Of a stretch of 64,000 bases of DNA, positions 1 to 64,000 are shown one piece after another (position 1 is the first letter of the stretch; each line of letters starts with the position of its first letter). The stretch is from positions 1,648,725 through 1,712,724 of the forward strand of contig BDGG01000003.1 of assembly GCA_001949185.1 (NCBI GenBank), in the 5' to 3' direction. This DNA is from Ramazzottius varieornatus. Lineage: Eukaryota > Animalia > Tardigrada. A program made the translations under genes and the position numbers. Below the pieces are notes generated by a model that ran no database searches, was not told where the DNA came from, and saw nothing but the letters and a program-made list of their open reading frames with translations.

Positions 1-2256
1 GACTTCAGTCGCTACCTGACCATGGTAAAAAATATTGCGATAGTCTACTGGTCAAAATGGGACGTGGGCGAACGAACTAAATTACGTTGTTACTTTAAGC
101 GGCGCACGTTTTTGTTTTACTGGCTGGGCGTCACTTGCGGAAACGATTAAAACTTGGACAAGAGTGATCTTCAAAGTGGCGCATATTTCCGTGTTATTGG
201 CTGGAACTGTGCGCCACTTGAGAAGATATTGAACTATTTTAAACCGTATATGCTCACATCTCAATAATGTTGAGCCAAACATATCAATTATTTCAGGGAC
301 AAATGGGCGCAGTGGAAAAGCGGGATATGACCTCTTACAAGAACAAGACGACGCTCGGTGCGAACCAGAAGCATACCTTCACGCGGTCGATCTTCGGTCG
401 GAACCTCACGAACTACCTTCGAGCCCTCTTTGCCGAAGTGGACATGGGTGATATGATTCAAGAGAATTCCACTGTGGTGATTCGCTCGACTGTATTCTTC
501 GACCGGCTGGACGAGAAGTTGAAGGAGCTGGAAGAAATGGGTGATTCGGGAAAGCGCCGTCTGGCGAACTACATTGGGTGGAGAGTAATCACTAGTAACA
601 TCAAGCACATCTCTCAAGACTATCGGGACACATTCGAGGAGCATCAGCAACGAATACAGGGCCAGAAAAGCAAGAAAGAAAAGACGGCAGCCGAACGGTG
701 TGCAGAAGACCTCAAGATGGCTATGCCCCTGGCAATTGGCGCCATGTATGTCCGAGATTTCGTACCGGCAGAACTGAAACCAAAGGCAAGAATACAAAAC
801 CGATTGTTGAAAGTTTTACAGGCGAACAGATTGCAGTTATATTACGACCCAGATGATACCATATTGGAACGGCAGTCCACTTTATTTATTTCTTCTACGT
901 ATTTTTGTAGGCTTCCATGATGGTCGCTGACATCAAGAACGGGTTTCAAGACTTACTCCAAGTGGCAAGTTGGATGGACAACGTCACGCTGAACACAGCC
1001 TTGGACAAGCTTAGTGGAATGCTCAACTTTGTGGGTTACCCGGGCGAACTCCAGCAAAATATTACTGCGGTAGATGAGGAGTACAGCGAGGTATGGTGCT
1101 AAGGTGTGTGCTAGCGTGCAGATTTGCCCATGGTTTAGTTATTTTGACGCCCTCATTACAGATGCACGTTGGTGAGAATTATTTCGAGACAGTTCAGGAG
1201 CTGAGCAAAGTTCAAGTGGTGAAGAACATGAAGAAGCTGCCCAAAGAAAACAAACGTTGGGACCCTATCGATGATGCCATGGATATCACTGCCGTCAATG
1301 CGTTCAACCTGGTAACGAAGAATATCATAGGTGTGTGGACTCACTGTAACAAAACGAGTAAGAAGTCTGGGATATCCAGTTCTCGAGCTCCAACTCGAAT
1401 TTGAATGTAAATTGTAGACACATGCCGCAGCTTGTTTCTACATTGGAAAAGCAGACTGATACACAAGACTTGCGGTTCTTTTTCCAGTGGTTTTGGCTGC
1501 TCCTCTACAGCAGCCTTTCTATGACGCCCAAGTACCCCAATACATCAACTATGGCGGCGTTGGATTCTTCCTTGGCCACGAAGTAACCCACGGCTTCGAC
1601 GATCAGGGTAAGGAAGTGGCTTCCTTTGTCTCGATTCCCTTGTTCTGACTGAGCTTCAGCCGCGGTTCTTCGTTTAGGTTCCTCGTTCGATACACAAGGC
1701 CTAATGCGCACGTGGTGGTCGAACACAACCAAAAAGCTATATGATGAAAAGAAGCAAGGCTTTGTAGAGCAGTACGGCAATTATTCACTCTCGCTCGGCA
1801 AGGTCAACGGTCAGCTTACTCTCGGTGAGAATATTGCGGACAACGGAGGCCTGAAAGCTGCATACCGAGTAAGAACGTTAGCATTCGGTCTATTGTGAGG
1901 TATTGTGAGCTATTGTGAGCAGTCAATCACTATTCCGAGTGCATGTTCAATGACTTGCGTTATGATGACAGGGTTACTTTGACCATTTCCGCCAGCGAGT
2001 CAAAGGTAATCGGGAGCCTTTACTACCGGGCATGACCAACTTCACTGCCGAACAGCTCTTCTTCCTTTCCGCCGGCCAAGTGTGGTGCTCCAGCCACCGT
2101 CCCGAATCATCCAGGCTCGATCTCCTGACTGATGAGCACAGTCCGTCCAAGTTCCGCGTCGTCGGTCCTCTGTCCAACATGGTCGAGTTCGCCAGAGCCT
2201 ACAAATGCCCAGTGGGCAGCAAGATGAATCCCAAGCACAAGTATTCCGTCTGGTAG
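1..2256 (+). CDS. Neprilysin-like M13 zinc metallopeptidase, copy 1 (5' end outside the window)
   Basis: Spliced exons (~<1-24, 296-785, 911-1090, 1162-1330, 1488-1607, 1678-1868, 1972-2256) encode LANYIGWRV, WMD, VNAF, GHEVTHGFDDQG (HExxH), GENIADNGG and HSPSKFRV...CPVGSKMNP..SVW. Confidence 0.95.
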
Positions 2257-2750
2257 ACTTTAAGCTTTTCTTCATGCTTCGAATTTTGATCTTTTGTCCT
2301 GCGATACTTTTGTAGGAGCTCTGTTCTCGAACGAACAGTAATCTGCTTGGCTTCTGTTTTCAAGTACGTTGCACGAACGACAAAAATGAGTTCTTCGATA
2401 CTGTAATCTAATTTTTCATAATGACCGTGAATACGATCAAAATGAGCTGTCCGACCAGTAGACGCGCGTTTTTATCTTTGATTATGATTGTGAATTATTG
2501 GTTCCTTGTTTCAATTTGTTTGGCGCTTTAACGACATTAGCATTTTATGAGTTCGACGTGCTTCGCTTTTCACTGTACAAAGATTTTTCTTTCGTTTCAA
2601 AACTGTGTTAAAATTAGTCGCTCCGTTCCTTCCATAATTCGTTCTGAAAACTATCGGTCTGAAGCAAAGAATAGCGGGTCGAGATATAGCGGGAGTTTGT
2701 GCTCTGCATTTTGTTGAATATTTGTGAAGTTTCGATCTCGTGAAGACTCG

Positions 2751-5700
2751 ATGATGGCACAGCGCCATTTTGACCTCAAACAGTGGCTGGTGATTCTTTC
2801 TGGTTTTTTTGCTGTACAACCGTTGTGCGAGGCGCAGAGGACGGACATCGGTGTAAGCACACCTGTGCCGCTAAATCTGAGTACCACGGTAGTATCGGTG
2901 CCCGGAAACTCCACCCCGGTCGAAGTTTGCACAACGGAGGGTTGCATAGCCATAGGTAAGTTATCAATAAAATTGCCACAGAATTGATCCTAGCCGGTGG
3001 AACATGCAAACGCTGAAACCTTATGTACGAATATTTCCTAGCTGACCAAATTTTGTCCGGAATGAATTTTTCGGCGGACCCATGCGACGACTTTTTTGCC
3101 TTTGCCTGCGATAATTACATTGCTAAACACCCTCTCGGTAATCGCAAACAGTTTAACGTGATCGGTGAGCTGAGGGCCCAAGCTGAGCAGCAAGTCACAG
3201 GTAACGTCTGGGTTTGTCAAATATGGGTGGAACTTATGGCAGGCACTCATCCTGTAAAGATTTCATTCTACAGATATGATGGAACCAAACGCCAATGACA
3301 CAATGACGCTTTCTGACGCGGAGCTGAAAGCCAAGCGAATATATGCCCAATGCATGCAAAACCGTACGGTCATATCTGGGAGGCCCGTGCAGACGAAACG
3401 TACAAGATTAATTTTTTAAGTCGCGCATGCTTCCATCCGTTATAACGAGAAGGTGCACCGCTTGAGGTAACGATCTTGTACGTTCTCGTTTTTCGACCAC
3501 CCATCGCCTAAATATCATAAGCGGTTCGGTCAACGGGTTTTTGGGGCTATGTCTTTGGTTTCAGGTTTGGCCAAGAAGCCAGATGTTGAACCGCTGCTCC
3601 GGTTCATGAATGCCATAATGCTCAGCGGATGGCCCATGTTGAAACCATCTTGGGACTCTTCCTCGTTCAACCTCTACAACGTGCTGCTGAACATGTCGAG
3701 TTTTGGCGTTCAGCCCTTTTTCATCACCGAGCTTGTACAGGACGTCGGAGACCCAACCCACAACCTCATCACTTTCGGCCAACCCACCACCTTTGCATCT
3801 AAAGACACCCTTCAGAGCGATATTGGTCAACAAGTGACGGTTTCGTATTTTGAGTACGTCGTCGGTGCAACGCGGCTTTTGCTGAAGCAGAGCGGTGTGA
3901 ACCGATCCGTGTCCGCTGTTATGAACGACGCAATGGACATCGTCGACCTCGAAATCGACCTCGCCATGGTAAACCAACGACCCTCAGTCCATCTTGGTTT
4001 GTCGGAGATAAATTGGAATGTCGGCAAATCACTCAAACATGATCATCTTCCCAAGTGACGCACAGTTCCTGCCAGTAACAATGAAAGCGTGCTCCACTTG
4101 AGAAAACTCATGTTCAGTTCATCCCCGACGTCAAAGTTATATTGATGTTTCTAGGCCGGTCTGGGTGACGTCGAACAACGGGACATCACCATGCTGAAAG
4201 ACAAAATGTCGCTCGGAATGTTCCAAAATAACTTCCTGAACCAATCCTCCTTCTTCCGCCAGTTCACCAGTTTCACACGCGACCTGTTCACGTTGGCCAT
4301 TCTCTCCAACGAAATCGACAGGAACACGACTGTAGTACCAATGACCGCGGAGGTCTTCCGTCGGATCGATGGTTTACTGGCATCTTTGGAAAGTTTAGGA
4401 GATGTTGGCAGACGCCGGATAGCTAACTACGTCGGGTGGCAGCTGGTCAACGCAAACTTGGCGTACTTGACGAAAGATTTTGCAATAGTACGCCAGGAAT
4501 ATTTGAGCAAGATTGGAATGTCAGCCAGCGATCCCAAAGATGACACTGCAGCAGTCGAGTGCGGTAAGAGTCTCCGACAAGTTATGCCTCTCGCCGTGGC
4601 TTCGATTTACGTTAGAAACTTTGTCCCACCGGACCTGCAACCTAAGGTATAACTACATAGATTCAGACCAGGAAGTGAAATAGAATACAGCACTGGATTT
4701 TCTGTCAGGCGGCGATGATGATAACAGACGTCAAAGCGGGTTTCGGACAAATGCTACGAACAGCGAACTGGATGGATGATGCTACTACCACCACCGCATT
4801 GCAGAAACTGCAAAATATGCTTGTCTTTGCGGCTAACTCGAAAGAGATCACGGACAACGCAACCGCGTTGAACAGAGAGTACAGCGAGGTCCGTGCCGCG
4901 TAATAACGAGACCAAAAGTAAACTGGTGGCGGATATTACATCTTTCCGCAGGTCAAAATCGGAGATACTTTTTTGGACACTATGCAGATCATCATCAGGC
5001 TGAAGGTTACCAAAAATCTGCGGAAACTGACCCAGATGAACGTCCGACCGGACCCATACAACGATGCATACGATATCACTACAGTTAATGCATACAACGA
5101 ACCGATTGAGAACCAGATAGGTAACTGCCGAAGTATACCTGCCTACCTGCAGTATTCTGTTAGTTGTTGAAGTGGACTTGTTTGCAGTTATTCTAGCCGC
5201 TATTCTTCAGTCTCCGTTTTACGACTCCCAAGTACCACAGTATATGAACTATGGAGGTATCGGCTTTGTGATTGGACACGAAATATCTCATGGATTTGAT
5301 GACCAAGGTACGCTCCAGTTGACCTGAGTTCTTGGCACAAAACGCACCTCTGAATACAATATACGCATATTGCGCGGAATATTCTCGATTTCGAACAGAG
5401 CAAACTTGTTTTTATAGGATCTCGGTTCGATGCGAACCAGCTTTTGCGAGACTGGTGGACCGACACGACCCGAGAGCTCTACGACAACAAAAAGGGTGGT
5501 TTTGTGAAACAGTACAGTAGTTTTTGTACCGAAGAAGTTGGTTGCTTGAATGGCAGACTGACGCTTGGAGAAAACATCGCAGATAACGGCGGAATCAAGG
5601 CCGCTTACAAGGTACCATAACTATCATAGCAGCGTTCTCAGATCGATCACACTAAAGTCAGAAAACGTGTATTCTTAATTTTTTAGTTAGTAACGTTTCC

Positions 5701-5999
5701 GACTTGATTTCCAGGCCTATTTTGACTTCTTCAAGCTTCGCGTGAAGGGCGAACCGGAAGTCAGTCTTCCCGGTTTCACCGACTTCTCACCCGAGCAGAT
5801 GTTCTTCCTGTCTGCGGGACATTTGTGGTGTGGGAGCACCAGTCTTGAGAAAGCACAGCTTCTCCTACTTACCGACCCGCATAGTTCAGCTCGATTCCGG
5901 GTGAATGGTCCCCTGTCAAACAGCCCTGAATTTGGTCAGGCTTACAAATGCCCTTTGGGGTCCAAAATGAACCCGACACAAAAGTTCTCTGTATGGTAG
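2751..5999 (+). CDS. Neprilysin-like M13 metallopeptidase, copy 2, probably secreted
   Basis: Short hydrophobic N-terminal segment ([17 protein letters not shown]), [64 protein letters not shown]. Most intron positions match copy 1. Confidence 0.95.
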
Positions 6000-6132
6000 T
6001 TTCCTCCTGCATTAGATTTCAGACTTTGCTCCATCGGCATCCCTCTCATGTGTACTGTCTGAGTTCACTATGGAATCATTTCGGTTTCGTTATTTTAAAC
6101 TGATAATTTATTTATCTTTTGTTTAAAGTGTA

Positions 6133-6398
6133 GAAGGCTCGGCGAAGCTAGAATAAGCCGCTTTAGCCGTTCTTAGCCGTGGCTAACAATATTTTAGCCG
6201 CGGCTAAAGCAGCTGAAATACTTTTAGCCACGGCTAGAATGTATTGTGCGTTCGATTGATTTATTGATGTTGAGTCGGCTGAAATAGTTTTGGCATCAAT
6301 AAATCATTCGAACGCGCATACATTCTAGCCGTGGCTAAAAGTATTCCAGCTGCTTTAGCCGCGGCTTAAATGGCTTATTTTAGCTTCGCCGAGCCTTC
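6133..6398. mobile_element. Foldback MITE with TA target-site duplication (Tc1/mariner-type)
   Basis: TA-GAAGGCTCGGCGAAGCTA...TAGCTTCGCCGAGCCTTC-TA termini. Almost the whole element is a palindrome with internal TTAGCCGNGGCTA subrepeats; no coding capacity. Confidence 0.85.
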
Positions 6399-7120
6399 TA
6401 TAGTTGAAAGCCGTTTCCTTGTTCGCCAACAGCAGAAAAGAGTACCCGGACTTAGTTTACGCATACGAGCTCGTACCGCACCGCACCATACTGACGGGAA
6501 GCAGAGATCTTATCAGCTGATCTTTCCCGGTAGTGGGATGATCGAAAGCTAATCTTAACTTCCTAAAACGGCCAAGTTGACCCGCCTCGCGAACTAAAAA
6601 CTATGGCCGTAGAAGAATCCATAAAAAATGTTGGATGGGTTGGCCAGGAGGCTAAAAGTACCACCCATCGGTAGATGAAACAGAGCTTAGATATCTGCAT
6701 GCTTTCAACATAGCCAAACCCTCATGGGTGATTCGCGTATCGCGCATTTTTTCCTGCCTGTCTTCTACTCTCCCTCGACCGGCCTGCTTTTTCAAAACAA
6801 AAAATTGCTTCGTATCAATGGAACATCAGTTCCTTCTTGTCTCGTGCCACCGTGCCACCGCTTTCCTGTATTCTTCCATAGCTGATGTTGATCTATCGAA
6901 TCCAACACCCTGTTACCACTTTAGAACCACCATCAAAAGCTTTCGAAACGTGTTTCGAATCCAGAATGTCTAGAATTAGCAGAAAGAGGCGCTGTGCGCG
7001 CCAAGCGGAGGTGTTCCGATATTTGGTATTTGCCTTATTAGATACTCGCAAACGTCCCTGGCACGATCTGTAGAGGTTGCACACATGCCTCGCAATGTAC
7101 AGTATTAGAGCTGCGTCAAG

Positions 7121-7785
7121 TCAGAGCATACGACTTTGATCTCGAAGGTTATCGTTCGGCCGGTCTTTCGGTTCGTTATGGTGCTTTACAGCAACAGGAG
7201 GCTGGACTAGTGCCGACGCATCCGCGCCACTTCGTATTCTCCTGTCGGTCGGGTTTGTCAGGTCGGTCTCCGAAAAATGTTTCACTCCGGTCTCCTTCAT
7301 GAATTGTCCATTTCGATCCCGCAAGTATAACATGAGATGAAAGGGAGGCTCAAGGTCGCTTGCATCGTCATGCTTCTCCAAAATGCCGAAATCGGCCGCA
7401 TGCAATGTCATCGAATTATGAAAAACTTCCCGGTGGTTCGTCGTCGGGTTGACGAAAACCAGCTTCATGTCTGTAGGAATAGCTCCGGTAGATTCTTCCA
7501 GCATTCTCTATCGGAAAAAAATGCTCTTCGAGAAATTCAGCTATATACTGTAATCCACGGATTTCCCATTACCTTGATCTCTAAACCTGTAGTGAGCTTA
7601 TTGACTTTCAGTCTAAAGGTGGCGCCATCGGCGCTTTCCACTGTGAGCAGTATTGATCCATTTTTTTCAATATCATCGAGATCAGACGTCTCTGGTGGAG
7701 GCGAAAGGGTCCGCTGTGGATCGTGTTGCCCTCTTCGGTGTACCCTTGTCAAAGAGTTCTGGGCACCCAAAACATTATGAAACAT
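7121..7785 (-). CDS. Ubiquitin-like (beta-grasp) domain protein, possibly a divergent elongin-B-like protein
   Basis: Exons 7785-7573 and 7507-7121 join in frame across a 65-nt GT-AG intron: ILLTVESADGATFRLKVNKLTTGLEIK|RMLEESTGAIPTDMKLVF...TLHAADF. Confidence 0.6.
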
Positions 7786-10700
7786 GATAAACCCACTTTT
7801 GAGTCACTGTACGAGTAATGGAAGTTCACAAGGCACAAAGCTAAGCACCGAAGTAGCTTGCAAGACTCAACGCCTTGTCTGGACGAACGTAGATTTCGCC
7901 CAGCAACCTCGAAAAAATCTCTGAGGTTGGTATCCTTCATAATTAGCTTTGAACATCCCGAAGCTTCTGGGTCGGATTGTGTAACCCGGAAGTCATGACG
8001 CAGGCTTGAGACCACTGTAGAATACGCCTTTTGAAATATCTGTCACAAGGCTCAATCTCAGCGGCTGCGCGCCGCCACCTCAGCCCAATGCAGCCGTGGT
8101 CCCATGGGATATCAACGATAGAGTCCCTGGAGGTTAACCATACCGATCTGGAGATGTGCCCTTTTCTGTCCCAATCTCTCATGAATGACAAGATAAACAT
8201 AGATTGAATCGTGCTGCTGTAGCCGTTTGCCAGTTTCACTTAACCATGCTTTACATTGGTGTTCTGAGGGGTGTCGTAATGGGGTCACTTGAAAGCCATG
8301 TAATTGCTGGAAAGTTGTTTCGCACATCTTGCCGGATTCTCACGGCGGTATACAGCCTGTACCTCCAACACCGACCAATGTTGACTTTCCCTTAGGGGCA
8401 CATGCTTAGTATTTTCTCGTGCACGTGTGTTTGTTCAGCGCTCAGTTAAGCTCAGTGTATTATTGTTACGCAACGGAAAACCGCTCCCAGAAATTCAGAG
8501 AGACGCGTGCTTTTGTTTGGCTGACATACGTTGACTTAAAGAGACTGCTGTGTTCGCAGGAAAGAGCGGGTTCGTCATGTGAAAAGGGAAGTACGATCAA
8601 TAAGTGCCCAGCAAGGAACAAAACAGTGGCATGGTAATCTTTGCCTTAATGGTTTTTCCACAATGTCAGTTGTGCTCCTCGCGCTCATATTTCATGAAAG
8701 ACAATCATCATAGGAATACCATTCGGACTATCTTTTCGGATGAAATACTTTCAAATCCCATAGGTAATCTAAGTCATCTGCGAGGGGATAATCCATGAAG
8801 CTCTGATAACATTGCTGACCGTTTCATACGTCGCGTTTACTTTTTGCGTTGAGTTAACTGTCCAGCGGTCAGGAAGGTAACGAAGCCCCATAAGTCCAGT
8901 TTTGCTCTTCTCCGCGGCCACATGTGAATTTTCAATCAGTCCCTCGAACGGCGTGTAAGAGAAGAGGTCGAGAGCGAGGGAATTGGTGAATCGATGGTGA
9001 AGTTATGATCATTTGGGCCAGCGGCAGAGTAGATCAGAAAGGCGTGGCTAGTTTAGGAAGTATGGAGAGAAAACCAAGAGAAAACTATTTCCAATTGGCC
9101 AATCAAGACTGCAAAAGTCAAAGGTTCTTTTCACCGATTGGTTGCATGCGAATATTCTTTAATTTTTTGCCTGCTCTATATGATGTCATCGGACCACGCC
9201 TTACTGTTCTACTCTGCCGCTGGCCCATCTAACGTACACGGAAGTCTATTCAGAGATTACTATAGCACTGATGGATTCTCAAGATGTCGGAGTATTGTGT
9301 TTGGTTGCTGGAGCTTGCCCAGATTTCCCGCTGAGAGGAGAAGGGTTCTGGGTTGAGTGCACCACAATCACAGCAACTACTTGCCCATGAAGTCAGTCTG
9401 GAAGCAAATCCCATTTGCGCCGCAATTTGCACCAAATATCAATAACCATCGTTACAGTTTGCACTGAGAGAACACTGCACGTAGAAAAATGTTACGGTCT
9501 ACACTGGAGTGCAAAGTCTACTGGCGCTAAAAGGTTCAGGAAGTAATCACGGGAGCGAAAAAGGTGGGTGGATAACTTTGGTCTTCCGCAAAGCAGAGAT
9601 AATAAAAGATGGCAAGCCGACACTTAATGATGGCACTAAACGACTGCAAGTCGCCACCCTGTTTTTTCGCTTTGTCTTGTTCGACGTCCGAGACGCCAAC
9701 GTCCTCATTACTCGTCCCAATAACTACATCTCCTTCTACGGATAAGTGATGGTTCCTCGGCCTCAGTCATTATTTACAATCAAAAGGCAGTCGTCGTTTT
9801 CCTTGGTCAATGTGTTACACTCCGCGTCGTCGTTCTAACTCTTTTTCGGTATTTCGTTTCCCAACGTAGCGTTCACTACCGTAACAAACTTGAGAGTTGA
9901 GAGTCTTTACCACATTTTATAACAGGATCTTGAAGACGAGCAGGCTCGTGCTTGGTATTCTTCGTCTATCCTATTTTCTCTCCTGATCAAGCTTACTCGA
10001 TATAGAGCCACTTTTCCTCGCTAGAAGATTAAGTTAACTTCCGGATACCCACCCGACAGCTCTTCCCAGTTTTGCGTGGGGAAACGTCGTCTAGCATAAT
10101 CTCGAATAATGCAGTATCACTTGACAAGTGTTCTTCGTGTCTGCCACGAACGGGCCTGTGATTGGATCTCATCAAATCCCATTATCGGCGGATACACGTA
10201 CAGTATAAACTAACATCACCAATATTGTTTTTTCTTGTGCGACAGTGTTGTATTCTGTCTGGGCGTAATTTAGGTACTCAACGCTCAGTCAAGCGAGACA
10301 AGTGAACTAAAGACTGATATCGAAAATTGACGGACAGTAGAACTGAGTTGCAAAAGCTAGTTTTTACTATTCAGTCTCAGTGGACCAGCTGTGCTTGATT
10401 GATCGAAAGGACGGAATTTATGCAGGAGACTGAATACAACACTGTTGTGCGACGATCCCCCGACGCCCCCTTAGCATCGCAGCAGATGATCTCGCTCGGA
10501 AGGTACCCGTAGTGTAACGTAAGGTTGTCATTTCACTACCCATCCATCTTGATTGGACATACTGTTGAGCTCGGGATCCTTCCGATGGCTAGAGACGACG
10601 GTCGGGACCGAAAACTGATCATATCCAGTTTGTGTTGTTGAGGCACGTGGGCGCCACCTGTGTTGTCCGTCTGTGATCGGTGGAAGGATGAGCGACACTA

Positions 10701-11398
10701 CATCCCCACCAGTCCTCATTTCCGTATTGTGATTGTGATCCACTGAAAACTAAGCATCGATCAGTTTATGTGAACACTGGATACGTGTTGTTATCGGTGT
10801 TCTTTTTGCGTACTGTTGACGGCCTGCAGCCAGTTAGTCAGGAACCGTGGTGTCAACACGTGCTCGTGGTGTCAGCTTACTCTGTTGCCGCAGGAGGAAC
10901 TAACGTAAGGAAGTGCGCGAGAGGCACAGAGTCAAAGAGGAAACCCAGCGTATACGGGCGCGCATCTGTAACAGTGAGCCCTCCAACCAAAGACGGGATT
11001 AATAAGGAAATCACATAAAAATATCAGTATTCCCAGCAGCGGCTATTGGCCAGTCTCCGCCGCTACCAACGCGCGACCAGCCCACGATTCCCCGTTGAGG
11101 ACCTGAAGTCGTATGAGCTGCATCGAGGCTGTCAAGAGCCTTGTCCAAGTGCGTGCCACGCTTTGGCAGCTTCCACAGTCCCACTCCACACTGACGTGAA
11201 TAACCCAATTGTTGGTGCGGAAGGCACTGGGCTCTATGCTGTGATCCGGCAACACACAGCTCAGGCAGGCAAGCCAACCAAAACCAAAGGGGAAGGGGAA
11301 GAGGAAGAGGAAGGAGAAACCCCGAAGGAAGCCGGGGGAAGCTCAAGGGAGTCCATACACCGACGTACGCGGCCCCGTGCAAAAGACCGCAGCTCAAC

Positions 11399-14300
11399 AT
11401 GTATAAGCTCTCAGTTGAAGAGCAACATCAGCTGGGTAGTGAACTGATATTGAAATTCCTCCGTTCACGCATTTGGGATGGCTGGAATGACAGTAGCAGT
11501 GTCTCGCTTAATAATATGTGGGATTCGCAAGAAGTAATGGCCCTCATTAACGAGACCATCTTGGGCGACAGTCCGGTGGATTCGTACGGACTGGCGGCGC
11601 ACCCTCTGACCGCTGACGTGGCTCCGGTGCTCAATGAAGGGGAAAATGCGCCACTTTACGAGGGCAACTTCACCCACGTCCCGGCGCCCTATGGCGGGGA
11701 TTACTTCATGGCTTTCCACAAAGCCTACTTTCCTATTCACGGCTATTTAGCCATTGTTATCAGCATCTTTGGCATCGTCTCCAACGTCATCAACGTTGCG
11801 GTTCTTTCGCAAAAATCTATGGTGACACCAACGAATGCCATTCTAACAGCTCTAGCGGTGGTCGACGTCCTCGTCATGCTAACTTACGTGCCGTTCGCGC
11901 TCCATCAGTTTATCCTCCGGTATACTTTCACCATGGTGGAGTGGAGAAGTTACTCATGGATGTTGTTTATCTGTTTCAACATTAACTTTACCATTGTGTG
12001 CCACACGATCTCGGTCTGGTTAACCATCACGCTCGCCGTCTTTCGTTACATTGCCGTCTCGTTTCCCAACAAAGTGCAAGAATATTGCTCAATGCGCCGC
12101 GCCATTTTGGCCATCGTCTCGGCCTTTCTGTGTACGGCCATCATCTGTACACCGTCCTACCTCAGTGTCCAAGTGACCCAGCTGACGCGAGCCGACTGGA
12201 CCGAGGACCAACTTGAACAGATGGACCCTGTCGATCAGAACACAACCATGTACCGGATAGACGAAAGTGACCTTTCCAGAAACAACAATAACATCCCGAG
12301 GATTATTTCGTTTTACGCCTTCTCCGTACTGGCTAAGCTGGTTCCCTGTGTCGTGCTGACTTTGCTCAGTATCCAGCTCGTTCGCGCACTCATTCAAGCA
12401 GAAAGAAGGCGTTTTCAATTGAAAAATCCCAACGGATTACCCCCTCGTCGGCCTATTCCCGTAAGGAACCAAACATACTACAGCGCATCGAATGTATTGC
12501 AATTTTGACGTATACGTCAAATGAACTGAGCAGAATCGTTTTCTCCGGTGGCGCACGTTCTCATTGCTGTTGGCTGGCAGCGTGCGCCAGTTGGAAATGC
12601 GATTGTGTTCAGGTCATTTGACGACGTTCCAAGTATCGTTTGGATCGATCCAAAACCGTAACGTTCCTTCACTGAATATCCGAAAATAATAAAATTTTCC
12701 GGTAATAAAAAATTCCTTGTTCGAATACTTGCGGTATTCCTGATCCGGTACTGAATCATGCAACGTCACCGAGACGAGCAATTCATGGAGATACACAAGA
12801 TCGTGATGGCTTATGTCAATTGTTCAGTTTGTATCCGTGTAAATTTTCGTCGGCTTTGATCTTTCGAATGCATGATCAAGCTCATGGTTACCACGAACAT
12901 CCATTCACACTGATGAACTAACGGCCCTTCCTCCCTACAACAACAAAATCATACATGAATGAATGCTCGATCCCTGTCCGACTGTTTCCTCTACCAAGCT
13001 GGAGTAGTTATCGCATCGCTGCGCTGACTGCCTCATTAGGAGTCAACAAATTTTTCCCTTTCAGCAGAATCGTTGATAGTGAAATGTACTTCCGCAGTCA
13101 TGCACAAATCAAAAGAGCGCAACTCTGTCCCTCATTAATTCTTCAGTATCCAGAGTCGATATTGTTTTCGGCTTGAACGACACAAGTATCAAATCCTGTT
13201 AACCTCACGTATCCCATTCCCAATCAATACTTGGAATTACCGCTCCACAGTGCGACTGTTTCCATCGCACCCTTCTGATGCACGCACTCAGTCGGTTCAA
13301 TCACTCAATCAAGAATGTACTTCCAGGTTACCGCTCAAAACAAATAAGCGGTCTTTTTGAAATCAATACGTGTACTTTTTCCATGTAGTACGTATCTGGT
13401 TATTGAGCATGGCCTAAGACGAAGAGAAAACTTTCCATCGCGATTTAATAGGCTGATTTGCGGCTGTAATATGAGTCAAGAAATTTCGAGGCACGAAGTC
13501 CATCTTGACACTATTAGCCGGGTCGAACACTTTTCTTCCTTATTAACAAGTTATCATCTCTCGGCCGCATTTGCTCATCAGTCCCTTCCGCGCAAAAAAA
13601 GTTGGAAACCAAAGGCTTAAGACTAAAAGCTACTGAGCGATTGAGTTCAACTAGAAGTTTCAAGGAATGTGTCAGAGCGACTGTTACTGGTTGATGGTTT
13701 TGACGAACTGGGGTAAATTGCATTCTGGAGTTAGGACCAACGTCTAACCAGTGGCAATTTTCTACAAAGATTCTAGTAGAGCTGGGCAAGGAACCACTGT
13801 GGTCACTCTTGGTCGAATGGAATTAGCGCTATTATTTCTTTTCTGAAGAAGTGAAACCGGAACAGTCGTGAAGTATTAGTGTTGTATTTTGACAGAGTAA
13901 CCCCGCTACCACTGGGACCACTTCAAACGGGCAGCGTGGCTCGTTAGGCCCGACGGAAACGACGCAGTTCCTCTTACCTCCTGGAGGGACTACTACTTTT
14001 ACTACAAAAACCTCTAACAACAGCCCCTCACACAATCGACCAGTCGGTCGAGATCGAACAACGCGGATGCTCCTTGCCATCCTCGTTTTTTTTCTCATCA
14101 CCGAGTTCCCATCTGGACTAGTGGCCTTATTCAGTTGTTTCTCCCCGGACTTTTTCAAATACGTCTACGGACCTTTGGGTGACCTGATGGACATCCTAGC
14201 GTTGATCAACAGTTCAGTGAATTTTATTTTATATTGCTCGATGAGCCGGCAGTTCCGCAAAACCTTCTGCTCGATGTTCGTGCCGAAGCCGATCACGCAA

Positions 14301-14468
14301 AGGTGGAAAGCTTACAAGGTTCGAAGAGGCAATGGAACGACGGGGACTGCGCTAACCGAACGAACCGTTACGTATCACCCGAACAACAAGCAGGGTTCGC
14401 TTAACACTTCGCATACAAGAACGACCGACGGAAGGACAGTGGATCAAGAGGACGATATGGGAACTTGA
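11399..14468 (+). CDS. Rhodopsin-class neuropeptide GPCR, myosuppressin-receptor/DMSR-like
   Basis: HGYLAIVISIFGIVSNVINVAVL, TPTNAILTALAVVD, WLTITLAVFRYIAV, KLVPCVVL; intron 12461-13895; DRTTRMLLAILVFFLITEFP, INSSVNFILYCSMSRQFR. The true start may be a downstream Met (MWDSQ). Confidence 0.92.
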
Positions 14469-17400
14469 TGGAAACGGCAAGTGAAGATTGATAGATGAGG
14501 AGCATGTGGACCGTAATTTGGTTAACTTCGTTTGGGCAATTTGCCACTCAGACGCTGCCATGTACTATTAGCCTGAATGCGCTTCCTCCCAACTGATCTA
14601 ACCAGATTTACCAAGTTACATCCGGTCTTTGCAGCGGGACTCGTGCCTCTTAGCCATCCCCGTGATTTCATGCCTCTTGTGCCCCGCACTTTCGACCGTT
14701 TCTGTCGGCCTCTGCTGGCAGTGCGGAACCTTTTGATTTGTTACAATGAGCTAATGTTCTGCGCATTAACATGTCATCCCAGCTGAAATCCTCTTCTCGG
14801 TTTGTTAGAAGCGCTCAATACACACAGAGTATTCTTTTGAAGTCCTCAGAACCTCAGTACATGTACGATGGAAGATTGTGGGACAGGCGGAAAAGACGGC
14901 GAAATGGAAATTCGATCGTAGAAAAGCGTATTACTGTGAACTTGAGTTCGTACGTGTTTCCTTACCGCCGTAGCGAAAAGGCTTCTTCCATAATTTTTAC
15001 TGCCCCGTAATTTCCCATCGGGTATGTACATGGTTTCCCTTTTTATGATGAAAAAATCAATGAATCATAAGTTTCGAACTCAATTTAGGCTTATCGTTTG
15101 AAATCCCTTGGGCATAACCATCGATATATCAGGAAAAAACGGCCATTAAGCCAGCGTGAACTCGTTACCGATCAGGAAAGCTACGAAGTGCGCTGGTGAC
15201 TAAATCAAACTGAGCGCGTGTTTTCCGGTACGGTTTTTATGCCGGTGTTAAGCGTTAAACAGGAATTTGGCAGCTTTCAGAAGGTTCAAATTGAACTTTA
15301 TTTTGGGAAAGTACTTGCAGTATATCCGGGCAGCGCCTCCTGCCGATCCAGATAATCGTATCCAGGAGAGTTTCACCGACGAAGCAAGGGCTTAATTATC
15401 CGCTAGTAACATTGACGGCTTGTTTCGTCGGTCAACACACAATTCTCCACTGTAATTATCTTGCCTTTATGGCTTCCACTCTCCGGTAACCCCCCACGGA
15501 GACGGATGTAATTTCCGCTAGTGCAAGGTCGCTCAGAAGTCGCCGGAAGCTAATGAGTTTGAAGACCAACTTCGAACGGGTCAACGCGCTTTTCCCACCT
15601 ATTTCTTTTGAACTGGTTTTCAAAAGGTGGTAAGCAGTACAATTCGCCTCGGTACTTTTTTGCTTTTCACGGTAGTGCGGTAATCTCCTCGTTTACTTCT
15701 TTCCTCACATTCACAGAAATTGAAAAACCGCAGGAGGAAAAACAGCGGTTTCTGGTGCACAGTCCCGACATTGACTAATAAGCCTACCGCAGATGGTGCT
15801 AGTTCTTGTTTTTCTAGCAGCCTACGATTCAAGAAATCGATGGATTGGAATGTAAAGGATGTGGACTGAAGGGCCCAGTGAGGTGGCGATGAGCAGCCAG
15901 ATGGAAAGAGAATTAGTCGTTTATGCAGCCAGGAATTAATCCAATGAGTTGATTGTGTTAAGCAAGCTTGGCCGGAAGGCAAAAGGAAACCATGTGCGAG
16001 CAAGCTCCTGTTTCCATGCATTTATCCCTAACTCGCCTGGGTGGCCGTGGTTCAAGTAAACACCACCGGTACCCATCGCTACTACATGAATAATTTAGTG
16101 AGGTGATCGGGCTGGCCATCGAAGTTGCACGGCAAGGACTTCATTCGGGCCTTGGGTTAAAGGAACACACACCGCTCACGGAAACTTGAAGCCACTGTAA
16201 CAGTGAGGATGTAAAAATCGTAACGAGGTCTCCGTAGGTTGCGTCTGTACAAGAAGCAGCTCCGCTTTTCCATCGTGTGTTAGCGCGTTCGTCCCAGCTG
16301 TTCCATTCGGCTGACGTTAGCTTGACTGTGCGGGATGAACTGACTTAGAAGCTTCCTCTGGAAAGAGCACAAGCGTTTTTCTGTTAGGTGAAAAACTAGC
16401 TGTTGAGTATTGACTCGTGCTTTTTGATGGATGAAGGGAGCGCACCAGCAAAAGTCGGTGTGCCCATCCATTACTGTCAGATGTCAATGTCGTTGTCAGT
16501 TATGTTACATGCGATATCGCCAAGTGTTGTCTCGGCGTCCTGGCTTCCTGGCAAGCAAAAGAAACAGTGACAATTTATCGAGAATCGAGGGGTAGAGCAA
16601 AGAGGTCCCTGATGGATAGACGGGATGGTTTGCGGGGGAGATATTCGATTGTTTGCTGATTCCATATCGGCTGTTTGCTCAGGCTGTCCTGATGAGAGCA
16701 CTTACGCTGCCCCATTCTCACAATATCTCTAACGTCTGAAAAGCAACATCGACAAGCTCAAAAGTGATGAATGTTGACTCGATTCCCCTAAGGTCAGGTA
16801 GCTCGTTCAAGCAGCCTTCCTAACGGGGTCTTCCATTTCGGCAAGGTCATCTGCAGTGTAAAGCATCTCGCAGCATTCTTTACCGCATATACTGCAAGCC
16901 TACCGCCTCGCCCGGAAAGAGTTTCGATGACTAGTGCGGAAACCTTACTGAATGATTTAATCGGTAGTAGTGAAAGTGCATGGAGTGAAAATACATAGAG
17001 GGTTGAAGTTTCAGAGCTGCGTTCGTCAGAAATTCTGTGGTCGTTCAAATTTTTGCATAAAGTGAAATCTACTTATGGATAATATTGCAAAATCAGATCC
17101 TAAACTGGGAAGTCATTCGTTGAAAGAATTTTTTAAGGTATATGAAAGGAGGCCTCTTTAGGGCTCCTCGTTCGTGAAGCATTTTTTGAAGTTGTAATTT
17201 GACATTTTAATTTTTACTTTGACTTCAGCACTGAATAAAAGAGGAATTTATGGTTCCTAGTTTGAGCAGAAGTAAGTCAAGCCGGACGGCTGTCCAGCCC
17301 CGAGAAAAAAGTTGTAATTCCTACAAAGCAAAATGCGCAAGTGAAACGGGGCATATCCATCTGGTGCGCTACCGGATCACCAGCTGGATTTTGAAAACTC

Positions 17401-18168
17401 TTGTTTTCTCTACGTCCTTCTGTTTCTGTTAACAGTAAGCTCCCACTCTGTATTCTCTTCACACTCAAGTCGCTTTCTGTCGAAGCGCTAAAAAATAATC
17501 AGTCCCAAATATTCGAAAAACCGCATTTGCGCCATTGGCACGGATAACGGGATTGGCACGCATTACAGAATGCGCACGTTTGCGAAGAAAATCGAACAAC
17601 TGTTTTTCGCATCTTTTCAAAAAATTATTTCTCCTTCTGTGCGAGGGCCAGCTACCTCATGCTTTGAGGATAGTGGGTAGAAGAGATACTCTATCTGTTA
17701 AAAGCGTTCTCTGGAAATAGCACTTTCAGGTGGTCCGTGCCTTAAAACTTATTGAACCTCCTATGTAGCTAGGTATAACCGTGCGGCTATGAGATGAATA
17801 CTTGATATAGAATCAACCATCATATATAATGTCTGAAACAATCACTAGTCGAACCTTGTGTAGGACAATGTACGAAATTCACAGAAGGAGATTTGGTCCG
17901 ATGCTATGGAAGGAAATGCGATGCTCGCGTTCCGAGAAACGCCGTGGATTACTATGGACTTCGTCTTCAAAGTAGAAGGGTACGCCCAATGACAAAAGTT
18001 CAGATCTGACTAGGAGGGTCCAGAAGTCCATAGTTCCCTCGTACAGTTCGAGGAAGCTCTGAACAATTATGGCGCAAAGGTTTGCTGGTGGTGTTCCCAC
18101 GCTTCCGCCGACAATCAGCTGCATCACGTGTTCGATCATTATCAGCGAAAGGTTTGCCATTCATCACT

Positions 18169-19340
18169 TCAAGGGTTAGTTATCCTAATCAGTTGAAAAG
18201 CTGCAGGCTGTTGTTCACCGCTAGAGTTCATGACGGTCGAAAGTGGATGATTGGGCAATTGTAGTGGGTAGACCTGATTTTGGATGACTCCTGCCGGAAG
18301 CTGTACTGCAAACGATAAAGGCCGTGGTTATTATTTTAATGGCGCGTCTATAATAAACAAAGCCCTAGATCGTACCATGAAACTGTGGGGGTGTAGCCAA
18401 AAAGCTACTCGAGCCAGACGGGGTCTCTGTAGAGGAAGATGAGGGCTGATGGTTGGGTGTGGTCTGTACGGGAAGATTCAGTGCCAGTCCGGGGTTGAAA
18501 TAATTCATCTGGAAGGGCTGAGCGCCTTGGATGAAATTCTGACTGACGATACGGTGGCGGGAAGGTAAGTCGTAGGTGGGTTTTAACTTCTTGCAGAACT
18601 GCACGAAGAAAGGGTTTTCGACGGTTGAAAGTGGAAGGTTGGCGGAGAAGAGATAGTCAGCCAGAGCCCGATCAATTTCCTTGTTCTCTTCGATCAGGAA
18701 GGAACGATCGGATATGGCTTTCCTTTTCTTCTTCCTTCGAGACTTTTGAGGAGAAGAAGGCTTCTTGCGCTTTTCAGAAAGGCGTGAGTTGTCGTTTGGT
18801 TCCTCGACGGATTCCTCGTTGGTTTCCTCCCCAGTGGTACTCTAGAACAAAATCCCATCTTGAATCGCGTATCACTCCTACCATACAATGTACACTAAGG
18901 GAACACACGTCGAACCGCGCAGTTCGACAGAACATTCTTCCCTCAAACTTCAGACCGGAAAACAATTAATGGGAGGTCGAGAAATGAATCCACTCAGATT
19001 GTTTCTCTAGGTGGCGCATCTTCTCAACCGACAACAATGAAAACATGCGCCACCTGTTAAAGCTGTCTGCCGAGTGTTTCCCTAGCTTCCAAATGGTTGG
19101 AAGAGCCCTACGAATGGCCAGGTTCCGTACTTCGGTGACATCTTCTTCGATCTGTTCATGGTATTCCCGTTTGACTTGTTCCGGACATGCCGTGCAGTGC
19201 TTGGCTAAGTGGGTCTTCATCCTGACGGTATTCTTCGCACTGACCCAACCGCAAAACCGACACTTGGCCTTCTCGCACTTCATCTGCTCATCCTTGGTCA
19301 GTTCAAAGTACTGGACGCAAGTACTCTTCTTGCGACCCAT
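18169..19340 (-). CDS. BED zinc-finger protein derived from a hAT transposase N-terminus, without catalytic domain (~270 aa)
   Basis: Exons 19340-19131, 18841-18376 and 18305-18169 splice in frame. Content: AKCRFCG...RMKTHLAKHC (BED), KRKK/RRKKKRK NLS-like runs, IDRALADYLFSANLPLSTVENPFFVQFCKKLKPTYDLPSRH (hAT segment), P/Q/S-rich tail. Without exon 3 the gene would stop at 18365. Confidence 0.8.
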
Positions 19341-21740
19341 GTTTAATGGTATCCTCACTGTGTAAGTCCGCATATCCACCGATACAACAGATCCATAAAA
19401 GGGGGTTGGTCAGCCATCCGAATAAAACAGGTTTTACAGGATCCTGATAGCAAACCACGAAATATTTCCATAACAAACGAAGATCTATCGATGAAATAAC
19501 CGCGACGTTTGGATAAATGCTTCGCGTCCAGTGCTGACATTGCGGTTTCGATACGTTTATGCCGGCGTGGGAAATCAGATCGGACATAAGTGGATGTGAC
19601 ATCATCAAACAAGAAGTATCGATAAGACTTTTACCGACAGAGAAACAGATAAGATACTGTATTCTCTTACTGTCTTAAAATGTAATTTATCAGTGTGAGC
19701 GTAAACAAACCAAGCTCTCTGGTGCAAAATCCGAATTTTATTGTGGTTGGGAATTTATTTGCCAAACACTTAAGAACGGTTATCGCATGCCCCGCCAACG
19801 TAACGGAGCATGATGTTTGCAGTCTACTGTAATTTCTCTGCTAGATCTGTAAATAGCCACCATGTGACGATGTGTTCATCCAACGGGGTGATTCAGGGAA
19901 GGACCTTGGTCTTTCAAGTCTGATTCAAAACTCTGAGCTGTTGAAAAAGTTAACCTGCAACAAAACCGTGTCACGACTGCGCCGACTCTATCTATTCTGC
20001 CAATCAAACGATCAGACTTTCTGCTTAAAAACGCATTTCAGTTCTGAATAATCTACTGGGTGACTCGACTCGTAAGGGAGCTTTTTCATGCGGAAAAAAA
20101 TTTTGTACGTGTTGTCAAAATTTACTCAGTCGGCCGGGATCGCCTTGTACAGGTCGTGCGGCTCCCTGAAATTCTCTTCCACGAAAACGCGGTAGATAAG
20201 TACGCACTATTCGGGAAGATGGCAGCAATCCCTTCCATGACATAATATGCATTCTGAGTGCGCATAGCATCGGATGATCGGAACCATACCGTTTTCTTTT
20301 GCTATATACGCCGTAGTTTCAACCGTGAAGATCGTAGCACCGGCGGTAGCGACCCACCTGTTTAAGAGTTGCCGCAAGCCATCCGCCGACCAAAAGCGGG
20401 GAGTAGCTTCAAACCAGTCTTTTCCTAATTGTCTGGGAAGGAACAGCTTGCAGGTGATATATCGGGCGGAATCTCTTGCAGGTAATGGGAGCTAGGAAGC
20501 GCGGAGCTTATGACAAGGTCAACACAAAATATTCGGATGTACTGCGGATCGCTGTGGGGGATGTCAGGATCTCCATTCTCCTTCCTATATACGTGGAAGG
20601 ACAGTCAAAAAAACCGTTCGTCATGATTCTAGTGGAGTAGGTCCGAATGGTTAGACTTTGTGTATCTCGTGGAATTTCTTGCACTGCAAGCAAGATTGTG
20701 CCAGCGTCGAATTGAATCGCGTACGTGTACCCAACTTTTCACGATATTCCAATTACATGCGGATATCTTTGCACATGGAAAAGCTGTACACGCGCGACGA
20801 AATATTATGGGCCTGTAAAAATTACGGGCCGGGCGGAAAAGACGGCAAATTTACAATTTGTGTTCAAGTGAGAAACAGAAATCGGACAAATGACGTAACG
20901 TAGTGAAATTCAACCGTAGAAAATGTCAGGGACAGTGGCCATCAGTTGTTCAGCTGTTTACTCTAACGCTTTACCGCTGCTGTCGACTTTCTCCCGGAGA
21001 AGCCCTGGAACAGTTTGAACTGTTGAAGGTGTGCGTGTTCCGGTAGGATGGAGATCAAACTAGTAACTGCTCGGCCCAGTATCCAGCACGTACCTTGCAG
21101 AAGTCCAGCCTTCGATGTTGGTTTTTACTTGCAGCAAGAATCACCTGCCCGTGACGCCGTACATTACAACCAGATGCCCCGATGAATCTTCGGCATCGAG
21201 AAGGGTTCTGTTCTCGAGCTTTCTACCATGAGTTTCTACCGTCTCTACTGACATCAGTGTTCCTGCAAGCGATTAATCTCGTAGCATACCTGTACGAATG
21301 AGCTTTCCGGTCCATCCATCGTGTACTGAATTGGTGAAGCTTTGCCCTACTGAGAGAGCACGTGGAATCAGCCAATCTATGGACCTCACCTCCATCTTTT
21401 CGTTTCTTTTTTGCCGAGTGTTCCGTCGGGTTTGCCTTGTGCCGAAAGCGCAAACTGTGTAGATATAATAACCGTTGGTGACACCACCGCATTGCCAAAA
21501 GCTAAGCGAGTTTGGCTTCTTCACCTGTCACTTTTCCCATCGATAACGCATCGTTTCGCATGTTTTGATAGTCATTCCAGGATTCTGGCCACGGAATAGA
21601 CCTGGCTTTCCTGAAAAATACTGGAGAACTGCTCGAAAGTTGAAGGCACCAGTAAGCCTCCGCTCTTGGTACAGTCCGGAATGAAATTATGGTGCAGGAA
21701 ACCACACTTGATCACAACAAGGTTCGTCTGACTATTTTAA

Positions 21741-22257
21741 CACTTAAAAGACCAAGAGGGCACGCCGGTTGCTTGGCGCACCCCAAAAGCCTTGCAGAAT
21801 GGCAACTGTTGAACCTTTTCGTTTCAAATTTTCGCGTTTACTTTCGGAAACTTTGTCGCTTCCAGTTAAAAAAGACGTGAATTGGCTAGCAACTTTCTGA
21901 AAAATTTGAGACTATTTCGTTTTTGACCAGATTGTGTCTTGAGTTGACAGACCAAATTTTTACTCAAGAGCTGGCTGACGGAAAGCCTCCTTAAAAATTG
22001 GACACAGAGCCAGTACATTGGTACCGTCTTAGACGCTCTAGTATGTTCTATACTGTGTGACCAGTGGTCAGAGCAAATTAAAAAGGTCAGGCACTTTGGT
22101 TCACTTAGTGGCGCATTTTACTCGAAAAATGCGAAGCGTACATGTGGTGACTGGCCCGATCTGACCCCACCCCATGATTTCAGCCAGTTAAAAATGGGGG
22201 ACGGTGATCTACCCCCGTTGTACTCCCAGAGCTCGGAATTGCGTGGACTTTTAAGTG
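21741..22257. mobile_element. Non-autonomous piggyBac-type element (517 bp)
   Basis: TTAA|CACTTAAAAGACCA ... TGGACTTTTAAGTG|TTAA: TTAA TSD, 14-bp TIR with one mismatch, subterminal GATCT(G)ACCCCC repeats. Confidence 0.8.
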
Positions 22258-22848
22258 TTAAAGTCCGTATGGATCCAAAAACGATCGAGTACTCGGAAAC
22301 CCGGGATACGTATAACGCACGTGCGGATAATACAACTCCACTTTGCGCTGTCGAATGCGTACAATAGCTATCAGACAAGCATCGTCGGAACGATTGAGTT
22401 ATGGCAGTAATCAACCTCCGATATGAACTACTGTACTATGCCTAGTAATCCTCGGTACCTGTACCAGCAAATTGATAGAGATTGCTTTATCGGAGGATTC
22501 GCGAGTAATTGACGTCGACCTTCGAGACAGCAATAAAGTGCACATACCGGATCATGACCTCGAGCTTCAATTCCGAAGTCGATCTTTGTGTATACTGATA
22601 CTGAAGGACATTTTTATTGGAAATATAATTCTTGGAACAATAAACATTATTGATTAGGCAGTAAGTATACGATTAGACACGACGGTACATCGTCATTTAT
22701 CCCAAAGCGCAGTTCTGTAAACGCTTTCCGGGTCCGGAAGTGCAAGTTTTGAGCATTATATTCTGTAAAATCGTGCCCTGCGCTCCTGGAACTAATTAAC
22801 TTTTGGGCAACGTAGACTGTCAACAAGACCAATCTGGTAATTACAATT

Positions 22849-25800
22849 ATGGTACTACGGTCTCACTTTTTCGCGTCCCTACTTTTGGGCCTTCTCTTCT
22901 GCGGCTCCGGTGAGCTCGAATTCAATGAACTTACAGTAGTTCCTGGACCGCATGCCTGTGTCCTAACATTTTTGAAATACCTACCTGCTGTTTTACAGAT
23001 GAATCAGCAGCGCATGATGAAACCACACCGGGAAGTACCACCAAGATGCCAAAATGCCCTTCTGTACCATTCAACTGCACTTTCAGCGATAAGGCTACAC
23101 CCCTATGCGTCTTCACTTCCTTGTCGGAAGATTCCGCCTGCAAGTGGCGTCAGAATGAGGGTCCAAGCCCAAATTTCCCCAACACTGGACCACCTTCAGG
23201 CCATATATCTAAGGATACCGCTGACGGTTATCTGTTATTTGAGTCTAATAAGTGCACTAAGACTGAAACTACAGCCACCATAACCACCAAAATCGACAAT
23301 GCACAAATCGAAAAGCCATCGCAGTGTCTGAAATTTTATTACTTTATGTATGGCGGCCCGAATTCTCTCGATGTCACCGTCAAGTTTAAAACCGGCGAGT
23401 ACTGTAACTGCGACGCACTAAGCCAACGTGTACCTACGTACTCTCCGTGTGAACAATCTGTTTTCCAGGAGTAGAAAGAAAAGAGTTCCACCGAGAAGGA
23501 AATCAAGGCCGCCGTTGGTTTCCGGCCTATGTTACAATCGACAATCCACAAAATGAAACCTACAAGCTATCTTTTACTGCGAAAGCAAGAGACAATATTG
23601 TTCACTCGGAAACGAATCTGGGAGACATTGCGATAGATGACATCGATTTTAGCGATGGTGGCTGTAAAGCCACCAAGGACCTGTGTGATTTTGAAAGCGG
23701 CAACCTGTGCGGCTTCACTTCAGATACTTCAGCGACTGGTGCAAACGTCGCATGGACCTTGACAAAAGCGGGAAACTTGAGTGCGTCTTTCGGAAAGATC
23801 AAGACCGACCATACGTTCCAAACTTCTGAAGGTAACTCGTGGTGTGACAAACAACTGCGCGACTTGAACAACTTCCTCAAGCTCAGAGTTTCATCCGTTT
23901 GTTCTGTTTTGTCTCCAGGTCATGTTGCCTCTTGCGAGATCAAAGGAGATGAAGTTGCCCGACTTGTCAGCGAACTGGTTAACACTACGGAGACCAAGAA
24001 TTATCATATTACGTTCTGGTATCAGATTGTCTCGCTGGGGCAGATGAGCCTGCGGGTCAATTACATCACCGGGGATTCCCTACCAGCACCTATTCAATGG
24101 GATGAAACTATCCCAATATGGTCTATCAACAACACCTTTTCGCCCTACGCTGGATGGAACTTTGCTTCAGTCATAGTCCTCGCAGCTGGTGAAGGTCGGG
24201 CAGATAAGCTTGTCTACGCTTTTGAAGCCTCAGAGAGTGTTCGCGAGGGAGGTCGCGAGCAAGTATACAGTTTTGTACTGGACGACATCACCGTAGTGAT
24301 CAGTGATGACGACCCGTACAACCCCCCCAACTGTGACTTCGAAAACGGCGAGTGCGGATGGACTGCAGCGGGACCAAACAACAACATCGGGAATAACTGG
24401 GTGAATTTCAAGGCCGAATACAACCTTGGAGAATATGGACCTTATGCCGACCACACCAGAAATTCTTCTAAAGGTATGTGATCCTTGCGACCAGAATTAT
24501 TACACGCACCGTTTCACGTTTTAGAGTGCCGGCCTATTTCTAGGCCATTTCATGATGTTCAGTTCGGACTACGAGTCAAACCCCGGAGCGGTTCAGAAAG
24601 GGTCGCTCTGGTCGCCGAAGGTATCTCGGCCTAGGTCGGCCACCGTTTGCTTTTCTTTCTGGCATTACACGTACAAAGACCGTGGAGCTAACATGGACCT
24701 CAGCTTGACACTGCATGAGCCGGCTCTTGGTGCATCAGCCGGAAACCGGACGCTGATCCAGCTTACTGACCCGCCGCAAAATCGATGGACTTTCGTGAAT
24801 GTTTCATTCGAAGCCAGAGGAGACTACCAAGTTGTGTTCGACAGTAGCTTCTTCAACGCCTCCAGAGGCAACGTAATTGGTAAGAGTTACGCCCACCCGC
24901 GACACTCCGGTAAAGTGCTTGGTTTTTCGTGTCCTAAAAACCGGGACGTCGGCAGATGGACTGAGCGTTATCGCTATCTCAAGTGGCGCGCGTTCCCATT
25001 GTTTGGGCTGGAGGTGTGCGTCGTTTCGGAGAACGATCACGGTCAAGTCATTTCCCGACTTCCGAGCTTAACACTGTGGCCCTTAATATTGTCCCTTAAC
25101 GAAACTTGCTCGATTCAGTTGAGTGATCGAGTGCTACTCTTTACAGCACTGGATGACTTCCAGGACAAAGAAGGTGCTTGTGATGTCCACTCTGGAACCT
25201 TCAAATGCACCAACGGCGATGCAATACCCTATGCGGAAGTGTGTAACGGACGGTACGACTGCAGGAAGTCAGGTTCGAACGATGATACTAGCGATGAACT
25301 GATGTGCGGGAATTTTACTTCCTTGTCGGCAAACCATACCGACGCTGTCCTTAACATCACAAGTGCAACTGGCTACTTTATAACTAGCCCCACCAACTTT
25401 AAGTGGGTCTACACCCCTCACTGCGACACTAGTGACACCACGGAGGACTGTCGGTACCCGACATCTGGGCATAACGATACGTTCAACCTGGGGTATTTCA
25501 AAGCCGACTTTGCTGATTCGCCCAACGCAACATCGACTTATACCTACCTCCATAGCCCGACAATCCATCGCCTGTTTTCCACAACCAGCCTGTCATTCTG
25601 GTATAATATCTACACGCCTAGACCGGAAAACCATAGTGATACGGGTGCATTGATCGTGTCACTGCAGATGATTTCCACCAAGACAAGCATAGCGTTGGTC
25701 GATGTCACAGCCATTAATGACAGTGATCAACCATTGTCACACTGGCAGCATCATAATGTGACGGTTGGGCGTATAGAAGGAGAGTTTCACTTCCTGTTCC

Positions 25801-28500
25801 AAGCAAGAAAAGCACGGATTCACCAAGGTTTCATTGCGATCGACGAGATTCTGATTGAGGATCGCATGTTACCGGTACCCGACCCTGCCGACGAGATTGC
25901 ATGCAAGAATAAAACGCTGTGGCATTGTGACGTGACGCGTATCTGTATTGAGCAAGACAAGAGGTGCGACTTCACGGATGATTGTGGTGAACGGGAAGAC
26001 GAGAGCGAGACAGACTGTCAGAAGACTCATCCTTTCCGGTGTAGCTTTGACGATGAATCCTTATGCGGGTTTTGGAAAAACGATCATCCGAAATCTGATG
26101 TGCGATGGATACACACTGCGTCTCGCACACCGACTGGTACGTTTCATTTGGGGACTTCGGCGAATGAATCCACTCAGATCGTTTTCCAAGCGGCGCAGGT
26201 TTCCATTGTTATTGGCTGAGGCCGTGCGCCACTGGGAAAAACGATCCAGGTGAATTCAATTGCTGACCGTCCGTTTCTTCATATCAGGTGCGGAAGTATG
26301 ACTTGTTACTCCTCCGACGAGAATCTTCAAAAATTTCTCCTGACTTCGAACCTCGGAAATTTTGATCAGTTATCCACCCATACTAGCAAGGTACATTCAT
26401 TTTTATGGCGTCGTGTTCGTGCCTTTACTGTAGCAGTATGGGGAAGATAAAAGATAAACTCTCCGCAGCCATTTTTTGCAGCCTCTCTGGAGAAAATGTT
26501 TCTCTCACTGGAGGTGCTCTAATTTTGCGATATGGTGATGGTCCGTCAGGATAGGATCCTGACTTTTTGGTGTCAGAAGAAGAGTTTCCAGTTTCACCTC
26601 CTGCAGTTTTGCGGAAGCGTTTTGAACAGTGTGCACTCTAGAGCTGACTTGCAACAGTAGTGCTCTGAGTTAACTGAATAATTTCGTTCAGTGAACGACA
26701 ATTGTTTTTATCATTTTTACCCGTTCCAGAGAGGTCTAGTCCACAGTTATCGCTATGCTGGGCAGAACGATTTACAGCGCTTTACACTATAAGATAGCAA
26801 CCAGACAGTGACCGTAGTTTGCCTTTGGTGCCGCTCGCGATTCGATATTTTCTGCGGCATTTCCGCTGTTTCGAGACATTTCAATTTTTGCTTCAGAATG
26901 TCTTAAAAAGTCCATTCTTTGTCACCGGTAACAACGTGACTTGGGGATCGGTTCGCTGTCATTCAGGAATTTGAGGTTATGGAAAGCCAAATTCTGCGTT
27001 CATCGTAAGGTGCGCGAGGTAAACGGGGAATCCGATTCCACAACTGTTTTGTCTTCCCGTTTTGTCCGGATGTCCAGCAAAGATTTAGTTAGACACCTTA
27101 GAGCCTCATTGCCAGTTGCAAGATTTTACCAGAGTTCGGGGAGAATCGGATTCAACAGACTCCCCGAGCCTGTTATTGTCCAACGGCAGTTTCGGTCTTC
27201 CGTAAAGGGTGACTTCCGACCTAGAAATCTCCAGAGCTGAGAAGAATTACCCAGCCTCAACGGTTTAGCTAATGGCTTCTATATCAAGAGAAACAAAGCA
27301 TATCTTCGCGCCTGTGTGGGATGCGCTGAAGCCTTGAGAAAATTCGAACAGATGAATCACTTCAGATTTTGGCTATCCATGATTCCGAAAAAAACATGCC
27401 TGCCCTACCCCGGAGCTGAAAAACTTGGGTTAATGGAACGCCAAACGATAGCTAGGAGTTGACAAAGTGACTGGGAAAAAGGCGCAGGACAAAACGACAA
27501 GGGGGAGTGTAACTATGAATTTTTGAAGTTAGGGTTTTCAAGGAGTAACAAGTCATACTTCCGCACCTGATACGTATACTGTAGCCGAGTACGTAGTCGA
27601 ACTGTCACAGGAAATTTTCTCTGTTTTGCAGCGTATTCAGGGCCGTTGCGAGACCATACTACCGGGCTAAAGGGTGGCGGTTACATCCATGCGCCTTCCG
27701 TTAACGGCAGTGTTCTGGAACGACACAAAGCCGTACTTTACAGTCCCGTCTTCGCCTCTACAGAGGAGAACGGTCATTGCTGGATGCGCTTCTACTATCA
27801 CATGTTCGGCGAGCATATGGGATCTCTGGAAGTGATCACCGGGATAGAAAGCTCGCCCAACTTCTCGTCTCCACTATTCAACGCAAGAGGCAATCACGGT
27901 GACCACTGGCTTCGAGGTTCCGTGAACCTTGTCAGCTCAGCGCCTTTCCGTGTAGCTTTCATCGCTACAGTTGGAGGCGTCAGAAGCGACCTTGTACGTC
28001 TCCAAAACAGCTTCTTGAGTAGCACAGAATGCAGCCAAAAGCGCTTAGAACTTTCTTCGTAGGCACTGGACGATATTTCTTTTAGTCCAAAATGTCGGCT
28101 GTATGACACCTCGACAGTTCCGACGCTTCTTCCGGTAACTAGTACAAGTCGTCCAATCGATCTTTCAAGTGCAAGACCCGGTACAACCATACAACCAACT
28201 TCGACAAATCCAGCTACGGGTTATACCGTAACAGATAGTGTCAAGTCGACGGTTTCTTCAGATACCACGAGCTCGAACCCTGCTACCCCTCCGGTGGAGC
28301 AGGTACCCTATGGACTCGGAGGCGGCGCCATCGCCGGTATCGTGATAGGGCTTCTAATTGTCCTGGCGGGAGGCTTTGTTCTGTTGGTCCTTTACAGCAG
28401 GAAAGGTACCTCGGGGTCCATTATGCCTAGAGGTGTCTGGAGCAGGGACAGGAGTACTAACTACGAGGAGTTTACCGACACAGAAAATCTGGAACTCTGA
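22849..28500 (+). CDS. MAM and LDL-receptor class A domain type I membrane protein (MALRD1/apical endosomal glycoprotein-like)
   Basis: Signal peptide; several MAM domains (CDFENGECGW, DHT, CFSFWH, IAIDDI); two LDLa repeats (FKCTNGDAIPYAEVCNGRYDC..SDE; WHCDVTRICIEQDKRCDFTDDCGEREDE); S/T-rich stalk; TM GAIAGIVIGLLIVLAGGFVLLVLY; short tail. Confidence 0.9.
26284..27570 (-). mobile_element. Full-length (1287 bp) mariner-like element with decayed transposase, in a MAM gene intron
   Basis: Perfect 30-bp TIR TCAGGTGCGGAAGTATGACTTGTTACTCCT flanked by TA. Minus-strand remnants RIPRL (WVPHEL), VVTGDKEWTF* (IVTGDEKW) and PKSQDPILTDHH (YSPDLAPSDYH). Confidence 0.88.
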
Positions 28501-29101
28501 TTTATTGACTCTGCATTTAAATTCACTTCACGTATGGAAACTGGAAAGTTGTCTTAGTTCATTGATGGTGAAAGATAGTACGGAACGATGGTGAACGATA
28601 CTACTTCAAAAGTCGTTCGGATAATATGGTCATGATAAATGAGACGTGGGCAAATGGACTCAACTAAATCGCCATCTTAAGAGGCGCACCTTTTCGTCCT
28701 TATCGACTGGAAATGTGCGCCACTCCAGAAGCGACCTGGCTTAGTTCATTTCCCACGCCTCAAAACGGGAAAGCAACGGATTAAATCACAAGCTTTGTAC
28801 AAAGACCTCTATAACAGTGAGAGGCACAAAATAACCGTAGGGCATCGTTGAACTGAAACACAAAAATGTAACGGTACAATGCGATGAAGTAAAACGTAAA
28901 GCTGCCTCAGCGTATGTGTTACAGCACCAGGAACCGACTTTGGCCACTAGAAAAGTAATCATAAATTCCGTCGAGGTTTTTTTAAGTTATCTCTGGTCGG
29001 AGTGGCTCTCGTGCATGTTCTTCCGTGTCCACACTACAAGGAGACGGATTTCAAGAAAAGGTAAAGAAGGAAGGAAAAGGGTACGGAGCACGGACTTACA
29101 C

Positions 29102-30745
29102 TTACACCGAATACTGATAGGGCTTGTCACGCCCTGCGAAGCGTGGCGCCACCACCGGACACAACCACCAGATCGAACACTGGTCCCCGAAAACCACACG
29201 TAAACCGTGAAACCGTTTCCGGCGCTGCCAAGTCCGCTCTTTGGAACTCTGAAGCTGCTCGATTCCCTGCAACAAGACAACGTCAGTCCTTCATTGCTTA
29301 TCATCAGAACACGAAAACAACCGGTTGATCCGGTGGATTACACAGCTTACAGTTTCATCGTTCCAGATGGCGCAAAATTGTGTACAAAACATGATAGTGG
29401 TAAAAAGAAAGAACAAGAGTCCTTCGAACAGAAGGAAGATCAATAAAATTATGGATGTTGGCGGATTCATGGCACTGCATCCTGCAACCAAAGAGATCAA
29501 ACCTAGAAGAACGAGAAATTTCTCCACGGGACAGTCATGGTTTCTTACCAGCGAACTCCTTGTCAACACACAAGACGAACTGATGTATGGTGAGGATGAT
29601 AGCATGAAGCGAAAGACTTGCAATGTACAGCTGTAAAAGTTACACCACGTTAGAACACTTTTTCAGAAATTCCAGTGGAATACCCAACGGAGACCCCGAT
29701 ACATTTCCTCGTCTCACCGTGAAAAGCACAAAGTATTTTTGATTATTTTCTCCCACGCAGTTGTTCACCTGTTGAAAAAACACATTAAGAAATATTGTTA
29801 TTAGTAATCAAATAAAAAAAGAGCGAGACACAAAAGCAGCTCGTGTACGGCGTACCCAAGGGCAATGATGGTCCATCTTCCTCACGCAACGTTTGCAGAT
29901 GCTACGAAACGGGCATGTTTTCAAAACTGTTTCCGAATCGGACAACCACTAGCCTATAATCTTCTGCTCGATTAATCCCTCCTTAGATTGAAGCGGGTAT
30001 GAAGAAAAGGCTCAGCCAGGAACCGCTGAGCAAGGATTTTCAAGGAAGTACTGTTACCTGCAATGATGTGCGCGCTCTGGCTTGATACATACGCACTTCG
30101 GGCAGCGCATGATCACCGTTCCCGGAGCCAGCTCCAGCTCCCTTATTCTCTCATCCGTTGCGGTGTTTTTCTGCACAATTCCCTGAAACAAAAAACGAGT
30201 TCATGACCGCAGGGAAAGTCAGCTGGAAGTGGAACCAGAACAAACAGATTCGAACAGTTGCACGCAGGTGCGTGACGCGATCTGCGCAGCATCTTGCGAC
30301 CCGGGTCAAGTCACGCGAAAACGGCAGCGAACCCCTAGTTTTTTACCAGCTGTCGCATTACGACACGCGCGAGTATCCGAACAATTCGTCGCCATCAGAG
30401 TTCATGTGCATATTCACCACTTACTGGCTCGCTCATGACTGTTCGGACATGAGAAACCACAGCGAGGAGCACTAATCCATTGAAGAGGATCCCGTTACAC
30501 CAAGCAAAGTAGATGGCAGCGCGGGCTATGGCAGAGTTGATGATAACGACATTTACGGCGAAGATGGCATATGCGATTAGTAGCCAGGTGAAGATACAGC
30601 AAACGATCCCGCAGGAATCACGAACAAACCAGTAGCGTCCAAAGCAGAGGTTGTTCCCATAATCTACACGGCTCCACTGTGTGGACTTCCGTCCGACAGA
30701 GATGAATACCTCGTTGTCGCGTGGAGGACGGGAAGGTGCATCCAT
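29102..30745 (-). CDS. ZDHHC3: DHHC palmitoyltransferase ZDHHC3/7 (GODZ)-like
   Basis: [80 protein letters not shown]|GIEQLQ. Confidence 0.92.
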
Positions 30746-31394
30746 CTTGCCCTACAGCCTAAGCCTGTAAGCCACAACGGTGAACATGCGCACAGGCTTC
30801 TCAGTGCCGTCACATGCGACTTTCCTTCTCAACCACGTAGCTTGTTGGCAGCTACATCCACGCACATGTATGCCATCCGTAAGCGATTACCCGAGAGGGA
30901 AGAAAGTAGATTTGAAATGAAACGGGAATCGAAGGATACGCCAACAAACAGCGACACTCACTTTGACGTCATTCGCGAAGTTCAATCCATGAAGCAGTAC
31001 GATAAGGCTGTGACTGTGAGTCAGGGTTTACTCTCAGAAGGTCAGGGGGAATCCCGTGATCCGAGTTCGCCCCGGCGTTGTTCTGTATGGTGGTCATGCG
31101 AACGTTCTTTACTCGTTACAGACTTCTCGCTCGTTCAAAAAGCCCGCAGAGCATTCCATAGAGAAAACATTTCTCGGTGAAGTCGAAAACGCGTTTAGGT
31201 TACTTGCAGGCAGTATGAAACGCAGAAGGCTAAAACAGGAACTCCGAGGAACCACAGTGGGACCGAGGCGAAGCTTGCTAGCAGGGATAACAAATGACAA
31301 GCGCCCGTAAGAGGCATTGTCCTGATTTTCGGTTACTTATCAGTGCCATGCAGAACTGAAGTGCTCAAACGGAAAACCAAACTAAGGGCGAGAG

Positions 31395-33255
31395 TCATTT
31401 GATGTCATCCTTGCCCACGGGTAAACGAGGGGGAGAACGACTATGCGAGCAGACTTGAGATGCTCCCCACCATCCCTGCAGGTCGTGGTAGACCTTGTGC
31501 TTCATGTTGTCGGCGTGGAGCAACCTGTCAACCAAAATCCAAATACAACGCCGGTTCGTGAACGAACAGGAAATGCCAACCGAATATCCAACTTCATGCA
31601 AGTATTTCTCACGCGCAAAGCCGGCAGTGGAGCTTCGTGTCGATCATCTCACCCGTTCCTTTCCACTGGAAGTACTGATTATATTCCGTATCATTCGCAT
31701 CGAGACGCAGTAGGTAGTCAGCAAGGTCCTTCGGCGAAGCGAAGTCCTGAACATGGATGAAAGACTTGTGAGGAGCCACAAACTCGTAATCAGTCCGCAA
31801 AGGACCCATCACAACTGGAAGTGCGTCGTTTCTACACGATCATATATAGTTATAATGGTCAAAGATTCTTAAGAATTTTACAATTTTCGAAGGACTCCAA
31901 ACTCACTCCAGGGCAAACCACAGCTTTTCCGTGATGTAATCCTTGCAGTTACTATTCTGGGGAAATACAGAAATACAGAAAATGGGAGCTGGGCAAACGA
32001 AGTGAGCCAGATGGTTGACTCAAGTGGCGCACGCTTTCGTTGTTATTAGCCGAAAACGTACGCCGCTTATGAAGACGATCTGGTTCAGTTCAGTCGCCTA
32101 AATTTCAAGTTTTTAATGCGGCAAAATGTTCTGTTCGTTTTTTTCTCACCTCGAAGGACAGGTAAAACTTGTACTCTTCCCGAAGTAACTTCCCTCCGCA
32201 CTTGCCCTTCTTGGGGCACTTCAGAGATCCGCAGGATCCATAAATATCCACCTCAATGTATTCCGCCAGCTCCCGGGCGTACTCCAGCCGTTTGTTCGCC
32301 GTCTGGCAGTTTGACACGAACCAAGCTACTTTCTTCTTACCGGCTTTCCTTCCCCCGTAGTCCAGGGCCTGTGGTTTTGCAAGGACTTTTGGGTCGTACA
32401 CTACCCATTTCCCATAGGGCGTCACCAGTTCACTGTCCAACCGATAACTGCAGCCAGAAGCGAAATCATTCACATTCAATAAGCTTGTACTCCTCTTGAT
32501 GATGATGAAGAAAACCTTACGTCGCAGTCCAGTTGATACGGCCATACAAGCGAGAGAACTCCGAAGTGTGGTGCGGTGACTCCAAAAGCGACAAGATCCA
32601 TACTTGGTCCGGAGGGCGAGTTGAGCCCTACCAACAGACACAAAAGATATCTTTCTGCAAAATGACCAAACTTTCACGTTATCTTGGTCGAAATACAAAG
32701 CGAGCTCACATAATGGATTTCAGATGGCGCGTTGTTTTTGAATAGAATCGCATCAGCCTCCGCTGACTTCGTCCAATCATAGGTGATCTTACAGTGGTTA
32801 ACCAGACACTTTTTCTTTACAAAACACGACCGTCCATGTCCCGGTCTTTCTAAGCCCCTCTCCGTCGAGAGAATCAGTTTTATCCTGGTAGGTTTCTTCT
32901 TCGGTCTGTACAACAGTTGGTTTTCGATGCGGTCGCTGTTCGGCTGCATCTTCGGCCAGAGATGCCATACTTCGTCTTGTTGGACAGGTGACACGTGTTG
33001 CATGCTGGCGTTCGTCAAGTACCATCTCTGCACCGGCGCGTCGTCCGCGTCCGTGTCCGGACCATCCTCTTCGAAAGGTAAAGTACGCTGGGGGTTCAGG
33101 CGAAGAGTAACGGAAATCATGATGTAGGTAGCTAATGCTCCCAAGGTGAAGATGCCAGCTAGACCACGCCGGCATGATCGCCTCCCGGAAGTGAAAATCC
33201 GTAAGATCAACTCAAGCTGTTTAGGGAAACTTTCGGGAAGGAACTTACTCCTCAT
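31395..33255 (-). CDS. Alpha-1,3-fucosyltransferase (GT10, FucTA-like)
   Basis: Type II TM; SYRLDSELVTPYGKW, KKVAWFVSNC, VDIYGSCG, YKFYLSFE|NSNCKDYITEKL, APHKSFIHVQDFASPKDLADYL. Confidence 0.93.
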
Positions 33256-33655
33256 GACGCACGAATGGCTCAGATCTACATGGTCATAATGCCTAAAATT
33301 CCCCCCAGACTGGCATCCGAACCTTCTGTCCGTCAGATATCACTACAAACGGGATATCTGCCACAAGACAGGTTTCGTTTTCTCAAGCAGAAAGAGCAAA
33401 TACACAGTAAATACTCAGAGACTGAAGATGGTACAATCTTTACTCTGAGCGACAGATACCGGCTTCAAGAGTTCAACAAACCGCGACAAAGCCCGCGAGC
33501 AAATCTTTGCAAATACAGGTTTGCATTGGAAGTATCAAGTATTAACCGCGATATTTCTTCTCAAAGCAACCGCAATAAAGCGCTTGGATCTTGGCTTCTT
33601 GATGACATTTTCTGGAGCATAAACTAAAAAGCGGGATTCGAATTCTGTCCAAAGA

Positions 33656-35013
33656 TCATAGTAAAGTGTTTTTCCACGATTTGGGCGGAGGTAGCGATAT
33701 CAAGGCGCTCATAAGACGGCTATCCACATGTGCGGCGGCTCTACACGCAGTCTGCAATGGAAGGAAAGTCCTTTCCGTGAACAGAGCGTTCCAGAAAAGG
33801 CTCGTATCTAGTTCAAAACTGTCAACAAATGATTTACCTCCATGGCTTCATCGATAAGGTTAAGTTCGAAGCCAAACTGTGAGCCTTTCCAGTCAGTGTT
33901 CTGATAGAACAGCGTACCCTTGCTGTTGGTCGCTATCACGACGGACGCATTGGCCGCCACTTGCTCTTCCTTTGTTACATCCACCAGGAAAACCGGACCA
34001 ATCTATCAGAGAGACACCAGCTGAGTAGTCAGAACACACTTGGTCGGGAATTCAGAGTACCATACTTTATGGAGGGAAGTAACAACGGGAACGGAAGTGG
34101 CATCCATCTGCCAGTAATCATACGGATCATCAGTAAACTCCACTTCGAACTGATCCAGCTCATCTTCGACCACCGTGACGTTGGCGAATTTTGTATCAAA
34201 GAGCGCGGCTTTTACTGCTAGGGAAGCAGCGTCGAGTAACGAAGTGCCTTTCTCGAATATCTGGAAAGGAATTATTTTTCACTGTACAGCTTTGCGACCA
34301 TCAAAACTAGTTTTCTGCTCACTATGAGATCGAAGAAGAGCGCCCAGCATTTCGACCCCTTCACAATGCAGAGTTTTCTTCTGTCGACACCACCAGATTC
34401 TTGATAGACGCTCTGAAGGATACTGCGAGCTTCTTGGGGACTGCGGGACTCGTCTTCCTCCTCGTCATGCTTGTGACTTGTCAGAGGCGAACTACAGAAT
34501 GCATCGCTACACGGAACACTTCCTCGTGATAAAATTAGACGGAGAGAAAAATTATTGGAATACCTGTCAATGGAAAATTCGATAAAACCGAAGTCAGGGT
34601 GGGATTTTGAGGGTGTCTTGATGGCAGTCTTCACAGTGGCCAGAACGCATGTTTCTCCCTGCAGAAGAACAGATCGATCAACAATCAGCCACGAATCCCA
34701 TTGTGACCACGAAAATAAGTGTGCTTTCACCAGCGTGACTCTTGCAGATCCGCTGGCGCTTAGGACTTCGCCGATGCTAATATGAATCGTTCTGTAATCC
34801 AGAGGGCCACGGCCATCGAGTCGGAAATCATAATCCTACAAGAAGAGTTAACTGAGCATCTGGAGAACAGGAGAGCCGGGCAGTGAGTGATCAGACGACT
34901 TGCTATCGTACGATTATGCCTTCCGATAGGAACTGTTGCTCGCTAGCATTGATGTACGAATCCTCACGTTCTTGCAGAACAGACTCGTCTTGCGCAGATC
35001 TCCTCTCTCCCAT
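33656..35013 (-). CDS. EXOSC7: Exosome complex RNase PH subunit RRP42
   Basis: Spliced EQQFLSEGI|DYDFRLDGRGPLDYR, SGSARVTL, ETCVLATVK, GFIEFSID, KLCIVKGSKCW, IGPVFLVDVTKEEQVAA. Confidence 0.85.
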
Positions 35014-35566
35014 CTCGCTATGTTTCGTTGTCTTGCAGATTTGGTACTTCTCGGGAAAACAGCATGATGGATGAAAGTCAAAATGTGTGGAATGATTGAT
35101 GATAGTTTACTTCCAGTGACATACTGTGAGTGATGTAATACTGCATGTTTTGTACATGATTATAATTTTACTGTCATGTCACACTGTACAGCATACCAAA
35201 GCCCTCGACGGGATTAACTTCCCCGACACAAAGACCGTGCCCACAGATGGAGTTGCTGACGTCCAAAGTTCTGACACCTGTCACTTTCCTGGTTATCCAT
35301 CCTTTCGCTACCATCACCCCTGAACAAAATCTCCATCAGGCTTGTCACGTTCTCATTTTACTGCTGCATAATAAAATATCCCCGATCGTTGTTCACACGA
35401 GAAGCCGCCGCGATACCAGCTCGTAAAACACTGATGAAACGTGGAATGAGAAGAAATGACAGATCAGTGACCAAGTAGACAATTGTGCAGAAGTTAATAC
35501 AGCAATTAGTTACAAGGAACGATTCCGGTTAGAAATTAAAATGACAACTGTGCAGGACGGAAGTTC

Positions 35567-35746
35567 CTACTGTTTCACCTCCGACTTGTAGGTGTGCTTC
35601 TCGGTTCCGTCAGCCTTGACCACGTGCTTCTCCTTGACGTGTTCGTTACATCCTCCACATCCGTCAGCAGAATGGGCGTCCTTCTTGTACTCGCTGGTCA
35701 TCTTGCCGTCCTTCACTTCGACCTTCGACTTGGTGTGCGACTCCAT
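35567..35746 (-). CDS. 59-aa hydrophilic Lys/His-rich microprotein with a CGGC motif, function unknown
   Basis: ATG-to-TAG ORF MESHTKSKVEVKDGKMTSEYKKDAHSADGCGGCNEHVKEKHVVKADGTEKHTYKSEVKQ; gaaATGG start context; 11 of 12 Lys codons are AAG; upstream TATAAAA. Confidence 0.75.
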   Translation of the reverse strand: MESHTKSKVEVKDGKMTSEYKKDAHSADGCGGCNEHVKEKHVVKADGTEKHTYKSEVKQ

Positions 35747-35862
35747 TTCTGCTGAACTTCGGGGGAACTCTGGAATATCTGGAAGAAAACAGGCGCAAGA
35801 TTGTAGATTAGCACAACAAAATTCTAAAAGCTTGTGACTTCAGCAATGGCGGTGGATAACGC

Positions 35863-35869
35863 TTTTATA
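35863..35869 (-). promoter_or_regulatory. TATA box for the microprotein gene
   Basis: GTATAAAAGC on the minus strand, about 115 nt upstream of the ATG. Confidence 0.6.
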
Positions 35870-36152
35870 CGTATTAGGGCAAGAAGGACGCGTCCATAGC
35901 TTTGAGGGCGTCAAAAAATGTCGGTACTTTCCATGGACCGCCTCTCTAAGCTTATCCGACTATCGATTTTATCATGCGGTAATTTTATCCGCATGACAAA
36001 CTCATTGTCAAGTGACTACCCGAGGCAATTTTCACGTAATAATCTGCATATACCGACAGTAAGGTTCTGCGAGAGCAAACAAGTCATCGAAACCGCTTTG
36101 TCAACACAATCTACTCTCTTCGGTGCCCACAGAAACATCAGCTGATAGCTAC

Positions 36153-36602
36153 CTAGCCACTATCGGCAAAGGTATCGAGGGAGCGGAGCAGGTGGGATTT
36201 CAAATTGAAGGGCACCGTAAGCAAACTAACGCAAGTCTTTATCTTAGTGACTGGACCTGTTCGACAACTTTGAAACTAGAAACCCAGCACACTACCAACT
36301 TCTCACACGCACAGACTGTGAAACAGGGCTTACCGCTTCCGGCTCTGAACCAAGGTTTCTCGTTGTGCTGACTAGGTGACCGTCCTTCGTGACTGACTTT
36401 GAGTCTTGGCGCAAGGTCCTTGGATTCGTGCAAAACCCTGAAAAGCAAAATGTAAACTCAGAAAAAAGATGCAGTTCACAGCAGTACATAATTAAACGGG
36501 CAACCTATTCGAAGAAGAAGAATCATTGAACCAGAAGGAAACGCCTTCGACGTCCCCTCCGGTCAGGAACACCGTGGTGACCGTACCCACTAAATCAAGA
36601 AC
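36153..36602 (-). other. Possible small spliced orphan gene or lncRNA (5' end unresolved)
   Basis: Three segments join in frame across two GT-AG introns (VLDLVGTVTTVF...SN|RVLHESK...AGS|GPVTKIK...SG*); no family recognised. Confidence 0.3.
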
Positions 36603-37064
36603 CTGCAAACAATCAAACAGTAATACACAGATGTGATTAATAATGTCATAATATAACGTCATGCGTTGTCATGAGGTCTCACTCGGTTGTATCATTGGAG
36701 GCATTCCGTTTGTTGTTTCTTCCTCATTCTGCGCCGCGATCGGCTAAAAACCCAAGTTAGAACAAAACCGGTTTGGATTTCACCTTTATGATCAACTAAA
36801 GCTGTAGGAGAGGTCGAAATAAAACTCAAATCAGCTTCCTGAAGGAAACCAAGTTGGAAAGTAAGTAAATACTTGCTGGAGCCGTTCATAGATTTACGAT
36901 CTGATGCGAATATTAACGTGAAAATCTTTCAGGCAAACTTTTTCGACCAAGTGATTACTTGAGTTTTGATGTCGAGCGATATGGAGGGGATTCCATCTTC
37001 AAGCGTCGAGACCAAGAGTGCCTAAAACTGAAAGAAGGATTCAGCGATTTATTCAGACAGAAAC

Positions 37065-38928
37065 ATGACCGAAGAATTCTTTCTGGATAATCCCTTCTAC
37101 ATCGCGCTTACCCAACAATTCCCGGACTTGTACTCCAAAGCCTGCGCCAGAAGATGCGTCATTTGCGTTCCCCGTGTATCATCCCTTCCTGCAACAAAGA
37201 ATGGAAAACAGGTCGGTCCTGGGTCCAACTTGATCCGTCGCGCAGAGTTGGGATTGCACATCCTCCAGCCGTCTCCGCTTCAAGGACATGAAGAAGGCCT
37301 GTACGACTGCGTCCAAAAGGGTTACTCGGTGAAGATAGATTCCAAAAAAGGGATCATCACCGGATACTCCGGCTTTGGAAGGAACTTCTCCGCAAGGATT
37401 CTGTCGGAGGTGAAGATGCAAAAAGCCCAAACGAATTGAGAATAAAATGAGATTCATTCGCGCATTACGTAATGTGTCACATGACATGGTCATACATGCT
37501 ACAGTGCCCGTAACAGGACAAACTGACCACAAGGTCAGCTGCCTCGTGGTGTCACCGTCGCCTTACTAACATGCTACAATGTGTTATACTAATGACGGAA
37601 GTCTGCGTCCCTTATCTACGCATAAGCTAACTTGTTGGTTCTTCGTTGCAGGAACGGTGTTACGACGAGAAATCTCACGGTTCTTTCATGTTGCTGACCA
37701 TCGACCATCCCCTAGGTGAAGGTATGGATCGCTACAACCAGCGCCTGCCAGACCTGGACTACTCTGCTGACAAGCTAACGACAGCTTCCTGCGAAGCTTT
37801 CCTTCGTGATGCTTACGCGGACCAAGTGCTCGTATCATTCAAGAAAGCCATCGAGCAGATCTACCGCACATACGTTCTCCTCGAAGATTACCTCGACGAC
37901 CTCGCAAACAAGATCCATAACCTTGTGAGCATAGCCGCAGAAAAAACTCTCCAAATGCAGCCAGCCATCAGCAGGAAAGACGTGGCTGCGGCATTTGAGA
38001 TGTTCGGTCATAGCCTCCTGTACTCCAAGATCTTTCCCTTCATCCAGACGGTGTGCTTGAACAGGGAAGCCACCATCATGAAGAACATGTCCGCAGTCAA
38101 GAAACCAGAGCACATCGGTGGAATGAACATCTCCACCGCCACCTATCCAACGGCTCAGAGGCTTCTGCGTAACGTGTCAAGTCAAACTTCCCCGCTGCAG
38201 CAGCTCGTCCACTTTTCTCAATCTATACAGGCCTTACAGGTATCTCGGCCTCCTAACCACAATAGACGAACTGACTGATGGTCCATACTTGAATCATTTG
38301 AATTCTCATCTGGCGTTGCAGAGAGCTTCTCTTTCTGTAGGACGATCTGAGTACCTTTCACAAGAACCAGCTCAGGACATGTCGAGCCCAGTCACCCTTC
38401 CCCACACTTTCCGCCGACGATACTCTCAGTCTTCTCCTGTACATCGTAGCATCTCAACGAATATTGCACCTCAGTTCATGCCTTCTGTACATGGAAAGGT
38501 TCTGCTGGACCATTCCCGACGGATCGTTACAGTATTCGCTGACCACACTAGAGGCTATGGTGCGATTTCTCGAGTCTTGTGGCAGTACCACTGGGTCCTT
38601 GGCTCCCCGCGCGGCTGCCGCTACTGGAAAGGACTTGCCTTCTGGTTTTTCGTCACCAGCTGAAGAGGGAAGTGGTGTGGAAGAAGCCTCACCTGTTGAC
38701 GAACGAGACCACAGATGCTTCACGCCTCCCAACTGCCAAGAGACAAATACCTCCCCTGTGACGAACCTGGGGTCTCCGGCGGGAATATCCGAGTCATGCA
38801 TCGACAGGAAGTTGCGAAATTTGGACATTAGCAGTTTGGATAGTTCTTTGTTTCCCTCAACTCCTGCGAGCAGTCCTTTGCGCAGCAGTAGCCGTACAAC
38901 AGACAATTCGAGTCCTTTTTTGAAGTAA
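37065..38928 (+). CDS. VPS9-domain Rab GEF, ANKRD27/VARP-like N-terminal half
   Basis: NPFYIAL...PDLYSK..VICVP resembles the VARP N-terminus. Exons 37065-37409, 37652-38239 and 38340-38928 give the VPS9 core LSADDTLSLLLYIV...YSLTTLEAMVRFL. Confidence 0.8.
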
Positions 38929-39889
38929 AGCAGCCGAATACATACCTACAGTTTTGCGATCAGGCGACAAAAGCGAAGTGAATACTCTCGAACTGATCTG
39001 TCTGGCTGATGAATTTTTACGAAGAAGCTTCTCCGGTCTAGATTTTTCGCCAGTTATGGTCCAGATAAGGATCAGATTTTTACCGATCATCAGAAAGAAC
39101 CAGGAAAAGGCAAGAACCAGCATACGCAAGCAGCTGCTTTCAACATAAAGCTCAATACTGGAAGGCTGAAGTGCGAGTACCGTCAGTGTCAGTACTCCAG
39201 CGTCACTTTCGCCCATCGCGAGCTGAACAGCCTCACATAAGAAAGGCGTCCCCAAAGCCTCACCTGGAGATTTTTCAATAATCAAGTCACGATTGTCAAG
39301 ACCACTAACCAGACCTTCCACCAGCGCGGTACACTCCAACAGACGAAACCCAACGACGCATTCGTCTCCGACCGTAAGGAGAAGGTCTCGTGGTGCGAAC
39401 TGTCCTTCGCGTCTGGCAGGCTTCTCCGATGAGATGTCTGGTCGACGCACATAGTCGGAAATTCGACGCAAAAATCCTGGCCCGGGCTCTTCCACTGGAC
39501 TGCTTTAAACATCCGTGTCTTTGTAGGGCAGAGTGGTATGATTGACAGCAGCCACTGTGACAAGCTCCGCTACTCAGGTCGACGAAAGCTGAGATGAAGC
39601 CTCTTGAGGCAGGTCCGTCATTGTCCCAAAATTTTCATCTTTGACCGGTTTCGGCCGGTTTTTGTATCTAGTTTGAAACACAGCCGCAAAGTCGGGACTC
39701 GTACCAATACAAATAGAAACCAGGGCAGTTTCATATGACGGTTTGTGTCAGAACACCTTAGTATTCATCTAAATGTACTATGCATTTTGTCTGAACTTAC
39801 GAGCCTTGTGAGGCTCGCTCGCGATATTTCCTTGCCCCGAGGCTCAAAAGCTCAGTTTTCCCAGCCTTAGAGAAGCGGAAAATTCTTCT

Positions 39890-40713
39890 TCAAAAAGAAA
39901 TTTCTTCCGCGACGGTAATTCTTGGACTGTAGACATTTGGGAAAACCTGCGAAGCAGCTGACTGTCAGATCTCGATGCGATACATTAATAACGTCGATAT
40001 GATTATTTGGAAAAGTTTACTTGTTTGAATTTCCGGCGAGCCAGTAGGATGTCGTCCGAGATTGCTCCGTTCTTGATATCATCAAAACTGATTCGAGAAA
40101 TCACATCCAGAAAAGAGGAGACAGCCTGTTGCTTCCTGTAAAAGAAATGTAAACTCGAGTTCGAAAATAAAGAACAGTTTCTCAATTTCAGCGCAATAAA
40201 CTCAAGATCATCGAGATGGTGTGCAGCATTAGCTTACCGTAAAGTACCCTCCGAAGGTACATCATCAATTGATGAAGAAGGATGAATGAGACGATCGCGG
40301 AACCGCATGGCATACCCTTTGTAAAATCCGATCTGTCAAAAGAAGCCGCTTCAATCGCAGCTGAAAGTTCAAGCTCTGAATCACATCGTCTAAGAATTTA
40401 TCGTTCCGTTACGAATGAGTAGGTCAGGATCAAATCCGGATCGGAATTGCAACTCACCTCTGTGATTATTTCCCAACCTTTACTCCATCCAAAAGCAAAG
40501 CCTTCCATATGGCCATCGACTTCTCCTTGGTGATTACCGTCGGATACACCAGCTTCTCTAGACCTAGACTACAGCATATCAAAGCCAACAGACAGCGATC
40601 GAGCAAGCATTACGATGATTAAGCAAATTAATTTACCGTTCTTCATGCTCCAGCAAACTGTCAAAGACGTCCATAACATCGGGTTCTCCGCGGGCGCCGT
40701 TCTTTCCCTCCAT
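39890..40713 (-). CDS. LTO1: LTO1/ORAOV1 (Yae1_N family, Fe-S maturation adaptor for ABCE1)
   Basis: Five exons: DVFDSLLEHEER|SREAGVSDGNHQGEVDGHMEGFAFGWSKGWEIITE|IGFYKGYA...|...RRKFKQ|...ISF*; GxxxG repeat pattern. Confidence 0.85.
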
Positions 40714-41331
40714 CTTCCAGATATCTACTAGTCCAGTCCGAGAGCCGACAGGTTCTCCCGAGAAGGCAACGACTTTCCTGCAGGAGATAAGAGGAGATAG
40801 TAGAAGAAGTTCGTCAAAATGGTCGAACGAATGCAAAGATTCGAAAGCGCTTTGTTGACGTTGAATCAAGCTCACTCAATCAACGGTTGAAAGTGTGTCC
40901 GCTCTAGTTCCAGTCAGAAGGAACAATCAATTTTACCAATCGGCGACTTGGCATAGTCTTGAAGTCAAGGATGTGGCAGGCGGCAACGTGTTCACTGTTT
41001 TAGTTTCCGTTTGGAATTGGACCTGTTTTCCTGGTGGCGTGGAAACACTTCAGGTGGAATTCCGCGACTTTGGCCTCTGTCCATTGTTCAACAACCACGT
41101 GAGTGTGTGTTGGAAAACGGTAACTCACGGGGCTCCGGTCTACGTGAGGGCAGGCTCTGTCTGCCAGCTCTTTTCTCCTGAAAAGAAGCTCAACGGCTTC
41201 GAAAGAAGACACTTGAACTTTTGATCTGTTCATCGCATTCATCTTCTAACCTCGTTTCTTGATCCCTGTTCCTTCACAAATTTCTTTCCGATGTCAGACT
41301 TTTCCAGAACGGTGCTTGTCTCCATTGGAAG

Positions 41332-43751
41332 ATGCGCGATGAGGTGAAGAAGCTGCTGCCACTCACAACCGAACAAGCCCGGAAGAAGAAGGTGGACGAT
41401 TGGAAAGTGCGTCGCGTTCTCCGTCTTACTCAAGCCCGTCAACAAGCTAAGCACGCTGCCTGTCACATCCGGATAGACTTCTGGAACGAAGTAGATCGTA
41501 TTGCTGACGAAATGAGAAAGATTAACGCAGAGAAACGACGCATCGAAGATGAACTACAAGCCAAACGTCGCGCCGCTGAAGAAGCCAAGGTATGACTCGT
41601 TTACCCGTCTAAACTATCAGGATGATTTGATAGGGTCTTTGTTCTAGATTGCTGAAGAAAGGCAGAGGTTGATTGAACAGGAGAAAGCTGAGGAAGAACT
41701 ACGTGAACTGAAGAAACGCCAGGCTGAAGTCTACGCTCAACGCACTCGTTCACGCTTCAACAAAGCTCTTCAAGAAGAGCAACGTCGTCGAGCTACAGCT
41801 CTGAAGAATGAAGAACAAGTCAAGGAAGACGTGGTGAAGAGTAGGGAAATGGAAGCGCAAAAGTATCGCATCCGAACTGCGTATCACAAAGAAGCCTATC
41901 TGCCCGTCGTCAAAGAAGTCTCCTTCGCTCGACGCGATTCCATGATACCGCGCGATAACGTTCCCGAACCGACAGCTGGCGTCCTGCAACCCATCGCCGA
42001 TGGTAGCTCGATGGTTTCCTCAATTTCTAATATCCAGTCGACGCTGGATAACAGTGAGAATTCAGAGAGCAACGAGAAGTACAGAAGCGTGCCTAACGTG
42101 CGCGTGCTGAGACCGCGAGCTTACAGAGGCAAGGAGAATATTCCTCCTGGAGAACGAGCGGGCAACGGGATGTCAAAGGGAACTACCGAACGAAGGAAGA
42201 AGGGGAAAGGTCCGTTGGTGCCTGTGTCAGAATCGAATAATAGCCAGGAGAACGTCGATGCCGAGAATATCAGCGTCAATCAAGAATCAACGCTAGGCTC
42301 TGTGCATTCGCTGGGACCAAAGTCGCGCATGGTTCCTGTCGATGTCCAGACTTGTCCTGCCGCTTCACCTCCTTCTCTTGCCTCTGTCAAGCAACGCCAG
42401 ATGACGGCTATGTCTTCGCTGGATGAATTTTCTCTTCGAGCAAAGGTAAGGCTGGATTTCCTGTCCCGCAGATCAATCAGTCAACGTAAAGCAGCCCGCA
42501 CTTCCGGCGACGTCAGGGGTGACTTCATCGGGGTGTGTGTAGCTTGTCCTTGGCTTTCCTTGGCGGGGTCCTTGCACTGTTTTGTCTGATGTCCGGTGCT
42601 CTGTTTCCTCTCCGTCGAAAATATAAATAACGTTGTAAGAACGGTAACGTTTTATTTTTGTTCGGGTTTTTTTAGTCGGTTGGAACGTCTCTCAACTCAT
42701 CGGATGACTCCATTCGTTCGCAAGACTCGGAAGTTCTTCGATCGATCCTCCAGAATCCAGCCACCCAGTTCTCCCCACCAAAGCAACCACGCAACCCTCT
42801 CCGTCTCCGTAACAGTCAGTCCGATGGACCTCCACGACTTTTCAGTGGTAAGGAAGCAAAAGCCGAAGGAGCGGAGCTTCGTAGGAAATAGCTGGCGAAC
42901 GGAAGTTGTGGAAGTTGTGCCTGATGATTGCACGAATATTTGATTCGTTTTTGTTTTCCAGGTAAATTCAGCACGGACAATCTGCCAGCAGATAGCGCGT
43001 CACAAGCCACACATCGCTCGGCAGATTCGAACTTCCCCGCCAGCGAAGTCGATCCAGCTCCACGCAAACGTCAGCCCTTCCGGTCGCTTGGGAACATCCA
43101 AAGTCCAACTGCAACAGGCGACAAGGTCCTCAAGAAGAAAGCTCCAGCGCAGCCTGTGGACCTGCTGGAAGACCTCCAGGAAGTCATGCGAGCACTGGAG
43201 ATCCTGGACGCCAACGTTGCCGGAAGCCACGCCGACTCCTTCACCATGAGCGTCAGCTCGGGACCGCTGTCCACACCGGAATCCAAGATGATCGAGTCGG
43301 ATGAAAGCTGGATCAGCCAACAAACCCTCTCCAATGGTAACTCAAATAGGAAAGAAGTTTCGAAGAGTTCTATCAAACTAGGATTTCGGCAAATGACTCG
43401 AACAAAATCGTTTTCGCGGATGGCGCATAGTTTCAGTCGATAGTATTGAAGACGTGCGCCACTTCAGATAACGATACCGTTCAATTCATTTGCCAAGTCC
43501 CAAATGCATGCTTGCTTTTCTCTCGTCCAGAATCGTCCTTCCGAAACTACAGTCATCTGACGTCGATCGAGACTGGTTCGCTCTTCACCATTCTCTCGAC
43601 CATTCATGGTGAATCGACACTGGAGACTGGTCCGCTTGATCAGTGGTCCTTCCGGTCGCGGTTGAATAGTTCAACGCTGAGCAGTGGCAACTTGAGCGAG
43701 TTCTCGACCGGGAACATTCACGACTTTCTGCCTTGCCACGTCTCCACATAG
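41332..43751 (+). CDS. Coiled-coil protein with CEP295/Ana1-like N-terminus (3' end uncertain)
   Basis: LTTEQARKKKVDDWKVRRVLRLTQARQQAKHAACHIR resembles the CEP295 motif LSPNEE...ERRRKLRLLQVREQ. It is followed by a coiled coil and S-rich disordered exons. Confidence 0.55.
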
Positions 43752-44662
43752 ATCAGTTCCATGTTGAATAGTCCAGCTGAAGCTGGCGCTCAGGTTCAGG
43801 TATATAATTGGTTCGGTTTGCGCATCTTCAGAAATGTTTATCAAATAGTTTTTTTTGCAGGATAAGGAAGGAAGCTCAAGAAACTACAGGGTATCTCGAA
43901 CTGCACGTTTTTGTTTACAACTATTTATTTACTCTTTTGTGGCCGTATCAACATATGTTGCTACTTTATCTTTGACGTTTGCAATATACAGGAGTATTTT
44001 AGACTCGACTTTTCTTTACCGAAAAACAGCGTAATATTTTTCCTTGTACACAGCTACAAAGTCTGGTCTCACTTGAATATCTTTTTCTTCGCGTTTTTAT
44101 CTAAGTATGGTATCGAAAAATTCAGAACGCTTGAATACGAGTTATACAACAAAAATGAACATAGCAATCATCATACATCGTATTTTTGTCTGGTAGTAAC
44201 GCGTAGGTTCCGGGGGAGAAAGAAGTAATTTCTTCTGTGGAAGGTATCTGGGTTTATTCTCATCTAAGCTACCGGATAACAAGCTGAAACATTTCAATCG
44301 ATTGCAACCATAATAAGGATGATTACGGCTGAAGAAATAATTAGCAATCACAGTCTGTTGGTTGCTTTCCCTTTTTTCCTGTAGGTGTGACGTGACAGGA
44401 CCACGTTGGCCCATGCTTGTCCTTCCTTCCTTCCTTTTGGTTCCTGATTTCACTGTACGGTGTCATGACGGTTAATCCTTTCTGCGTTGTCCACGGTTTT
44501 TGTACGATCGATTGCTGGGACTAAGCGAGTCTACCATGCCTTAGCTTCAAGTTTACTTGACAGTTTACAGGCGGAAGCAAGACGCGATAAAATTACAGGG
44601 TCAATCTGTTCGTCTCGTTTTTCTCTTCCTCCTTTTGTTTTTTCTCTTTCTTCAGCGGCAAT

Positions 44663-47600
44663 ATGGCGGATAGTGGTCAAGTCGAGGCGCTTCTGCAGAA
44701 CGGTACTGTGCAGATGAAGGCTGGAGGCATTTCCGGAGACTTCAAGGTTCCACCGATGAAGCATGAAATCAAGGCTGTAGCGCTGCACTCCTTCGGCGGA
44801 CCACGGTCAGTCAAGGTGGAGAATCGACCGGAGCCCGGCATGGAAAAGGGACAAGTCCTTATTCGGGTCAAAGCTACGTAAGCGTCTGTTCTTGCTTTCG
44901 AACATCCTCACCCTTTACAAGAGCACCATATGGGACGGTGTCGGCAAATGGACTGCACATGGTCGTTGTCACAAGAAGCGCACATGTCTAGTATTTCTGG
45001 CCGGAGGTGTGCGCCACTTAGTTAACGATCATGTTGGAGTCCTCCGCCGACGTCCCATATGGTCGAACCTCAACGACTGTTAGTACAACTTTTGTCGCTG
45101 TTATGCAAGCGGCGGCCCTTCGGGTGCAGGTCTTAATATGCATGCGATGTCGTTGTAGGGGAGTCAACTTTTTGGACTTGATGGCCCGTCAAGGAGTCTT
45201 AGATGGTGCCCCGAAGCTTCCCGCCGTGATGGGCTTTGAACTGGCTGGAGATGTCGAAGCATTTGTGTCGACCGGGTCAAGCAACATCATGGACATCAAA
45301 GTATGGAAACAAGAATAACATTTCAGGCTGCTCTATTTGGATGGCTGCATATGAAAACTTGCCAGATCGTTAGTCAAAGTGGCGCAGTCTTCCAGCCAAC
45401 AACAATGTATACGTGCGCCACATGAGAGAACGAACTTGCACTTTTCGTTTGCCGGCCTCCATTTTCTGTCTTTTTCGGCGAACGATTATTAGCAAGGAGG
45501 CAGGAACGTACAGCACCCGAAGCGTGATCTAATTCTAGATTTCTTGATTTTACAGCCAGGAGATCGGGTGATCGCTTTTACGGATTACAACGCCTGGGCG
45601 GAAGTGGTTTGCGTCTCGATCGACTACGTGTACAAAATGCCAGCCCATATGAGCTATGAAGAAGGTGCTTCCATGCTGTCTTACGTAACGGCTCATCTAC
45701 TGCTCTTCCACCTTGGGGGACTGCGCAAAGGACAGTCGTTGCTGGTGCATTCGGCCGGCGGATCAGTGGTAAGATGTGTCAAGCTTCATTGACATCTAAT
45801 GCCTACAGAAAGTCCTAAAGAGCTCGCCATAAAAGAGCGCATCGTTGACTCCGCCAAAAGAAGAGGCAGGCCGAAACTGCTGACAGCTCTCTTACAGTGT
45901 AGTTGGCCTTGGTCCTTTTGCTTTGCTTCGTAAGTGCGGACGGAATGGGTAAAATATCGATCCATCCAGGGTTCGTCGCTTCTCGTTAGTGGTCCACTTT
46001 GTTATGTAGACAAGAAAAATGAGAAAGAAAACAGGAAAGGGAAGTGAAGACTGAGAGTCGTTAGAGGGGAAGTCAACGTGAGATCGGATGGAAATTTATG
46101 AATGCATGGTACGAGACTCGAGTCTCAGACTGATCCAACAAGTTTCCACCTGTAAGGCAACCCCGACGAGCCAATTACTGTACAGGCTTACTTCGTAAAC
46201 CGCGGGTACACTTCCTATGCACACGTCGAGAATAGTTTTCAGATGGCGCATGTTTTCAGCTATCCAGTGTGAAAACGTGCGCCACTTAATTTAGCTCGAC
46301 AAGATCGTTCTTTTCAAGTGGCGCGTTTTCAGTAAATAATGCTGAAAAGGTGCGCCTCTTGGAAAAACGTTCCTGTCAAGTATGCTTCCGGACTTGATGC
46401 ATAAAACACTTCGCCACTGTTACAAATATTCACCATCGCAAATCATAAGCTTTCTGACGGATAATTTTTCCAGGGATTAGCGGTGAGCCAGCTCGCCCGA
46501 ACGGTGGGCGACGTCAAGCTGATCGGTACAGCTTCCTTGCATAAGCACGAACACATCAAGCAGGCCTTCGACCAACTTTACGACCACGGAGAAGACTATG
46601 TGCAGGAAATCAAAAAGTAAGCAGCTGTCGTAATTTCCTTAACGACCCATTTCCGGGATACCACGGTTGGATTGCATGATCGGATGATATGCTGGCTTGG
46701 GCGTGGCCGCGTGGAATACTTTGTAAAGGCTACGGATTCACCGGTAATATGCCCTGCAGGATCGCTCCCGAAGGTTTGCACCTCGTACTGGACTGTCTTT
46801 CGGGAGACGACACTCATCGGGGAATTTCGCTGCTTCGCCCCATGGGCAAATATATCCTGTATGGATCGGCCAACATCGTGGCTGGGGAAAGCAAGAGCTT
46901 CTTTAGCTTGGCCAAATCGGTGAGAAACACATCAGCAAATTAAACTAAATCCTTGTCACTACAAAACTCGAACAAAAAAGCCGAAAATTAGTTGCTGAAG
47001 TTCGCATTTCGAAGGTACGGTTCTCGAAAATCATACCGCCTCTACCTGTTACTGCATGGTTTCCCCAAGCGCAGAAAAATTTACTGAAAAAGCAGTTTTT
47101 AAGTTTCGAATCGAATCGATGAATCGGCGGATAAGTACATTGTTTTTTCGTTTTAGTGGTGGCAAGTGGAAAAGATCAACCCAATGAGGCTCTGCGACGA
47201 GAACAAGCTAGTTGGCGGCCTCAACCTTCGCCACTTTCTGTTCCGTCAACGTGGTGCCAGTGAAGTGCGGGACATTATGCAACAGCTCTTCACGCTGTAC
47301 GACAAGAAGAAAATCAAGCCCGCTGTGGATTCCACCTACGCCATGGCGGATGTATACGACGCCATGAAGCGCCTACACGATCGCAAGAACATCGGCAAGG
47401 TCTTGCTGTGTCCCGCACAGGTCCCTCGTCCACGTACCATCCAACAGCAGCTAAGCGAGACCAACTCGGCTGGAGCGGGTAGTGTCAACGGTACCACGAA
47501 CCCTGCTCCCAGCACGGGGAGCTCGATACTAGGCATGGTTCGTCGGGCATTCTCACAGGATCAGGGAAACGGACACGGCTCGGCTCCTAATAGTCCTCCG

Positions 47601-47684
47601 TACATCAAAGTGGAGACGACGACAACGACGGTTACGAACGTAGCTGATACCAACGTTCCTTCCGGCTCCAACGAAAATTTGTAG
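44663..47684 (+). CDS. VAT1L: VAT-1-like zinc-independent MDR/quinone oxidoreductase family protein
   Basis: GVNFLDLMARQG, PAVMGFELAG, LVHSAGGSV, DYVQEIK, GKYILYGSAN, AMKRLHDRKNIGKVLL; S/T-rich C-terminal extension. Confidence 0.88.
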
Positions 47685-48729
47685 TAGGAAAGACACATTA
47701 GATTCAATCGATAGTATGTAGATCTCTAGTCCGAACTTCATTTTCCTTATCGAACTACGGATTTCAGCTAGTATCGGGTTGTTCTGTACATGGAATCGGG
47801 TAGATTTCGTAAAAATATTAGCTTCTTGTTTTTGTATTAGGTTTTCTCGCTCTCCCTCATAGTCATCTCAAGATATCGGTGGTGCTCCGATAATCCAGCA
47901 TGGGAACGTTGGATCGCCTTCGTGTTCCATGGCTGTATTCTACGGTAATTTATACGCTTGTCTTTTTCTAACATATGCTTCTCTATGTTAATCCAAACCG
48001 GTCAACCTCTATCGTCAATATCAAAGACGATTGCGGATCTGTTCTAGGAAGTCAGCTCAAAATGCATGAGCGGTTTTCTGTAGGGTTCTGTTGAAGGTTT
48101 CTCGCAACTATTCATTTCGCCATTGAATTGGTGTATAATTTGGTCGTCGTTTCGAGAATCTCAAGTTTCCCACTCACGAACAATCAAAAGCCAATTCTGA
48201 ATTCTGCATAAGCAATTCTTCTGATCGAGGTGACGCTTTCTTCAGCTTGAACTTCACCACACACCGCCAGCGCTAGACAGAAAACCCGCTCTGTATGAAT
48301 ATGACCTACCGCGAAATTCCGGCTCCTGCACCACAAGACGCTCTTAAGCCCACGGTGTAGTTTCACGGCTCAAGCTGTGAAACATTAGACGACACCGTTT
48401 ACTTCCACACAAAGACCTGTCGCGGCCTCACGCAAGTTGTTACGGTATTCAGCAAGTTCTTTTCCAGCTATAATCAAACACATATTGTGCTTCTTAAAAG
48501 ACTTCGCGTTAAGTGTCATGTGACCAGTAACAGAAGAATTGCTTACGACAGCGAGTATAAAGGAGCAATAAAGCTCGCCTAGGCCGAATTTTAATCCTTA
48601 CATCATGTTGGAAGCTTGATAACTTCCAGAAATATTAAACTCGCATCAAAAGTTGCACCAACAATCTTTATCGACGGCATCATTGGTCCTTCGCACCTGT
48701 CGATCGATTACGGAAGTAACCCCACCAAG

Positions 48730-50328
48730 ATGTTCGAGGATAGCTGGTCGCCCACTAAGAACCAAGATGGAAGCAGCCACAAGAACAGTACTAGTGTTAC
48801 ATTGGCTTCCTACCATCAATCTTCATCCGAAGACTCTGCCATCCAGTCAGCTTCGGACAGTGAATCTCCCCAGTACGAGCTGCATCTGAGCAAGGACTTC
48901 GCGAACCGCATGAACATGGCGCACAACCCGCGGGAAGAAGCAATCCATGGTAAACCCGCGAAACCACCCCGTGTTGATTTCAGTCTGCAATGTATCGGTT
49001 TCAGTTTTACCCTATACTGGTATGTCGAATCATCAACTCAGCTTACCGTCAGTGTTGTCTTGTTTGCAGCTGCCCATAACCCATCGGCTGGATCTGTTCG
49101 TCAATCGCCCATTGATATCCACAAGGCCAATGCGGTTTTTGATCCTCAACTGGAACAGAACCCGTTGAGGATAAGCTATCCTACCAAACTGAAAAATTGT
49201 TGGATGGAAAATACTGGACACACATGGAAACTTAATGTCGGAGACTCTAACCTTAGTGAGTTCCCACAAAGCTAATTTATTGGCTGAATATGGTTTTCAC
49301 CATTTTTTCACATAATTGTACTTGTGAAAAAATATCTGGTGTCTTGTTATGCGTGTGCGTTGCATGACGAACGTGGATTTCAGGCATTTCCGGAGGTCCC
49401 TTGTTTGGGCGTTGCCAGCTCGCTCAGATTCATGCTCATTGGGGAGGCGCTGACTCAAAGCACGGGTCGGAGCATCTGGTCAACAGCAAAAGCTACGCCG
49501 GCGAAATCCACTTCGTCCATTGGAATACCTCCAAGTGCGAGTCCATTGATGTCGCGCCACTTCACCCGGACGGTCTCGCTGTCATTGGAGTGTGCTTTAA
49601 GGTAACGAATCCTAAAAATGAGAAATATCGAATTTTGCGCGGCGCTCGATAAATATTCATCAAGTTTCCAACTCATACCCGCGTAGTTTCCGCCTTATAT
49701 AGTTGGTCCAGACAGGGAACCGCAGTTTTTTGTGAACAGCTACAATATGCTCGCGCCTCCTTTTCTCTACAACTGTTCACACAAGTACAGCGGTACAACG
49801 CGTTCAAGTTTTAAGGCCAGGCTTAAGTTTGTCCGCTTTGCAGATTGGAAGAGCACATCCCGAGTTGGAAAAGCTGACCAACGCCATGAAGTACATTCAG
49901 TATAGCGGCCAGCAAGTTCGCTTGAACGACAGCAAGATTGACATGCGACAGCTCCTTCCCCACGGTAAGTCCCTCACCTCCTTTAAAAACAAAATGAACG
50001 TTTCAATACTCAGTCACGGTGATGGACAGACACCTCTCGCTACTGGACCTACGAAGGTTCCCTGACCACTCCGCCCTACAACGACTGCGTAACATGGATC
50101 GTCATGAAGAACAAGATTGAGATTTCTCAACAACAGCTGGACGCCATGGCTTCCTTGTACCAGGATAGCCAGGACAAACTCCCAACCGGCATGTCCATGG
50201 ACCAGTGTCAAAAGATTTTGAACAACTACCGCCCTGTCCAGCACCAAAGCCGCGTCACTCTTCGTGCCAGCTTCCAACTTCCGCAGCGTCACGAAGGAAA
50301 AACTCATCAAGTCAAATTTACCTCGTAA
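48730..50328 (+). CDS. Alpha-carbonic anhydrase
   Basis: RQSPIDI, NTGHT, QIHAHWG (two Zn-binding His), [12 protein letters not shown] (third His), [33 protein letters not shown]; TATAAAG at 48556. Confidence 0.93.
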
Positions 50329-50591
50329 TGTATTGCCACCGTGAACTTTTTCCGAGTGCCTATATTCACGTTACTTTATATCAAACGCGGAATCTTTGCC
50401 TGCCGTGTGCCTTTTCCTTGTTATTTCTGTGCGAATTCGGTTGTTCGAACAATGTCGAACGTTGGAATTCTTTGTGCTTATTGAGTTATTCAAATCTACA
50501 ATTCACAAATAAATTAAGAAGTAAAATTCCGATATGAAATAACCCCAAGAGTTTAGTTACTTCAACTTAAGACTGAGCTCAGGGACGACTT

Positions 50592-51631
50592 TTACACGTA
50601 CAGGAATTTTGCTGCAATTCCAATGAGTATGTTGATGAGAAGCCACGACACCGTCCGTGTTAGCGAGCCGAAGAACTTCCTGACTGATCCGACGTCCTCT
50701 TTACAAGCCACCACGTCTGGCGTGGAAGGAGTACCTGGCTTGGCACTCTCCGAGGCGTTGGCGCTGGAGGCTGGACGACCGACCCGCGAACGAACCCACT
50801 GCGGCGGAATGGTGTCGACGAAGGTGTTGCCTGAGCCACCTGTTGCAGCTGGCCACAGTGTCATGGCGTGCTTCAGCCCAGCTAATGTTATGGAGCTTAT
50901 CCCACTTCGTATGGCTCTGGCTTGGAGGCGGACGTCGTTGGTGACTAGCCAGATGTTGGGGGAATGGTTCTGGCGAACTTGGACGCAAGTCAGCAAAACC
51001 TGCAACAAGGAAGCCATTTCGCGTACAAATCGGTGATTGATTGACTCAGGCGATTGATTGGCAAGGCATCGCTGGCAGCTGCGCATGGTGCACCGAGTTT
51101 AACATGGTGCGCAGCCAGTGCGCCAAGCACTGCGCGCACCATGTCTCGATCTCGGAAACGCTATGCTAATATTGATTGTCTGATTAACCACCAACAGAAG
51201 AGATGAAATTTCCTCGGAATTCCCGGCCAGCTTACCATCTCGTCGTTGTCTGCTTCGTGTTTCCTTAGAACGGTCACTTCTTGATACTCGAACTTATTTT
51301 GATAAGTGACACAGGTATCGCCGTGGACTGCGATCGAGTCGAGATACTCTAGAACTTTCTTGGCCTGTCCCGCTGTCGTCAGCGACGGATGCCAGCAGTG
51401 AGAAACATCTTCGGAAGCGATGCCCACCAATTCCGACCGGACGATCCAAGGAATCCGAACGTGAAGAGTAGAGGGTAGAGTTCCGAAGTTTCCGTTGACA
51501 AATTCCTCCAAGATTTCAACTATCGAGCGACGGTACTGAGCCGATTCGCCATTGTGGTTTGGGGAAGCTAAGAAGACATTGGTGTCGAGCACGAGGTGCA
51601 ACGGGTCCTTTACGCGTGGTCTCAATGACAT
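50592..51631 (-). CDS. PIN-domain (SWT1/PIN_4-like) ribonuclease with hydrophobic C-terminal tail, 267 aa
   Basis: Exons 51631-51236 and 50999-50592: LVLDTNVFL, IPWIVRSEL, ADNDEM|VLLTC, LVTNDVRLQARA; ends VSWLLINILIGIAAKFLYV*. Confidence 0.82.
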
Positions 51632-52029
51632 ATTCGCGACGGACACTTGACAACCTGTAACAAAATAAGTCGAAGGCACCTGCTAGTGAAGATGAGAGGT
51701 CAGAGCGAGCAACCGCGAGGGTTGCTTCTTCAGATTTCTTCCAGAAAGAATCTCGAAAAGGTCTGAAAGGCCGTGCAATCCTTGCCGATCCTTACGAGTA
51801 ATGATCGACTGATGCTCGTAGTTATTGGGCAAGTCGCTTGATTAGTTTATTGTATTATCGCCTGTTTCTTTCTTCAGATCTGCGAACACTAGCTTGCGGC
51901 ATCATATCAGCAGGCCTTGGGATAACCCTCTGAAGCCTCGAACGACCCTCCACAAAATTCCCTCGGAATGGGATCTTCAATCTGACACTCGTGGTCTGGA
52001 GCGGTCTTCATCTTGGCCTCGTCGAAGAA

Positions 52030-52748
52030 CCGTCTTGCATCATTAAATATTTATTCACACCATTCAGGGTGTCCAATATCGAACGTGGATGTATAGTGAC
52101 TTCCTTGTCACAGTACCTGTCTCTGACGCAGTACCACTTTGTCGAATGGCAGAAGGTTTCCGTCTCGATCAACATGGTTGTACTAGAACGTGACAAGGAA
52201 GTCCGAAACCTGCGACCCAGCTTTACTGTCGACGAAAGACCTGCTCAGTTTCGCATGCCAAATAGCCAGCGGTATGGATTACTTGGCTTCGCGGCCCCTT
52301 GTACACTGAAATCTTGCAGCGCGGAACATCATAGTGGATAAGGGGAAGATTGTTAAGATATCCGATTTCGGTAGGGCTCGGCACAAAGGGGAGTACGTAT
52401 TGCAGGACGAAGCCTTTGGGCTGACTATCCAATGGATGTCGCCCACCGCAGTCCTCAGCTCGACATTCAACGATAGCAGCGATGTTTTGTCTTACGGGGT
52501 CTTGTCATGGAAGATGTTCACGCTAGACAAAGTACGTTACGAACAGCGGAAGATCGGTGGTAACGTCGCAGAAAGGACTGCGGCTGCCGAAACTTGAGCT
52601 TTGTCCCACCCATATGCGAGTCCCGACGATCTCATCCAAGTTTCTTCGAGATGCACCCTCTTTCAATTCGACAAAAATTGTATTATCCTACGTTTTCAGG
52701 TATCAACAGATGAGGAACTGCTGGATTTTTGAGTACGGTACGAGCTAG
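52030..52748 (+). pseudogene. Receptor tyrosine kinase domain pseudogene (FGFR/RET-like)
   Basis: DLLSFACQIASGMDYLASRPLVH*NLAARN (stop in the HRD motif), VKISDFGRAR, WMSP, SDVLSYGV; frameshift before GLRLPK; YQQMRNCW. Confidence 0.82.
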
Positions 52749-53094
52749 AGGACATAATTCGGCCGTACCTGTTTTTGGGACATAGTTCTGACGGCGTAAA
52801 CAGAGTGACTATTATCGTCAACGCTTGATTGATTTCTCATCGTACGCCTGTAGATACAAATTTTGGCTCTTTAACATTAGGTGAACCTCTCTTCCTCCCA
52901 AGAGCAGTTTTTTCGATCCTCAACTTCTCTTCATCTTACAACCTATCCAGAACTCAAGGACATAAATTTTTCCACTCAGTTCTCTTTGCTTCAGTATTGC
53001 TCTGCTCAATGATTCGTATTTCCACTGTGCTTTTTGCCGTTCCTATTGCATTGTGATTTTAATGATATTCTATTTTTACTTGAGAAGAGGGTAA

Positions 53095-53414
53095 TGTCAC
53101 GGGTACGTAACGATGCATCACTTTGACCGCCATCGTTACGTATCCGCGCAGGGTTTCCCAAGCATAGCTGCACGTCCGCAGCGCGCTTGAGTCACCCTCG
53201 AACGAAACCAGGTCGATCTCACGAACCTGAGTCATACTGATACCCAGAGGTCGCTATATAAGCGAGGCTCTGGGCTCCTTTGTGGCGTCTCCCCTAGTTA
53301 GTCTTGCTACTTCCTGGTTTGTGTCGGAACTCCACATTAAAACCCTGGACGGTCTATTGATTGTTTAATTCAACTTATGGTTTCTGAGGTACTCCACCTG
53401 TGCGCCACGTGACA
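53095..53414 (+). mobile_element. Solo LTR (Ty3/gypsy-like), 320 bp
   Basis: TGTCACG...CGTGACA termini, near-perfect 4-bp TSD (GTAA/GTAC), internal TATATAAG (~53255) and ATTAAA (~53336). Confidence 0.7.
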
Positions 53415-53703
53415 GTACCGTACTGTCGTGTACGTTACTTTTATTGTTTTTCCATTTTGCTGACGTCTCGAATAAAGTCTCACCAGCTCAACCAACTTCA
53501 CAATCACGAACAGTGACGGAAAAAAGGGTACCGTCAACTTGACGGCGTCAAGTCAGAAAACCATACAAACTGGAACATCACAAACTCACCGGAAAACCGT
53601 GGAAAACATTTCCTCTGAACTGAAAATATAGGAATAGCGTACATATAACTGCCTCTGGTTTATGAAGAGCTTAGAACTGGAAACGCAGGTAGAAGTTATG
53701 AGA

Positions 53704-56559
53704 TCAATCGCGTTCTAAATCAGGATGCGACAATATGCCGCAAAGTTCTTTCGTAATTTCTTTGGTTGCTCCAGCCACCACACGACGCGCCATCTGGTCG
53801 AAATCCCCACCTGCAATAACCCACGCAATCCAGTCAGTGGCAAGTCTCGTCCATCTGTACATTAGAAAGGAACATGCAGAAGGTAAAGACAAACCTGTTG
53901 GGTCGCAGACATATCCTCCAGCTTCTCGTACGATGATACTCCCAGCGGCGACATCCCAACAGTGAATCCCGTACTCGTAATTGATATCACCGGCACCCTT
54001 CGCTACCATGCACAGGTTCAGCGCCGCGGATCCTAACGCCCGAATCCTGAAAACGAAATTAAAGCAGCTAGCATCGGTTTCCGAAGTGCCTCACATTTCT
54101 ATTCAATATTACTGAAACCGTGCGCCACCCGGAAGAACGATCTGGTCAAATGTCGGAATCTGACATAGAGAATGGATTTCGGTGTCAGTAATTTACGGTA
54201 AAAAAATAATTTGCTGTTCGCCATAACATACGTTCGGGAAGCAGCACCTGCCCGCCCGAAAATAAGTTTTCTTTCAGAAACGTTTTTATTGCAGTTTTTA
54301 ATTAGCCGAAGTAAATGATAAATTCATTAAACTACTGTTGCTCTGCCGGTTTCGGGGGAGAAAAAAACATTTGTTGAGAAAGATGACGTTTTTGAGCTAT
54401 CTTATCCCACCCGGCAGTTTTCCAAACAGGACATGCTTTGTCATAACTGGAACGGGCAATCTATAGCCCTCTCGTTGTCGTACGTTTTGAGATGTAGCGT
54501 AGATTTTTAAAACCGCTGGTGGTAACAAAAGAATCTTTCTGGCAAAGGAGTGAAAATTTTCAAAATCACGCCACAGACTGCACCAGCTCCAGCAATCGAC
54601 CGCAAGGTTAAGGTGGAGCTTCCGTATGCTCACACGAAAGACAACACCGTACACTATGCTCAGTAAAATGGAAGGGATCGAAAAATCGCTTCAAACCACA
54701 GGTAAAATTTTTTCAGTTAAGCGTTCGCAAAACGAAAATTCCATGCTGAAAGACCTATACATCGGGTTTTCGAGATTTTCTAAAACCGATCGACATTTTT
54801 GCTGATAAAAATGAATCCAGTCTAATTCGTTATCAATTTCCCAGTTAATCATAAGCTCACACCATAAGACTAGAACCCACGCCGGTTTGTTGTAGTTCCG
54901 AAGGAATTTGCGCTCTTGTCAATTAACCAGTAATGTTTGACGAACTATCAGTCTGCAAGAAATACGGCATCTCAACAACGGGTCGGTCAGAGGCTCCCCG
55001 CGTGGTCGTGGTTTCGCAGAGGTCCACAATGAAGAAATCATTAGCCTACCCGAGGACACATATGATGACCACATATGACCACGGGTAGGCTAATGATTTT
55101 GCATCGTACGAATTTTGGACTGGCTTCTCGTACATGGTAACTTTTTGTATGCTGACTGTAGCTTCTGAGGCCAACTTCTTTCATGGAGCCATTGATAAAT
55201 AAATTTTTAATAATTTAAATTAAAGATTTTGGAACGATCTGGCAAATGCACCCGCCCCGTTATGGCGAACAAAACCTTTTCACCTGCCTAAGAACCATAC
55301 ATTTATTACGTAAGCATTTGATATCAGGAGGTCCGAGCACTACCCACCCCAAGTAAGCAAACTCAATCCATCAACTGGCTTTTGCATAATGGGCCGTAAG
55401 ATTCCGGCGACCACTACCCATCCCTGCCTAATAAGCTAATAAATATCAGTGGACAGTTTAAAGATCAATTTACCCATGAGCGTTGGTCGAAAGTACGGCC
55501 TTGAAGTTTTTGTAGAAGCAATCCATTCTTAACGGATCGCGAGCCGCACCCACTTCCGTGATTACGAGTGATCCTTGCAGGGCTACAGTCAGAAACGAAA
55601 TCGATACACTATTCAATGAAGTTGCCTCTTCCTGACAGGGGCTAATGAAAACAAGTTGGAAACAAGGCGGAGTGATCGGATAAGACTCATTCACTTACTA
55701 GTTGCATGAGTTACTTTGATGGGAAGTCCGTTGCAGAAAGCTCCCTGCCCCACGACGGCAGTATACATCTCGTCGGCCATTACATGGTAAATTATCCCTG
55801 CTACCAGCTGCAAAACGTAAACCATTCTTCCAGACAATCTGTCGAACTGGAAACCGCTCCAAGAAAGTTGGTTAAAGATAATCAGACATGAAAAGCATCA
55901 GCAGTATTTTCTAAGACTCGTCCACTAGTGTCATCCTAAAATCTAACGGAATATTCGTAGTAAATTCAGTTCCGACTTGAAATTACCTCCTTGTTTATGG
56001 AAAGCCCGATGGAAACTGCGACATAAGGAAAGGTATGTACGAAATTTGTGGTCCCGTCGATCGGATCTGGAAACCATAAAGAGTATTTATGCTTAGATAA
56101 GGCTTTGAAATAATTCCTGATGGTTTTCTGTCTTACCGATTATCCACGTCGGTGCATCTGTAAGACTGACTTTCAGACCTCCAGCAACGGATTCTTCTCC
56201 GATGAACCTGCAAGACCGAGGACGTCTTTTCAGGGGCGAGAAATGCCATCGATATTGTACTTACTGATGATCGGGGTATCGTTCTTTCAGGGAGTTAATG
56301 ATGAAAGTTTCCACCGCCTTGTCGGTTTCGGTAACGAGATCTACCACGGAAGACTTCAAGTCGAAAGATTTTTCCATAACAATAGCTCTCCGAATAGTCT
56401 GCAACAACACGTCACGCTGAGAGAATCTCGATTACATAACAGCTCACCGGAAACACCTGGATGACTACAAGCTCAGCTTACCTCTCCAGCTTCCTTCGCC
56501 ACAAACTCGGCGAACAAGGCAAATGCCTGAATGTCCGAGGTACTCCCCGTTACAGGCAT
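53704..56559 (-). CDS. IMPA1: Inositol monophosphatase
   Basis: AKEAGE|, [21 protein letters not shown]|[38 protein letters not shown]. Confidence 0.93.
55035..55099. repeat. 65-nt hairpin with an 18-bp perfect stem in the IMPA intron
   Basis: AAATCATTAGCCTACCCG ... CGGGTAGGCTAATGATTT. Confidence 0.8.
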
Positions 56560-57241
56560 CTTCCAGCTGGCGTAGAAATGTTCCAGGTATTAAGTCCACG
56601 GAAGATGTGCGGTTGGACTTACCCGAACCGGAGGAAGATGGAATCGGCCGAATCGCCCAGAAAATTTCGAAGTCACAAAAATTCCGAAGATTGTCTGACA
56701 AGAACCCCCGGGGCGAAAATTCTAATATAACCGCAGCCTTGCGCAGACTCCAGAGTGACACTGGTTTAAATCTTATAGGGTGACTGGGGTGAGTCCTGGG
56801 TAACCCCCTTCCGACGCCAGGGGACTTTTTGATAGTTCGTACTTCCAGCTTAAGGAGGTCGATCTTTCCTGACAGTAGTTAGCTGACAGTCTTGCTGGGC
56901 TTCTAAGAAAGATGAAACGCCAACAAACTTCATTGTTCGTAACGGGAGAGGGAAGAAAAGTATAATACAACAGAGGGTGGAAGCACCCATGGGGAGGTGA
57001 GCAAACTGTACAATAAAAAATAAGGCATCAATATAATCATCAGGGTGTCTGCATCATTTCGCTTCAAACGAGTGCATTGAACCACACAAATTTGTCAAAA
57101 AAAAGACGTTAGGTACGTTAAGTATCACAGCGCCTCTTACGGCTATCTGAAATCTCACAGCAAACTGTCTTTTCCGCGCACCGAATACGCATCACGCAAC
57201 TTCAGCGGTTTTCATCAGGAACACGACTTCCCACATTAAAC

Positions 57242-59140
57242 TCATTCTGCTGCTTCGTGATCCACGCGAGATCGCATGAGAAGGTAGACGACGGATTCAT
57301 ATACACACATGGTCACGGCTGAAAGCAGACAAAACGATCAAATACCCAGAAGACCCAAATTAACAGGACTGAAGCCGTCGAGGTCCGCCGGCACACACCC
57401 ACATACTCGCACCGTGCTCTGTAATTAACGTATTAGTACTAATCGGTGTATGCGAGTGTAGCCCTTGCTAGCCGACCTCCAAACTACCTCTCGAACAACC
57501 ATTCCTACTGACACAAGAGTTTCGAAGGACAAAAACTACCTGTGTTTGGGATCTGTCGTATCAAGTGAGCAGTTAGACCACGATAAAGACCGCGGTATCC
57601 TTCTTCTTTTGCTACAACGGATAAAGTTTGCCAAAACGAGCGGTATTTCGTTCCTTCTTGACGTAGTCTCGTCCGAGCCACTTCTGAAGAAAGAAGGAAC
57701 AGTAAAGTCAGATTTGTATGGTACAGTTGCTTCTTTCCTGTCATGAGCTGGGTGAAGTAAATAAGTGGGAGATGGACAACAAACCGTGGGGATAGGCCAG
57801 GGTCGAAGCGATGGTTTTGCTGCAGGCAGCTGCTCCCATGAATCGAACGAAATCTTTGGTGGAGCGATCTTCCAGTACTCCGGGTCGAACATGGTCAGCA
57901 AGGATTTTGGATTTGATAGTCTCGTAAATGCAAAAGTGGATGATGGTTTCGGAAACCCCAAAGTAGGAGGCGCTGATACCCTTGTAGAACCCGAGTACAC
58001 CGCTAGTCCTGTAAATCTTTTTGGCCACCTCTAGGGCGCTCAAACTTCCGTCCTTTCTGCAAAACGATACAAAACTAAATCTACCGATCTACATATTTCC
58101 ACGGAGAATCAAAGGGTAGAAAATAAATGGTCGTTACCTTTGATCCAGTTGTAGCCTCGTCTTGACAAACCATACAGGGTTCGTAACAGTGCAAGCGGAA
58201 ATTCCTGTAATGGGATACGTAAATGACAGATTCACAATGCAAATGAACGAGAGACCGAACGGTGTGCAATGCGGATCGATTTTCCGCAGGAGGTGCCGCA
58301 CCTGCAGTTCCGGCGGAGCAAATGTGGACGAGAGGACTGTTGGGCGGTAGACGATCGTTGAAGAAAGCTTTCGATGTTGAGTAGAAGGAAAAGTATATGG
58401 CTCGGGAAGGAGCAACGCCGAAAACCGTCGGTGCAAGGCCTTTGAAGAGTCCTCTTGGTCCTTCCGTTTCGACGATATACCTGTTGCATGTCAAACGTAA
58501 AACTAACTCTGACAGATGATGGCTATTAAAACTGGGAAGTGAAAGGATATTCTTACTTGAGGCAACGGACCAGCTTTAGGTTACGGAATAGTCCACGCGG
58601 TGCTGAGTCTTTTGTCGGGGTACTCCTGTCAGTGAGCGTGGAGGTTGGAGAGGCTCCTATAAGACATGCTTGAAGTCCACGAAGACGAAGATACTGAAGA
58701 GATGGCTCACGTTTGGGTCTCACGTCGTCGAAGGTGGCCACCGAAGACTGAAGGCGTGTCTTGACTACTTCCAGGGGACATGTAACAATGGCGCCAGCTG
58801 TTCCTCCAGCACTGCAAAGTCAGAAAGTCATCAGGAAGTTGTAATCACGCAAAAGCGACGTGACACAAGTACTATCCTATAGACCGCGCATTGATGTCAA
58901 GACACCAACACCATGCACCTGTGAACCTAATCAGACAAACTGTGTAAACGCATTACGTCATTCGCCACTTCGAGCAAACTGGCGCACACTTCCATCAACA
59001 ATCAATGGACAGTACCAGCTATAAGAAAATCAGCTGATTTATTCGGAAATTTTGAGCAAAGGTTTTGCTGACCATCTGGCAGGAGCGCCGGACATGACTT
59101 ACCCGCCAGCAACAAGATGTACCAAGGTGTCCGAGGACAT
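57242..59140 (-). CDS. SLC25A36: Mitochondrial pyrimidine nucleotide carrier SLC25A33/36 (Rim2)
   Basis: HLVAGG|[61 protein letters not shown]|[18 protein letters not shown]; three carrier repeats. Confidence 0.9.
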
Positions 59141-60147
59141 AGCCCCAACCTAGTCATTCATTGCTCCAAGTATACGATGCTGAATAAAAATAAAAGCAAA
59201 AGATGCAGCGCACTGAGCCACCGGAAGAGGTGAAATCCGGACAGCTATTGCACATCCTGCTGGCTGCGGCAAATGAGTACGGCGAAGGTAGATTCAGTAG
59301 GGCATACGGATCATCCCTGGTAGTTGGATATCTCGCCGAGATTATTCCTTGAGGAAGCTTACGGACGCAGAAGCGACCAAGTACAGAAGGAACGAAGTGA
59401 AAACTGGAATATGCGGAATTGCGGATTGAGGAAAAATAGAACTTTCGGACTTTCGATTTTCACATGCGCAGTCTTGTGGGTCGACCCCGATTAGCCACTT
59501 CAATCAAATCAAAAACTCCCAAAGCTCAGAATCAAGTTCCTTTTCAATTTTCGCATCTTTAGTTTAGACTCCAGGGTTCCGAATTGCGAAGAGCAGTAAC
59601 ATTCCTCTTTCATCAGGAAACTCGAGAACATCTTCAACGTAATGGTTCTCCCGTCAAGGAACGTCTGCTCGACGAAATCTTCGGTAAGTGTTGCAATTAG
59701 AGTATTGTCGAAAGAGGGACTGACGACGAGCCTCCAGCACTCGAGTGACCAGTGACCACTGACTGAGTTCCGTTACCCGAGAGCGATTTTCCGAAAAAGC
59801 TTCAAACTTATCTGGATAGTAAAGTGAAACCTACTACTTTCTCAGGCTAGGACATACCGACTGCAAACCACGACCGCGAAAGCGAACACACTTCCTTGAA
59901 CTGATTACCCAAACGTCAGAACTGAATAAAATAAGAAGCAGTGTACGATTAAGCGATAAAATTGCGTTCGACGAGAAGAGTAACCATCGAACAAACGCAG
60001 TTCCTTCTGCAACGTTCTGCCAGAAAAAATAGATTGGTATGGTACTACATCCAGAAACTACTCAAGTGAAGAAGAAAGAAAACGTAAGACAGCGTTTCGA
60101 TAAAATCTTTCTGGATTCGAACTTTCCGTTTCTTCTTCGATCTCTCC

Positions 60148-60859
60148 TCAGTCGATCCCCAGTGTTTTTCTGGCCAAAATCTGCGCTCTTCGCTTGAAAT
60201 CATCGCGGTTTTCCCGATACGTTTTGGCGGCGTCAACGTTAGCCGGACTTTCGTCATTGGGTTCAGCCAACATGCTCATCACAGACAGCAATATCTTCTC
60301 GATACTCTGAACGGGACTCCAGCGTTCGGCGCTGGTCTCGTAACCCATCGGATCATCGCCCGGAGGATGTAGGATAGAGATACAGACCCGGCCGTCCGGA
60401 TAGATGTTGGGGTGAAACATCTCGCACGTGAAAACCATCTTCGGTGGACTCAACGGATAGTCGGAAGGAAACGTTAGCTTTGTGGGGAAGATGCCTCCTT
60501 CGAAGAATGTGCCTTCCGGTCCAGGAATCAGCGCCTCCCATTCAAAGTAGTTCTCATCACTCACGGGTCCAGCCATGATGCCTGCAAGCAACCGAAGCAA
60601 GGATAATTTTCCTCCAGAATTAAAAAACACGTTACCGCACTCATCAAAACAGTTATGCAGTGTCATGAAACCGATCTACGGTGGGAAAAACCACGTGACC
60701 TGCCATATAAGCGTGAAAGTCACGGTATCGACAATTGTACTGCAGAAGGCCGTTTCGATATCTGCGGTGCGTCAACAGCTTAATAAGCTCACCTTCCGGA
60801 GGATCCTGTAGCAGTTGCTTGTATTCAGCCATCAGGCGCTTCAAAGCTGGTCCAGCCAT
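60148..60859 (-). CDS. UBE2G2: Ubiquitin-conjugating enzyme E2 G2 (Ubc7)
   Basis: [19 protein letters not shown]|GIMAGP; [46 protein letters not shown]. Confidence 0.96.
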
Positions 60860-61536
60860 CTTGTCTTCGTCCGGGAGAAAACTTTACTACAACACCGTTA
60901 TCCGGAAATGGAAGAAAGGCTCCGATACAGACAAGACAAGCCTCTGGAAGTTCCGTAAAGTACAGCTGAGAATGAAGATCGGAAAAATGAAACCTAGTCA
61001 GGTCACATTAGAGACTGTACACTTTGCGGCATGACAAAAGTAAGGGTTAGCTTGTCGTCGACCGGTAAACACCAGAAAAGGCAGGCCGATGAATGTTCAC
61101 TCTCGCCTTTGAACTAACGCATGGAAAATACGAGAAAATGAAACGTCCGAATAACGCCCTGTACGGCGTACGTCATGAATTTCTTCACCAGTCCTACTTC
61201 CCTCATGACGTAACGGGCATTGTTCCTGTCAGATGGATCGAAGCGCGTCACAACACCAATCAGCTGATGAGTTTGGCACCACCGGAGTGACAACCGACAG
61301 GAAAACTTTCATTCCCATTTTTTCTCCTTCCGTTTCCAGTGGATCTTCCAGGAGTACCAGGACCGGCCAGCCCTGTCGCAGCAAGGTGCTCAACAGGGGA
61401 CGTCACCGAGGATCGTGGAATACATGCGAGAACGGAACTGCGTTGAAGAATACCTTGGTAAACTGGCTGACGTATATCCCACGTTATTTTCAAAAACGAA
61501 TAATCCTTATTCCGGTTGAGCAGGAGCTGCACGAGG

Positions 61537-64000
61537 ATGTCCGGAAGAGCAAAGTCTCAACCCAAAGCCAAGCCTACGGCGAAGAAAATGAACAAGCCAC
61601 CCGTCGAGAACACCAAGACTGCCAGAGTTAAGCCGAAAACTACGGCTAAAGTGGATATCGTGGAAGATCCATCGACCACTTCTTCTTCCGACCAGTCTCC
61701 AACACCACAACGCGCAGGTAATCGCTTTGCACTTCTGGACGACGGTGACAATGACGATGTTAGTTCGCAAGAAGAGACCAGTGAGAAGGAGACCGGTAAT
61801 GACTCCGAGCAAGTAACAGTGGACACCGTCAACAACGCCAAGAAGAAGATGAAACGGAAGAAGAAAGCCAGCCATTCCTTAGCTGCATCACACGACAGGA
61901 ACATTGCACCTGTCCCAAAAGACTGGAAGGATATGACAGAAGAACAGTTGTTGGACTCGCTCGCAGCATTAAACGTCCACAGGACAGAAGCGGGGGATGA
62001 AGAAAAGAAAGACTACTCCTCTGCGACGTTCTCCGTCATCAACCCGAAACTTCTCAACTACCGCTACGAATTCCAGAAGACGGTCGGGAAAAGTGGTATG
62101 TCAGCGCTGCTACCTGATACAGGGTTGCCGGCGAAGAATAGTCGGGGACTGTCCAAAGGAATACAGCATTTGTTCGTCACGCCCCAACCGAATGTACAAG
62201 ACCCGAAAATCTTCATGGACCGATGTACGAGCTTGCGTTCCTTTTAAGATGCATGGTTTTATTTTGACATTATTCTTACAGTTATGAGCTTGGATAAGGA
62301 GTCGCCCAGTTCTTCGAACTTAATTTTCAAGCGCCTGAAGAAGTACAAGGAACTTCAGAGGGATTTCCTCATGATGGTGCATTCCAGTCAGGACCAGGTC
62401 ATCCAAGAGGTGCTGCATCAGATGCCGTATCATACCGACGCGCTGCTTCTGATGTGTAGTATTTACGAACGGGACGATAACTATTCCAGTGCTCGACAAA
62501 CCATCAGTAAATAACAAATGGAACCATACTCGACACCATTGTTCTCCTAGCTGACGCACGTTTTCAGTCTTATTGTCTTAAAGCGCACGCCAGTTGGGAA
62601 AACAGTGTTATCGAGTTTGTTTGCCAAGGTCCCAAGCTCTTTGCTTGAAGATTCCTGGATTCCAAAGAAATGTAATATTGAATATTAATTTTTGGTTTTT
62701 GGTTTTAGAGAATGCTCTGTTGTCGCTTCAAAGTTGCTTCGATCATCATCAACGCAACAACCCTCATCTTCACCGGTTCAGCTATGTCCACCCAGCGAAC
62801 CGTTCTTACTTCATCGCCCTCTTCAAACATATCCTTCTATCCACTTCACGCTTCCCGCTGACCGCTCTGGAAACTGCGAAATATTTATTCAAGTAATGCA
62901 GATCACAAAATATAATTCAGAAATAGTTCAAAATCAAATCGAAAGCAGTTTAAAAAAATCCACAAGCATTTCGAAAACGTTGGAGCATCACTGTTTGTAA
63001 AAGAATCTTGAAGTAAAAAATCTTGAAATATTAGAAAATCTTGAAGTATTCTGCTTCTGATGATCGTGTCACACGATTCGTTTGGGTATTTTTGCAGTTT
63101 GAATCCGAAGGAAGATCCGCTGGCTGTGATTCTGATGATCGACTATCTAGCTCTAAAGGCCAAAGATTATTCGTACCTTTTAGCCTTCTACGATGTTCTC
63201 AAGGACCAAAAGCAGCTGGAAATGCTTCCCAACTACGCCTTCTCCGTGCCTTTGAGTTTATACCTGCAGACCATCCAGTCTAGCTCTGACACGGAAGTAC
63301 CCGAAGAACTCGAGAAAGCGAGCCGAGGGCTGAAAGAAGCGCTGTTGAGGTTTCCCAACACGCTGTGGCTGCTGTCAGAGAAGGTAAAAACGAATTCGCA
63401 AACAGAAATATTTTGATAGCCAGGCAAGCAAAATCGGCAAGAGTGCTTTCCAAGTGGCACACTTCCAGCCATTATATGTCGTAATTAACACTGAACTTGT
63501 ACGCCACTTGGGAGAGTTATATTGTTGCGTTTGTTTGCCGAGCAGCCACTTTGCAGCTTTTATTTTGTTGCTTTCTTGCAGTTGAATTTTCCGGTGGACC
63601 GAGAAGTGTCTTCCTCGCACTTATTTCACAAAGTTCGAAGCGAAAGCAACGACGGGTTGGATATGCTGCAACAACTCTACGTCCGAAGGTGCTCCGACTT
63701 CTGGAAGGAACCTTCGGTGGTGGAATGGCTGAGTGAAACGGCGAAGGCGCTGATAGCTGAAACGGTCACTTCGACTGAAATGCAGGATAAGATCACGCTT
63801 TACAGCAATAAGTAAGGGATTTCGAACTGCTGTTTGACTCGATTGTGGGAAAACGTTGTGGTGGTTTTTACAGCCGGAAGAAGTTGTACCGGGGAACTCC
63901 CAGCAGCATTTGGCGGCATATCATACTGCTGAACATTCCGGACTCGGAACGCATCTTCAACTTGAGGCTGTTGACGGTTAGGACATGTTGAGCAGCTCAT
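61537..64000 (+). CDS. TCF25: TCF25/Rqc1 ribosome quality-control factor (runs off the window)
   Basis: NRFALL, KKKMKRKKK, PYHTDALL, NRSYFIALFKHI, TALETAK, DPLAVILMIDYLALKA, LPNYAFS, ALLRFP, LYVRRCSDFWK. Confidence 0.9.

Follow-up and report, generated by a model that had tools for sequence, protein, structure and literature searches.

RvY_07013 of Ramazzottius varieornatus, a 59-residue probable member of an unnamed family of very small desiccation protectants with predicted beta-hairpins

Described protectants and how RvY_07013 compares

Among the closest described systems are the T-DRYPs (Tanaka et al. 2022, PMC9592077), a set of 336 proteins defined by precipitation in 20% TFE followed by redissolution. 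The term denotes an operational fraction rather than a protein family, and the experiments described in the available part of that paper concern CAHS3, 8 and 12. The fraction is rich in ribosomal and cytoskeletal proteins, and its authors state that some members may co-precipitate with CAHS filaments. RvY_07013.1, the subject of this report, is itself a row of the S1 Data, where its length and mass (59 aa, 6.6 kDa) agree with the ORF analysed here. It falls in the up-regulated group as one of 72 T-DRYPs with orthologues up on drying in both other species, and it carries an IUPred score of 0.64 and the class 'Tardigrade-unique'. No 'RvY' identifier appears in the available main text of PMC9592077. 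Other unnamed drying-induced T-DRYPs in the S1 Data include RvY_01599 (log2FC 5.1 and 4.8 in the two species), RvY_13714 (2.1 and 4.0) and RvY_06797 (6.5 in H. exemplaris).

RvY_07013 resembles the CAHS proteins in that it is hydrophilic, predicted to be disordered, free of a signal peptide and present in the same TFE fraction. The two also share a pattern of constitutive expression in some species and inducible expression in others (PMC11448004), and the termini of CAHS D form beta-beta contacts (PMC10949331). The CAHS-type lack of a secretory signal is evident from hydropathy, the single exon and the position of the first ATG. However, RvY_07013 has only 59 residues, an all-beta model and no helical 19-mer repeats. 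The CAHS octapeptide is matched at best at 5-6 of 8 positions, a score reached by 404-1869 of 2000 shuffles, and the two-19-mer motif is absent. In addition, CAHS account for 5-20% of mRNA (PMC11448004), whereas expression of RvY_07013 in R. varieornatus is much lower.

The FABP-related SAHS proteins are likewise tardigrade-specific and beta-rich, but they carry an N-terminal secretory signal and FABP similarity. RvY_07013 has four predicted strands only and a transcript without an upstream coding exon, and none of the four family sequences holds a hydrophobic signal segment (maximum 7-residue hydropathy -0.07 to 0.3, with RvY_07013 at 0.3). Group 3 LEA, MAHS and Hero proteins are similar in being small, charged, low-complexity candidates for molecular shields. 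For Hero proteins, client protection survives shuffling of the sequence (PMC11448004). In contrast to LEA proteins, RvY_07013 shows no 11-mer enrichment, no helical periodicity and no LEA Pfam match; the best 11-mer match is 5/9 in three sequences (reached by 1455-1862 of 2000 shuffles) and 7/9 in the homologue P0002 (150 of 2000). Heat solubility, a trait associated with CAHS, SAHS, LEA and Hero proteins, is predicted for RvY_07013 from its composition. By analogy, RvY_07013 might work like the CAHS, LEA and Hero shields.

Metallothioneins have a high Cys content arranged in repeated CxC/CxxC clusters; RvY_07013 has 2 Cys among 59 residues, P0002 has none, and no Pfam family is matched. In thioredoxin-like oxidoreductases an invariant CxxC opens a helix of an alpha/beta fold, whereas here the Cys residues vary, the models are all-beta and the CGGC lies in a loop. 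The earlier note had set the protein apart from LEA, CAHS, SAHS and metallothionein, and this distinction is borne out by the motif, signal, Cys-content and Pfam tests.

The Mn-dependent peroxidase AMNP (g12777) is also tardigrade-specific and stress-linked, and it binds metal via acidic residues (PMC9145152). However, the AMNP fold is a beta-sandwich of seven strands that extends to residue 231 and includes three disulfides as well as a CD-CD motif (PMC9145152), and RvY_07013 has none of these features. It is too short for that fold, and the CD-CD motif is absent from its sequence.

Gene identity, neighbours and transcript

The window is the whole 64,000-nucleotide stretch that was analysed, and all positions count from its first letter. 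RvY_07013 is a real, expressed gene that is catalogued yet unstudied. The exact protein (computed mass 6576 Da) is already present in NCBI nr and UniRef, so the description of it as a hidden microprotein was wrong, and the ORF matches the R. varieornatus 'hypothetical protein' RvY_07013. The gene table of PMC5034306 lists RvY_07010 (fucosyltransferase), 07011, 07012 (RRP42), 07013 and 07014 (VPS9), which is the order found in the window and thus supports this identity. The RvY_07013 entry in that table reads 1 exon, hypothetical, 'No similarity'. On the RRP42 side, the sole database match is RvY_07012, whose sequence maps onto exons in the window.

Prior knowledge of RvY_07013 consists of the database entry and rows in published supplements. 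Main-text searches with RvY_07013, linked identifiers and peptide strings returned no relevant paper among those accessible, few of them from subscription journals, and further supplements may name the gene. A topic search with the same coverage returned no description of such a small tardigrade beta-hairpin family, and the family is absent from the accessible parts of one review and one family survey.

The RRP42 gene occupies 33659-35080 on the minus strand, with a first intron (34836-34911) that is bridged by contigs, and the VPS9-domain gene (RvY_07014) runs from 37065 onward on the plus strand. Both neighbours are ordinary housekeeping genes. Neither a stress-gene cluster nor a tandem paralogue was seen near RvY_07013 in the window, and no second copy was found there by tblastn, HMM or blastn. 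Between the fucosyltransferase and RRP42 genes lies a 120-aa ORF (33265-33627, plus strand) that may be RvY_07011, a one-exon orphan reported as embryo-biased (27 and 24 FPKM vs 2.7 in active animals; PMC5034306 table). The window also contains a family of short interspersed repeats of 70-120 nt and 67-85% identity, located at 31990-32110, 45360-45460 and about ten more places (e.g. 4031-4107, 12515-12634, 18995-19056 and 26175-26246). Two of these copies are piled with many divergent contigs from the run coded X15.

None of the 24 runs listed is on record as RNA, and RNA status was therefore judged by content, namely poly(A) tails, a CT..AC joint in the neighbouring gene (seen in X1, X7 and X11) and a 5' adapter. 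RvY_07013 is covered in six of the eight runs compared with the window, with nothing from X21 and X22. Contigs from five study codes (X1, X7, X11, X14 and X18) stop within the poly(A) sites given in the table. Non-templated poly(T) loose ends, read on the plus strand, occur before 35342 (X1), 35345 (X14) and 35349 (X18), the X7 and X11 contigs stop at 35348, and the genome has no T-run at these positions. At the other end of the transcript, the X18 contig stops at 35839, 30 nt downstream of the TATA box, and its loose end is read here as a template-switch adapter. Other contig 5' ends lie at 35838 (X14), 35850, 35862 and 36164.

Together, the contig ends, tails and adapter define a single-exon mRNA of about 490-500 nt in which the ATG of the ORF is the first and AGTAAA lies just upstream of the tail. 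The claim of a real gene is upheld by the polyadenylated contigs that cover the ORF, and the reported TATAAAA and favourable start context (G at -3 and +4) were found as described. An acceptor site suspected at about 35778 in the 5' region was rejected because contigs pass through it unspliced. The X15 contig over the gene, which is unspliced from 35078 to 36249 at a depth of 2.6, looks like DNA.

A polyadenylated X1 contig reaches 36164, which is 325 nt above the main start, and this extension could reflect an isoform with a longer 5' end, a start site further upstream or divergent transcription. The 140 nt before the transcript start contain three GGATAA boxes (35854 on the plus strand, 35952 and 35985 on the minus strand), the last of which overlaps a 15-nt inverted repeat (35965-35979 / 35989-36003). 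These boxes are possibly GATA-type promoter elements. GGATAA is enriched across the whole window, with 40 matches vs 24 expected and none of 100 shuffles reaching 40. The CAHS promoter motif MRv-39 was not found upstream of RvY_07013 within 1 mismatch.

Table. Features of the RvY_07013 locus (window positions)
Feature	Position	Strand	Evidence
TATA box TATAAAA	35863..35869	-	sequence; first base 30 nt above adapter-marked 5' end 35839
5' UTR, 93 nt, unspliced, no upstream ATG	35747..35839	-	contig ends; first ATG of the transcript is 35746
CDS, single exon, 59 aa, RvY_07013	35567..35746	-	ORF, database match, gene order in published tables
Predicted beta-hairpin 1, residues 4-25, D13-G14 turn	35672..35737	-	AlphaFold, both models
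Residues 23-38, sole fully tryptic peptide >6 residues	35633..35680	-	reported coverage 27.12% = 16/59
Variable linker, residues 26-33, holding CGGC 30-33	35648..35671	-	pLDDT <50 at 29-33; Cys absent in P0002
Predicted beta-hairpin 2, residues 34-58	35573..35647	-	AlphaFold strands 34-43, 49-58; invariance 4/4
3' UTR with AGTAAA (35362-35357), poly(A) sites 35342-35349	35342..35566	-	contig ends, non-templated poly(T)

Homologues, composition and predicted structure

Three close homologues were found in ENA records, each of 59 aa and at 73-86% identity. A sequence scan of 1.84 billion representatives returned solely the cluster of these close homologues. Our own sequence searches recovered no sequence from H. 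exemplaris or Paramacrobiotus, and no non-tardigrade relative was found. Pattern matches in JGI metagenomes (340), GTDB (69) and IMG/VR (475) included no relatives, the ESM Atlas gave no usable match (best 0.77), and Pfam returned no family for any of the four members. In a PDB sequence search, short DGTEK turns matched designed propellers when summed, though no individual stretch passed, and the only other matches had E>0.2; no PDB sequence matched the family at E<=10. A DNA-pattern match (L001) was discarded as chance, being out of frame inside an unrelated 347-aa ORF.

The composition of RvY_07013 is unusual. It includes 12 Lys, 7 Glu, 4 Asp, 5 His and 2 Cys, has only two aromatic residues, and lacks Leu, Ile, Phe, Trp, Pro and Arg, making it the sole such case among the 164 ATG ORFs of 45-80 aa in the window. 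AAG codes for 11 of the 12 Lys residues, compared with 6 of 17 in RRP42. A recount thus reproduced the residue counts, the absent residues and the Lys codon bias that had been reported. The GC3 value (44/57) is the highest among the same 164 ORFs and exceeds that of RRP42 (52% of 301 codons, a few of them double-counted at HSP overlaps; Fisher p=4e-4). All four sequences have a GRAVY of -1.4 to -1.6 and a near-neutral net charge of -2 to +1.

In the four-sequence alignment, 40 of the 59 columns are invariant, including H4, H36, H41, H51, E35, E39 and E49. Such invariance is weak evidence for the importance of single residues because four sequences at this level of identity leave most columns unchanged. 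The most variable part comprises residues 23-34, where 9 of 12 columns vary vs 10 of 47 elsewhere (p=9e-4). The CGGC at residues 30-33 is kept in three of the four sequences, and P0002 lacks both Cys. In hairpin 2, the odd positions E35 V37 E39 H41 V43 / E49 H51 Y53 S55 V57 are all invariant (4/4) and the even positions are Lys-rich. Position-specific conservation of this putative two-faced hairpin suggests that sequence, and not composition alone, matters.

Two repeat-like features had been pointed out, and each holds in part. The internal duplication is real but weak, since its score is reached by 107 of 5000 shuffles for RvY_07013 and by 70, 43 and 18 of 5000 for the three homologues. The alternating polarity is significant as a beta periodicity in the three homologues (39, 9 and 2 of 2000 shuffles) but not for RvY_07013 alone (148 of 2000). 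None of the four sequences exceeds its shuffles in helical periodicity (100-degree moment at or below the shuffle mean).

AlphaFold places strands at residues 4-12, 15-25, 34-43 and 49-58 in the models of both RvY_07013 (pLDDT 67, pTM 0.43) and P0002 (pLDDT 80, pTM 0.55), for which the input was the four close sequences. Neither model contains a helix. The idea of a hydrophilic protein with two hairpins is supported by these four predicted strands. Judging from the strand limits, H41 would face H51 across the strands of hairpin 2. A single four-strand sheet without a hydrophobic core is unlikely to be stable alone, and this expected instability agrees with the IUPred score and suggests that folding accompanies assembly or loss of water.

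Fold searches with the two models gave no Foldseek match at E<=0.001 and none at Z>=8. The best matches (Z 6.8 and 7.6) are to flat sheets, among them the pore hairpins of gasdermin and the lids of methyltransferases. A pore-forming role was considered and rejected because the protein lacks any hydrophobic segment. A putative likeness to half of a FABP barrel found no support among the matches listed, which include neither FABP nor SAHS structures.

Expression, candidate functions and significance

In R. varieornatus, RvY_07013 is expressed constitutively and moderately, and less when the animals are dried. The PMC5034306 table gives 441 FPKM in embryos at day 2, 154 at day 4, 186 in active, 118 in dehydrated, and 131 and 115 in rehydrated animals; RRP42 stands at 33 FPKM in active animals. 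The reciprocal-BLAST partners reported in PMC9592077 rise on drying: g14644 of H. exemplaris with a log2FC of 3.75 in a reanalysis, and PARRI_08541 of P. metropolitanus with a log2FC of 1.83 (3.6-fold, FDR 0.004). In PMC5531438 S7 Data, H. exemplaris bHd14644.1 climbs from TPM 45/87/12 in active animals to 3833/5168/5327 in the tun (about 48 to 4,800 on average, FDR 2e-17), and has no database annotation. The equation of g14644 with bHd14644 is supported by a check of six identifiers: five of five 'UP' test identifiers were found in the list, one with a matching LRRC15 label, and one 'DOWN' identifier was absent. The two analyses differ in the size of the induction (13-fold vs 99-fold) and agree in its direction. 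As computed from the PMC5531438 table, this reported relative makes up about 0.5% of all transcripts in the tun. The earlier note had called the protein abundant, which applies to the reported H. exemplaris orthologue when dried, but not to R. varieornatus, where expression is only moderate (115-441 FPKM). The proposed link to desiccation stress is supported by the presence of RvY_07013 in the reversible TFE fraction and by the induction of its reported orthologues on drying.

Radiation data in PMC11233135 point to further relatives. Among the matches listed, a P. fairbanksi transcript with RvY_07013 as its best hit rises after irradiation from 25,536 to 145,144 mean counts (5.7-fold, log2FC 2.51, padj 8e-17). 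Irradiation also affects H. exemplaris BV898_01496 (log2FC 1.26, padj 5e-7) and A. antarcticus rb_61463 (log2FC 0.72, padj 0.018), and the change in H. exemplaris BV898_01548 is not significant (log2FC 0.63, padj 0.058). These three genes are connected by best hits with LOC129584703 (P. metropolitanus), RvY_17964 and RvY_03899, all of them unnamed, and PMC11233135 marks the rows of H. exemplaris, A. antarcticus and P. fairbanksi as tardigrade-specific. All cross-species links are made by reciprocal BLAST (PMC9592077) or by best hits at e<0.05 (PMC11233135) from a short and biased sequence. Among the radiation-table matches listed, no H. exemplaris row names RvY_07013; the two family genes of that species match RvY_17964 and RvY_03899 instead, and one-to-one orthology is therefore not established. 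RvY_07013 is likely part of a tardigrade-restricted multigene family whose members in other species are known from BLAST links in tables.

Direct detection of the protein in PMC9592077 amounts to 1 peptide and 3 spectra. The coverage reported there suggests that the peptide seen is likely residues 23-38, since the other two 16-residue peptides would require 3 or 4 missed cleavages in an in silico trypsin digest. With one fully tryptic peptide of sufficient length, RvY_07013 is nearly invisible to shotgun proteomics, and the low spectral count says little about its abundance.

Our main reading, to which we assign a probability of roughly 45%, is that RvY_07013 is a hydrophilic, cytosol-type desiccation and stress protectant of a tardigrade-restricted family that acts by reversible, beta-mediated condensation. 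The protein is predicted to be largely unfolded in water, and withdrawal of water would fold it into two beta-hairpins. The folded form might then condense reversibly with itself or with CAHS networks, and the condensate could shield client proteins and membranes. Reversible contact through beta structure has a precedent, because gelation of CAHS D needs beta-beta contacts between its termini (PMC10949331). Constitutive expression in R. varieornatus combined with induction in species that depend on preconditioning supports a protectant, as this is the pattern described for CAHS and MAHS (PMC11448004). However, several observations argue against it. Expression declines from 186 to 118 FPKM in dried animals and is highest in day-2 embryos, the mass-spectrometry support consists of 1 peptide and 3 spectra from a fraction open to CAHS co-precipitation, the cross-species links depend on BLAST with a short, biased query, and the models derive from four close sequences (pTM 0.43 and 0.55).

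It is doubtful that metal chelation is the main role, yet the protein might serve as an antioxidant in which the His/Glu face of hairpin 2 (E39, H41, E49, H51, plus H36 and H4), in most members assisted by thiols of the CGGC, binds Cu, Fe, Zn or Mn and limits radical damage during drying and irradiation. The candidate ligands are invariant in all four sequences and the CGGC is present in three, and BLAST-linked relatives (the P. fairbanksi transcript, BV898_01496 and the A. antarcticus gene) rise after ionising radiation. However, P0002 has neither Cys, the loop is the least conserved part, BV898_01548 does not respond significantly, and invariance counts for little at 40 of 59 columns. Chelation would be compatible with the condensing protectant described above.

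The falling and embryo-peaked expression would also suit a developmental or housekeeping Ramazzottius protein that is carried as a passenger in the TFE fraction. The induced genes elsewhere would then be either remote paralogues or chance BLAST hits caused by low complexity. The 3 spectra, and the recovery of just 3 close homologues in database-scale searches, are consistent with such a protein. We consider it unlikely, as two groups with different pipelines tie RvY_07013 to stress-induced, tardigrade-only genes and as the spectral count is uninformative on abundance when one tryptic peptide is detectable.

Quite improbable is a polyanion binder whose Lys-rich face coats RNA, ribosomes, DNA or phospholipid head groups under stress. 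Most even positions of hairpin 2 carry Lys, the TFE fraction that holds RvY_07013 is enriched in ribosomal proteins (PMC9592077), and fold matches include proteins that bind single-stranded nucleic acids, namely Pur-alpha, PBF-2 and the coats of ssRNA phages (Z 5-6.6). However, all four sequences have a net charge between -2 and +1, Arg is absent and there are just two aromatics, and fold matches that all fall below Z 8 may reflect merely a common arrangement. The CxxC redox role raised in the earlier note, taken here as a thioredoxin-like catalyst or switch, has the CGGC of three sequences in its favour but is very improbable, given that one homologue has lost both Cys, the loop is poorly ordered in the model and lies in the most variable region, and there is neither a helix in the models nor a Pfam match.

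A broader proposal extends the condensing protectant. RvY_07013 would be the first protein recognised from an additional eutardigrade anhydrobiosis family, the smallest yet and built of beta-hairpins, with paralogues in Hypsibioidea and Macrobiotoidea. Drying would zip the protein edge to edge into reversible single-layer sheets, with the Lys face available to polyanions and the His/Glu face sequestering redox metals. We offer this combination tentatively and think it rather unlikely to hold in full. If it were true, one 6.6 kDa peptide would give both mechanical and antioxidant protection and aid cross-tolerance between desiccation and radiation.

Against novelty, hundreds of tardigrade-specific drying-induced proteins exist as list entries (PMC11448004), and RvY_07013 is one of them. 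The single detectable tryptic peptide and a mass that is likely lost from ordinary gels may explain why it was overlooked. Its reported H. exemplaris relative carries no annotation despite its share of tun transcripts. At 59 residues the protein can be made synthetically and assayed directly, and, should it protect, it would offer dried biologics a very small stabiliser. The likely placement of RvY_07013 is in an unnamed family of tiny desiccation protectants, for which beta-hairpin sheets, not helices, are predicted. The named protectants CAHS, SAHS and LEA are described as turning helical on water withdrawal, and a beta-hairpin family would thus be a different structural solution.
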